DNA of 64,000 nucleotides, taken from contig BAAIJX010000031.1 in NCBI GenBank assembly GCA_054600435.1, forward strand, positions 124,001 through 188,000, given 5' to 3'. The stretch comes from Neophaeotheca triangularis. Its lineage: Eukaryota. Positions within the stretch are counted from its first letter, which is position 1. The number at the start of each line of letters is the position of its first letter. The notes under the pieces were generated by a model that was not told the DNA's origin, did no database searches, and saw only the letters and a list, made by a program, of their open reading frames with translations. Positions 1 through 64,000 of the stretch are shown in pieces. The position numbers and the translations under genes were made by a program.

Positions 1-776
1 GAAAGCACCCACGCTCGCTTGACCATTTGCCATCACCTCGACTGCTCCGATTCTTACCTTCACGGCCCCTGTTTTTTTTTTTAATCATCTAGCGACTCTG
101 CATCTACGGAAACATTGCCTGCGAGCTGTTCTGTTTCGTCTCGTCAAACCATCTGGACGCGCCTTCCTTGTCTTGTCTCGAATTGCGCCAAGGCCTGGGC
201 CTCGCTCAGCCGCACGGGAATCACATCAAAGAGGGGAACTGTGTGTGTGAAAAGGTATTTGGCATTGGGGGAGGAGAAAGAAAGTGCGAAGGTGTCAAAG
301 GGGATATCTTTGTTCGTCGCGTCAACACATCCCAAGCGATTCATTGAGCGGCCTGGAAGCCACATTGCCTCGCAAAAATCGGCCTTTGGAGGGACCTCGA
401 ACGACATTGGTGGTATCGCCGGAGCGATCTCTCTTGCATTCGCCAGGCTCGATTCCCTTCAACTCGAAGAATCGCGTTATTCCAACTACAGACACTCGTT
501 CAGACGACTTCTGCATGATCCGGCTAGCATGACTTAGGCCATTCTGCACCGTTGATCCACATCTCTTCACACGCGGCTAGCAACTCGCTCTTTACTGACG
601 ATATCGTCAACCACACTCGTTCATCTCCAACTCCGACGGTGAGCATGGTCGTTGCACTACAGCGACGACACGACAAGTACTGACAGATCCTTGCAGCCTT
701 TATCAAACTCTGCCCTTTGACACCGCAAAATCTTTTAAACTGATACCCAACTAATACAGCGCAAATACATTTCATC

Positions 777-3700
777 ATGCGTACATCGACAGCAGCGTGG
801 ACGGCCGCGCTGGCGGTCGTGTCCATACAAGGCCCATTCACGACAGCGGAGGCTGCGCCCGCTGCCAGGCAACCCGATCGGCCTCGCTACTACTTCCCTC
901 GAAACATCAAGAGACAATTCACCAACACCACAAACCCAGATCCTGCTCTCGACCAACCCTCAACTGTTGTCGACGACTCGCCGGAAACTCCTGCGGAAGC
1001 AGCACCGGAAATAACTTCAGAGCCCCCAGCTGAAACCCCTTTCGACGACACCCAGCCCGAGGCCGAAGAAGCTGTTCCCACCACTTCCTCGGAATCCTCT
1101 CGCCTTGGGTTCTTGACTGATCCCCTAAATGCCGTCAGCAGTCTTTTCCGCGGTGATCGCACCACCTCCACCGAGGCCGATATTGCAACTCCTACTCCAG
1201 AATTCAATGCTGAAGAACCGCCAATCACGACTTCTTCTAGTGTGCCCTTGGCTCCGGAAGAGCCAGAGGCTACCGAGGGATTCGGCGACGAGGAGGTCCC
1301 GGCTGAGACCTCGACCGCTTTGGAGGAGGAGGAGCCTTGGTGGGAAGAGACTAGCCCCACATCTAGTGAGGAGGTTGCGCCAACAACGACGGCTTTGGAG
1401 GAGGAGGCTGCTGGTTTCGAGACTACTTCGGGTGGAGAATCGGCGCCTACTAGTACCGTTTTCGATCAAGAGCCCGAATTTGCAGAGCCGACTTCGAGCG
1501 AGGGGCCGGCCGCGCCAGCTACGTCGTCTTTTAACGAGGGTATTGTTGGTGCTGAGCCGACCACGACTTCTTTTGATGAGGGCTTCGTCGATTCTGAACC
1601 GACCACAACCTTCGACGAGAGCTTCGTCGACCCAGAGCCTACTGAAATTGGTGAGGCTGCGCCGACTACCACGGCTTTCGACGAGGCGCCTGCGGAGTTT
1701 GAACCTACTTCTAGCGAAGTGCCCATTACCACTACAAACCCGCCATTTACGCCACCGTCCCCCGAGGAGCGAACCACAATCAGCGCATTTATCGAGACCT
1801 CAGTCTTTGATGAAGAGCCGCTCATCAGCAGCACCAGCGAAGCCGCTGCGGCCCCTGAGGAGACGAACGCCGTGGAGGAGAACTTCCAAGGCTCTACTGG
1901 AGGCATTCCCGAAACCATCATTACCCCCACCTCGCCCTCGACTCCCGCAAGCTCCGGCGTCGCTGTCACAAGCGAAGTCCCAAGCTCGACCACCCCGGAA
2001 GTCGAGGAAGAGCTAGCGCCTGAGCTGTCTTCCAGCAGCGAGGTGGCGTCGACTGGTGGGCTACCTGAGACTATTGTACAGCCGACTCTAGAGCCTTCCA
2101 CTACATCCTCTTTCGAGGAGTTCGTTCCAACTACTACTGAAGCTCTCCAAAGCGACCCTACGAGCTCTTTTGCTGAGGAGGTCGAGCAATTTCCTCCTAC
2201 CACTACCGGAGCTTTCGAAAGCACCCCGACGAGCACTCTCATCGAAGAGGTCGAGGAGACACCCGATAACTTTGTCCCCACATCCGAGGGCGAGCCCACC
2301 TTTTTCGGTTCCACCGGTGGCATCCCCGAGACAATCGTCCAGCCCACACCTCAATCAGCCACGACTACTTCAGCTCCAGACGAATTTCCGGAGACCTTCG
2401 ACGAAGCCACCGCTGAGCCCGAAGCCACATCTACCATCTCTTTCTCATCTAGGAGTCTTGCCCCGGAACCCGTTTCCACAAGCTCCACACCCGGAGACGA
2501 AGAGTTCCAGGACCCTGATACTGCCATCGAGGAGCCCGTAGCTTCCACCGGCGGTCTCCCCGAGACAATCGTCCAGCCCACGCCTTTTGCCAGCAGCAGT
2601 GCCGCTGATCAGGAACCTGTCGCCGAGACATCGTCAACCGTCACCCTCGAGCGGACTTCCACTGACCCCGCTGAGGAGGCGAATCCCACTGAAACTGAGG
2701 CAATTGAATTTACAGAGTCTGTCGTTGGCTCTACCGCTGGCGTGCCCGAAAACGTGGCGCAGCCTACGCCCCCGGTGCAAGGGACCTCTACTGAAGCCGA
2801 GGAGGAAGTCGTTCAGGAGACGAGTACTTCTGCTGAAGCTGCCGTTGAAACTCCCTCTACGGAGGTTTTTGAGAGTACCGAGGCTGTCGTTGGCTCTACG
2901 GGCGGCGTGCCCAGCAATGTCGTGCAGCCTACGCCTCCTGTTCAGCAGACTTCGACGGAAGTCGAGGAGCCAGCTGATCAAGAAACGACTCCTTCTACTG
3001 AAGCTGCTGCTGAAACTCTCACCGAGGCTGTCGAGGCTACTGAGCCAGTCATCGGCTCTACTGGTGGTGATCCCACCAATGTCGTGCAGCCTACGCCTCC
3101 TGCTCAAGGGAGTTCGACCGCCGCTGACGAGCAGCCTTTCCAAGAACCCACTACTTCAACTTCAAGCGCTGCTGAGACTACTTCTACGGATTTTGAGAGT
3201 ACTGAGGCTGTTGTTGGATCGACTGGTGGCGTCCCCAGCAGTGTCGTCTTGCCTACGCCTCCTGCTAGCAGTGAAACCTTGACCCAAGAGACTTCGACTG
3301 AAGTCGCAGAGCAGCCCTCTGCAGAGATGACAGAGCCAGCTGTTGGATCGACTGCCGGTGTACCCGACAGTGTCGTCCAGCCGACGGCCTCTGCTAGCAG
3401 TCGAAGCTTGTCCCAAGAGAACCAGTCCGAGGCCAGACCTGGCGAACCCACCTCCACAGAGGGTCCGGAAGCGACCGCCCCCTTCGTTGGTTCCACTGGC
3501 GGCGTACCGAGCGAGATCGTTCAGCCGACCCCCAGCTCCAGCGTCACTAACGTGCAGGACGAGCCGGCTACCGAAACCGATACTGAAGTTGAGGCCGAAG
3601 AAACCCCTGCCTCCGTCATCGGCTCCATTGGCAGTGTCCCCAGTAGCGACATCCAGCCGACGCCAGCCAGCAGCAGCAGTGGCGCGCAGACTTCTGCACC

Positions 3701-6700
3701 CGCTGCTGGAGAGACCATTGTCGAAGAAAATGAGACCGCCAGCTCGGTCGTTGGATCTACGGGTGGCGTGCCAGGTAGCATTGTGCAGCCTACCCCGAGC
3801 AGCGAGGTCGAAGAGGCTCCTGTTCCCGAGACTACCACTGCTGTTCAAGAGACTGCGCCTGCTGTTGGATCCACTGGTGGTGTGCCAAGCAGCGTCGTTC
3901 TGCCAACTCCCGGTACCAGCGACGCCGAAAGCGCGTCTGAAGCTTCTACCAGTGCCGCTGGCACAACTGCTGGCATTTCGAGCATTGCGGTTCAGCCGAG
4001 TCCCTCCGAAGCTTCATCTGGCCCGGTCGAACAGAACCCCACTGTTGCTCCCTCGTCAGTTGGCTCTACTGCTGGGATTCCTGAAACAGCTGTCCAGCCA
4101 ACGCCAAGCGGAGCTTCCGAAGAGGTCGCCACTTCTACCGTTGGCTCGACTGGTGGCCTTCCGGAGGTCATTGTTGCACCCACTCCAACTGTGTCTGACC
4201 TCGAGGAGCAGAGCGAGGGCGCAAGCTCTGGTCCCAGCACTCGTCCAGCTGCCAGACCTGTCCAATCCGGAAGCCAAAGCGCTCAGTCTCCTGAAGGAGA
4301 CTCATCTATCCTGACTGACGTTCAGCCCACTGGTACCGGCAACGCACCAACTGTCGAGCCTGAGCCCACTCCCTCACTCACCGACACTGAATCGACAGGA
4401 ACAGGCGAGGTGCCCCCTCAAACCGTCCAACCGACTCCCACACTGTCCTCTGGAAGCTCCTTTCAACCCACCGAAGCCTCAGACAGCAGCGCCACCGCGC
4501 CCATCATCGTGGGTATCTCCACCGTTATTGAAAGCGCTACCGAGCCATCAGCCGTGGAGTCGGCCCTCGAATCGGTTGTTGGCACAATATTGACGCGTTC
4601 CGCTGAACCGCAAAGCGTCGTGCCTACGGGTGTCTTGCCTTTGACCACTGAAACCGATACTCCGGCTGAGAGCTCTGCTATCCTCAATACCCCCGCCGAC
4701 AGCAATCTCCCTCGCCCCACCGCTGAAAGCCAGGCCCCCAACGACACCCTCCCTACTGCCAGCTCGCAGGACAGTGATACCCCGGTGGTACCACTGCCCC
4801 TGCCCATCTCCACGGCATCCCGCGCTTCCGGCACCGGCGTCCCCGAATCCGAGGCTGGAAGCTCGCCAGTGGTTGTTCCTACGACTACGTTCCCCGACAC
4901 TGGCGTTCCTGTTGTTCCTACTTCTGACGCTGTAGAGTCCTCGGATGCTGGCGATTCTGAAGAATCGTCTGCAGTTTCTGATACTGGTGTTGGGGCTGCG
5001 CCGACTACTGCTGCTCCTGGCTCTGCTAGCTCTGAAGCTGGGGAAGCCGAGTCTGTCTCTCCAACTGGCACTGGCGTTGGGGCTGTACCGACCACTGCGG
5101 CACCCAGTGGGGAAGTTCCTGCATCCTCCGCTGAGGCTAGCTCGCAAGTCATCTCCTCGTTTGTATCTTCGGTGGCATCGCAGGTTTCTGACGTCGTTTC
5201 TTCGGCACAATCTACCGTCGCCTCGACATCTGCCGGCACCGGCGTTCCTGTTGCAATCATTAGTGGGGATGCTTCGAGCCAGCTGTCGAGCCTGGAATCT
5301 TCGCTTGTCTCCGAAATTTCGAGTGTTGTGGCCACTGCTACTACCCCCGGCGCGTCAACCTCTTTGGCTGCCGAAATCTCTGACATTATGTCCAGCGCTG
5401 GTCCCACTCTTGCTTCGGACCAGCCACCCACAGCGGTTCCCGCCAACTCTACGCCTGCCGAGGCTCCGGTCGTGACGTCTTCCGGTACCGCACCGGTAGA
5501 ATTCGTGACAAGCTCAGGCTCCTCTGGAAGCACCGCGATCGTGCCTGTTCCAGTTGAGACTGAACCGACGGACGCTTTTCCCCTCAGCACCGCCGTCCAG
5601 TCTGGAAGCACCATGGCCACTCCCATCCCCGCCTCTTCCGCAGCACAGGAGGAATCTTTGGAGCCCAGCACCACCGGCTCAGAGCCCACGACCGCCGTAC
5701 CTGTACCCGTTACCTCAGAGTCTCCTGAATCCTCAATCGAGGAATCTGCCCTCCCAGAATCTTCACCTTCAGTGACAATCACCGGCTCAGCTGGCACTAC
5801 TGTCATTCCAGCTGTCTCCGCAACCGCCGAGCCGACGTTTACTCTGAGCACATCAACCGACAGTTCTAGCGTGGCTGTTGCTATCCCTGTGCCAGTCACG
5901 AGCGAGGCTGAGACGCCTGCTCTTACCACCGAGCCGACCGAGAGCTCGGACGCAATTGTGCCTACTGATGCTGCTTCTTCTGTTCCCGCGAGCGAGAGCT
6001 CTGGTGGCAGTTTCACCAGTGGCGAGCCTGTTGCTTCGCCGCCTGCGCTTACTACCGAGTCCGCTGAGAGCTCGGATGTCGCAGTCCCAACGGGTGCTGC
6101 ATCTTCGACTCCCACGAGCGAGTCTTTCGGTGGTAGTGTTACTAGTGAGGAGCCTGTTGCTTCGACGCCTGCGCTTACCACCGAGTCCGCTGAGAGCTCG
6201 GACGCGGTCGTGCCTACAGATGCTGCGTCTTCTGTTCCTGCAAGCGAGACCGACGCTGGCAGTATTACTAGTGAAGAACCCGTTGCCTCGACACCAACGA
6301 GCAGCCTTTCCGACGTCACGGAGACTACAACACCAGCCGAGAGTGTCGCAGCGACGCCCGACAGCACGGAAAGCCCTTCTGCCCTGCCCACTTCGCTGAA
6401 CGAAACCGAGACTACTGTTCCCGAGCAATCGACCACTGCGGTCCCCGTCGTGCCCACTTCTGACGCTACCGGAGAATCTAATGTCTCTGCCACCGTTCCC
6501 CTAGGCACTGACGCCTCGGTCTCCTTGCAGACTTCTAGTAGCCTGCTCGAGACCGGCGCTACCTCGACCTCGGCTACGAGCGAGGCAGTCATCCCTGGCG
6601 CCACCGCCGATTCGACTTCTCAAGCTTTTGAAACTGCTCCATCCGAGACGACTCCCTCTGAGGCAGCCATCCCTACAGAAGCACCTGCAACAAACAGCCC

Positions 6701-7823
6701 TACACCTCCCATACAGACTGTAACGGGTGCTCCTTCAGAGACCGAACCCACTGCCTTCCCTACCTCGGAGACTGCAATTCCTCCAACAACGTCAGCACCG
6801 GAGTCGATTCTTCCCACCGGTTCGAACGATGCCACAAGGCTAACCCCTGACACTAGCATCATGTTTGCGCCAACCACCACAGAAAGCTCTACGGGCTCAG
6901 GTACTTCCTCAGATATTGCTCAAGACACGTCCACCTCATCCGCAGCGCCGGGTCTACCAACTTACATGCCTCGCCTTGTTCAACCCCCTGGTGGTATGCC
7001 TGCTCAGCCAGATAACTCGACTCTGATTCAAGTCGGCTTTGGCTACGGGCTTAACTATCCCTTCGTCGTGAACCAACAAGGCTCTGCAGGTCAAGTCTTC
7101 GAGTTCCTACCTCAAGGTATTGCTCACGGCCTTGGCATCGAGCGCAAGCAAGTCGTCATGCACGCTCTCACGCCATACGACACAACCAAAGACCTCAAAT
7201 ACATCACGACGCTCGCGCAAGCCTACATCCCGAGCGACCTGGTCGACAGGCTGCAACTCGACCTCCACACCTCCGTCTCAACCATGTACAATAACCCGGA
7301 CTCAGCAATTTCCACCTTGATGAACATGATCAACCCCACCATCCCCATCCTCCCCGGCGCGAGCCTCGACTCCTCCGATGCTACCCGCGAACGCAACCCC
7401 TCGGGCTCCACCTCGGACTCGGAGGGTGACGGCGCCCCCATAGGCGGTGACTCCGGCTCCTCCTCCAGCGTCAAAGGCTCTTCCGTTGGCATCGGCGTCG
7501 GCGCCGTCGCGGGTGCCGCCGTCTACGCAGCCGCCATGGTCTACGTCGCTCGCCGCTACCGCAAACGCCGCCACCGCCACCAGCGCACCAGCTCCGTCGA
7601 AAGCACCGCCCCGCCTATGAGCCAGCTCAGCGGCGGCGGTATGGGCAGCTACTTCATGTCCGGCGCCAACAATCAGGACCAAACCGCCAGGGGCAGCGGG
7701 AGCAGAGGCAGTGGCGGCCGCTTTAGTCGCGGCAGTGCGGGTAGCAGCAATGCCAACCGCAGTGTTAGGGAACAGGGTATTTCTGGCCCGATGATGGCGG
7801 AGAACAGTCTCGGCTGGAACTGA
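777..7823 (+). CDS. MSB2: Msb2/Hkr1-type transmembrane signalling mucin, 2348 aa, intronless
   Basis: Signal peptide followed by RYYFPRNIKRQ, then about 2000 aa rich in S/T/P/E. Conserved juxtamembrane region (STLIQVGFGYGLNYPFVV...LTPYDTTKDLKYITTLAQAYIP), one TM helix (VGIGVGAVAGAAVYAAAMVYVA), basic stop-transfer RRYRKRR, and C-terminal ISGPMMAENSLGWN typical of fungal Msb2. Confidence 0.9.
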   Translation: MRTSTAAWTAALAVVSIQGPFTTAEAAPAARQPDRPRYYFPRNIKRQFTNTTNPDPALDQPSTVVDDSPETPAEAAPEITSEPPAETPFDDTQPEAEEAVPTTSSESSRLGFLTDPLNAVSSLFRGDRTTSTEADIATPTPEFNAEEPPITTSSSVPLAPEEPEATEGFGDEEVPAETSTALEEEEPWWEETSPTSSEEVAPTTTALEEEAAGFETTSGGESAPTSTVFDQEPEFAEPTSSEGPAAPATSSFNEGIVGAEPTTTSFDEGFVDSEPTTTFDESFVDPEPTEIGEAAPTTTAFDEAPAEFEPTSSEVPITTTNPPFTPPSPEERTTISAFIETSVFDEEPLISSTSEAAAAPEETNAVEENFQGSTGGIPETIITPTSPSTPASSGVAVTSEVPSSTTPEVEEELAPELSSSSEVASTGGLPETIVQPTLEPSTTSSFEEFVPTTTEALQSDPTSSFAEEVEQFPPTTTGAFESTPTSTLIEEVEETPDNFVPTSEGEPTFFGSTGGIPETIVQPTPQSATTTSAPDEFPETFDEATAEPEATSTISFSSRSLAPEPVSTSSTPGDEEFQDPDTAIEEPVASTGGLPETIVQPTPFASSSAADQEPVAETSSTVTLERTSTDPAEEANPTETEAIEFTESVVGSTAGVPENVAQPTPPVQGTSTEAEEEVVQETSTSAEAAVETPSTEVFESTEAVVGSTGGVPSNVVQPTPPVQQTSTEVEEPADQETTPSTEAAAETLTEAVEATEPVIGSTGGDPTNVVQPTPPAQGSSTAADEQPFQEPTTSTSSAAETTSTDFESTEAVVGSTGGVPSSVVLPTPPASSETLTQETSTEVAEQPSAEMTEPAVGSTAGVPDSVVQPTASASSRSLSQENQSEARPGEPTSTEGPEATAPFVGSTGGVPSEIVQPTPSSSVTNVQDEPATETDTEVEAEETPASVIGSIGSVPSSDIQPTPASSSSGAQTSAPAAGETIVEENETASSVVGSTGGVPGSIVQPTPSSEVEEAPVPETTTAVQETAPAVGSTGGVPSSVVLPTPGTSDAESASEASTSAAGTTAGISSIAVQPSPSEASSGPVEQNPTVAPSSVGSTAGIPETAVQPTPSGASEEVATSTVGSTGGLPEVIVAPTPTVSDLEEQSEGASSGPSTRPAARPVQSGSQSAQSPEGDSSILTDVQPTGTGNAPTVEPEPTPSLTDTESTGTGEVPPQTVQPTPTLSSGSSFQPTEASDSSATAPIIVGISTVIESATEPSAVESALESVVGTILTRSAEPQSVVPTGVLPLTTETDTPAESSAILNTPADSNLPRPTAESQAPNDTLPTASSQDSDTPVVPLPLPISTASRASGTGVPESEAGSSPVVVPTTTFPDTGVPVVPTSDAVESSDAGDSEESSAVSDTGVGAAPTTAAPGSASSEAGEAESVSPTGTGVGAVPTTAAPSGEVPASSAEASSQVISSFVSSVASQVSDVVSSAQSTVASTSAGTGVPVAIISGDASSQLSSLESSLVSEISSVVATATTPGASTSLAAEISDIMSSAGPTLASDQPPTAVPANSTPAEAPVVTSSGTAPVEFVTSSGSSGSTAIVPVPVETEPTDAFPLSTAVQSGSTMATPIPASSAAQEESLEPSTTGSEPTTAVPVPVTSESPESSIEESALPESSPSVTITGSAGTTVIPAVSATAEPTFTLSTSTDSSSVAVAIPVPVTSEAETPALTTEPTESSDAIVPTDAASSVPASESSGGSFTSGEPVASPPALTTESAESSDVAVPTGAASSTPTSESFGGSVTSEEPVASTPALTTESAESSDAVVPTDAASSVPASETDAGSITSEEPVASTPTSSLSDVTETTTPAESVAATPDSTESPSALPTSLNETETTVPEQSTTAVPVVPTSDATGESNVSATVPLGTDASVSLQTSSSLLETGATSTSATSEAVIPGATADSTSQAFETAPSETTPSEAAIPTEAPATNSPTPPIQTVTGAPSETEPTAFPTSETAIPPTTSAPESILPTGSNDATRLTPDTSIMFAPTTTESSTGSGTSSDIAQDTSTSSAAPGLPTYMPRLVQPPGGMPAQPDNSTLIQVGFGYGLNYPFVVNQQGSAGQVFEFLPQGIAHGLGIERKQVVMHALTPYDTTKDLKYITTLAQAYIPSDLVDRLQLDLHTSVSTMYNNPDSAISTLMNMINPTIPILPGASLDSSDATRERNPSGSTSDSEGDGAPIGGDSGSSSSVKGSSVGIGVGAVAGAAVYAAAMVYVARRYRKRRHRHQRTSSVESTAPPMSQLSGGGMGSYFMSGANNQDQTARGSGSRGSGGRFSRGSAGSSNANRSVREQGISGPMMAENSLGWN
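5916..6293 (+). repeat. Three tandem 126-bp (42-aa) coding repeats inside the mucin
   Basis: Units beginning PALTTE start at 5916, 6042 and 6168 (period 126 nt). Confidence 0.9.
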
Positions 7824-9835
7824 GGCCTTTCCCCGAAGCGCAGGATTGAGAGTTTAGGTGTTGGAAGCAGCAGACGGACCGTTTTATACCACCATGAGCC
7901 CACGGCGCAATCTTCCTTTTCTTTTCTTGTTTGATCTGTTGTCGAGATACCGATTTCCTTTTTTTTTGAAGAACATGGAGCGGAAGGAGGAGAGTAGAAG
8001 TAGAGGAGAGGCGTTACTGAATGGAGAGCTGGCTTTTCACACTTCACTTCGAGATTTTTGTATCTTATCATTTTGTTGGCCCCAAAGCCCTTGTTTGGGT
8101 CTTTGGTTGGCCGGATCCTTGTCCACGGACTTGGTATCTTTTGATTTTTTAGTCTCAGTGGAAGAGGGGGAGAGGGAGAGATGGGACTTTGTATATAAAT
8201 GCCGAGGTTTCTCATGGTATAGGAGAAGGAACAAAACATCAATTCACCTTTTGATTTGTCCGTACTCCTTGTCCCGTTGCTTCCGTTCCCTCTTGTCTCC
8301 TCGAGTCCTTGATGAACTTCTCAGCAGTGGTGAAGGGGGATTTTTCACTGGTTGCTCGACCCGTGCGCGCGCACTTCGGGTACCTTGTTTCACCCTGGAC
8401 AGAATCTAAGGGTCTCATCTCTCGTCGATCGCACGACATTCGAGAAATATGAATTCTATGACCTTCGTTCTTTCCAGATACGACCATAGCTTAGTGAATA
8501 TAAAGCATCCCGTCCGCTCTGCTATTTCAAGCACTGAAGCGGGTGATTAGTACTACGGTGGGTGACCACGTGGGAATCCCACCTGTTGTATCTTTTTTTT
8601 GCTTTTTTACCCCTATCCTTGTTGAGTAAAGGAGCCTTTTTGCTGCGTCGAGACTGAGCAAGTTAGAGCGTGTCCGAGCATCCGAGGGTCTGCCTACTCG
8701 TGGCTATCTCTTGATATCGTCAAGGCGTCGATGATAGGCTGTGCGGTGACGCCACGGCTTCGGCAATAATAAGTCCTACCTCGCCTCTGGAGATACTGAG
8801 CATGGGTTTTTGATCGCAGCATGTTGCGCTCGAGTTCCGCAAATACACATACTTGGGCTTTGAGGCCTTTTCTCCCCCGAAGGCGTCGAGGTGTGCAATA
8901 TGCGCTTTTAGATCGTTGTCCACTGTCTCGAATGGTTCAGACACCGGGCGGCTCCTTGGAGAGCAGAGGAGAAGTAAGAATGTAGCTTTGCGACTCATGG
9001 GTATGTCGGACGTCTTGACGGTTGACTTGTCCGACACTGTCGAGGAGATTCTGGTCGATACTTTGGGCTGCGGTCACGGCAGCGAGGCCGGCGATTAGGG
9101 CGGCTCCTAATTATACACCCCTTAGATGCCTTGCGTGCCTTTTGAGGCCTGGGACTATCGATCTAGCCTCATAGGAAGAGTTGGAAGTGTCAGACGAGAA
9201 GGTTGGAGGTTCCAGAAGACTGTGTTATGGGCAAAAGAGATGGTGAGCGGGAAGGCTCTAGCTTTAAAAGTCTCGAGCAAATCTACTGAAGCATTTAAGA
9301 GGGTAATGGTGACCATGGTGTGCAAATAGAACCGTTACGCCGATCCCATGACTTGAATGCGGTGCGGTCCTGAAATGGCAAATGCGAGATTGGAATGCGT
9401 CTTTGCATGCGTGCAGCCAACGAGATTTCCGTGCGACTGTGGGCTTGATACTGTGCTCGTCCACCACCAATTCTCCTCCAAGACGACTAGTTGGTGTCAT
9501 TAGAATCCGAGCACCGCCTCAGCAAAAAGGTGGAATAGCAGTCTTGATGTAGTGGGACCACAGCAGGCTACCTTCCGATGGAATGCCCGCTAGACCAGAC
9601 AATGTCGATGCCACCGACCATCTCATGATCCTCGCGTCTTCCAAGTTGGCTACCTAGGTCGTATAAAGGTGAGGAAGATCACTCCAACATCGCGGAGAGC
9701 CGAAACTATTCAAGTGCTGCAGCTGTTTTCCTGACTGACGCTATGTGTGGTCATCGCACGTTCGATCAATCAACTTCTCCTATCTTGTTCAACCGTCTTC
9801 AGTACGTCGTTAAGCTCAAAACAGCCACCAACACC

Positions 9836-10571
9836 ATGTATTGGGCTGCAATCTTGCTTGTGGGGCTCGTCACTTTGACACAGCCCACAAGCACGAGTCG
9901 GTTGATCAGCTCAACGACCTGAGTGACGAAGCCCGCAAAATTCGAAATGAGGCCATCAAGATCGGTAGCGCGGACATTGCACTTCTACCCCTCGGCATGG
10001 GAAGATATCCAGTAAGTCGTCAATTCACATCGCAGTCGTACAGCACATTGGCTTGTTGTTTCAGGACATCATCGACGGCCTTGAAGCACTTTCTGATAAC
10101 TTGGATGGGGCCGGGGGCACTCTTAATGGCCAGGAGCTAGCCCTCTGTGGGTGGAGCAGCGGCATTGTCGCAGGGGTTTTCTGGCTGTAAGCGGCATTTG
10201 CATTCGACGGCCACCCCCTTTCCAATAAGGCCAAGCTGACACTACCACAGTTTGTCGGTGATCAGGAAGACATGCTCGATTTCCTCATTGAGAAAGCAGG
10301 CCTCGCAGAAATTTTGCCCGTCGCTGGACAGCCTGTTGTAGAAGCACTCCAGAGGCTTGGATTTGCCCTTGACGTAAGTATGCCCATCACGGGTCTATGA
10401 CAACCAAGCACCTTGTCTGGCGTTCATTGTGCTCACTTAGAACAGAATTATGGATCCGCAGTTCAGGATATTTCTGACGACCTTTCAACCGTCACCATCG
10501 AATCGGGGAGGAAACTCCTAGCCAGCAAGGTCGATCAGTGCGTTGGTAGCTACAGCGGCATAGTCGAGTGA
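9836..10571 (+). pseudogene. Four-exon small secreted protein of the UVI-1-like family, apparently frameshifted
   Basis: Signal peptide MYWAAILLVGLVTLTQP from ATG 9836. GT-AG introns at 10012-10064, 10187-10250 and 10374-10445. Peptides LLPLGMGRYP|DIIDGL, FVGDQEDMLDFLIEKAGLAEILPVAGQPVVEALQRL and KVDQCVGSYSG resemble UVI-1-like proteins. Exons 1 and 2 each need a 1-nt correction to stay in frame. Confidence 0.6.
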
Positions 10572-11233
10572 GTTTCTCGAAACATCATTGACGTACTCTT
10601 TCCGCAGTCCTGGAGGTCTTCGGCATACTCCCTTTTACGGTCGACAGGACACTTCTTCAGTCATTCCTTATTGCTTGGCTCATATTCCCAGTTTCACCTT
10701 GTACGGCCAATGACTCTGATCGAGTAAGAGCGGGCTTTTGAGGTTCAGAAGGGAAATGGTAGCATCGTTCGACGAGGAGACGTGTTCACTATAGCTTGAA
10801 CTCCAGTAGCGTAGCCGCAATGTCATCGCTGTTCGCTCATTGCACCTTCAAGCTTCTTGGTGGCATTCAAGCAACGCTTTCTCGGCTCAAGACGTGTGAT
10901 TCTGGGCGGGATTGTCGCAGAATCTGCAGACGGTCTGTTAGGCCAAGGGTAATACTAGGGTTTGTCTGACTGTTTGTTCTCTTTTGAGGCCCATTAATCG
11001 ATTCTTAAAAGCAGCGAAACGTAGAACGAAGTCGATAGGTAGTCGTGAAATTGATATCGTCCTTGCTTCACATCGGCTCAACCCCGGGTGGGATCGCGCG
11101 AAGCACGTGAAACCCTTATCGATAAGTTCAGCAAATCTTGGCTTCGCAACAATTCAACCTCACACGCCTCCACCACCAACGACACCACCTCGCTGCCGCC
11201 GACCACACTCACCACCACCCGTAAACCACCACC

Positions 11234-12189
11234 ATGGCAGCCAACGTCCAGAATACCCCCGGTCGCACCGACTGGGCCGAAGATGAGGAGCCCGATCTCG
11301 CGACCAGCATCCCTCCTCCCCAAGTCACCCGCAACAAAGACGGCACCGAAACAGTGGTAACGGTCCTTTTCAACGAAGAAGGCAAAAAAGTGCGCCGCAC
11401 CCAACGAATCCGCCGCACTGTCGTACAAAAGAAAGAGAACCCCCGCGTGGCCGAGCGTAGGAACTGGCCAAAAATGGGCCCCGAGGCAGGCAAACCCGCT
11501 GGACCGCGCATGGACACTACGACTCTGGGTGAGAACATTGTTTTCCGCCCGCAAGTCGGTTTCAAGTCTGGACAGCAGCAGGAGAAGGCACCGGAAGAGG
11601 ACAAGAAGGCCGAGGCGCTCAAGAAGATGCAGATCAAGTGTCGTATTTGCAGTGGTGACCATTTCACTACAAAGTGTCCTTTCAAGGACACAATGGCACC
11701 CGAGGGAGCGGAACAGACTGGCAACGCGCCTGCGGATATGAGCGAGGTTACTGGAGAGGCACCGGGCCCTGGGGGTCTGGGTGTGGGTGGAAGCTCGTAT
11801 GTGCCGCCGCATTTGCGCAAGGGCGCCGCCGGTGCTACGGGCGGGGAGAGAATGGGGGGCAAATTCGAGAGGGACGATCTGGCTACTCTGCGTGTCACAA
11901 ACGTAAGTTCTGACCATACGAAAGCTGGTGCGAGATGTTTGCTAATACGTTTGGATCAAAGGTCTCAGAATTCGCCGAAGAAGCCGACCTGCGCGACATG
12001 TTCGAGCGCTTCGGCCGCGTCACGCGTGTTTTCCTCGCCAAAGACCGCGACACTGGTATGGCCAAGGGTTTCGCTTTCGTGTCGTATGCCGATCGCGGCG
12101 ATGCTGCGCGCGCTTGCGAGAAGATGGACGGCTACGGTTTCAAGCATTTGATTTTGCGGGTTGAGTTTGCGAAGAAGAGCACCACTTAA
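11234..12189 (+). CDS. TIF35: Translation initiation factor eIF3 subunit G; exons 11234-11902 and 11962-12189
   Basis: DWAEDEE N-terminus, zinc knuckle [23 protein letters not shown], and C-terminal RRM ([24 protein letters not shown]...KGFAFVSY). Intron GTAAGT...GCTAAT...AAAG. Confidence 0.97.
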
Positions 12190-14094
12190 AGAAGCAAATC
12201 AAAGTGAATTTGAGGTTGAGTTCGGAGAGATAAGAGGGACGAGTTCTTGAAGATACGTTGAGTGGAGGTGTTGAGTGCATAGACAAGGAAGGGAGTGTTA
12301 AAAGCCAGCACGACAGCAGCCTTCCTGGGCTTCCTAGCAGCGCGCTTTCGCTGATCTGCAGCGGTGACTATGTGAAAAGACGAGGGATGCAGAGCGGGGT
12401 GTTCGGCGTACTGACATATCGGTACGAACGAGAGAGAAAAAGCCAATTCCAAGTTTACTCTTGACTTCAGTCTCAATGCTCATTACTACTTGCGTTACAG
12501 CGAAATCATTGCCTTGCTAATCTACCAGAACTTCGTTTCTTCGAGGAGAAGTACCAGCCAGCTACAACTAAGTATAACGTGAACCCCTAACTTGGCAGAC
12601 CACGTTCAACGAAGCACGGCACCACCCACCACCTAGTCACGCAACATGCCCAATACTTTGACTATCAAAGCGAACACAACATAACCCTAGACGCATCTGC
12701 ATTAGTCACAGCCACTCAACACCCTCGCTTTCACGATCAAACAAATAGCCCAACACTACCTCCCTTCGAAACCCAAGCTCCCCTCTCGTATGTGGCAAAC
12801 CAAGTCCGTCTAAGAGTCGTGAATATCAAACAACTTTTATCGTCTTCCTTTCTCCCGAGTGTCCTGCGCAGCGGGGATGGAGGGCAAACCCACGAGCGCC
12901 ATTCGAGCTCTACGTTCAGGGGGTGTAGGTAGGTAGGTAGGTACGTCAGTACACAAGTCATGACTCCAAGGGACTAGACGCAGATATTGGAAGCTCGTCA
13001 ACGACACTAGAAGGCAGCGATAGGCTAGCAGTAAATTGGGCTAAAAGTCCAGCCAGCTAGCTAAACATGCAAAACAGTTCACGGCGCCAAAACCAACGAT
13101 ATCGCCACGCAGTCCACAGCTGTAGAACCAAATGAATCCCGCAACTTCAGCCGCATCAAACGCAAGCACTCGCCCAGGAAAAGTGTCGAGAGCGAAAAGC
13201 GCCTCAATAGGCCATAAGACTCACCACGCCGGAATTCAGAAGCAAGGGACGAGCTTCTCCCACGCGTCATCGGCCAGAGAAGCTATCGCGTGTAGACAGC
13301 AGCAATCTGGCAACACACGGGGCGCTCTCAGCCCACGGCCGAAAGGACTTCAGGCTCGCTTTGAAGAAGAGTATAGGGATTCCGAGATCTGTCGTAGACT
13401 AGGACGAAGTTAGAGCATCTCGTCTGATTCCGGAATCGAAAGTCTCCTTCCATCACGCTCTCGCGAGAAAAACAGTGCGGTCACGAGTGAAGAGAACGAG
13501 CAGGGTCCGAACGAGTCCTGCTTGTTGCCTCTCTGCATTCAACAACGAGCTTAGAGGTTGGATTGAAAAGCACACTCTCTTCATGTCTCGAGTCTTCCTC
13601 CCGCTTAGTTTGCCCTTAGACATTATTCTCCCTTTCTCGCTTTCTAGCCTCTATCGTCTCAAGCGACTTTTCCTGCAAGTCTTTCTCTCTCTCTCACTTA
13701 TGTCTATCTCTCTCTTACCATCCTTCCTCATCCCTCAGACAAGACTTCTCCCAGCCGACCCTCCCTCCCATCGGCCTATTGCCCTCTTAAACCACAAAAC
13801 CACCTTACACCACCCGCTCCCCCCTCACTCCAAAGCCAAATCCCCAGCTAGCTCTCCCATCACAACCATAAACCCCCCGCCGCATCCAGGTACCCCGCCA
13901 CTCTCCCTAGCTGCATCCCATCCTCGACCCTCATTCTCCTCTACATCCTCCCCCACCTCCTCTTCGCAGCTAGCTCCTATCCCAAAACCCCCATCCAGGT
14001 TAGTCCTCGCCGTAGCCCGATTTCCCTCTTCCACACCTCCACCTATCTCTTTCTTAAACACTACACACTCACAGGGGTCTCTAGCTCGAACAAA

Positions 14095-14680
14095 GATCCC
14101 AAAGCAAAAGACCCGAAAGAAAAGACCCAAAGGGAAAAAGAAAAGAAAAAGAAAAGAAAAAAAAAATCCAAATCCAAACCGACCGACCTCTTTCCCTTCT
14201 TTACCTTCTCTCCCATCTCAAAATCTTAACTCCATCTAGACCTACTGTACACTCTCCTTCTTGCTATTCCAAATGCCCCAAATCAAAGCGAAAAGTAAAA
14301 AAAAAAAAGAAAAAAGAAAAAGAAAAGGAAAAAAAAATTGAACCCAAAACCAAACCGACCGACCTCTTTCCCTCCCTTCCCTCCCTGCCCTTCCTTCCCT
14401 TCCTTCCCTCCCTTCCCTCCCCTTCCTCCCCTTCCTCCCCTTCCCGACCTCCACTTCCTCCCCTTCCCGACCTCCAAATCAACCTCAAAACCCACCTCAA
14501 AATCCTCCCCTTTCCCACCTCAAATCCACCTCCATATTCACCTCAAAACCCACCTCAAAGTCCACCTCCAAATCCACCTTAAAAATCAACCTCCAAATCA
14601 ACCTCAAAATCAACCTCAAAATCAACCTCAATCCACCTCCATCTAAACCCACACTCCCAGCCCCCCCCCCTTTTTCGCTC
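14095..14680. repeat. Low-complexity tract: A-rich runs, 9-bp CCCTTCCCT-like repeats, 12-bp CAACCTCAAAAT/CCACCTCAAAAT repeats and a local duplication
   Basis: CCAAACCGACCGACCTCTTTCCCT occurs twice (about 14174 and 14350), each after an (AAAAG)n run. The 12-mer array runs from about 14470 to 14645. Confidence 0.85.
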
Positions 14681-15234
14681 TTCCAAAGACCTGAAAGAAA
14701 GAAAGAAAAGGCCCGAAGAGGGAGAAACCCGAGAGGGCGGCGAGTAAGCGGAATGGACTCGGCTCTGACAAATATAGTAGCTCTCAGTAGTTATGATAGA
14801 TAGCGAGGAGAGGGAGGCAGCGAGGATCGATGAGATTGTGAAGAGCCGATGGTCGTTGGGAGGTAGGCAGGTGGAAGTTCGACATGATGCGAAGAAAGTG
14901 GTGGAACGACAATAAAGATCAATTGAGAATGGAAAGGAAGCAAGGTCAAAGGAATGTGTGTGGAATAGAAATAGAGGATGAGAAAAGTGACCTTCATCAA
15001 CATCAATCTATCTGTTGTTGTTTGTGTTGTCGAAACTGTCTAGGCAGGGAACTGATCCAAGCTTTATTTCCTAGCGAATGTCTGTGCTAATCGTCCTCGC
15101 TTCTTCGCTGAACGGTGCAACCATTACACCTCTCATCTCCATCCTCATCCCAAAAAGAGAAAAGGGTAATAAAAATAAATCGCTGAACGCGGCATCAACC
15201 ATCTTCATCTTCACAATCACTTCCACTTCTATGT

Positions 15235-16686
15235 CTACGCAGCACCGGCAGGCGCGGGCGGGTCGTAGACTTTAGTGGGCTGAGCGCCAGCACGGACAAC
15301 TCTCTCGCCGTTGGAGTCCTTGACGACGACAGTGTCCTTGCTCTCCTTTTGAGAACGCTTCCAGATCTCGACCTCCATGCCACCGCGGATGACACCGACA
15401 CGCATGGTGGAAAGAAGGTTGTGGGCAGCATTGGAGTGGTTGTAGACGCCGCCATTGAACATGGCCGTGGCGTCTTTACCCAGGCCGGACTTGATCATGG
15501 CTTTACCGCCCGGGTGGTCGGCGATGAAGTCGGTCACATCGTGGACGACACCGGCGACGGCAATGAGGCCTCGGCCGTTCTTGGCTTGATCAACATAGTC
15601 GTCCCATTCCATGACGGGAAGCTGTTCGAGCGGTACACCCCAGTCGAGCTTGGCGCGCTTCTGGTCAATCTTCTTTTGTTGTTGCTGAATGCGGCCCTTT
15701 TCGATTTCGTTGGAGCGGAATTGCTTCAAGTCGTAGGCGAGGCCCATTTGCTTCCACGCCCAGATGGACCACTTGGTAGGGTCGTATTGGTGCCATTCAA
15801 TAGCGTTGCGGTAGTCCGAGGGGAACTCGTGGTGGAAGTTGTGGTAGCCTTCGCCGAGGGTAACCAGAGCGGTGATGACGTGGTCGCGGGGGCTGTTGCG
15901 GTCGTCGAAAGGCTGGTCACCGAGCCAGTGTGCGAGAGAGTTGACGCAAAAGGTAGCTTGCTGGACGAAGAAGATGCGGAGGATACCGGCGTAGATGAAA
16001 CCACCGACCCAGTCACCCCAGCCGAGACCGGCAACCATCATGGGGAAGATGAGGCCCATGAACAGGACGACCTTGAGGTAGTGCTTGTGCTGCATGACAA
16101 CAACCTTGTCGTCGTTGAGGTCGCTGATGTCGGTACGGCCGATGCGCTTGGGGTTCTGCTTCATCAACATCCAGCCGAAGTGGGAGTAGAGAAGACCCTT
16201 GCGGACGCTGTAGGGGTCCTTGTCGGTGTCGGTGTAGCGGTGGTGAGCGCGATGGTCACGAGCCCACCATCTGACGGAGCCTTCAACGGCGCCGCCACCA
16301 ACGGCAGCGAGGAAGATCTTGAGAGGGACGGTGGCGGAGTAAGAAGTGTGTGCCCATAGTCTGTGGTAACCAGCGGTGATTCCGAGACCCGTGGCGAAGT
16401 AGTAGAGAACACTCCAGACGGCCGTCTGCCAGTAGAGGGGAGTCCACCAGGCAGTGACGCAGCCAATCATGGGAATGCCGACAATCAAAATGACATTGAG
16501 CCAGTTGACGTGCTTGTACCAGTTCCGCCTTGTCAATGGCGTCTCTGTGATGTGTGGCTTCTTGGGGTCATATTTCTTGTTACGAACGGGCTCTTCGGGA
16601 GCGGGTTTGGAGGCGGGCGAAGGTTGACTGGAGAGCTTGTCCGGGTCAATGGCCATCATGCCGGCCGTGGGCTGATGCGAAGGCAT
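15235..16686 (-). CDS. OLE1: Delta-9 fatty-acyl-CoA desaturase with C-terminal cytochrome b5 domain
   Basis: His boxes HRLWAH, HRAHH and [23 protein letters not shown]; b5 motif HPGG. Confidence 0.97.
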
Positions 16687-19334
16687 CTTGTAGTAGTAAA
16701 GGAACGGTAGCTGTTGGGGTAGTGTTGTTGGAGGTGATGCAACTTCTCAAAGGGTGATGTGAGAAGAAGGCTCGCTGGACTCTCGATGGATAAAAGAGTG
16801 TGTGTTGGTCGGATGGTGAGAGGTAGGTGGATAGGTGGGTGGGTGGGTGTTGTGTAGGTGTAAGTAGGTGCGAGGAGGAGAGATGAAGCAAGAGGGAAAG
16901 CGGAAGTGGACAGGTTTTGATGCGATATTCGCCTCCGGCAGTCAGTCACAGTACCTAGTAGTAGGCTAGGTAGTACTAGTAGCCAGGCGGCAGAAGCAGA
17001 AAGTGTGGGGAAATTGTGGTGAGGTGACAGGCCCAACATTTCGCAAATCTGGCAGCTCGGCCGAAAGACTGAGGCGGCAGAATTCAGCGTGTTACGTGAG
17101 TGGACACGGATCTAGGCCAAGCATCAAAGTCTACTAGAGTCTAGTCTCATCCGAGTCCTCGCTCCCTACCTTATCCAAAGGCGGTGAGGGAAGGAGCGAT
17201 TGCTCCTGCCCTGTATAAGCGAAGGAAGCTGTTCCCTCGTCCTCTGTTTCTGCCAAGCTCAACGCTTCTTGCCATTGAGAAGATGAAGGACGGGAGTGTA
17301 TCTAGGTATCGTGGCGTGGCGTGGCGTGGCGTGCAGGTGGTATGTTGGGGTTTTGATCGTTCCAGGTTTCAAGGTCGTTACACCTCACAATCTCACCCCA
17401 CTAGACACCCCACCACATCACCGGTAGGAGGTAGGTACTACTCGTGCAGGCACAAAAGCAGCCACGATGATAATGTGCCGTATGGCCATCCATCAGTACC
17501 AAATAGGCAAAATGTGAAGAGTCAAGACGTATAATCAAGCAAAGCAGTGGCAGTAGTGGCGAATGGAACACGGATCGGACCACTCCATCATCGAAACAGC
17601 CAGCCCCAACAGCTTCGAAAAGTCCTCGATCCTCACGCCAAACGACTCGACCGTCAAGATCTGGCCGGCTGTTTGAGGTGTGTAGAAAGAAGTGGAAGTC
17701 AAAACCCCCGCCGTTCTCTCGTCGTCACTAAATAAAAAAAGGGTCCAGTCTAATGTGTAACTTACCGTGCCTATACTACCTCACCTATAACTTCACCAGC
17801 CAGCCCTACGGCACAGAAAAACTCTGCCAAGCGAAAACTGCTGAAGCAGCCAGTCACGATAACCCGATACCTTCCAGGTTACTAACCCGAGGTCCCTTCA
17901 AAACCCGAATAAACCAACCTAGCCGCCTTCCAATCGTCACCTCCCCTTCTCTTGGCCGTAAAGTACCTAAAGCACGCCACGCCACAAGGTGCTTGAACTT
18001 GTCATTACTCCGCCATTGCTCATTGCTCATTGCTCAATGGCAAAGGACGATAGGTATTGAGTGTATGCTTTCGAACACCCCTCACACGACGGTACCTGCA
18101 TCCCCAACCGCCCGCCGTGCTGGGAAGCAACAAGCAGAGCAAGCATCAAGGTACCTAATTATCCCAAGCTAAGGTTCTATTCAAATGATGCTGTGAGCAG
18201 GCGGTGGAGGGCAGGCAGCTCAAGCTCCCGACGTCACCGCTCTCGATTACCCGACCTGAGCTTGCCTCACTTGCCTCACCACCTGCATTCAGCAGCTTTC
18301 CCGTCACGACTCTTCAACGACAGCCTAGATTCTTACCCAAGCTCTTTGATAGCATTTGAACCGCTAATGGCGTCTGTAGAAAAGCTAGACAAGCCATAGC
18401 CTATGTTCAGGTTGTTGATGAGAGATAAGAGCACGTCTTCGGAGCTTCACATGCTACTGTTGCTGTTGCTGTTGCTGTTGCCGTTGCCGCCACTGCCGTC
18501 GCTGCTGCTGCCATCTCTCTCTCGATAACCCATTCACGCGGCGCGATAGGTGGAGTGGACGAGAGGTGAGTGACATCGCTTCGCAATGGAAGGACATGGA
18601 CGAGGACGGGAGGGTTGCAGGACATGGATTGGCTCTACGTGTAGTTTCTTCAACGCGTGCGCTTGGAATCCTCGAGTCAAGCGTCGAGTTTGCAGATGTG
18701 ATCGAGTACTCGCGGGGATGAAAGGGTATGTATGTATGTATCTATGTATCTATGTATGTATGACAGGTCTTCTCGAGAGGACTGCGGGAGGAGAAGCTCT
18801 GTCGCTTTCCTACTTCCCGTCTCCCATCTCCCATCTCTCTTTCTCTTCACTTTGCATGACGGTGGGAGTTCGCACGACGGATGGAACCATCCCGGGGCAA
18901 TTGCCATGTCGATACTGAACCTCGTCTACTTATCACCTTGCAGTATGTAGGTAGCGTGGCTTGGAAATCTAGCTTCCTACCTTACCACTTGCACCTTTTA
19001 GCTGCTTGTGACGGAAAACCCGATGAGATAAAACATTCTGGCATTGGCTCCAGAAAAAGCCGGAGACTCCTTGTCTTTTACCGTTTATTGGAATGCCAAC
19101 GCTTTCCTAGAAATCGCCTTCCAGACTCTCCAAATCGCCAGAAGCGGTGCTTGACCATCCATCAGCATCGACCCAATAAGGCACTGCACGTCTCCGGCAG
19201 CGTAGGTACTGCTTCAAGCAGAAATCGCAGAATGGGAAGGGATTTTACCGCCAACAAACCAACACCATGCTTTTTTTTCTTTTCTTTTTCACATATCCAA
19301 ACCTACTTGAACCAATCCCATTCTCCAAACTCCC

Positions 19335-20902
19335 TCACCCATCAACATATCCACTCAACGTTCCCATCCCACCGGCAGCAACACTCTCCCTCTTCCCGGC
19401 AACCGCGGCAACTCCCTCAACACCAGCAACACCTTCCACTCCCCCTTCACCACCAACACCACCCGCTGAATTCAAACTCGGCGTCACAGGCCGACTAACC
19501 TCTCTTCTGAAAAACGCAATATTCTCCCTCAGCGCCACATACTCGCTATCCGCGTACCCAAGCACAGCACCGATTTCCTCGCTCCGCACCCCCTTGATGC
19601 GTTTACACTCGATAGCGCTGTAATTGACCAGACACCTGCCGACTTCCTCGGCGGATTCCAACTTCAGCTCCGCTTCTTCCGCGTTCATGTTCCTGCTGGC
19701 CCGTTTCGAGTGCGGGGATGTGGGTGTGTTGGGGAGCACGCAGATGCGGACGGCTTCTTGTTGCCCGAAGTTGCCGGTTATGGCGAGGATTCCCGCCGGT
19801 AGGAGGTTGGCTTTGTTGGCGAGGGCTAGGTGTGCGCCGCTGTCGATGTAGAGGGTCCCGTGTGGGTGGAGGCCGTGGAGGAGCCAGAAGTAGCGGTCGC
19901 GTATTGGGTGGGGGTCGGGGAGGAAGCGGGTATGGAGGGGGATTGGCGTGGTTGGTGTTAGGGAGGCGTCGAGGGGGGAGGTGGAGGTCGTGAGATGGAG
20001 CGATGAGGTCGATGTTGCGAGGTTATTGCTGTCGAGTTCTTGGCTAGCTTCCATGCTCTTCGCCGCTGCCTTTTGCGCTTCCGCGTGTCGCACTATTTCG
20101 CCAATGTTGCTGGGTTTGCTGCTGTGCGTTATCACCGTCGTCACCCCTGCCGCCGTCGCCAGTCTCGCCGCGACAATCTTCGTACCCATCCCCCCGGTCC
20201 CCAGCGCAGATCCCGCGCTCGATGTATCCGCCACCAATTCCGCGACATCCTCGACGACTTCTATCGGTTTGGCATCCGGATTGCTACGCGGGTTCTTGTC
20301 GTACAAACAATCCACATCCGTCATCAAGAACAAGTAGTCCGCCTGCACCATGCCCGCGGCAATCGCACTCAACGTATCGTTATCGCCAAATTTGATCTCC
20401 TGCACGCTCAGCGTATCGTTCTCGTTCACCACCGGCACAACACCCATTCCCAAAAGCTCGAAAAAGGTATTCTGCGCATTCAAGTACTGGGTACGGTCCG
20501 CAATGTCGTTCCGCGTGAGCAGTATCTGCGCGACGGGTTGCCGTAAGTGCGCGAACAGTTCGTCCCACATTGCCATGAGTTTGCATTGGCCTATGGCTGC
20601 TAGAGCTTGCACTTGAGGGAGGTGTTTGGGCCGTTTGGGCAGGTTCTGGGCGTGCAGGGCCATGCCGATTGCGCCGGAGCTGCAGAGGATGACGCGGTGG
20701 CCGGCTCGTTGGAGCTGGACGGTTGTTTCGACTATGGCGGAGAGGGTGGAGAGGAGCGGGGCATGGGTGGCTTCGTGGACTATGGAGGACGTTCCTGTGG
20801 AGGGAGGATGTCAGTATTGGTTGGGAGGGGTTTGTACGGTTTGGGGGGGAAGGTTACTTGAGGTGTACCTAGCTTGATCACTATTGTGAGGTGTTTCTTC
20901 AT
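19335..20902 (-). CDS. PRO1: Glutamate 5-kinase with PUA domain; exons 20902-20869 and 20794-19335
   Basis: MKKHLTIVIKL|GTSSI, SSGAIG, NENDTLSVQEIKFGDNDTLSA, TDVDCLY, GTGGMGTK, and PUA-like LLPAGI...GRCLVNYS. Intron GTACAC...CTGAC...CAG at 20868-20795. Confidence 0.95.
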
Positions 20903-21345
20903 TTTGGCGGAGGAATGGTCCTGGTGGTTAGCAAGGGCTCATGTGCGGAAGGGGTCGTATGTCTATCTGTATGGCCAGATAAGAGCAGATTTATACATAT
21001 GTAGAGTGAGTGAGTGTAGTAGTTTGCTTGTGGTCAAGTTAAGAGTCAATTCATCCCACATCCCCAGCAATATGAAAGATGCCTGCGATGTCGGCCGCGG
21101 CACATGGCTTGAACTTGGCTTATCTGTCTTATCGTCTGGCCGTCGCCTTAGCAACGCAGCCACGCGAGTCGAATGTTTGCGAAGATCATCAACGGATGAA
21201 AGTCAAGCTGACGTCTCGACCTACATACATTGGATACAGACATACACATTGGGTACTCCCTACTGCCTCTTCACGCCAGTACAGACTTTCACTTGCAGAT
21301 AGGTAATTGCGAAAATCGGCATTCGTTCGAATCAAGTCCTTTACC

Positions 21346-22633
21346 ATGGCCACCGACATCTCGCGGCTCGAGTCGCAACTCGAGAACATCTCAGTGCAGG
21401 ACGACAAACCAAATGTGTCGTCAACACAATACAAGCCAAAGGTATAGTCTTCATCACGCAAAGAGACTGGCATGATATGTGCATACTGACACTCACTCTT
21501 ACAAGGCCTCCACAAACACATCGATTCCCCTCGGCTCACAAGCAGCGCAAAACCGCCTCAAACTGCCCCTTCAGAAAATACCCCAAAACGTCGCCGCGTC
21601 CAAGCAACCCCCAACCCAATCCTCCTCCCTCGCAACCAGCATAACAAAAGTCACCCTCCCCTCCCAAGCCGCTCAACAACAACGACCTAGCGCAGACTCT
21701 CGCCCTTCCGAAACCGAACCCACCGAGAACCCCCCAACGACCCTCCTACCCGCCAAAGCCAAACAATTCCACCTAGGCATGTTCGAAATTGGCAAACCCC
21801 TCGGCAAAGGCAAATTCGGCCGCGTATACCTCGCGCGCGAGCGATCCACAGGCTTCGTCTGCGCCCTCAAAGTCCTCCACAAAACCGAACTCCAACAGGG
21901 CAAAGTGGAAAAGCAAGTCCGACGAGAAATCGAAATCCAATCCAACCTCGCGCACCCCAACATCCTACGCCTGTACGGCCACTTCCACGACTCCAAACGC
22001 ATCTTCCTGATCCTCGAATTCGCCGGTCGGGGAGAACTCTACAAACACCTCCGCAAAGCCCAGCGCTTCCCCGAACCCCAAGCGGCTCAATACATAGCCC
22101 AAATGGCTTCGGCGCTCCGCTACCTCCACTCCAAACACGTCATGCACCGCGACATCAAGCCCGAGAACATTCTCGTGGGCATCCACGGCGAGATCAAGAT
22201 TTCCGATTTCGGCTGGTCCGTCCACGCTCCCAACAACAGGCGCAACACCATGTGCGGCACCCTCGACTACCTGCCGCCGGAGATGATCAAGCCCGGCCGG
22301 GAAGAGAACTGGTACACGGAAAAGGTCGATCTCTGGTCGCTAGGCGTGCTCATGTACGAGTTTTTGGTCGGCGAGGCGCCTTTCGAGGACACGCCGGTTA
22401 TGACGCAGAGACGCATCGCACGCGGCGAGATGACTGTGCCCGCTTGGTTGAGTTCCGAGGCCAGAGATTTGATCAAGAGGCTGTTGGTGCTGGATCCGGA
22501 GAAGAGGATTCCGCTGGATGAGGTCGAGAGGCATCCTTGGATTGTCAGGCATTGTGCTAAAGGGGGGGAGAGGGCTTGGCAGAGGGAGAGGAGCGTGGGC
22601 AGTGGGGGGAAGAAGGAGAAGGAGGGAAAATAG
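21346..22633 (+). CDS. IPL1: Aurora kinase (Ipl1/Ark1); exons 21346-21441 and 21506-22633
   Basis: [64 protein letters not shown]. Confidence 0.96.
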
Positions 22634-23452
22634 AAAGTGGGTGAAAAGGGGAGACAAAGGCATTTTTGGCTGGGCGCAGACGGTGTTCGTGTCGTTGTGA
22701 CGCTGATGACTCGACATGGGGATGATGGCCGATTTTTCGTATCTCTTCGCTTGCTTACCGGTTTCGGGGTTCGGGGTGTGGAGTTTTGGGTCTGGGTCTG
22801 GGTCTGGGAAAGACAAAAACACAGCGGTCCGGCGTTTTCTCTTCTCTGCTTGACCAGCAATGCATGGCTGGATGGCTGGACGGATGGGGTACCTGGGCAT
22901 GGCCGGCATCGCGTTCTTGTTTTTGCAGAAGCAAGGCGGATGCCTTTTCTTTTCTTTCTCATCGAGATTAGCCAATGCTTCGATCCTCACGAAGCCAACA
23001 AACGTTCGCACATCCCACTTGCTTGCTTCCTTTTCGCTTTTTCTCTTTTCTTCTTCGGCTGTGACTGGGAATGCCTGTCTTGAGAATTCAAATCGGCTGC
23101 TCTGGCAGGGGGGTCTTTAGGTTTAGATGAAGCTAGGGGGACTCGAATGGCTAAACCAAAGTCATTCCAGGGATGAAAGCGTTACGGCAGCAATCTGCAC
23201 AAACCCGCGAGTCTAGGTCGTGCGTAAAGGAGTAGGGCAAGTGGCAAATTGTTTCTGTTTGGGATTCGTCTCGTGGAGTGGAATTGAAAGGCACAGCTAC
23301 ATCTTCATCCTCGTCCTGATCCCCATCCTCATGGCTCATCGTTCCTCAACCTCCTTGCCCCTTACCGCGTCGTGAAATAAATTCCACCAATCACATTGAA
23401 ATCTCTCCGCCGATCAATCCCAGAGCAGCACTCACCAAGATTCCTCGCCAAA

Positions 23453-24813
23453 CTAATCGCTCTCATCACCTCCCTGCCCAAAAACTCTCACCAAATCAAA
23501 CCACCCCCCACCCCCGAAACTCGCCTCACTGCGCCCTTTGTTCTCAAATCCCAGACTCTCATAATACGGCACCAGCCCCTCATGACTAAGCAACGCGCAC
23601 CTGTCCCCAACTCCTTGGGACTCCAAGCGCTGCAGGAAAGCCCTGACCAGCGTCTTCCCCAATCCTCGCCCCTGGTACTCGGGAAGTACAGCAAGACTGT
23701 GCACGGCGATGGTTTTGCCGTCCTCTTTGTGACCGCGGCGCACGCCATCGCTATCGGGTTCCGAAGAGGTTAGGGAGGTGTTTGAGGGGATTGCCATGTC
23801 CTCGTCGCGGACGACGGGGTTGGTCGTTTTGGTGGCGACGATGTGGCCGAGCAGGACGGCTTTGCGGTTCGGGGCGCCGGAGTAGACGGGGGCGGAGGTC
23901 GGGAAGGTTACGGCGTTGGTTTGACTGTCTTCGAGGGAGCTGAAGATGCCTAGAGAGAGCTCGCCGCAGGTTTTAAGGCGGTAGTGGAACTGGAGGGGAG
24001 GGTGTTAGTGAGGGTGACTTTCTGGGGCAATTTTGCTTGGGCTTGTAGTAGTTCCGGAGTGAGACTGGGAAGAGAATTGACAGGGTTTCTTGCGAATGCG
24101 TCGGCAGTGGGATGCAGCTCGAATGTGGAAAAAGGACCACCTTCTGATCAGGCCGAAAAGCGGGTGACACTCGAGCGCCACAATCTTTCCTTTGAGGATA
24201 TTCTGCACCGTCGAAGAAAACAAAAGGCAATTCGTCTCCACTCCAATCCCGTAGCAGGCATCCCCAGGCTTATAATCACAAGCGACACACAGGATACGAC
24301 GCTAGGAAAATAAAGCCAACACATACAGCAGCCCAAGGTAACACGGCGCGCTGTCTTGAAAGCCTGAAACACTGCCATTGCAGTAGCTCAAGCTGGACAG
24401 CGCGACCGCCTTTACCACAAGAGGTGCCACTCACAGGGTAGCAGCAAAAGAGAATAGGAAGAAGATTTGGACCAAAAACTAACCTTTTCCCTCGTACACC
24501 TCTCATTCTCGGGGAACGTTGCTTCCTCCAGCAGTGTGCAGCTATCGATATCCGCCAGGGTCAAACTCTGCGTAATGGGGTGCAACTGGTCGCGCTTGGA
24601 GGTCGAGGCGTTGGAGCTCATGGTAGGGACTTCGCCAGAAAATTGTCGTATGAGGTTTTCGTCAGAGTCTTCTTCCTGTTGTTGCTGGCGCTCGGTTTTG
24701 TTCATGTCCATGGCTGGTCTGCGCTTAAGTTCTTCGTCCGTGTCCGGGGAGGTGGTCAGTTCGGGCGCTTTTTCCGTATCCTTGTTGAGTTGAGGGAAGA
24801 GGTCTCTGGGCAT
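23453..24813 (-). CDS. GNAT acetyltransferase, Paa1-like (polyamine/arylalkylamine N-acetyltransferase); exons 24813-24484 and 23989-23453
   Basis: LEEATFPENERCTREK|FHYRLKTCGELSLGIF, GHKEDGKTIAVHSLAVLPEYQGRGLGKTL, LVPYYESLGF, FGGGGWFDL. 494-nt intron GTTAGT...ACTAAC...CCAG. Confidence 0.88.
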
Positions 24814-25659
24814 GCTTTGAGTAGGTGAGGTTGGAGGGTTTGTACTGTGCGGCCAGTGGGATTGAGGTGGTGAGAGTGGCGTACTGTCTGTGACCGATCT
24901 AGTCACGGCTGGTGTGCGGGAGAAGCAGTTGGGCTTCAATGCAGCCGAAGATTCGTCCAGACAATACTCTTCACTACAGGAGCGGGAATAGGTGGTAGAG
25001 GTGGATGGTATGGTGGTCTTGTCTTTGGAGCACAGCAATCCCGGCAGAGGGGCACAGGTGACGTTTCAACAAGCGGCGCGACTCTCTGTGCAGAGCCAGA
25101 ACGTTGCTTGCAGTAGCGGGGCAGTAGAGGTGCAGCTGAACCGGAGATGAAGTTGGCACGTGATTGATTTCTTAATTAGACATATGGCAAACGTGACCAG
25201 GGTGAGGTGAAGTGAGGTGAGGTGAGGTTGAAGATCAGGTCTCAAGTGAATATTCAGGTACCTATCTAAGGCAACAAAATTCTCTTCAAGTCGCGTGATT
25301 AGCAATCAAGGAACATTACCTTATGGTGAAGAAGGAGCGACGACAAGGAAGCAACAACCTAATAAACAGCCCAGCCCAGCATGCCCAGCTCAGTGTCCAA
25401 GTGGGGTGGATGATGAAAGGTGGGGGAAAAGAACGGCCTGCCCAGTGGTGGAGGTGGACGGGCGGCTGCCTCAGGCCAATACCAATACCTACTTTTCTTA
25501 CCTTTGGATGGACAATCTGGAAGCCCCTTTAGGTTAGGTACTGTACTTAGGTATGTAGGTGTTGGATGAGATGCAGCAGGGAACCGGGTGTGTGGGAAAT
25601 TTACATTGCGCAGCATACGGGCAATCTAGCACAGTCGAGGTCAAGCAGGAGCAGGCAAT

Positions 25660-25925
25660 ATTATTACCTTACCTTACCTTACCTTACCTTAACTACCGTA
25701 CCCAGGTAAGGTAATGAATGGATGGATGGATGGACCTGGGTGGTCTGCCAGGTCTCTGACGCACTTACCGCCTATTCATGAGAAACCTCCCCTCATGTAC
25801 CGCTAAGGTAGGTAGAAGCTCACCTTCTCAAAGACTCTATGATTCTGCCTAACCATCAAAGTGATTGACTACTAGTACTACTACTAGTACTACTACTACT
25901 ACAACAACAACAACAACTACATAGC
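25660..25925. repeat. Microsatellite cluster: (TACCT)n, (GATG)n, (TAC)n/(AAC)n
   Basis: Direct reading of the divergent GNAT/DDI1 intergenic region. Confidence 0.85.
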
Positions 25926-26442
25926 ACCTTTTGCCACCAAATTACTGCTCACACTCACACTCATACTCACTCACACCCTTCCATCCCTTCCATCCCTTCC
26001 CTTTCCAGCTTTCTCGACATTACTTAGTCATGAGCCATCGGTAGCATCGACCAACCCTCACTTGACCGAACTTCAGAATCACACCTGGGCACACACCCAC
26101 CACCTTGATCCACCTTCCGTCTTCGGCCAAGGTGACAGTTGCCTCAAACATCCTCACACATACATACACACACCCTCTCACCGACCCTCAACACTGAACA
26201 CTCCCTTCCATCAGCCACACCACCTTTAGCCGTTCACTTGTCGCAACGGTCGGGTGTAGCGTCGGCATCTTCCTCGACAGCCTGTCAATCCGCCGCGTTC
26301 ACAGCTCAAAGCAGCGACGTGCATATCCAACCCTCAACAACGCAAGGCACGCACAACCAGCTCCGTGGTCAAGGACTCCGACCAGCCAGATCTAGCCGCT
26401 ATAGCCTGACGGGAACGGCGACGAGCAGAACCCGCCGGCATC

Positions 26443-28027
26443 ATGTAAGTCCACCTCGTCCCCCCAATCCCTCCAATCCGGGTCCCGCAAGGTCTCACCG
26501 TCAGACCTTCGCTTCGTTGCACAAAAAGACGGCGCAGCAAGAAAACTGACTGATCACATCATTCCCCAGGCCGCGAGTTACCATATCTATAGTCGCCCCC
26601 GACCATGCTCTCGATCAAGAGCTCCTCACCCTCGACCTTCCCCCAGGCCTTTCTTTAGCCGATCTCAAGGGCTTCGTCAACGCCGAGACTCAGCTTCCTC
26701 AAGCCCAACAGCAATTCTACCTCAACAGCGTCGCGCTCACAGGCGATAGCCAAACTCTCGAAGAAGCCGGTGTCAAAGATGGCGAGATGCTTGCTATGAT
26801 GGTTCGGCCAGCAGTTCCGCAAAACAATTCCGGCAACGACATGCGCTCACAGCAGAGAAGACAGGCAGGCGGCGCCGGAGGAGGACAGCGTCAAGGACCC
26901 CAGCAGGGTATGCAAGAGATTGAGACGACAAGGTTGAGTATCTTGGGCAACGCGGGCGCCATGGCGCAGGTGAGGGAACAAAGACCGGCACTTGCCGAGG
27001 CCATCAACGACAGCAACCGCTTCCGTGAGGTATGGCTGGAGATGATCCGCGAGGACGAAGATAGGGAGCGTGACCGTCAAGAACAGATGAGATTGCTGAA
27101 CGAGGATCCCTTCAACATCGACGCGCAGCGCAAGATTGAGGAGATGATCAGGCAGCAGTCGGTGCAAGACAACCTGCAGCACGCTTACGAGCACAACCCA
27201 GAAGGTAAGCAAGCATTTCAACCTTCCTCAATACAACTTCATGCTAACACCATCCAGTCTTCGGCCGCGTCACTATGCTATACATCTCGGTTCTCGTCAA
27301 CAAACACCCCGTCAAAGCCTTTGTCGATTCCGGCGCTCAAACAACAATCATGTCCCCTTCATGCGCAGAGCAATGCGGCATCATGCGTCTAATCGACAAG
27401 CGCTACAGCGGTATTGCCAAAGGCGTTGGCACCGCTACCATCCTCGGCCGCGTCCACAGCGCCGACATCAAAATCGGCAAGGCAAACATGTCCTGCAGTT
27501 TCACAGTCATGGAGGGTAAAGACGTCGACCTTCTGCTCGGTCTCGACATGCTCAAGCGTTTTCAAGCCGTCATAGATCTACGCACGAATCGCTTGGTATT
27601 TGGTGATGGCAACGAGGTCGAATTCTTGGGCGAGGCGGAGATACCAAAGTACATGGAGGAAACTGCTGCTAATGAGCCGACGGTCAATGGACCCAACGGC
27701 ACGAAGATTGGGCAAGAGTCTGGGACGGTTACGCAGAGTGGGGACGCTTCTTCTTCTGCTGCCTCGGGGAGCAATGGAGCTTTCAAAGGAGCAGGGCAGA
27801 CTGTCGGTGGTGGGGGCGATTCAAAAGCGCCGGTCGGCAACGACGGCCCAACACCTTCCGCCACACCCGCTGCGCCTCGCCCGGCTCCTGTTGCTCAGCA
27901 AAGCCATTCCAAGGAGTCGATCGATCAGCTTGTCAGCTTGGGTTTTACTAACCAGCAAGCTGTCGCAGCACTGGATGCGTGTGGCGGGAACGTGGAATAT
28001 GCTGCTGGATTGTTGTTTCAGAGTTGA
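26443..28027 (+). CDS. DDI1: DNA-damage-inducible protein Ddi1 (UBL - retroviral-like aspartyl protease - UBA); exons 26443-26444, 26570-27204 and 27258-28027
   Basis: UBL MPRVTISIVAP..., NEDPFNIDAQRKIEEMIRQ, catalytic FVDSGAQTTIMS, LLLGLDMLKR, and C-terminal UBA (IDQLVSLGF...ALDACGGNVEYAAGLLF). The start codon is split by intron 1 (AT|G). Confidence 0.95.
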
Positions 28028-28493
28028 GAACGAGACTTCGGATTGAAGATGAAGACACGACGTGGAACGAACTGAATGTGGCAAGACGGGCTTTCTGTCA
28101 TGTACTGGCTATGAAGCGGTGACTGCTGAGACTGGCGGCTCACGAGAAGCTTTGGCTTGCTTCTCCTTGCTACGAGCCCGGGCGATGTGCGCGTGGTATC
28201 GTGTATTCGTAGTAGCTTATACCACAATGGAACTTTGACGATGATACGTCCTGTTGCAGGCCTGGCCATGTCTGAGACTGTTTGTGATGTTGATGCTGTG
28301 TTGTACTGCAACACGTGACTTGCCTTAGCTAAGGCGGTGTAGACGGAAAGTTTCTGCCTGATAAGATAAGGAGTCAAGATTTCGCCAGACCGAAAGTTTT
28401 GAGAGAGCGAGAACCTCATCGACGAGCTCCTTCTCCTACCTTGCCACTCTCTTCCACTACGAAGATACCCTTCTCACCCCTTCAATCGACACG

Positions 28494-30461
28494 ATGAAGA
28501 CGACATGGAAGGACATCGCGCCGGTGCCAACCCAGCAGGAGTTTCTCGACATCGTCCTCTCCCGCACCCAACGCCGCTTACCGACCCAAATTCGCGCGGG
28601 CTTCAAAATCTCTCGTATCCGCGCCTTCTACACTCGCAAAGTGAAGTACACGGCCGAGACCTTTAGCGAGAAACTCGGCGCCATCCTCGAGGGCTTCCCG
28701 CGCCTGGCCGACGTCCATCCTTTCCACAAAGATCTGCTCAACACCCTCTACGATGCCGACCACTTCCGCATTGCTCTCGGCCAGCTGAGCACCGCCAAGG
28801 GTCTGATTGAAACGGTCAGCCGCGACTATGTGCGGTTGTTGAAGTACGCACAGAGTTTGTTTCAATGCAAGCAGCTCAAGCGCGCGGCACTGGGTCGTAT
28901 GGCGACGATTTGCAAGCGGTTGAAGGATCCCCTCCTCTACCTCGAGCAAGTGCGCCAGCATTTGGGCCGTCTGCCTTCGATCGACCCGAACACACGCACG
29001 CTGTTGATCTGTGGTTACCCAAACGTCGGGAAGAGTAGCTTTTTGAAGAACATTTCACGCGCGGATGTGGATGTGCAGCCGTACGCTTTCACTACCAAGA
29101 GCTTGTTTGTGGGGCATTTCGACTACAAGATGTTGAGGTTTCAGGCGATCGATACACCCGGTATCCTGGACCACCCGTTGGAGGAGATGAACACGATTGA
29201 GATGCAGTCGATTACCGCAATTGCGCATTTGAGATCGGCGATTATGTATTTTATGGATTTGAGCGAGCAGTGCGGGTACAGTGTTGCGGCGCAGATGGCG
29301 CTCTTCCAGAGCATCAAGCCGCTTTTTGCGAACAAGCTGGTGTTTATTGTCATCAACAAGATTGATGTCATGAGGCCTGAGGATCTGGATGCTGAGACAC
29401 AAGCGAAATTGCAGGAGTTGAGTCAGATGGCCAACGTGGAGCTGCTTCAGTTGTCTTGCACGACTACTGAGGGTCTGATGAACGTCCGCAACGCTGCTTG
29501 CGATCGTCTGCTCGCTGAGCGCAACGCCCAGAAGCTGAAGGCTGGAACCAACACTCAAGGCGAAGTGACAGGCAGACTGGGAGACGTGCTCAGACGCATT
29601 CATGTCGCACAACCTCTCGGCGGCGTGACGCGCGAAGCCTACATCCCAGACGCCGCGAAGAACAGGATGAAGTACGACCGCGACGACCCCAACCGACCCA
29701 AACTTATGCGCGATATCGAAGAGGAAAACGGTGGTGCGGGTGTCTTCAACATCAACCTCAAAGATCAATACCTCCTCGACAACGACGAATGGAAGTACGA
29801 CCGCATGCCCGAATACTTCAACGGCAAGAACGTCTACGACTTTGTCGACCCAGACATCGAAGCCAAACTCGCCGCTCTTGAGGAAGAAGAAGCCCAGCTC
29901 GAGGCCAACGGTCACTACGCTTCCGACGAAGACCTCGAAGACGCCGAAGAAGCAGACCTCCACCACAAAGCCGAGCTTATCCGCGAGAAGCGTCAACTCA
30001 TCCGCAACGAGAACAAAATGCGCAAATCTCTCAAGAACCGCGCCGTCATCCCGCGCAACAAGAAGTCCGTCGATCTCTCGAAAATGGAATCCGCGCTCGA
30101 AAACGCCGGCTACGACACCTCGACTCTCGCAGCTCGCGCCCGCTCCGCATCCCGCGGCCGTCCCGATCGCCGCGCCCCTTCTGCTCCCGCCGACGACGAC
30201 GATGCCATGGACGTCGACGCCACCCCTCGTGAACGTCTGAAGCGCTCCATGTCCATGCCCCGTACCCAGTCTTCCAACCGTCGCGAGACTGGTGTCGCGG
30301 ACCCCATGAAGCGTGAAAAGGCCGACAAACTTATGAAGTTGGGCCAGAAGAAGATGAACATGATGGCTAGGCAGGGTGAGGCTGATAGGCATACTACGGC
30401 CAGTCGCGCCAAGTGGCTCGTCGCTGGTAAGAGGGGCATGGGCAGTACGCGGAGTCGTTGA
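28494..30461 (+). CDS. NOG1: Nucleolar GTP-binding protein 1 (60S biogenesis)
   Basis: [45 protein letters not shown], and C-terminal GKRGMG. Confidence 0.97.
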
Positions 30462-31146
30462 GCTACTATTACTTACCGGGTTCCTCGAGCCGGGGCTTGC
30501 GGGTTTCGTCGTCTTTTTCTCCGTTTGGTGTTGAGTTGGCGTTGAGGATCATGGTCGTGTCAGGCGGAGTTAAAGAAATGGGCAGCGCGAAATAGTGCGC
30601 TTGATGAGTCGTCGCTTTTTCTTCCTAGGACTGTATCGTTCGGAGCTGACGACGCTTACTGATGAGAATTAACTTCTTGCAATCTTGCTGACCTTTGGGG
30701 TTTTCTTGCTTCGAATCGTTGAACGACCGCTACTGTGTTTGTCTCAGTGAATGCTTTTTTCTCGCACTCGTTCTCTCTTATGTCGCAGCGATTTCGTTAC
30801 TGCTTTTCCCTTTCACCGTTGCTGTCCCGCTGTACATTCTTCATAGTGCGGGTATACGCAAACTCTGACCCTGGATACTCCTAGTCCTCTACCGTTCAAA
30901 GGCATGAATGGTATTTTGTTAGAAACATCGTTTACGTGCGGGAAGAAATATGTCTGTCGTTCAAGAGGAGTTGATCTCTCAACCGGCTCCTATTGAGGTC
31001 ATGTCTGCCGTCGCCGTATGCTTGCCCCTCGGTTGATGTCAGTGGAGTATGTCATCTCTTTCCGTCCACCAACCAAACTTTCGTACATGGCTACCTAAAA
31101 ACCACCTTGCACGATTCCCTACCTCGTCCTTCTCCATCAAAGTACC

Positions 31147-32556
31147 ATGAAGGCATTTTCCTTACGACCATTCATCGATCCATCAGTCTTTTCTTCGTCG
31201 TCTCGGAAGGCCTTCGTCTGTCAATCGCGGGGCTTTCAGACGACAGCGACACTATCCTATCAAGCTCCGAGGTGTACCAATCATCATCTATCGAGCCGTC
31301 GATATCCGGATCAGCATCGTTGTAGTTTCTACCAAACAGCCATTCCTCGGAGACCAGTATCTGTCTCGTCTCACAGTCCGCAATCCATTCGAACCAAAGC
31401 AACAATGACGGAATCATCCCAATCCCCTCTCAGCGGCTTATGGAAGCCTACACATCTCCAAGCCCTCCACTACGGCCCCGACAGCGTGCAGAAGCATCTC
31501 CTGGCCAACTTGCCCACGCCCACGTCCAAAGCCTTCATCATCACCGGTAACTCTCTCGCCACCAAAACGCCTTTGATCAAACAAGTCGAAGAACTCCTAG
31601 GCCCTACCCGCCACGCCGGCACGTTCGCAAACATTGGCCAACACGCCCCTGTATCCCAACTAGACGAAGCCACCGACCTCGTCCTCAAAGACTCTAGTAT
31701 CGACACTCTCATCTCCATCGGCGGCGGCTCCCCAATCGACTCTGCCAAAGCAATCTCCTACCGCTACAACGAGAAGAGCGCCAGCAACAGCAACAATTTC
31801 CTTCACCACATCACCATCCCCACCACCCTCAGCGCCGCCGAATGCACCCCCAACGCCGGCTACACCTCCTCTTCAGGTCTCAAAACCGGCGTCGCCCACC
31901 CCTCCCTTGTTCCCAACGCCATCCTCTACGACCCCGCCTACGCCGCCCACACCCCCGTTTGGCTCTTCACCTCAACCGGCCTCCGCGCCCTCGACCACGC
32001 CCTCGAACTCCTCTACCACCCCACCGCCACCGAAATCCCTTGCAAACAACTTGCCCTCTGCGCCGCCACCGACCTCTTCACCCACCTACCCGCCTACAAG
32101 TCAGACCCTCACAACCAAGACACCGTCACCCGCCTCCAGCTCGCTTCCTTCGCCTCCCTCGGCTTCCTCGGCCTCAATACCAAAGGCTCCCTAGGTCTCT
32201 CTCACACTCTCGGCTACGCTCTCGGCAGCCCCTACGGCATCCCCCACGGCATCACCTCGTGTCTCACTCTCGGCCACGTTCTCAAACTCAAGTCCCGTTC
32301 GGATCCCGTCGCCGCTGACCAAATATCCCGTCTGACGCCTTTTATCGGGAGGGTTCGCTCCGGCGATGATGTCGAGGATGGTTGTGCTGTGGGTGAGGCG
32401 GTTTTGGACTTGGTGAGGAGGTTGGGGTTGGAGACGAGTTTGAGTGAGAAGGGAGTGGGCAGGGATCAGGTGGCGGTCATTACTAAGACTGCTACGAGAC
32501 AGGAGAGTGGGCCGGTTTTTGAGGCTGTTAGGGGTTTGGTGGAAGGGCTTTATTAG
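31147..32556 (+). CDS. Iron-containing alcohol dehydrogenase / maleylacetate reductase-like protein (second in-frame ATG at 31405)
   Basis: SIGGGSPIDSAKAI, IPTTLSAAE, TGLRALDHALE, LSHTLGYALG, IPHGITS. Confidence 0.9.
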   Translation: MKAFSLRPFIDPSVFSSSSRKAFVCQSRGFQTTATLSYQAPRCTNHHLSSRRYPDQHRCSFYQTAIPRRPVSVSSHSPQSIRTKATMTESSQSPLSGLWKPTHLQALHYGPDSVQKHLLANLPTPTSKAFIITGNSLATKTPLIKQVEELLGPTRHAGTFANIGQHAPVSQLDEATDLVLKDSSIDTLISIGGGSPIDSAKAISYRYNEKSASNSNNFLHHITIPTTLSAAECTPNAGYTSSSGLKTGVAHPSLVPNAILYDPAYAAHTPVWLFTSTGLRALDHALELLYHPTATEIPCKQLALCAATDLFTHLPAYKSDPHNQDTVTRLQLASFASLGFLGLNTKGSLGLSHTLGYALGSPYGIPHGITSCLTLGHVLKLKSRSDPVAADQISRLTPFIGRVRSGDDVEDGCAVGEAVLDLVRRLGLETSLSEKGVGRDQVAVITKTATRQESGPVFEAVRGLVEGLY

Positions 32557-32937
32557 GGGGGGTTTTGGCTGGGGATGTGGGTTTGAGACACCGGCTAGAG
32601 CAGGTGGGAAACCCTGTCATTACCCCTTACAGTGGAGGTTGGGGACGTAGGGAACATTGCATTAGGTCATGGAATAACCCGTCGATCGACCCCTCAGTAA
32701 CATGATTGCGTTGGTGGGACTTTTCGTCGCTAAAGAACTATTACGGCAAGCTGAGCTCAGACTCTCCTGTACGCCTGAGAAACCCCGTCCTAAACAATCA
32801 ATCATGCCAGAGCTACCGCACCGCGCTGGAGCCTTTCAAAGCCTGACCCCAAAAGCTACCGCCTCATCTCTCAAACCGCAAACTCCACCACTCAACCCTA
32901 CAGAGTTCCCCACTACTCCCCACAAACCCCCCCTCCT

Positions 32938-33789
32938 CTAAGACTCCCCCGCAATCTCCTTCCGCATAGCCTCCTTCACAATCCTCCCACACAATTTCGC
33001 ATGCGGATTCGTCGCCACGGCCAACTGCCTCGCCACCTCATTCCCATACAGCCCTCCCAGGTGGAAGTTCCTCGACCCCTCTTCTTCGAAAACTTCCTGG
33101 CTCCAGCCGCTCACTACCGTGCTCGCTTCCGCCGAAAGGGTGGGGTTTGCACCCCTTGGCCTTTCTTCCAGATCTCGCCATGCGCTGTAGTAGATTGCCG
33201 CAAGTTGCGTGTGCGCTTGGGCCAGGAGGCGGGCTTGTGGCGGTGAGAGGGGTGTTGTCGGGGTTGGTGGGGTTGTTAGTTTTATGGCGTGTCGGAGGTC
33301 GTGGATGGCGGAGGTTATTGCTTTGGAAGAGTCTGAGTCTGAGTCTGCTGGGGCCGGGGATGGGGCTGCGGTTGCCGTGTTGCTGTTGTTGGGGGTGCTG
33401 GGTTGGATTATCGTCCCTCGGTCGCCATAGCGCCAGCGGTGGAGCTGGGCGCGGTTGTTGAGCGCGGAGGCGTAGAGCGGGTGGGTGTTGATGAGGTCGT
33501 TGAGGTGAGATAGGGCGATTTGGTAGGTGCGGGTTTTGGTTCCGTTGTCGAGATTGTCCGAGGAAGGGGTGGTGGTTGGGTTGGGGTTGTAGGCTTTCTC
33601 GAAGTCTTCAATTAGACGGATCGCTTCTTTCTCGCCGGCTTGCAGTTTGGATAGTAGTGTTGGGTCTCGGATGTGCTGATCTGCTGGTAGGTAGGGATCG
33701 ATCACGACTTGGGCTGCTGGGCTGCTTTCTGGGTCGAAGACTTGGGAGAGCACTTTGCTATCTGCCTTTGACAGGGTGATGTTGGACAT
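32938..33789 (-). CDS. hmgX: HmgX-like / TTC36-like TPR protein
   Basis: LSKADSKVLSQVFDPES N-terminus, YASALNNRAQL, LAQAHTQLAAIY, and GGLYGNEVARQLAVATNPHAKLCGRIVKEAM, which is the NPYAxLC-type tail of TTC36-like proteins. Divergent from hppD. Confidence 0.8.
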   Translation of the reverse strand: MSNITLSKADSKVLSQVFDPESSPAAQVVIDPYLPADQHIRDPTLLSKLQAGEKEAIRLIEDFEKAYNPNPTTTPSSDNLDNGTKTRTYQIALSHLNDLINTHPLYASALNNRAQLHRWRYGDRGTIIQPSTPNNSNTATAAPSPAPADSDSDSSKAITSAIHDLRHAIKLTTPPTPTTPLSPPQARLLAQAHTQLAAIYYSAWRDLEERPRGANPTLSAEASTVVSGWSQEVFEEEGSRNFHLGGLYGNEVARQLAVATNPHAKLCGRIVKEAMRKEIAGES

Positions 33790-34378
33790 GTTTGGCCGTT
33801 TGTTTTGGCTATTGCCACTCGATCTCAGGCGGATTCTTGGTAGTGTCAGATTGATGTTGCCTGTCGAGAAGATGGATGAAACGAGGAGGAATGTGCTTCA
33901 ATCAAGCAATTTAAAATTGGATCGATTGTACGATGTGATTACCAGACTAAACTGCAGTTACAACATCAACGATCTTTGAACTTGATTTGGCAGACAAGCT
34001 TGACGGATATCGTGATGAGTCTTGCTATGCCGAAGACAGGATGTCGTCGACTTCCGCCACCGACGTTTGCCGACTCTCTCCGCGAACAAAGACGATTATC
34101 CTGCAAATACAAAGCCGAGCGGGCCCAAACTCCCGCACTTTGCCGCACTCGGCTCAAGAAGACTATCAATTGCGGTCGTCCAATCTTCAGGTTTGACATG
34201 AAATTCACTTACGCCGGGAAGTAGATATTGAGCTTAGGCCTGCACAGTAGGTCGGCATTGACCTGTACTGTCTTTTTCCTTTCTTATCGCCAGCTTCGAC
34301 CGTTCGCAAAAGAATCATTCCTTACTCTTCCCGTTTTCAGACAAAGCAATCGACAGACGGCATTGATCGATCAACTGA

Positions 34379-35689
<1,311 letters not shown>

Positions 35690-35807
35690 AGGGCTCTCTG
35701 GCATTTCAAAATTTCTTTAGCGTTCTGATGATCTGCGTTTGAGGAATGATCCTCTGCGAGATAACCCAATGGCTAGCCATTCCTCGTACATATTCATACT
35801 TGTCAAC

Positions 35808-37209
35808 TTACGAAAGCCCGCTAAATGTGCTACACAACTTGCCCTCCCTCCAAGCGCCCTTCAAGTTCAAAGTGTCGTCGATGTTGCTCAATGGGTTGCC
35901 TTCCACGAGCATCATGTCAGCACTGAGGCCTTCCTTGATACTACCGCGATCGCTGAAGCCGAAGCGCTTGGCAGGTAGAGATGTCGCTGCCGCAAGGGCT
36001 TCAGAAGGCGAGAAGTCGCATCGATTCACGAGCAGCGACAATTCTTGGTGCATGGAGAGACCCCATGCAGTGCCAACAGCTGGACCGGCTGAATCGGAGC
36101 CACTATGAAAAATTATCAGCAGGTTTCTGAATGCGTTCGTCTTACAGATACACACCACAGAACATCAACACCATTCCGTTTCAGCATCTTCACTGTGTCG
36201 TAAGAGTGCTGCACAGAACTTCCCGGGTTCCTCGCAAAAGCCATACACGCACACATCGACTCGCGGCCCCTCTCATCAAGCAGTTTCCCAACCCTCGGGT
36301 CATGGGCAAACTTCTCCTGCAACTGCTTTCCTTCCGTCGTCCCGGAACCCATACAAGCCAGAGTAGGATTGCACCAAGCATTGTTCTTCTGGTAAGCTTT
36401 CACCAATTCCTCTGTCGGCGCTTGATCAACAAAAGTATGCGTCAGCCCGTCCACGCCACACTCGAGAATTTCCAAGGTGTCTGCCAGACACGTCGCGTGC
36501 GCTACTGCTTTCAGACCAGCCTTGTGCGCTTCGGCAATCACAGCCTTTTGCAGCTCAAGCGACGGCTTGTTGAACTTTTGCCCCATGGTCGTGCCGGATT
36601 CGTGCATCAGCTTGATGTAATTGGCGCCCTCCTTTACGCGGTCAGCAACGTATTGCTGCGCGTCCTCGGCGGTTGCGAGTTTCGGCCAGCTGGCGATTTC
36701 AGCTCGCGTCTGCGGGTTGTCGTTGTGCATCAGTATTATAGGCGCGGGCCAGCCCATTTCTACTGTTGCCGCGAAGCTGGTGCATTTGAGATCTGCGCAG
36801 TCACCGCCTTGGATCTGTTTTCGCAGCTTTTCAATGTTGGGGTATTCGTTGTGCATGTCGCAGACTGTGGTCACTCCTGCGATTGCCATTAGCTGATGTT
36901 GCGGATGGGTTTGCACTAAGAACCATTCATTGGAAGGCTGGGGGATTTATAGAGACTCGTCTGCAGTTGGGACCTACCGAAACGAAGAGACTGCGGCAGA
37001 GCAATGTCATTGCCACTGTCGGCATGAATGTGTACGTCGATCAGACCTGGGAGCAACGTATGGCCTGGTTTTGAGTATGTGGTGCCGGAAAAGGAGATTG
37101 GTGAAGACGAGACTTTGGAGATTTTGCCATGTTCAACAAGAACGCTGCCGGACTCGATGGAGGAGGTCCCGTCGAAGATGCGGACATCTTTGATGAGGAA
37201 GGAGGCCAT
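35808..37209 (-). CDS. Metal-dependent amidohydrolase (imidazolonepropionase-like); exons 37209-36978, 36876-36156 and 36102-35808
   Basis: LLPGLIDVHIH, GVTTVCDM, YIKLMHE, AVAHA, DGLTH, CGSDSAG, ATSLPAKRFGFSDRGSIKEGLSADMMLVEGNP. Two GT-AG introns restore the frame. Confidence 0.9.
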
Positions 37210-38039
37210 GTCTCAGTAGTATAGATGCGTTAGATGAGTCTCGAGGTGTATACCTAGTCGAAGAAATAGGTTTCTGGACGCCGTTAATGAACTGTGGGAC
37301 AGGAAGCTTGCAGGAGTAATGAAAGGAGATGTCGTGTTCTCCTGCTACATCGGATAGTTATTGAGTAGGAGAGCTGCTTACATATCGTTTCCACTCCAGC
37401 AGCGCGTTTCGATAAAATCTTACCTTTCTCGTGATGATGTACCGTAGCCTTTTCGAGCGGAGCATTGTACTGCACTGCACTCTGGTCGGCGGCGGGGTAC
37501 CTTTGCATCAGCAACGGCTATGACCCTGCAGTAGCTAACGTTATCCGAAAGCGTGTTCAAGGCGTATTCGCAAAGGCCCGGATGAGGATCAATGTTCGCC
37601 CCTCTCGCGGGTGTCATGGCAAATATCCAAGTTGTCAAGGTTAAATTCGTTCCAGGTAGTCTTGAGGGGCAAGGGATGCTGTCAATTTTCTAACAAAGTG
37701 TCCCAAAATCGAGTCCCTCGTTGAAGTTGTTCGGGCAACTGTAATGCTAAATTGATCGTCCCGAAATGTGGGGCTGACTGATGAGTTCAAAGAGGTCCAA
37801 GTGTCAAACGACGTCCGACTTTACCTTTCCGTCTTCCCTGATGCGTTACGGTCTTCGTGTTGGGAAACCGGACGCCGGACGATTCTCATGTATCAACTCG
37901 TGAGCAAAGCCAGCCTGTCGTCAACACTGCAAAGGTAGGGCATACGTTCTCTTACACCACCTTCATATCAAAGTCGTTTCCCGAGCACCAAAACACTGGG
38001 CCAAATCCAATTAGCACTCAACACTTGATACCGTTCCTC

Positions 38040-39068
38040 ATGGCTTCATCGAATATGCCACAGAGAGTCGATGTTCACTCTCACTTCCTCCCACCTTTTT
38101 ATCGCAAAGCATGCGAAGACAACGGCCACGCAAACCCAGATGGCATGCCGGCCGTGCCACAATGGAGTCCTGAAGCCCACCTCGACCTAATGGACAAAGT
38201 TGGCATCAAAAAGTCCTACCTCTCAGTCAGTACGCCGGGCACGAACCTCGTATTCAACAACAGAGAGCTCGCGGCCAAGATCACCCGTGATTGCAACAGC
38301 TACGCCGCCAACTTGAAGAAAGACAATCCTTCTCGTTTCGGCACCTTTGCAAACCTGCCGATACCTGATGTCGACCTGTGCTTGGAGGAGATCGAGAACG
38401 CTTCTGCTGAGGGTTGTGATGGATTCACAGTTCTCACAAATGGTCATGGTTACTACCTCGGCGACTCGATGCTGGATCCGATTTTCGCAGAGCTCAACAA
38501 GCGCAAGGCGGTTCTCTTTATCCACCCGACTACGCCGTGCGCCGCGTGCGGTTCGTCTCAAGCTGAGACGGGTGAGACCCAACCTAAGACGGCAGTGCCT
38601 TTCGATACCTACCCTCGTCCCATGTTGGAGTTCTTCTTCGATGCAGCGAGAGCGGTGACTTCACTCTTCATGTCCGGGACGGTTTCAAGATGTCCAGATA
38701 TCAAGTTCATCTTGCCGCATCTGGGCGGAGCTATGCCGCCATTGCTTTCCCGATGGACAGGGTTCTCGCAGTTGGTACCGGGGCCTTGGGAGGGTGTGAG
38801 CGAGGAGCAGGTGCGAGAAGCGCTGGGGAGGCAATTTTGGTTTGATATGGCTGGTTTTCCCTTCCCAGGGCAGATTGTCGGATTGGTGCAAGGGAGTGGA
38901 ATCAGCCACGAGAGGCTGCTCTACGGCTCTGATTTCCCCTTTACCAAAGCTGATGGTGTGGAGATGCTCAAAGGAAAGATGGATGCGGGCATGAAAGGCA
39001 TGTTCAGCGACGAGCAGATATCTGATGTGTACTATAGGAATGCTGAGAGGCTACTGGGGGGAAGCTGA
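38040..39068 (+). CDS. Amidohydrolase_2 family aromatic-acid decarboxylase (6-methylsalicylate/ACMS decarboxylase-like)
   Basis: RVDVHSHFLPP, LSVSTPG, LFIHPTTP, PMLEFFFD, ILPHLGG, LLYGSDFPFT, YRNAERL. Confidence 0.9.
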   Translation: MASSNMPQRVDVHSHFLPPFYRKACEDNGHANPDGMPAVPQWSPEAHLDLMDKVGIKKSYLSVSTPGTNLVFNNRELAAKITRDCNSYAANLKKDNPSRFGTFANLPIPDVDLCLEEIENASAEGCDGFTVLTNGHGYYLGDSMLDPIFAELNKRKAVLFIHPTTPCAACGSSQAETGETQPKTAVPFDTYPRPMLEFFFDAARAVTSLFMSGTVSRCPDIKFILPHLGGAMPPLLSRWTGFSQLVPGPWEGVSEEQVREALGRQFWFDMAGFPFPGQIVGLVQGSGISHERLLYGSDFPFTKADGVEMLKGKMDAGMKGMFSDEQISDVYYRNAERLLGGS

Positions 39069-39923
39069 TTGAATTTGAAAGGTGTCAAGGTTGTACCAAG
39101 TCGTCGGCTTATGTAGACACTCGAACGCAGAGGATGGCTATTCACTGATCCTTTTGGCAAGTTTTAAGAAGTGGCATCCGACGTGTCGCGTGCTGTGGGT
39201 ATGTAAAGTGTGCAAGGATAAGCCCGTCGACGGTGGGTGGACAGGCTGTTTAGTAAAGCCTAACCAGAAGTCGCCGAGAGGGTGAGCTCAGTATGTGATT
39301 CTCAATGGTTCCATGTTCTCAGCGCGATTTCTCACCAATAGCGAGAGGTCAGTGCAAACCAAGGCGGCAGCGGCCTGTCCCTCAGCACGTTCGAATGGGA
39401 GGGTCACGCCTCATTTCAATACATTGCTAGGCCCGGAGGCGCCATTCTCGAAAGGAAGCGTGGGCAAGTACCTCATAGCAAGACAGCACCCGGACAACAA
39501 TGAAACGCACATTTCTATTCACGACGTATACCCCCACGGAGGCCCCGATTCTCTGGTGAGTGGAGATCGAGAATGCTGAACCGCCCACCTCCAGTGCGTC
39601 GAAGAGGTAAGTAAGGTGTATTCAAAGTCAACGCCAAGCCCTATCTTGCCTTGTTTCATTCTCGCGTTATTCGCCTTGCTTGTTTCTCAAAGAGTCTGAA
39701 GTCAAGGCTGTTGCGTGGCTGGATGCACGAGACAATGCTACTCTGTCTCCTCTTGAACCATTCATCTTGGGTAGTTGAAGGCTTCAATTCCATGGCCGCC
39801 CCTGCAATATCTGGTCGAAACACCTTTTACTGCATCCACTACCAAGACAAGACTGACAGATCCGACCAGCATACAGGCCCTGACCGTACATGTGGTGTTG
39901 AAGTGATCATGCACTTCCAGGCG

Positions 39924-41237
39924 TTAAATTTCTGGTTTCCTGCCAGAGACCACGTTGCTATAAAACCATTAGTCTCGACTTCCTCAGCCATCACTACACC
40001 TTACACTTACACGATGTAATAGGCATGGTTGCGCTTGTCGTTGACAGCGTTACGAAACTGGGCGATGAACACCTGTGTCTCTTCCATTGTCCACTTGAGT
40101 ACCTTGGTGAGCAAGAAGAGCGCCCAACCTTCGCAGCCTGAGAGACAGTAGTGGTAATTCCAGTACCCAATCTCTTTCTGTTTCTAAAAGCCGAATGAGG
40201 TCAACAAATGAAACTTGTGGAGAACTACGCATTCACGGGTGGTGGCTCACCTTTCCTTTCGCCCAACCACCGACAGGAAGCTTGAACCAATGATCTTGGA
40301 CATCTTCGAAACCAGCTTCCCTCATCAGAGGAGCGGCACGCTCGGTGATCTTGAAGGTCTTGCCGATATCCTCCCCAAGGTCAACAAACGTTTTGCTCCA
40401 CCGAGCCATCGTGTGGCTTGGGGGTACGGTGTCGTCGTCGCTGCGGAACTCAATGGACATGTCCAGATGCTGAATCCAGCCGCCAGGGTTGAGGTTGTCG
40501 AAGGCCCGGCTATACAGTCGAGGCCAGTCCTTGATGCTACCCATCTGGAGAAGTGTCAGCGGACTTCTCGGCGCTACATCGACCTGAACACATGCAAGGA
40601 ACCTCACTTACCATGCACCGAATGTGGATAAAGTCGAGAGGACTGGAATACACCCATTCTTCTTCAACGTCATCTATCAGGAAGGAGCAGTTCGGTGGCG
40701 TCCATGCTGGCTGAATGGGACTCAGGTCGACTCCAGTGATCTCAGCATCCGGGTGGCTATCGGCAAAATCGATAGCCCAAATTCCAGTTCCGCAGCCAAT
40801 GTCGAGCACCCTTCTGCATTTCGACGTATCCAATGGGATAATGTAAAGCTTCTGGTCGAGCAGCAGCGTGAGCATGTGGTGGCCAAGATCGAGTTGGTCA
40901 TTCTGTTGATCATCGTTCGGGCCCCAGTAGTCATTCTCGCCGCCTCTGTACTTGTGATATGTTCGACCCCATTCTTCGCGATTTCGAAGGATGGTAGAGG
41001 CTAGAGTGACCGTCTCTGAGGCACTTTTACGTGGTGTTAGCTTTTTTTCGGACGCTACGCTCCGAGACGGACCGTCGAAGCGTGAAAGCTTTTAGAGACC
41101 TACTTGTCATCGCCGAGTCCTTCATCTTCGTGAGGATCTCGATCCGAGTTGCTGTCTACCTGCAAAGAAGTCGCAGGTGAGTGTACTGGCTGGTATGTGT
41201 CCTCTCCTAGGACGGGGTCATGGGCTTCGTCGGCCAT
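39924..41237 (-). CDS. Class I SAM-dependent methyltransferase, LaeA-like (Methyltransf_23), multi-exon
   Basis: GRTYHKYRGG..YWGPNDDQQNDQLDLGHH, VLDIGCGTGIWAIDFADSHP, GVDLSPIQP, DFIHIR, NLNPGGWIQ, KLPVGGW, and terminal SGRKPEI. Internal exon limits in the 3' part are approximate. Confidence 0.88.
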
Positions 41238-42089
41238 GACGAGTCACGACACCAAGGACTTGACTTTGGAACCGCCGTGACACAGCTCAACGATGATAGG
41301 CACCTCCTAAAAATGATGCTAGAGAGACGAGCCAAGAGCTTCGAGTGTTGCTTTTCTACATTTTGAGCTCGTTGCGAATGTCAGCGATATATCGATACTC
41401 GATAGCCTTCATGATGTTGGGCTTTCCCGTGGAGTGGTAGCGAACTGATGGGGTATACTTGAGCGCCTCGACATGACGGCTCGGCTGTACGCAAAACCTG
41501 CCCTTCTACTTGCCCACCTCGCGTTCTCGCCACCTGTAAGTTATAGGTCCAAGTACTAAATGATGCGGACCCTTGACAAGCCACAATAATGCCTCATAGA
41601 TTGACAGTGCTCTCATCACATTTCATTGTTGCTTGCATTGTAGCATTCCGACTCCTAATGGCCTACGCCCGAGATACACCTAATGCGCTAAGTATACCTG
41701 GGTGCTGCTAAACAGCTATCCGAGCACCTCGTTGCTAGCGGGGTATCCAAAGTTATCCAATGGGGAGCCCTTGGGTGGCCAAGAAGAGCTACCATTCGGT
41801 CTAAGAACAATAATTATCAATGGTTGCATGCTGGACCATGGAACTACTGTAGCACCGCCTGTGCCGACCAACCTAGCTTCCGAGTCGACATGGCTCCGGC
41901 TCTCGTAAACAACTTAACGAGACATGATTGAAGCGAGAGTAGTGCGGTCAAGCACAATAATGCTGCAGAGCGACGTAGTGGTCTTTACGGTAGTGTGTCT
42001 GGTAATAAGTGTCGACCTACCCAAGTGAGCCTGCCACAACTCGACCTCTACCGATCCCCTGGTAACATCTACCTATTCGGACGACCAAG

Positions 42090-43676
42090 ATGACTCTACA
42101 ACCCCTCGGGGCGGCAGTGGAAAACAAGTGGACGGTAATCGCAATTGTAGTGCTGCTGTATGGCACCACGCTTTGCATCTACCGCCGCTTCTTTCATCCG
42201 TTGGCGAAAGTACCCGGACCATTCCTCGCATCGGTCACGAAACTCTACCAAAGTTACTACAACGCTCGCTTCTACCTTCAAATCGAAAAGCTGCACCAGC
42301 AATATGGCCCAATCGTGCGCATCACACCCAACGAAGTCCACTTTACCGACCCTGAGAACTACGACAAAATCTATTACGTTGGCAGCAAGTTCGGCAAATC
42401 CCCAAACTACTACAACGCTCTATGCGTGCCCCATTCGACGTTCGGCACGCCGTCCAACGAGGTCCACAAGATCAAGCGAGGAGCTCTGAACACCGTCTTC
42501 TCCCGCCAAAAGGTTCTCGATCTAGAGAGCATTGTCCAAGAGAAGGCGTACAAGGTCTGCAAGAGGGTGCAAGAGGCGATAGATGTCAACGTGGCGGCCG
42601 ACCTGCATCATGCTTTCCGTGCTGTTTCGGTGGACGTCATATCAGACTTTGCATTTGGTGAGAGTTACGATTTCCTCGAACATCAGGACCTTGGGGCAAA
42701 GTTCTTTGAGATGACCCATGGTATTGGCCCTGCCTTGTGGGCTTTTCAACAGTTCCCAACCCTGCAAAGTCTCGCCCTCAAGACCCCACCGTGGATGGCG
42801 CCTTACCTGTCGAAACCGCTGGGATACGTAACGGGGATGCAGATGGAGTGTGTGAGGCAGATTGAGGAGGTCAAGGCGAAGAAGAGGGAAGGCAAGGCTT
42901 TGGGGCGACAGACAATCTTCACCATGCTTCTCAGTCCGGAGAACAAGCCACAAGGATATATCGTCCCAGACACAATGCAATTGAAAGATGAAGCGTATAG
43001 CGTGTTGGCTGCCGCGGCAGACACAACGGGCAACGCCATGACCGTTGCTGCTTTCCACGTGCTCGACAATCCGCCGGTCTCTCAGAAACTTGTTGCGGAG
43101 CTTGAGGCCAGCTTTCCATTACAGAATGATGAGCTGCCTTTTGTGAAACTGGAAAAATTACCGTATCTGGTGAGTCTGCTCCAAAGCGAAAAGCGTCGCC
43201 CGACGGAAGCTGACCAACTACAGACTGCCATTATCAAAGAGGGTCTCCGTCTCTCCTTTGGGGTAGTCGGTCGCCTTCCCCGAACGGTTCCTCCAGGAGG
43301 CGCCTCCTTTGACGGCCATTACATTCCCGAAGGCATGCAAGTCTCAATGTCATCTTGGTTGTTACATCGCGACCCGGAAGTCTTCCCTGACCCGATGAAG
43401 TTCGACCCCGAGCGATGGCTCGCCAGTCCCGAGCAATGTCGTCGCCTCGATCGAAACATGGTACCCTTCGGTCGCGGCTCCAGACAGTGTGTTGGCATGC
43501 AACTGGCCTATTGTGAGCTCTACGTTACTCTCGGCACGCTTTTCAGGCGCTTTCCTCGGAACTTGAGGGCTGCGGACGACACCGCGAACACGATTGGCGA
43601 TTACGAAGACTTTTTCAGCAGCTATCATCCCTATAGCAAACGGCGACAGTGGTTCAGTGTGGTGGCCCCCGAATGA
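42090..43676 (+). CDS. Cytochrome P450 (trichodiene-oxygenase-like group); one intron at 43170-43223
   Basis: N-terminal TM and PGP hinge, YGPIVRITPNE, I-helix AAADTT, EGLR, FDPERW, heme motif FGRGSRQCVG. Confidence 0.95.
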   Translation: MTLQPLGAAVENKWTVIAIVVLLYGTTLCIYRRFFHPLAKVPGPFLASVTKLYQSYYNARFYLQIEKLHQQYGPIVRITPNEVHFTDPENYDKIYYVGSKFGKSPNYYNALCVPHSTFGTPSNEVHKIKRGALNTVFSRQKVLDLESIVQEKAYKVCKRVQEAIDVNVAADLHHAFRAVSVDVISDFAFGESYDFLEHQDLGAKFFEMTHGIGPALWAFQQFPTLQSLALKTPPWMAPYLSKPLGYVTGMQMECVRQIEEVKAKKREGKALGRQTIFTMLLSPENKPQGYIVPDTMQLKDEAYSVLAAAADTTGNAMTVAAFHVLDNPPVSQKLVAELEASFPLQNDELPFVKLEKLPYLVSLLQSEKRRPTEADQLQTAIIKEGLRLSFGVVGRLPRTVPPGGASFDGHYIPEGMQVSMSSWLLHRDPEVFPDPMKFDPERWLASPEQCRRLDRNMVPFGRGSRQCVGMQLAYCELYVTLGTLFRRFPRNLRAADDTANTIGDYEDFFSSYHPYSKRRQWFSVVAPE

Positions 43677-43904
43677 TGATCTCACGGGGAAACGAGTTGA
43701 TGACTTCCACATACGCCAAGTGAGCCAACGCAGCGATTCGAGAGCAAAACGAGACCTAGAAAGTACAACGTACATTTCTATGACCAATCTCAAAAGGGGG
43801 CACTGCGGCAGCACGAGTGACCGGAAAGCATCGACTTGGCTTCTACCGTGTAGCTTATTTTCTCAGGCAGCTTTAAGTCAGCGCTTTTCGGCGACTTCAC
43901 TCTC

Positions 43905-44430
43905 TCAACGTTTGTTTTCGCAAGCATCGCTCTTCGCCATCTCGCGTTCCGCTTTTTCACCACGGTCTTCCTCTGTATCGACCCCGTCGACCTTGACTTC
44001 CTCTTTGACATCTTCTGGTACGATTACCGAGCTCTCATGGAAATAGTTCGTGTTTGTCACCCATTTCAAGGTGACAAAGTACAAGAACAGCATTCCAACG
44101 AAGCAGCAAGCAAACTTAAAGGCCAGCTGCGTCATGTAGCTGCCCCCATTTCCGTCAATCAAGAAGCTAAATGATGCCAGTAAGCACGATCTATGCTACT
44201 ACGTAAGGGGAGAGCGTTCCAACATACCTGGCCATCATCCCCAAGGCCGTGACTCCGCAGAATACACCAGCCATGCGTGCTAAACGCTCCGGGTCACTGG
44301 TGAGTGCAGTGTCACATGCTCTAGAGTCGTGATCTATCAGACATGTTATCGAGCATTATCCTGCGTCCTAGAACACTTATTGGCAGATAGCCGGTAGCCC
44401 GTAGGCGCATTTACAAAGGCCCATGGCATT
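43905..44430 (-). CDS. Small multi-exon hypothetical membrane protein; 5' end uncertain
   Basis: Hydrophobic segments MAGVFCGVTALGMMA and LAFKFACCFVGMLFLYFV are separated by a GTATGT intron near 44227-44168, followed by an acidic/basic tail. Confidence 0.4.
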
Positions 44431-45393
44431 AAAGCGGTAGGCGCAACTCATCCCGACAAATACCTCGAAAACTAGGCCCAAAAGGCACCTTCACATTGAC
44501 TGCTACCTACCTGGCTTGTTTTCACCGGCAAATGGCACACGACAGATTTGGAGGACGATTAGTCGATCTATATCGAGAACTGCCCGCCGGCGCTGGCTAC
44601 GACAGCGTCAATGCTTCATATCGCTGTCCAACCTCGATGGTATTCGTCCCTTCGCTCAAGGGTGTTTCGCATCATCCATCTGAGTATTCGACGACGGAGC
44701 ACTAATGAGTTCTCTCGAGATGAAGCTTGGTAACAGCAAAGCTGACCACTGCACTACATAGCGCACTTGGCGCCCAAATACTTCTTGATGCTGTGTTGTC
44801 ATGCGACAGAAAGTTAGAAGCTCGAACGTGAGATGGATGCTATGACAAACGGTGGTTTCCTCGAGGTCCTCTTGACAGTTGACAAGCGGCCGGCCAGTTC
44901 CCATGTCGATGAGTAGTGTAACAAGCAGCGTCATTGACATGAGTCGCCGGGCCCGCCTAGGTATCGGAGGCAGATCGTGTGACTGCGGAACTCATCAACT
45001 TGAGGCGCACAATGCGGAGTGATGGGCGAGTTCGCATGAATGTCCTACCCAAGCAAACCTCGGTTGACCCAAGCAGCTGATGATTCCTGCATTCATACCT
45101 AGCTAGTCCAACACAAGAGCTTGCTTCTCGACTCTAGGTAAAACAAAACAAAATCTTAAGTCCGGCGAGTCCCTCTCTCGGTTGATAGCTAGCCGTCGTT
45201 CAAAAGCTAACTTAACGTCATGCCCGATTAGGAAGGTAAACAGCTCTTCGACTAAGGTTGCAGATGTCGTAACGTTCCATAGCGCTTATCAAAACACAAG
45301 ACAAGCATACAAGAACGCATCTTGTCCCCGACAAGCTCAAACAATGCATCTCTCTGAACTGATGCTTGGGTCATCTTTATCTTTGCATTCACC

Positions 45394-47612
45394 ATGAGCA
45401 TTTACCGCTGTTTCGCATTGCTATGGACTTTGGGCCTGGCAAGCGCGGTTTCTTCCGACTGCGACCAACCGGATGGACCTGAAGTACACATAGCTGTCGC
45501 CGACGGTGTCCTCAATTCCAACGTCAATGGAAGAGTATCACTGATGTTCGCCCCAGAAGGCACCGACCCACTGGCAGACACAGATGTATCGTCCTCGAAC
45601 GAATTCTTCGGCCTGGACATTTTCGACTTTAGTAGTGGAGAAACGGCAACGTTCACGGGCGAAAGCAGGCGATGTGCCCAGGCGAATGCTTTCGGCTATC
45701 CAAATGTCAGCATCGCCAGCGTTGCGCCAGGCAATTACACCGTCCAGGCGTTCCTTAACGTCTACGAGACCGTCACCCGGAGCGATGGGTCGACTGTGAG
45801 CGTTCGCTTCCCATGCGGTGATGGCCAAGCACCCGTTGCTGGTCCTGGCAGCCTTATATCATCTCCTCTCAACGTATCGATCACAGGCCACCCTCAGAAG
45901 ATCCATCTCACTCTGGACTTCGTGGAGCCGGCCATTGAGTTCTCTGGTAGGGAGATTGGAGGTTGCAATCAAGGGAACTACGAGGACACTGGAAACTTGA
46001 AGCACCTGAAAATCCGCAGTGATGCACTCAGTGACTTTTGGCAGCGGGACATGTATGTCGGAGCGAACGTACTTCTCCCTGCTGGCTATGATGAGAGCGA
46101 CAAGGATACCCGCTATCCAGTCGTATATTCGCAAGGTCATTGGCCTGGCGGCCAAGGCGCCTTCAGATATCCCAGCGCGGACTATAGCGAAGCTTGGGAC
46201 GAGGGAACCATCCCAGGAACGAACGCGTCGGAAAGTAGACCCGCCCCCAAGATGATACTTGTTACCATCCGCCACGAGTCTCCTTTCTATGACGATTCGT
46301 ACGGTGTCAACACCGCCAACATTGGGCCCTACGGCGATGCCATTAATGACGAATTGATTCCTGCGATAGACGAAGCCTTCAACACTATCGCAAAACCTTA
46401 CGCACGCATCGCCGAGGGGGGTTCGACTGGAGGCTGGATCTCTGCTGCCAATGTCGTCTACAGACCAGATATCTTTGGCGCCTGTTTCTCGTCTTATCCG
46501 GATTCGCTGAATTTCCACCGGCATCAAGCCATTCATCTGTACGATGCTGAGAATGCATACACTCGGAGTGATGGCTCGCAAGTTCCCTCTATCAGAGAGT
46601 ACGAGAATGATACAGAAGTCATTGTTGCAACAGTAGAGCAGGAGAACCATTGGGAGCTTACATTCGGCTCCTCGTCTCGGTCAGCATTGCAATGGGAGTG
46701 AGTTTCACCGCGTGTAGGCCCTTGAAATAGTTTACTGACCCGACTCCAGCGCCTGGAACGCCGTCTTCGGGGTTCAGGGCTTGAACAACTATCCCCTCGA
46801 GGTTTGTCGTTCCATGCTTGCAGCATTGCAGTTCACAGCTAACGTCCTTTTAGCCGTGGAACAAAGTAACGGGCGAGATCTACCACGGTGCAGTAGAATA
46901 CTGGGCTCCCTTTGATCTGTCTCGTTACATCTCCGACAATTGGGAAGGTCGCAAAAATCTAGGAGAAGTGCTCCGCAACAGGATGTTCATCTACGTGGGC
47001 TCTCGCGACACATACTTCCTCAACGAGGGTGTGATTGAGTTTAAAAAGAATGTCGAGGCTTTCGGAGGTCCCGACTGGGTATGTCAGAATATTGCACTAC
47101 AATTTATGACTTCGATCTAACCATGGCATCAGGCCAACATCACGGTGCTGGAAGGTCTTGCGCACGGCGGAAACTACAATAACCTTCCGCTTTGGGACTA
47201 TCTGGAGCTCTTGGACAAATGGTTCAAGGACCACGCCCCGGATGGTGAAACGCCGCTATCGCCAGAAGTTACCAAACCCCAGTCTGTCGGCAACGACTGG
47301 GAGACCGTCATCAGCCGCGGTGGCCGCGATGCTGCTCTCGGACGGCAGTCCCCGCCAGTGATTCACATCAAGCGTTGGAATCGCCAGACTATCCATGGAG
47401 CCGTGGGAAAGTATGATCCGGGTGTCGAGCTTGAGGCTCAATGGACGGTCAATGGTAACCCCGAGGGCAACAACTTTAATGTACAGCAGGGAGAAACTGT
47501 CACCTTCGATCGTAAGAATTGCGCGAGGCACGGAGAGCTACAACTCGAGGTGACGGCTCGGAAGTATGGCTATAGCCTGGAGAAGAGGGTCAGTAATCGG
47601 GTCAGGATTTAG
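45394..47612 (+). CDS. Secreted alpha/beta-hydrolase (Fes/esterase-like); introns 46698-46749, 46802-46853 and 47079-47132
   Basis: Signal peptide; VLLPAGY..RYPVVY; FYDDSYGVNTANIGPYGDAINDELIP; nucleophile elbow GGSTGGW; YVGSRDTYFLN; AHGGNY. The introns splice in frame. Confidence 0.85.
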
Positions 47613-48808
47613 TCACATCCTCCTCATAATGCCAAACAGTCACGCCCTCACTACTCTGATTGATGCTGTAGCTTTGCAGCGTCTCGCCGTTGTTGTGTAT
47701 TGGGGAGGAGAGGTATATGTGACCGAGACAGCACACCGCAATCAAAGAAGGCTCCCGTCTTTCCTTTCGTGTGGTAGGCCGCATGCCCCAGGCAATTTGT
47801 ATGTGGCGTGGACATGAGGATGTTTTATTGGATACAGTTAGAGCGAAGAGGATTCCCGCTGACCGGATGCCGGGTTGACGGGGAGGAGGGTACGATTTCT
47901 GGCACAACAGACTAGGAAGCAAGTAGTTTGATGATGGAGACATGCTAGAACAAGTAGCTGCCGCCTGCGACTGTGGCTACCAGGCATTGATATGGAAAGA
48001 GGAGTTCGAGGAAGGACATCGTCGCCATTGCGCTTGTTCACGAGCACCAGTTTGCAATCGAAGAAGCTGAGAAGCGCAGCCAGTGTCACATTGGAGCTTG
48101 GTGGCCATGCCAGCTGGAGCGCTGCGTTGAAACTTTGTCTGCACGCGCCCCCGAAACAGACAGAGAATGCGTAGGATGTCCTGGGTAGGAGGCTGCAGAA
48201 CTCGACGCTCAAAGATTTATTTGGAGAAACCCCGCCGTTCAAGATAAAAGGAAATTTAGGCCTGACCGCTGATGTTGTAGAGAAGTCGCCATAGAGCAAC
48301 GAAGGGAAAAGGACCTATTTGTTGCCCTACTTGCTGCCAAAATAGGCGGCGAAAGGGTTCCGTAACTGGACTGCGGGCTAGGGTTGTTGTGAAAGTAAAA
48401 CTTCGAATGGCAAGATGGTAAACTTGAGAAAGCAGAGCTCATCTCCGACCTAAATCAGGAGCGTGTACGGTTCGGATTGATGCAGGACGCTTGAGATGAG
48501 GCGCGAGTGCTCCTTGGCGGAAAGAGTGTGGGCGTGGTAGTACAGTGCATGGTCTAGAGTTGGCCGTCGCTCAAAGAAATGATCTTGATGGACAAAAATG
48601 CGTGAGATTGATTGCTCGGTGTTGCCACGTCCTTAACTAACGTTAACTAGTAGACGGCTCTTATATAATCGCCAAGATTCCTGGGTTTCGCGTAGAATGG
48701 TCCGTCCTGTGACTCCTGTCTTCTTATCTGCATCAACCACGATCAATCAACCATGATGGCGAACAGAGACATAAAACTGTGATGACTGCCTCCGGCCGGA
48801 CCAACATT

Positions 48809-48809
<1 letters not shown>

Positions 48810-48842
<33 letters not shown>
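48810..48842. repeat. (CA)16 microsatellite
   Basis: Direct reading. Confidence 0.95.
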
Positions 48843-48847
<5 letters not shown>

Positions 48848-49407
48848 AAGCAGACTGTTCTTCCTGCCTACTGTCTTCATGGGACGAGACGTTGCGACGA
48901 CGCTCGCTTATTAGTCGGATCACCACACGTGAAAGCAAGAGTTGCATGGTGTCAAGATACTCGACTACCACAGGCTGACACACCTTTACTGGAGCCAAGC
49001 AAAATCTTCCCCTGTCTCTCTTTTCTCCGAGAAATAAAGCAGGGCGAAAGGTAAGTGAGTTGGTAACCTCTTGGCCACGATCCGTCATGCGTTTCGTCCG
49101 ATCGGTGCAAGTTGAAACAGCCGAAGACTCCACAGCGCATCTCAAACATCATAAGGCTGGCCAGCCATTCATATCATCTCCGGACTCAACCCAAGACACG
49201 GCGAAAAGATGAAGCGCGCGGCAGCAATAAGACGATGGCCACTTGGTGAAAACGTAATTTGGCAATTTGCAGTCGAACAAGACTGAATGCTCACAAGTAT
49301 AATACTCTCTTTTCCACTTTGTCTCTCGTTCCTGTACCCATTTCAATCCACTCATTCGTTTCAAGTCGCTCTCTTACTTTCTTTCCTCCAGCTTTCCGCC
49401 ATTCACG

Positions 49408-50370
49408 ATGCAGGTCATCATTACACTCCTTACTGCGGCGGTAGCCACCGTGTCGGCTTGCCCCGGCAATGGTATTCGTACCTTGGACGTAGCCGGGTCC
49501 GACCAGCCATTTGAGATCCATTCCATCGTCAGGAAGAACACCAAGCCAATCACCAAAGCCACCAACCATCTCGAGGTCAAACGCACCACCATCCAGAACG
49601 ACTGCTCTTCGGAACAGCGTAGCGCGCTTGCGGCCGCCAACCAGGAATGCGCAAGACTCGCCAACGGCGCTGCCGAATTCGCATCCTCGGGCGCAGCAGA
49701 CATGTTTGAGCTGTACTTTGGTGACAGCTCCGAAAACACCCGCGACACTGTCTCCAAGAACTTCAACAGGATCGCCGAAGAATGCTCCAACACCCCCGGC
49801 GGCAACTCCGAGACCCATTGCACCGATCCGTACGGCAGCTGCGGTGGCAACTTGCTCGCTTACGCCGTCTGGCGCGACTCGTATGGCGCCAACCACGACA
49901 CTGAGCGCTCAGGCACCATGTACTATTGCCCGCGCTTCTTCAACAACCTGCCTGCGAAGGGACAACGCTGCCACCAGCAGTCGCAGGCATCCAACGCCCT
50001 TCACGAAACATCCCACGCTGTGCTTGGGACTGACGACGTTGTTTACGGATACGCGCAAAGCACCAGACTCTCCACCAGCCAAGCCATCAACAACGCCGAC
50101 TCATACGCTCTCTTTGCCAACGGTAAGGTGCGCTCCTGATTAACGATTTGCCACGTACTAACTTGACTTTCATTAGATATCGACCTTGACTGCGGAACCG
50201 ACGGCGGCTCTCAAGGCCAAGGCTCTCCATTCGGCAGCTCCCCGATTACTTGGGGTTCTGCCCAAAGTGACGGCTCTTCCGGCGACAACGGCGCCTCCGC
50301 TCCCACTACTGGCGGATCTCAGCCAAACTGGGCCGAATTGTTCAGTTCCATGTTCAATAGGAACGGCTAA
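49408..50370 (+). CDS. Deuterolysin (M35 neutral protease 2) family metalloprotease; exons 49408-50122 and 50177-50370
   Basis: Signal peptide, KR processing site, ELYFG, CTDPYGSC, YCPRFF, CHQQSQASNALHETSH, GTDDVVYGY, NNADSYALFAN. Confidence 0.92.
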
Positions 50371-50784
50371 AAAGGACAATGTCGTCTTTGACGTGACGTC
50401 GGCTCCTAAATGTGCTCTCAATCTTACCCACTTCTTACACAAACTTCTCCCGATAGCATTAGGTTGTCTACGAGAAATACTTTTCCAAAGGCAGCTTTAC
50501 AGCGCATTTGTTCTATAGCTCGCGTGATTTACCGCTCGTTGCCTTTACTCTCCTCTCAACCTCCGCCTACGTTCTTAGTAGCGCTGTAGCTCGATGATCA
50601 CTAGACTGTCGTGGATTTACATCTTCCTATGAAGAGATTTCTCCATTATGCTTACATGGTATGGTCGGCTGCTCTCACAGGTACACATACCTTGAGAGAG
50701 TTGTACCTGGCACCCGGTGTCTGTTAATTCGTAGCGTATTTGACGAGAATGCCGCTTGTGATTGCTGGCTTCATTAGATATATC

Positions 50785-52383
50785 TTAAGATGGCTTCCCT
50801 CCTTTCCGCCGCTCTGCAAACAATTTCAGCTGTCTTCCCTGCGCTTCCGCATCCCAGTAAAGGTAATGTATGGGATTTTGAAAAGCCCCGAGCCCATCCT
50901 GGAAGATACTCTCGCCTGTCTCCAGCCCGCTGCAAAGCTCATCCCACTGCTTCCAGTCTGCCTTGTGACGCTTATTCCGGTGACATCTAGCGCCTCCAGC
51001 CCCATCATTTGGCCCCCAATACTCATGAACCAGACCGTTGTCTTCTCGAATCACAGCAAAAGGCATACGAGCCGATTTGGCTTGCGCTGTGGCAATCGTG
51101 CGTAGATGAGGGAAGTTCCAGTTCTGGCGCCAAGCTTCGATGGGGTCTGTGTTTGTGTCGTGCTGTACGGCGACCGGACGAATGCCGGATTCCTTGTGCG
51201 TGATCAAACCCACTTCAGCCCACTCTTTCCAAGGGAGCTGGGTTTCGCCGCTGTAGTCGGGCGTCCAGAAAGGAGGTGTGGATTGGGCAATGTCGGAGGG
51301 GAGCTCGAAGTTCGGGTTGGTGACAACATGCAAGAGGTCTTCCTCCAACACTTCCGCCGGCATGAACAGCTCGCCGCGGTAGTCCAAACCGATACCGAAT
51401 TGACACTTGTCACACTCGAGCTCGATCGTTTGCTCGGGAAGCTTGCCTTGTCGCGGGTCGTCTGCTTTCGAAGGTGAATGCTCGGCCAATTTCATCTCAC
51501 GGTAGTATTCCTGGTCACCATATATTTCGGTGAAGATCTGTTGGTCGCTGGTGTAAGTTGCGTCTTCGCGTTTCATCCTAGATTTGGCGTGTTCGAGTAA
51601 GGATTTGGTCGCCCTGACAGTGCCCATGATGGATCCGGAGTTGAGGTAGCGAGGCTTCGCCGTGGTGTCTGATGAATCCGATGGCGGGACCATGGTGCAT
51701 GCGAGGGAGTCTTGGTCGGAATCGCAATCGTTCTGGGCGGTGAAGATGACTTTTTGGTTGTAAGCCGTGTCGTTGTAGCGGCGTGACGAGCGCTCGTCCA
51801 GTCGCTTAATGAGTGCATGATAGCGCGTGATCAAGACTTCGGGACGTAGCTGGAACCAGGTGTCAGAACCGTCGGGGATCAAGACAAGCTCATTGTCGTA
51901 GCGACCGTCGAGTGTGTGGAGGTAATCCAGAGCTCCTTCGATTTTGAGCAAGTTGTAACCATTGTTCAACTTGGATGAGTCTTCGTAGTTCTTCCGCCAG
52001 TTGACAACGCGCGGGATCGGGTAGTTGAGAGCGCCGGCGGAGAAGAGGGTCCTGCAAAAGCCGTCTGCGCCTGCTGGTATTATCAGGTGGAAAAAGTCTG
52101 CTTTAAAGGGAGTCTCGGCGACGGGTGTTGTCTGCGGCAGAGTTGCGTATGCTGGGCTTTTGGAGAATAGACCAAGGATCAGGCAGACGGTGAAGACGCC
52201 CCCTCCAAGAAACCATAAGAATTGCCGGCGTCGTGATGGCGAATGCAGCATGGGAGGTAGCGGCGGTGGGGATGAGGCGGTCTGTTGCTTCTCTCCATCC
52301 GGTGAGTTTCCGTCTTGATTCACCCTGGAGTATTGCACCCCATCACGCCCGAATGGTGAGCTACGAGTCCACGTGGCAAACAT
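50785..52383 (-). CDS. Type II membrane protein with PLOD-type glycosyltransferase-like domain
   Basis: N-terminal TM; FHLIIPA..FCRTLFSAGALNYPIP; VLIPDGSDTWFQLRPEVLI; VIFTAQNDC; RYLNSGSIMG; SDQQIF; IGLDY. Confidence 0.75.
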   Translation of the reverse strand: MFATWTRSSPFGRDGVQYSRVNQDGNSPDGEKQQTASSPPPLPPMLHSPSRRRQFLWFLGGGVFTVCLILGLFSKSPAYATLPQTTPVAETPFKADFFHLIIPAGADGFCRTLFSAGALNYPIPRVVNWRKNYEDSSKLNNGYNLLKIEGALDYLHTLDGRYDNELVLIPDGSDTWFQLRPEVLITRYHALIKRLDERSSRRYNDTAYNQKVIFTAQNDCDSDQDSLACTMVPPSDSSDTTAKPRYLNSGSIMGTVRATKSLLEHAKSRMKREDATYTSDQQIFTEIYGDQEYYREMKLAEHSPSKADDPRQGKLPEQTIELECDKCQFGIGLDYRGELFMPAEVLEEDLLHVVTNPNFELPSDIAQSTPPFWTPDYSGETQLPWKEWAEVGLITHKESGIRPVAVQHDTNTDPIEAWRQNWNFPHLRTIATAQAKSARMPFAVIREDNGLVHEYWGPNDGAGGARCHRNKRHKADWKQWDELCSGLETGESIFQDGLGAFQNPIHYLYWDAEAQGRQLKLFAERRKGGKPS

Positions 52384-53220
52384 GGCATTCTTTCAGCCCC
52401 GGAATGTGATGCCAAAAGACGAGATGGCAAGAAATGTGCTTCCACTCAGCGTCCTCCTACTCGAGTACCTGCGATTCAACAAGGTCGAATACCTTTGTCA
52501 TCCTCGAATAGCGTCGGAAAGACTTTCAGGACGCTCGCGCCTGGCTCGTTTCAAGAGTCGTATGGTAGACGACAACAACTTGATCGTGCTACCTCCTAGC
52601 AGGTAAGGTAGCCTTGGGAGGATTCGTCACACGGCTCGGTTATCACAACGGGCCAAGCGGTAGGATTGTAACCCTAAGTTCTTGGCTCTGGGGTACAGAG
52701 TCGTGGGTGCAGACGGCGATGATATCGAAATGTAAATGTCGATGGTCTTTAGCAAAAGATAAGATATGTTATCTGCCATCGAATGCTCCTTGAAGCAATT
52801 TTTCCATTCTTGCAGAACGTGGCAGCGCCGCAGTCTGCTGAAACTGGCGGCAAATCGCGCCCGCGGAGGAAGGAGTACGAGTGCCTACTAGTATGTAGTC
52901 AGTAGTTACAGATCGCAATTCACGTGATTCTCATGCCAACTTGGCAGCCGAGCCAGGTTGCTTGCTACTAACCGTTTCAGTACACATCTCATTAATTAAC
53001 TTACACTTGTTGACATCCACTACTACTACCGTATGCATGTATGGATGCGCTTGACCTCCGCTAAATGAGGCGCTTGACGCTCTTCTTTGACTGGCACTTT
53101 CATCTTCAACCTGAGGCGGCGGAAACAATGTCGGCGATTTCTTACCAAGCTGCATCTCCATCTCAGTAAATTTGGCGTCCCCGTGGAGTGCTGTGAGCTG
53201 CGACTGAATGCTGGACCAAC

Positions 53221-54657
53221 ATGCCGCCAGCTACAATCTTCTGGCCTAGAGTCTTCTCCCGGCGAGGACTGCTCATCGGGATTGCTGTCTTTGCCGTCAC
53301 CACTCTGCTCGTCTTGCTCACGCCGCGTTCGTACGCTCATTTGCCACGCCATACCGCACTATTCGAGACTGTCCCGCCGCTACATGTCGCCATTTTTGCT
53401 ACCAGCGGAAATTACCATCTGTGCCAGCTGCACACGTCCGCGGCAGTAATGGGATACCCTGCATTCACACTACTCAACTGGGATGACCACGAGGACGACG
53501 ATGAGCTGAAACAGCACCTTGCAAAGATTGATGGCGCTCTCAGATGGCTCAATGATATTCCGGATGAGCAACAAGATGAGCTCGTCTTCATGGCTGATGG
53601 CTACGATTTGTGGTTTCAACTTCCGCACGAGTACATCATAAAACGTTATTACGATGTTGTGGCAATGTCCGACCGTCGCCACGTCGACCAATTCGGAGAA
53701 GCCTTGGTGAGGAAGCACGACATTCGCAACACCGTCATCTTCGGTCCCGACAAGCAGTGTGCGCCCATGTACGGGGAGAACGCCTTTTGCTGGGCTATAC
53801 CGGACTCGTGGATGGATGCGCATTCCTTCGGCCCCGACACTGATTATGCCGAACCTTACCATACTCGACCAAAATGGCTCAATTCGGGTACGATTGTCGG
53901 GCCTGTACGGGAGCTTCGTCACATCTTTGAGCGCGCTCTCGAAGAAAGCAAGAACAATCACCGGACGGACATGGATCAATACTACTTTGCTTCCATATTT
54001 GGCTTGCAATCGTACGGCCGTCGGCTGAAGAAGCTGGGCCGTGACCGGGAGTTGGGCCTAGATACGGCCGCGGACGAGGAGTTTCTCAGACCCACATCGC
54101 ACGATCCCAAGAAGAAGGAGACGCCCGACGTCAATCAACGATGGGAATGGCACATTGGCTTGGATTGGTCTTCCAACATCTTCCAGACCGCGGGCTTCTA
54201 TGCTGACTACATTACCTGGATTCGCCACAACGACACTTCAGAGTATACTCGACTCGGCTCGCTGTATGGCAACTACCACCACCACTTCGTCGAGCAAGAA
54301 GACCTCGCCGGGACGGGTCCTGGCAATCTGCTCTCGCACCACGATCCGGCGCTTGCAGCGTGGATTACGCTGCCGCTTGCGACCAATACGGCTTCCAGGA
54401 ATACACCAGCCGTGATGCACATCAACGGGAAGAAGGGCTATCGACTCACTTGGTGGCCACGCATGTGGTTCTTCCCATTCCTTGAGCACATTTTGGCCGA
54501 TCTCAAGGGTCGACGCCGTTCGACACTCGATGCCGACCGGAAGGCTTATGAGGGTGCTCGGACTTTCAACAAGAAGGGACCAGGCTGGATTGACTGGGCG
54601 GAAATTTGTGGGAAGTATGAGGATAGGCTGTTAGGGAAGAGTGATGAGCCGGATTGA
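53221..54657 (+). CDS. Type II membrane protein with PLOD-type glycosyltransferase-like domain (paralogue of the preceding gene)
   Basis: N-terminal TM; LVFMADGYDLWFQLP; VIFGPDKQC; KWLNSGTIVG; MDQYYF; IGLDW; VMHING; WWPRMWFFP. Confidence 0.78.
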   Translation: MPPATIFWPRVFSRRGLLIGIAVFAVTTLLVLLTPRSYAHLPRHTALFETVPPLHVAIFATSGNYHLCQLHTSAAVMGYPAFTLLNWDDHEDDDELKQHLAKIDGALRWLNDIPDEQQDELVFMADGYDLWFQLPHEYIIKRYYDVVAMSDRRHVDQFGEALVRKHDIRNTVIFGPDKQCAPMYGENAFCWAIPDSWMDAHSFGPDTDYAEPYHTRPKWLNSGTIVGPVRELRHIFERALEESKNNHRTDMDQYYFASIFGLQSYGRRLKKLGRDRELGLDTAADEEFLRPTSHDPKKKETPDVNQRWEWHIGLDWSSNIFQTAGFYADYITWIRHNDTSEYTRLGSLYGNYHHHFVEQEDLAGTGPGNLLSHHDPALAAWITLPLATNTASRNTPAVMHINGKKGYRLTWWPRMWFFPFLEHILADLKGRRRSTLDADRKAYEGARTFNKKGPGWIDWAEICGKYEDRLLGKSDEPD

Positions 54658-55261
54658 TGCGTAAATGACGAGTAGCTGCAGATAGCTTGTACCTCACACA
54701 AATTTATTGAGATTGAGGTAGTCTTGTCGTGGCATTGTAGTTAGGCGCAAAGGAGGTGGAAATGGGCATGGGACGGGAGTTCAGGCTTTGTCGAGTTCAG
54801 CTCTCACAGGCTGCTAGGAGGCACCCGCGGTAAGTCTGCGTGCGTGGCTTGCCCTTCTCCATGGTTGCGGCTGGCCCGTCGTGTTGTGACGTGAAGTGTG
54901 TAGTTGTGAATCTCGTTCCTTGATTGGTCTAAACTGTGAAGGAGCGAGGCAGGCTTTAGAGGTGAGGATTGGGGTCTTTCATGCAGTGGCTGGTTTGATC
55001 CATTTCAAGAAGCCGTACTTCGACCTAACGAAGCTGACAACACGTACCGCCTAGTGACGCTCGGCTACGTGGACCAGGTTATGGAGCATGAGGACGGCAA
55101 GGCTGACGGGAAATCGTGGTCGGAAGTCTCGAGGGCTCTGACCGGAAGGAACGTGGGCTTCACTGAACGACCAGCCTTGCCAACTCCATAAGTTCCCGTA
55201 GCTACTACCACCTGGCCTGGACCGAGCAGCCTCCTAGTTCACATCCCCGAGTCGTCCCAGT

Positions 55262-56852
55262 CTAACAGGTCGCCTGCAGCAAGACCCTCCGATAGCGCGT
55301 CAACGCCGGAGATCCCTGATCCGTGACCTCGAGCACCAGATGCGACAACTGGCCCAACCCCTGGTCGCAATCCCCCTCCTCCACAGCCGGCAATCCGGCC
55401 TCCACGACCGTGCCCTCGGCGTCTAGTTCGCGAAGCCCCAGGCCCACAACCTCGTGATCGACGTTCCAGTCCGTGGCCTCGGGCTCCTTGTAATGCCACC
55501 AGGTGAAAGCCAAGGCATCGCCATCGGGGTCGTAGGAGGCGCTGGCGTCGAGCGTGAGCTGAGTTCCCGCGACGGCCTCGAAATGTAGGGGTCTCAGATC
55601 GGAGAAACTTGAGCCGTTGATCGATACCACTGGGGGATGGTTCGCTGGAGTGGTAGCGTTGCCGGAGTCCAAACTCCACCTTATGCGCGCGGCGAAGTCA
55701 TTCTGATAAGCGTCCCGCCAGCGCCAGATGGTCGCGTGGTTAGAAGTGTAATTCCTGCCATCAGCGCCCTGGACACGGTCCGCGCGGTCGCTGTAGTGGG
55801 TGGCATTCGGGGCGTGGGGACTGGTGGAGATGAGTCCGTAGCGGCCACCCCAGGAGCCGTAGGTGGGGTTTTCGGGGCTGCCGAGGCCGTTTTGGATCAG
55901 GTAGAGGAAGGTGGGCGTGTCACCTTCGGGGATAAAGGCGTAGTCTGGGTAGGCTCTACCGAGGGGGCCGAGTTAGATGTGCTGGGAGATCCAGTTTGGG
56001 GTCAGTTTGGTGAAGTCTGGGGGGTGTGTTAGCTGAAAATTCATCTTGACTCCTATGATTGCAAGAGGGGCTGGGGTGTTTAGGGTCTGCACTCACCAGG
56101 CCCGCCTTGATCGATGCTGTAGTACTCATCCCCAGCAATGCCCACCCACGCAGCTAAACCATAAGCGTTCCAGCCGTGGATCGAGTTGATGTAAAAAAGG
56201 TCAGGGAAATTATACCGGATCCAAGGCCCCGTATCGTCTTGGTCGGAAATCGTATAGACACGCAGCCGCGATCGGAGCATCTTCGCCTTGTCCTCGCCGT
56301 AGTTGTCCTCGATGTAATATAGACTTGGGCGAGATTGTTGGCGCCGCCCCAGCAGAGGACCCAGAGGGGTTACGTCGACTCCTCGGACTCTACACGCTCG
56401 AGCAGTAGCCGCGCGCCGGGGGAGAGAGGCTGGTCAACAGCTTCCATGCCGTAAGTTTTCGCGCCGGTCCGGACTAAGCCGTGTAGGTACTCGGCGGAAG
56501 GGTAGTGGAAATCGGGGTGAACGTGGGTGTTTAGGTTGTCGACGGCGTCGGCGTAGGCGTCGAGGATTTTGCTCATGTCTTCCGGGTAGGTTTCGTTGCG
56601 CAGCCAGGTACTAGTACTAGCTACGAGGCCTTCGGTCTCGAATTCGTTCGAGTAGAGTAGGTAGCGCACGAGGGATTCGGCATCATCGGGCTCGTTAGAG
56701 ATGTCGGAGAGGATGAAGACGCGGGGTTTACTGGCGAAGGATTAGAAGGCGGAGGAGGAGGAGGAGGAGGGGGAAGAGGGGGTGCTGTTAGGGTGCGAGT
56801 GGCTAAGGTGGACGAGGGAGAATGTTGCGAGGGAGAGTAGGGGGAGATGCAT
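55262..56852 (-). pseudogene. Secreted DUF1593 (Sde182-like, nucleoside-hydrolase-like fold) gene, inactivated
   Basis: Signal peptide MHLPLLSLATFSLVHL; KPRVFILSDISNEPDDAESLVRYLLYSNEF; LWVLCWGGAN; RVYTISDQDDTG; EGDTPTFLYL..NGL..PENPTYGSWGGRY; TLDASASYDPDG; LTRYRRV. In-frame TAA at 56744-56742, 56372-56370 and 55975-55973, a 1-nt frameshift near 56322, and an intron at 56096-56017. Confidence 0.9.
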
Positions 56853-57249
56853 GTTGGAGAAGGAGTGGTGTTGACAATATCAAGGGAGACGTCGAGGAAT
56901 AGATTGGTATAGAATCGCGGTCTTCTACCTTTGATATCTCTTGCCTTCTACATAATCCGGATTATGACGACATCTCGCGCTGTGGATATATCGAATGTCG
57001 CCGGTAGATAGACGTTGTCCGGAAGAAAGGCCTAGGGCGGTAAGTGTAGAGTTATAAAGGAAAAGGTCGTTGAAGTCGGCAAGGTAGTGGAGAGGATGGA
57101 GAAATGACGCCGTAGAGAAAGACGGTACTCTTCCTAAACGAGTAATCTTAGGCACTCGACCTCGTACCGACAATCTCCCGACGACCTCCCGACATGATCT
57201 CGGCAGATAAATCCTACCATTTCGGCGTACAAACATCCGATAAATAGCC

Positions 57250-59255
57250 CTACGACAAAAACCTACGGTGTATTAAAACTGAGTCGACGTCTTGACGTTT
57301 TAATAGAAGGCCCGACGTGTAGGTAACTATTAAAAAAGAAATAAAAAACATTATAAGTTTGTCACTAACTTATAGAAACCCACTACCTATTAAACGTCTA
57401 ATTAATAGAAACATGATAGCTATAAACCTAAAGTGCCTATTAACTACTACTAAGATAAGGGAAAGAATTAACCCTACTACTATATAGTGACACTAGGAGC
57501 CTTATAGCTAAACAAAGTATATAATAGACTAAAGGCTAACTTAGAATAAGGCTTAATGTCTACTTAGTTAAAGTAGTAGTAGCTAATATAGAGGTCCTTA
57601 AAATAATCAAATTTATAGTACTCGTAAATCTCTCTATTATAGTTAGAGATATCTTTAGTAATAGTATAGATAAGTTTAGTATTATGACTATAATACTAAT
57701 TATTATAGGTAAATAACATATATATAGGAGTTTACTATAATACTATAATACTAAGACTACAACTTAGTTAGTATTATAGTATAATAAGGGTAGAATGTAA
57801 TAATAGTAATAATAGTAATAGTCCTTTAATGTAGAAACTATTTAATAGTAGATAGGAGACTTCTCTATTAGCTATCTTATATACTTTTTACTATATAGAT
57901 ACTTAGTATTCCTAAGTTCTCTATAGCTAGACTACTATTATTATATTAGCGCTATAGCTATAACAATTACCTCTCTCTTAAATAGCTTATCTATAAGCTA
58001 TTTCCTATATATATTTGTTATAACTATAGCGCTAGTAGGACATCGGCGGCCTAAGCTATAGAGTAGCTCGGGAGTACTAAGTATATATACTATGAAAGTA
58101 TATAAGATAGCTAATAGTGAAGTCTCCTATCTACTATCGAATAGTTTCTATATTAAAGGACTATTACTATTATTACTATTATTACGCTCTGCCCTTACTA
58201 CGCTATAATCCTAACCGAGTTATAGTCTCGGTCTTATAATTCTATTCGATCTTAGAACCTTCTTAGGTTAAGATTTGCTCGGACATTATAGTACTATCGC
58301 GCTCGCTATACCTATAGGTCGATAACGCTAACCTAGTAGACTCCCCTAATACTATAACTAGAGTTAACACCCTATAAGAATAAGAAGAGGTAGCGATAGA
58401 CTAATATATAGTCCTTACTACTACTATTATAGAGCTCTAATAGTAATTAGTAGAGTATACCGCGCCTATCTAGCGAGCTACTAATAGAGTAATAGTCCCC
58501 TATAACGAGTCTAAAAGAGAATATATCGAACTAGAGGACCTAGTAGACATTACCCCTACCCTAGTAGTATATAAGTAGATAGTAGACGAAGATCTACCTA
58601 CTAGTATAACGATAAAGGAGCGAAAGTCTTATATCGATATTGAGAAAGCTTTTCGCTTAGCTAAACTAGTAGTTTATAGGAGTTACCCTAACCTCCTAAA
58701 AGTATAGACGTTTATCTAGTAATATGAGCGTGTATTTAAAACATACCCTTATATTTACTTTTATTAGTATAAGTATATCTAGTATGCTATAGGCCGCCTA
58801 TATAGCCGCGTTAGCTAGAACTAGGAGAGTAAAGAGTTATAACTTAAACGTAAAGAGATAAAATAGCCTATGTTTAAAGAATAGCTACTAGATTAGATCC
58901 TCGACCCTAAAAACCGCGCTATAAACATAGTATTCCGAGGTTTTAGACATGTCTAGAGAGCGACCTAATCTATTCACGACTACCTCTTATATATTAAAGA
59001 CTCTCTCTACGAGGCTAATGTCGCCCTACTACTAGAGTATATACTCCTAACCCTTATTAAGACAGGTCTATAGGAAAACCTTAAGGCTAAGCTAAATGCC
59101 TAGCTAACGGTACTAGATAACTAGTATAATGTAAGACCGAGACTATAACTCGGTCGGGATTATAGTAGAGCGAGGGTAGAGCGTAATAATAGTAATAATA
59201 GTAATAGTCCTTTAATATAGAAACTATTCGATAGTAGACAGGAGACTTCACCGCC
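57250..59255. mobile_element. RIP-degenerated LTR-retrotransposon nest: about 220-bp LTR-like copies at 57744-57965 (-), 58016-58238 (+) and 59130-59255 (-, partial), with a gag-like remnant at about 58240-59130
   Basis: Abrupt AT-rich block with TpA excess and CpA/TpG depletion, no ORFs, and three related copies of one segment with TG(TTA)...(CTTA)CA-type ends partly mutated to TA. Confidence 0.85.
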
Positions 59256-60027
59256 TAGCACGCACGCGTTTCATAAGATGGGAAGGATACACCGGTGAAG
59301 AGTCCGCACAGCCATAAAGGAAAGCGTACCAATACACCTCATAGCTTGTTGCATATATTGAAAGTGGTAGAGACGCATATAGACAGATGCGTTGAAAGGT
59401 GGTATAGATTGATTGGCCGAGCTCGGTTCCGTAATCTATATTGCATGCAATGAATGCGGCTTGCTGGCAGAGTGCGGGATATGTTCGTGGGCTTGTCCAT
59501 TTGTTCAAACCGTGCCACGGACGGTTTGGACATCGGCCGTAACATTTTATCAGCGCTAATCCTCAAATATGCTTCTCGTCTGCTCGATGATGTTAATTCG
59601 GAAACAGCCACGAGATGCACTTGTACGACCATTCTGCTCGTATTGGTATGGGACTGGGGGGCTTCGTACGGCAATGGGGTAACTGATCAGGTAATCGCCT
59701 CGAGCACCGCAAAGAGTACTCCTCAAGGCACACACATACGTTTGCCCCACTCCAGTGACGCACGTGCCCTACTAAATCAGCGTACTTCACATTAGCACCA
59801 GACCGTGTCCATTGATTCAATTGCCCGGGGCTTGCATAGCATGCGCTAGCTATGGGTCGACGCCAGTCAATCTATACAGGACAGCGTTACGAGGCGGCAT
59901 GCTTGGCTCTTGGTGTGGTAGCCATTTTCTATAACTAGAGAGAAGACCCTCAGATATACACAGCGAACAGCGCTGTTGACGTTCGACTTGACGTTGGCCT
60001 GGACCCTTTCCTCAGAAATAGACGAAG

Positions 60028-60915
60028 ATGCCAGCCTACCAAATTCCCTGTGCTCCAACTTCGAACCTTACAGACGACAAGGAGAAAGTACATGAGATGT
60101 TGGCGAGATTGGAGAGACTCGACATCGACCTGAATTTGCAGTTGAACACCATTACCGAAACTTGCCTGGAATTCACCAGTCTGCACGAGAAACTTGTCTC
60201 AAATCTGCACCAGAAGACATCGTGCCGCGCAGATGGGTGTAACGCCCCTTCGTCTTCGTTGGGTAAGTCCGCGACTGCTCACCGGCCCCTGGACGCTGGG
60301 ACTCGCTTGGCTAGCTGTTACGACCTTTTGGAAATGATACTCTTGCAGCTGCCAAACCAGATCGTACTGCTTGCGCAACGTGTGTCGCTGTTCTTCGGTT
60401 TCGTGATCACAACGTCAAAAAGGATACGGGAAAAGTTCTTTCTTACCCCGACCTTGAATGTCTCCGACCCATCGACCACGGAGCTCAACCCACTGTTCAC
60501 ACAAAAAACCTTCCTGGCTAGCCTTCCAGTCTGGTTCGATTTCATGGAACATCGCCTAGCTTACTGTTACCGACCCAACCGTCAACGGCTGTACTGTCGA
60601 GCAGTGTCCGTGCAGGTCAAACAAGATGGTGGGAGCCCCTTCATGGAAGTAGAATTCACCTACCACCGAGAGACGGGATTCGGGACGTTTGGACCAGACG
60701 AACCAGACAACCGCCAAACTCAACTGCTAGAGTCTGGATCCTGGAAGGGGATGTATCTGTCACAGCCTTGTCGCCTGATCATGTGGCATGCCACTGTCTG
60801 TGACAAAAAGAACAACAGAGATAATTGTTACCACGGAATCATCGATGGTGAGCGAAATCTGGACTCAATCTTGGACGGCCTTGCAGAGTCGAAAGTTAAA
60901 GCTTTCGAGACCTAG
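60028..60915 (+). CDS. F-box-like domain hypothetical protein
   Basis: 295-aa ORF containing RLASCYDLLEMILLQLPNQIVLLAQRVS...SKRIREKFFL, LNPLF and GSWKGMYLSQP, typical of expanded fungal F-box-like families. Confidence 0.7.
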   Translation: MPAYQIPCAPTSNLTDDKEKVHEMLARLERLDIDLNLQLNTITETCLEFTSLHEKLVSNLHQKTSCRADGCNAPSSSLGKSATAHRPLDAGTRLASCYDLLEMILLQLPNQIVLLAQRVSLFFGFVITTSKRIREKFFLTPTLNVSDPSTTELNPLFTQKTFLASLPVWFDFMEHRLAYCYRPNRQRLYCRAVSVQVKQDGGSPFMEVEFTYHRETGFGTFGPDEPDNRQTQLLESGSWKGMYLSQPCRLIMWHATVCDKKNNRDNCYHGIIDGERNLDSILDGLAESKVKAFET

Positions 60916-61299
60916 AGGCTCTGTTACGACGAAGGTTTCGATGGTAAGTACAGTATCTTTACGGACGCCACCAAATCGCCTCCCCTTCTGCCACTACTGA
61001 CGATACTGAAGCAAACCACTGGCTCCTTCGAAAACACGAGTCAAAAGCCGGGCAGTCGTGCCACTAACCAAACTGAATCAGGGTCTAATCCCTAGAGGCT
61101 TACCCTGCGCACCTCTCGTGACCGAACCAAAAAGGTTGCTTAGCCAGGATTGAGCAAGACGACTCAAACTCGGTCCGAGCCTTAGCGATCTCTCTCAGAA
61201 TCGGCCTAGTTACGAGCAGGGTGGTCGTACGCTTGAGGCGTCGTATGTAAGATACGCATGGGAACTTCAAGTCCGCTTGATGGGGTTCACACTGAGGTA

Positions 61300-62990
61300 A
61301 ATGAAATTGACTACTACTTATGTTCCCACTCCTGATTTAGCAAGTGAGCTCACTGCCATCCTTTCGACATATGGAATCGCTAACAGTGTTGGAATGGTAA
61401 CCCGTGGAATCGGTGGAATATTTTGGGCCAGGTGTGAATGTCCGCGCCCTCGCCACATGTGCAGATGGGTGACTGTCCATGCGCAACAGATAGGGGGCAT
61501 TGGAAAAATACTTTGCGGTACTCGCAATGTGCCGTATGATTCCACGATGTCCGGCAACGTTCGACGAGCCACGGTAGGACTCTTTTCCATAGAATTTCCT
61601 CATCTTTGCCGACTCGTACACCGAGGAGCTTCTCTTGCCTGACGGTATCGACAAGAGCTCTATGAATTGTCGAGGTTCGGTCCTTTGTCAAGGGAAAACG
61701 TGGCAATCGAGACATAGCGATCCCGAATCTAGATCATGTCGAAGATCGCTTGCGAGTATCAAAGTATCAATGTATCAAGGTCTTCGCCACGGGCTAAGCG
61801 AAATCCTTTCCACTTTTTCCTCGTATGCGATGTGGCACCATACCCCGCAAAACCCGAAAACACCGCTGCCACCGTCTCTTTCATGTCGAACCAAGGATCC
61901 GTAAGCGTGACATCGTTAACTTAAGTGACATCGTTAACTTACGTGCGGCTTGACTTGATCGACTCTCCCTTTCACTCAGTGTCATCCCCAAGAATCCGCT
62001 CAGATAACTCGTGCTCACGTAGAATGAAATGATGGTTGTTGCGACAGGTTCACTCTACTAAGACCCTAGATGGAGGTTTGATCGTTTTCATGAACCACAG
62101 GGAAGGGACAGAGAGCATAGCCATATGTTTGAGTCGCCGAAGAAATTGGAACGATGAGTTCTACCCATGCTTGCTTACGGGCAATTCGCGTCGTACCGTG
62201 GCATTGGTCGATCGGGAACGGGAACTCAGATGTCCAAGACTGAGGACCAAGCTTCACCACCACTGTACGCGGGGACTTTTGACTAGTCTCAACAGGAACG
62301 CCTTCGAGAAGGAGCTCTCGGCTGATGCTATACGACGTGTCTTCGCGAACGCAGAAGTATCGTAAGCGGCTGTTTGCTAATCTTGCCTCGATTTTCGGTT
62401 TGAGACGTTCGCAATGCTTGTTCGACATGCGAGCTGGAAGGCTCAGAGATGCAGAATTCGTCGGGGTGTTTGGAAAGATGTGGAAGTTATCGCTATCCTT
62501 GATGACGTGTCGTAGATACGCGTTTAAGACCCAAGCACAGTAGCAAAGCGGGAGGATGCGGGAGTCGAGTTGAAGACCAAGGCCACCCGAATATTGCTAT
62601 TATTTCCGACCAGGAATCGGAAAGCTGGCAGTGGACATGTGACGATTAGATTGGAGATTCCCCTCCAACCCTGCGGGTCTTCATCGATGCTTGATATCAG
62701 GGTAGAAGTTCTGTATGCGGCCTGTGACTCACACAGACGAAGTTTCGGTGGTGACTGTATTCATGGCGGAAGGTATTGCTGCAAACAAGGCCTTGTCGAA
62801 GGTGACGAAGCCGGTATTGGTCCAGCTCTTGAGGCACATCAGCCACAAAATAGTCTGCTCGTCTAGCTGTCTTCTGCGCGATGATATGGCTGCTTCGGTC
62901 TCACTGAACTTGCGCTCTGGCCCCTCGCTCATTGCCGGTGTTGCGCAGAGGTCAAGGGCCATAGTAGCTAGTTGATGCCACAGCCAACGT
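61300..62990 (-). pseudogene. Fragmented remnant of a large fungal MYND-finger-family protein
   Basis: Broken-frame pieces FPFPIDQCHGTTRIARKQAWVELIVP, EEILWKRVLPWLVERCRTSWNHTAHCEY and CPLSVAHGQSPICTCGEG match the C-terminal half of this family. Multiple stops and frameshifts. Confidence 0.65.
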
Positions 62991-63009
62991 TGCTCGAGCT
63001 AGTACTGGA

Positions 63010-63753
63010 TAGGTGAGTGCTCAATCTTCACAGTCTGCGAGCGATATTCACCGTTGTAGGTCATGTTTGCTGCTCAATGGTTGAGCCTTGCAGGATGAGG
63101 TAGTTTGGTAGGTAACCGTCCTTCGTCAATGCTGGCAATATTGACCACCTCTCAGAGCGCTTCGTCGACTGCAAATCAACGCAATCAAGACACCGGCGAC
63201 CAACCATATTTGCGCCGGCCAGTCTTCTCATTGGCCGCAGACTCACCGACAAAGCAGAGATCTTCTTGAGGCCAATGTGCAGACCGTGTAAATCATATGT
63301 TGCGCAGCTCTTAATTGCGCTCCTTGGCGGTGCGTTTGGCGACCTTGTAAGACCAAGTCCTCCTCTTCAGCACGCGGAACACCGTCGTCTTACTGACATC
63401 AATACCAAGCTCATCCCAAACTGCAAGGCAGATCTCTTCTAAGTATGCGGTAGGCCGGTCGCCAAGGTACTTTAATTTCCACTAACCACTCAGTTAGAAT
63501 GTCAGTCGCAATCGCAGTCGGTCAGAGTAAAGCAACTACTCACATCCTCTTGCGCAGTGGTAATGATTCGTGGCTTTCCATGAACAACACCAGACGGAGC
63601 ATATACAGTGCTGGATAGCTCGAAACACAGCCTCCACCTTGCAATGGTGCGTTTGGACAGGCCAACCTTAGTAGCGACGACAGAGGGGGGCTCGTTGGCC
63701 TCAAGGAGCTCCCTGGCTGGAGCAACGACGTGATCCTCCGCTAATTTGACCAT
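63010..63753 (-). mobile_element. Degenerate Tc1/IS630-like DNA transposase
   Basis: HTH VATKVGLSKRTIARWR; GKPRIITTAQED, an intron, then YLGDRPTAYLEEI..VSKTTVFRVLKRRTWSYK; LCFVGESAANEKTGRRKYGWSP (first catalytic Asp reads Gly); KRSERWSILPALTKDGYL..LQGS. Internal stops and a frameshift. Confidence 0.85.
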
Positions 63754-64000
63754 GACCGCAGTTACACCTCCAATTTGCCTATACCAACGATGTTCACATG
63801 ATATTGAGGCTTCAAGAGCATGAATATAATGGTTATAACTACGGTGATGGAGCTGTCACCAGACTTAGGTGAGGGCTTGACCAGCTCCGCAATCTTCGGC
63901 GTGCGACACCTCATACGGTACAGATTGTATTAGTACTAATTCACTAGCTATCGTGGTCTCGAGGCTCTTAGCTGATGTGAGGGAGGCCTGTTGCCTAGCT

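Follow-up and report, generated by a model that had tools for sequence, protein, structure and literature searches.

To our knowledge, only a few conserved intronic control elements have been described in filamentous fungi. Among the cases closest to the one presented here is the first intron of A. nidulans meaB, which measures 331 bp as opposed to a median intron of 59 and contains clustered GATA sites that drive an antisense RNA (PMC4046813). Fungal TPP riboswitch introns and a series of short conserved non-coding motifs form a second group (PMC5640933), and human SSAT1 has an unproductive isoform that is repressed by polyamines (PMC3543422). We have analyzed a gene for a PAA1-like acetyltransferase in a 64-kb stretch of Dothideomycete DNA, referred to as the window throughout, and find that its single intron holds an element that, as judged by comparison of orthologous loci, is real, unrecorded, modestly conserved and of a generally known kind.

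The coding frame is read from an ATG at 24813 and joins two exons into a protein of 288 amino acids, the splice uniting ...CTREK with FHYRL... (for coordinates see the table). The MPRDL start and an identical break codon in exon 1 are common to the orthologues, and full-length orthologues, annotated as well as transcript-derived, read ...REK/F.YRL at the identical joint. Identity to the exon 2 protein ranges from 45 to 99% among the 120 matches listed, and the named matches in a set of 162 proteins belong to Dothideomycetes (Friedmanniomyces, Teratosphaeria, Zasmidium and Zymoseptoria, for example; identity about 55-64%). A few of the protein matches are named 'polyamine acetyltransferase', and serotonin N-acetyltransferase is among the best solved-structure relatives. 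From database names we take yeast PAA1 to be the presumed counterpart of this enzyme, whose substrate is likewise presumed. One match from Aureobasidium, P0114 ('polyamine acetyltransferase, variant'), has a gene model that starts within the intron and continues into exon 2; its name may be a transferred label, since a full-length model bears it too. The model P0001 is probably a gene-caller fragment. A product starting from the invariant methionine of exon 2 was considered and rejected, as the N-terminal part of the fold would be missing. Note that at least one additional intron lies within exon 2 in one orthologous locus (L004, 900-1185), with no counterpart in the window.

The acetyltransferase has a divergent neighbor, a DDI1-like gene at 26550-27392 (+) with ubiquitin and Ddi2 HDD domains. 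The head-to-head arrangement was found in 11 of the 38 loci searched (L001, L008, L011, L012, L013, L015, L017, L020, L021, L028 and L030), a long-kept divergent pair. A protein kinase gene at 21476-22633 (+), presumably Aurora/IPL1-like, converges on the acetyltransferase from the other side and had no match in the DNA flanking the orthologues that were searched. Upstream of the gene, the hexamer ACGTCA, which we take to be CRE-like, occurs in 9 of 19 loci where 2.3 are expected, with the window site at about 25066-25061 (-); it is possibly a stress-responsive bZIP site. The divergent promoter region further contains a tandem run of the 5-nt donor-like unit GTAAG at about 25691-25665 (-).

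The intron itself, with its GTTAGT donor and length of 494 nt, was confirmed as initially annotated, and we add a CAG acceptor and a CACTAAC branch site. A metagenome scan returned 80 loci, 32 of them high-scoring and fungal; the bacterial loci L033-L080 were excluded from the intron work. Among 30 fungal loci examined, 26 have the intron in full and at an identical codon, three begin within the intron and one, the contig L006, is spliced, its exons being joined precisely at the predicted splice point. Intron lengths range from 141 to 621 nt (n=26), with a median of 318 for 19 non-redundant sequences. Near-duplicate introns (L013-L015, L021, L028 and L032) were left out of all counts, and L010 was also left out of the enriched-word counts, the helix-cell counts and the Fisher test. 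That the other introns of the window are short received loose support, from 18 candidate introns of 43-138 nt in a crude motif scan that considered lengths up to 140 nt. The orthologous introns are likewise long, their median of 318 nt comparing with the 59 reported for A. nidulans (PMC4046813), so that length is a family trait, and the retention of length and position together with the conserved non-coding blocks inside supports the view that the length of the intron is no accident. In two orthologues (L009:1752 and L022:940) the donor dinucleotide is GC rather than GT. A search for further orthologous DNA yielded only bacterial and archaeal GNATs in prokaryotic contigs, and no match in viral contigs. 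In four of 11 listed RNA contig sets, which derive from aquatic and marine metatranscriptomes, coverage is confined to exon 1 and the 3' end, mostly at 95-100% identity; no contig in these four sets spans a joint or the intron, or displays an isoform.

The main finding concerns the interior of this intron. In the window and its six closest orthologues (L001-L004, L008 and L010), a series of short blocks recurs in the order GTnnYAC (m1), TGCTGYRTGYGYTG (block A), a pyrimidine run, CTAGCG, CACGTGA, a stretch of variable sequence, GTRYnAC..CGTTT (m2) and CAGCnCAT. The blocks, which were absent from the initial annotation, begin at the 3' foot of a large hairpin, stem 1, and extend downstream from it. 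CTAGCG is present in five of these seven sequences (the window, L002, L003, L008 and L010) and missing from L001 and L004; CACGTG likewise occurs in five of seven, the window and L004 being without it. Block A contains a donor-like GTATGT at 24326, equally overlooked before, and such a GYRTGY is found in block A of all seven close sequences, with weak U1 pairing (-1.8 kcal/mol in the window).

As evidenced by pairwise alignment, sequence similarity above shuffled controls (z>5) is seen in 7 of 21 intron pairs, compared with one of 21 pairs of upstream regions and none of 15 pairs of downstream regions, the compared pairs having a fourfold-site identity of 0.41-0.59, with the pair L008/L010 set aside. 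Taken alone, alignments of the window to its orthologues are weak (z -0.1 to 3.5). A combined profile of m1 and block A recovered each left-out intron in place, with 21-30 bits against a maximum of 11.3 for the window background, and a sequence-only model matched just those seven introns in 174 kb. In introns of more distant loci the full profile does not rise above background, and the full element is limited to seven close sequences, six of them independent. Individual words reach further: CACGTGA is the top 7-mer, present in 7 of 20 introns where 0.4-0.5 are expected, GCWGYATG occurs in 7 of 20 and TCGTAY in 9 of 20, and none of the three is enriched in the flanks, although the words were chosen after viewing the data and the sequences are related. 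The words favor the sense strand, with 11 sites against 2 reversed for CGTGAY and 20 against 8 for GTRYNAC, a bias that may be plain common descent. Blocks are thus kept in sequence, order, spacing and sense strand, whereas the DNA between them and the promoter have diverged, and conservation of non-coding blocks above their flanks identifies them, at the level of sequence, as a conserved intronic cis-element.

Table. Features of the acetyltransferase gene and its intron, in positions of the window
Feature	Position	Strand	Basis or remark
Coding exon 1, PAA1-like GNAT acetyltransferase (MPRDL...CTREK)	24484..24813	-	Translation, orthologues, partial RNA contig cover
Single phase-0 spliceosomal intron, 494 nt	23990..24483	-	Translation; position shared by 26 orthologous loci
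Coding exon 2, GNAT core	23453..23989	-	Pfam Acetyltransf_1, E 1e-11
Cryptic donor-like GTGAGT, frameshifting if used	24429..24434	-	Not conserved: internal GTRAGT in 0/20 orthologous introns
Strong 80-nt hairpin (stem 1)	24337..24416	-	z -6.9; 3' foot overlaps motif m1; genome-specific
Motif m1, GTnnYAC	24338..24344	-	Window and 6/6 closest orthologues; 5-7 nt ahead of block A
Block A, TGC(GG)TGYRTGYGYTG, best conserved	24315..24330	-	Leave-one-out 21-30 bits
CTAGCG after pyrimidine run	24300..24305	-	Acceptor-like AG; complementary to 3' half of block A
Probable degenerate CACGTGAY equivalent	24246..24253	-	2 mismatches; placement inferred
Motif m2, GTRYnAC...CGTTT-like	24155..24170	-	Second m1-type word, inside stem 3; also in held-out L007
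CAGCnCAT equivalent, complementary to block A	24096..24105	-	10 bp, pair probability about 0.8
Branch site CACTAAC	24004..24010	-	Sequence
CACGTGA, about 345 nt before ATG	25157..25163	+	Window site is upstream, not intronic

The reading that we tentatively prefer, at somewhat less than an even chance, is that this element of short blocks acts on the pre-mRNA and tunes the splicing of the intron. An RNA-binding protein might read the blocks, the blocks might pair with one another, or both might apply; block A could find its partner either in CTAGCG close by or in the more remote CAGCnCAT ahead of the branch site, and m1 could pair with m2. The blocks would then set the efficiency with which the single intron of the gene is removed. 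In all seven close sequences, the frame of unspliced or internally spliced RNA is closed by a stop within the first 31-76 nt of the intron, as is expected of any intron. Transcripts that retain or mis-splice the intron would meet such an early stop and be lost by nonsense-mediated decay, and through this loss the element would tune the level of the enzyme.

Complementarity between the blocks is consistent with part of this scheme. Every conserved block has a complement that is itself conserved. Reaching across the pyrimidine run, block A can pair with CTAGCG in 36 of 42 cells, the best 7-bp helix that the alignment offers, and it can pair with the distal CAGCnCAT in 39 of 48 cells, the best 8-bp helix; for m1 and m2 the count is 34 of 42. 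In four of the seven sequences, pairing of block A with the stretch that precedes the branch site has a probability of 0.7-0.98 (Fisher p 0.026, with n=6 and a region chosen after the fact), and the held-out L007 retains m2 followed by an 11/11 complement to block A of L003 (p 0.0005). On a prior MAFFT alignment, 80% of the cells of the two proposed helices pair as opposed to 19-50% when the helices are slid, although this was to be expected, as the structure was derived from the same sequences. A parallel-complement control equals the true helices (35 versus 36 of 42 and 38 versus 39 of 48), a preference for pairing within the own species is absent (p 0.72), and the registers shift among species. 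RNAalifold returned no consensus fold, and covariation, which the initial annotation had proposed as a check, was no better than in column shuffles (0.222 versus 0.197, 84 of 500 shuffles, at the low power of six independent sequences). A further hairpin, P3, whose end lies in the CACGTGA region, is possible in most close orthologues but was dropped, as it does not reach significance in any of them (z -1.6 to +1.3).

A close rival, which we consider less likely than not, is that the blocks are transcription factor sites in DNA and form an enhancer within the intron or a promoter, be it internal or antisense, of the meaB type. CACGTGA, the top enriched word of the introns, is a classic DNA site. 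In Aspergillus, CACGTG is a conserved promoter motif (PMC4046813). The window has CACGTGA upstream of the gene and not in the intron, as turnover of sites would yield, although a copy this near to the gene is expected by chance in roughly 5% of cases (5 sites in 64 kb). Furthermore, in L001 and L002 GTRYNAC is obtained when the m1 word is read from the opposite strand, the missing consensus fold fits a DNA module, and inverted repeats of a single DNA word would mimic the complementarity. The divergent promoter is shared with the DDI1-like gene in 11 loci, which makes it plausible that gene-specific control resides in the intron. Speaking against this reading, the promoters of the same species pairs are unalignable, yet their introns hold four or five blocks in order; the motifs lie almost all in a single orientation, and the bipartite motif is not repeated in 128 kb of window strands, nor in the flanks. 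If the blocks do form a DNA module, it would be an ordinary yet unrecorded intronic enhancer. With six independent sequences at hand, we place action on the pre-mRNA slightly ahead of action on the DNA.

A more specific version of action on the pre-mRNA, an undescribed RNA switch that alternates between two states in the introns of fungal PAA1 genes and that polyamines would shift, directly or via a sensitive protein, to set productive splicing, appears doubtful to us. In one state, block A would pair locally with CTAGCG and conceal its acceptor-like AG; in the alternative state its partner would be the far-off CAGCnCAT next to the branch site, and m1:m2 would close a pseudoknot. Polyamines as the trigger are only a guess, prompted by the presumed function of the gene. 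If true, such a switch would be a fungal feedback loop that has arisen independently of mammalian SAT1.

Slightly more doubtful still is the idea that a small non-coding RNA, be it an H/ACA or C/D snoRNA or a member of an undescribed class, resides in the intron and is released after splicing. Long introns at conserved positions often host snoRNAs, and in the present case conserved blocks lie at either end of a 170-250 nt span. Atypical intronic snoRNAs have been described in fungi (PMC5640933). Yet a search against Rfam, suggested by the initial annotation, gave two chance matches in the window region and none in 13 orthologous loci, and several orthologous introns are just 141-206 nt long and free of the blocks. 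The H/ACA-type snoRNA that the same annotation had considered did not hold up, as its middle stem is unfolded, no ACA follows stem 3, and neither an H box nor a terminal ACA is conserved in position in the alignment. Its AAAGGA box is indeed present at 24193-24188, but the intron has two other hexamers that are ANANNA-compatible, three in all. For a C/D snoRNA, RTGATGA was found in 0 of 21 introns, and CTGA is missing in L003 and unaligned elsewhere.

The features originally flagged in this intron were its hairpins and a second donor. Stem 1 folds as had been described, with -46.2 kcal/mol and none of 200 shuffles as good, whereas the region proposed as stem 2 (24228-24189) forms no stem (z +1.0, 176 of 200 shuffles as good) and stem 3 (24176-24117) is modest, with a z of -2.45 for boundaries picked after the fact. 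The whole intron reaches z -1.9 against shuffles, so that the label 'highly structured' applies to the hairpin of stem 1 and not to the rest. In a fold screen of the entire window (6392 windows of 80 nt, with z calculated for 250 pre-screened ones), the 80-nt segment at stem 1 scored z -5.0, and five others are listed at -5.0 or lower, making it rare but not unique. Other well-folding windows, with z of about -3.6 to -5.3, are 3021-3100, 6481-6560, 46221-46300 (-), 59081-59160 and 9821-9900. No second copy of the hairpin was found within the 64-kb window in a check for a MITE or transposon, nor a target duplication by eye. Contrary to the prediction of a conserved structure, the orthologous introns fold no better than shuffled sequence (whole-intron z -2.4 to +1.6), a local window below -4 occurs only in L008 and L016 and at other positions, and stem 1 has no counterpart among them. 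The second donor, GTGAGT at 24434, does lie 49 nt into the intron, and its use would shift the frame, so that translation ends within exon 2 after a few codons; its pairing to the 5' end of U1 is about equal to that of GTTAGT at 24483 (-5.7 and -6.3 kcal/mol, respectively). As no orthologous intron has an internal GTRAGT and the hairpin is unmatched, both are private to the genome of the window, lineage-specific and probably incidental.

Two other layouts were tried for the same region and rejected. An internal acceptor at 24302 would read a stop-free frame of 98 codons, which follows the internal CTAG at 24301-24005 (-) in frame with exon 1, but the acceptor has no branch consensus before it, and the frame is lost in the orthologues as judged by eye. 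Inspection by eye also spoke against a stwintron or recursive splicing, with which neither the donor nor the CTAG context agrees.

That nothing in this intron is functional, i.e. that a long intron contains chance hairpins and that shared blocks are residual similarity, is as improbable as the hosting of a non-coding RNA. It describes the hairpin and the donor at 24434 well, and agrees with the weak alignments between the window and single orthologues; for the blocks it is already largely refuted by the leave-one-out scores of 21-30 bits, the unconserved flanks, the retention of m2 and its complement in L007 and the fact that 26 of 26 introns are long. Finally, a polyamine-sensing riboswitch that chooses between the donors at 24483 and 24434, modeled on the fungal TPP riboswitches and proposed by the initial annotation as a metabolite-responsive splicing switch, is very unlikely: despite comparable U1 matches, a strong hairpin 18 nt past the second donor and the precedent of human SSAT1, the second donor recurs in 0 of 20 orthologues, the hairpin is not conserved, no aptamer-like consensus emerges, and the fungal SDC motif did not bind spermine or spermidine in in-line probing (PMC5640933). 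Nothing but the presumed function of the gene links the element to polyamines. The absence of a TPP aptamer, as stated before, was borne out by covariance-model searches of the window region and 13 orthologous loci.

In the literature on the gene, the intron, splicing and non-coding RNA that was accessible, subscription journals being mostly outside it and supplements being a place where the locus could be listed, the element is unreported. The gene that gives rise to SSAT-X presumably belongs to a different GNAT subfamily from the acetyltransferase studied here, for which S. cerevisiae PAA1 (PMC10220653) is the presumed orthologue. Among the conserved fungal motifs described in PMC5640933 (SDC, amd, ies6, hexA, atypical snoRNA and ribosomal-protein motifs), the likeness lies in short conserved non-coding sequence, some of it intronic; those motifs have covarying stems, which the blocks of the acetyltransferase intron do not yet have, and the main text of that paper contains the words 'acetyltransferase' and 'GNAT' zero times and ties no motif to an acetyltransferase. 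With the fungal TPP riboswitch introns of the same paper the element shares its intronic position and two donor-like sites in the window genome, but it differs in having no aptamer, an unconserved second donor and no covarying structure. As in meaB (PMC4046813), an unusually long first intron carries clustered short motifs; the motifs differ, and the regulatory role that was experimentally shown for meaB, with its GATA sites and antisense RNA, stands against motifs known here from sequence. As in SAT1/SSAT-X (PMC3543422, PMC7337517), the level of a polyamine acetyltransferase would potentially be tuned by an unproductive isoform, but SSAT-X arises from a cassette exon in intron 3, whereas the intron described here has no conserved cassette. 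The element is small, mapped and placed in a one-intron gene, and if its control of splicing were to respond to polyamines, it would constitute a fungal parallel to the regulation of SAT1.
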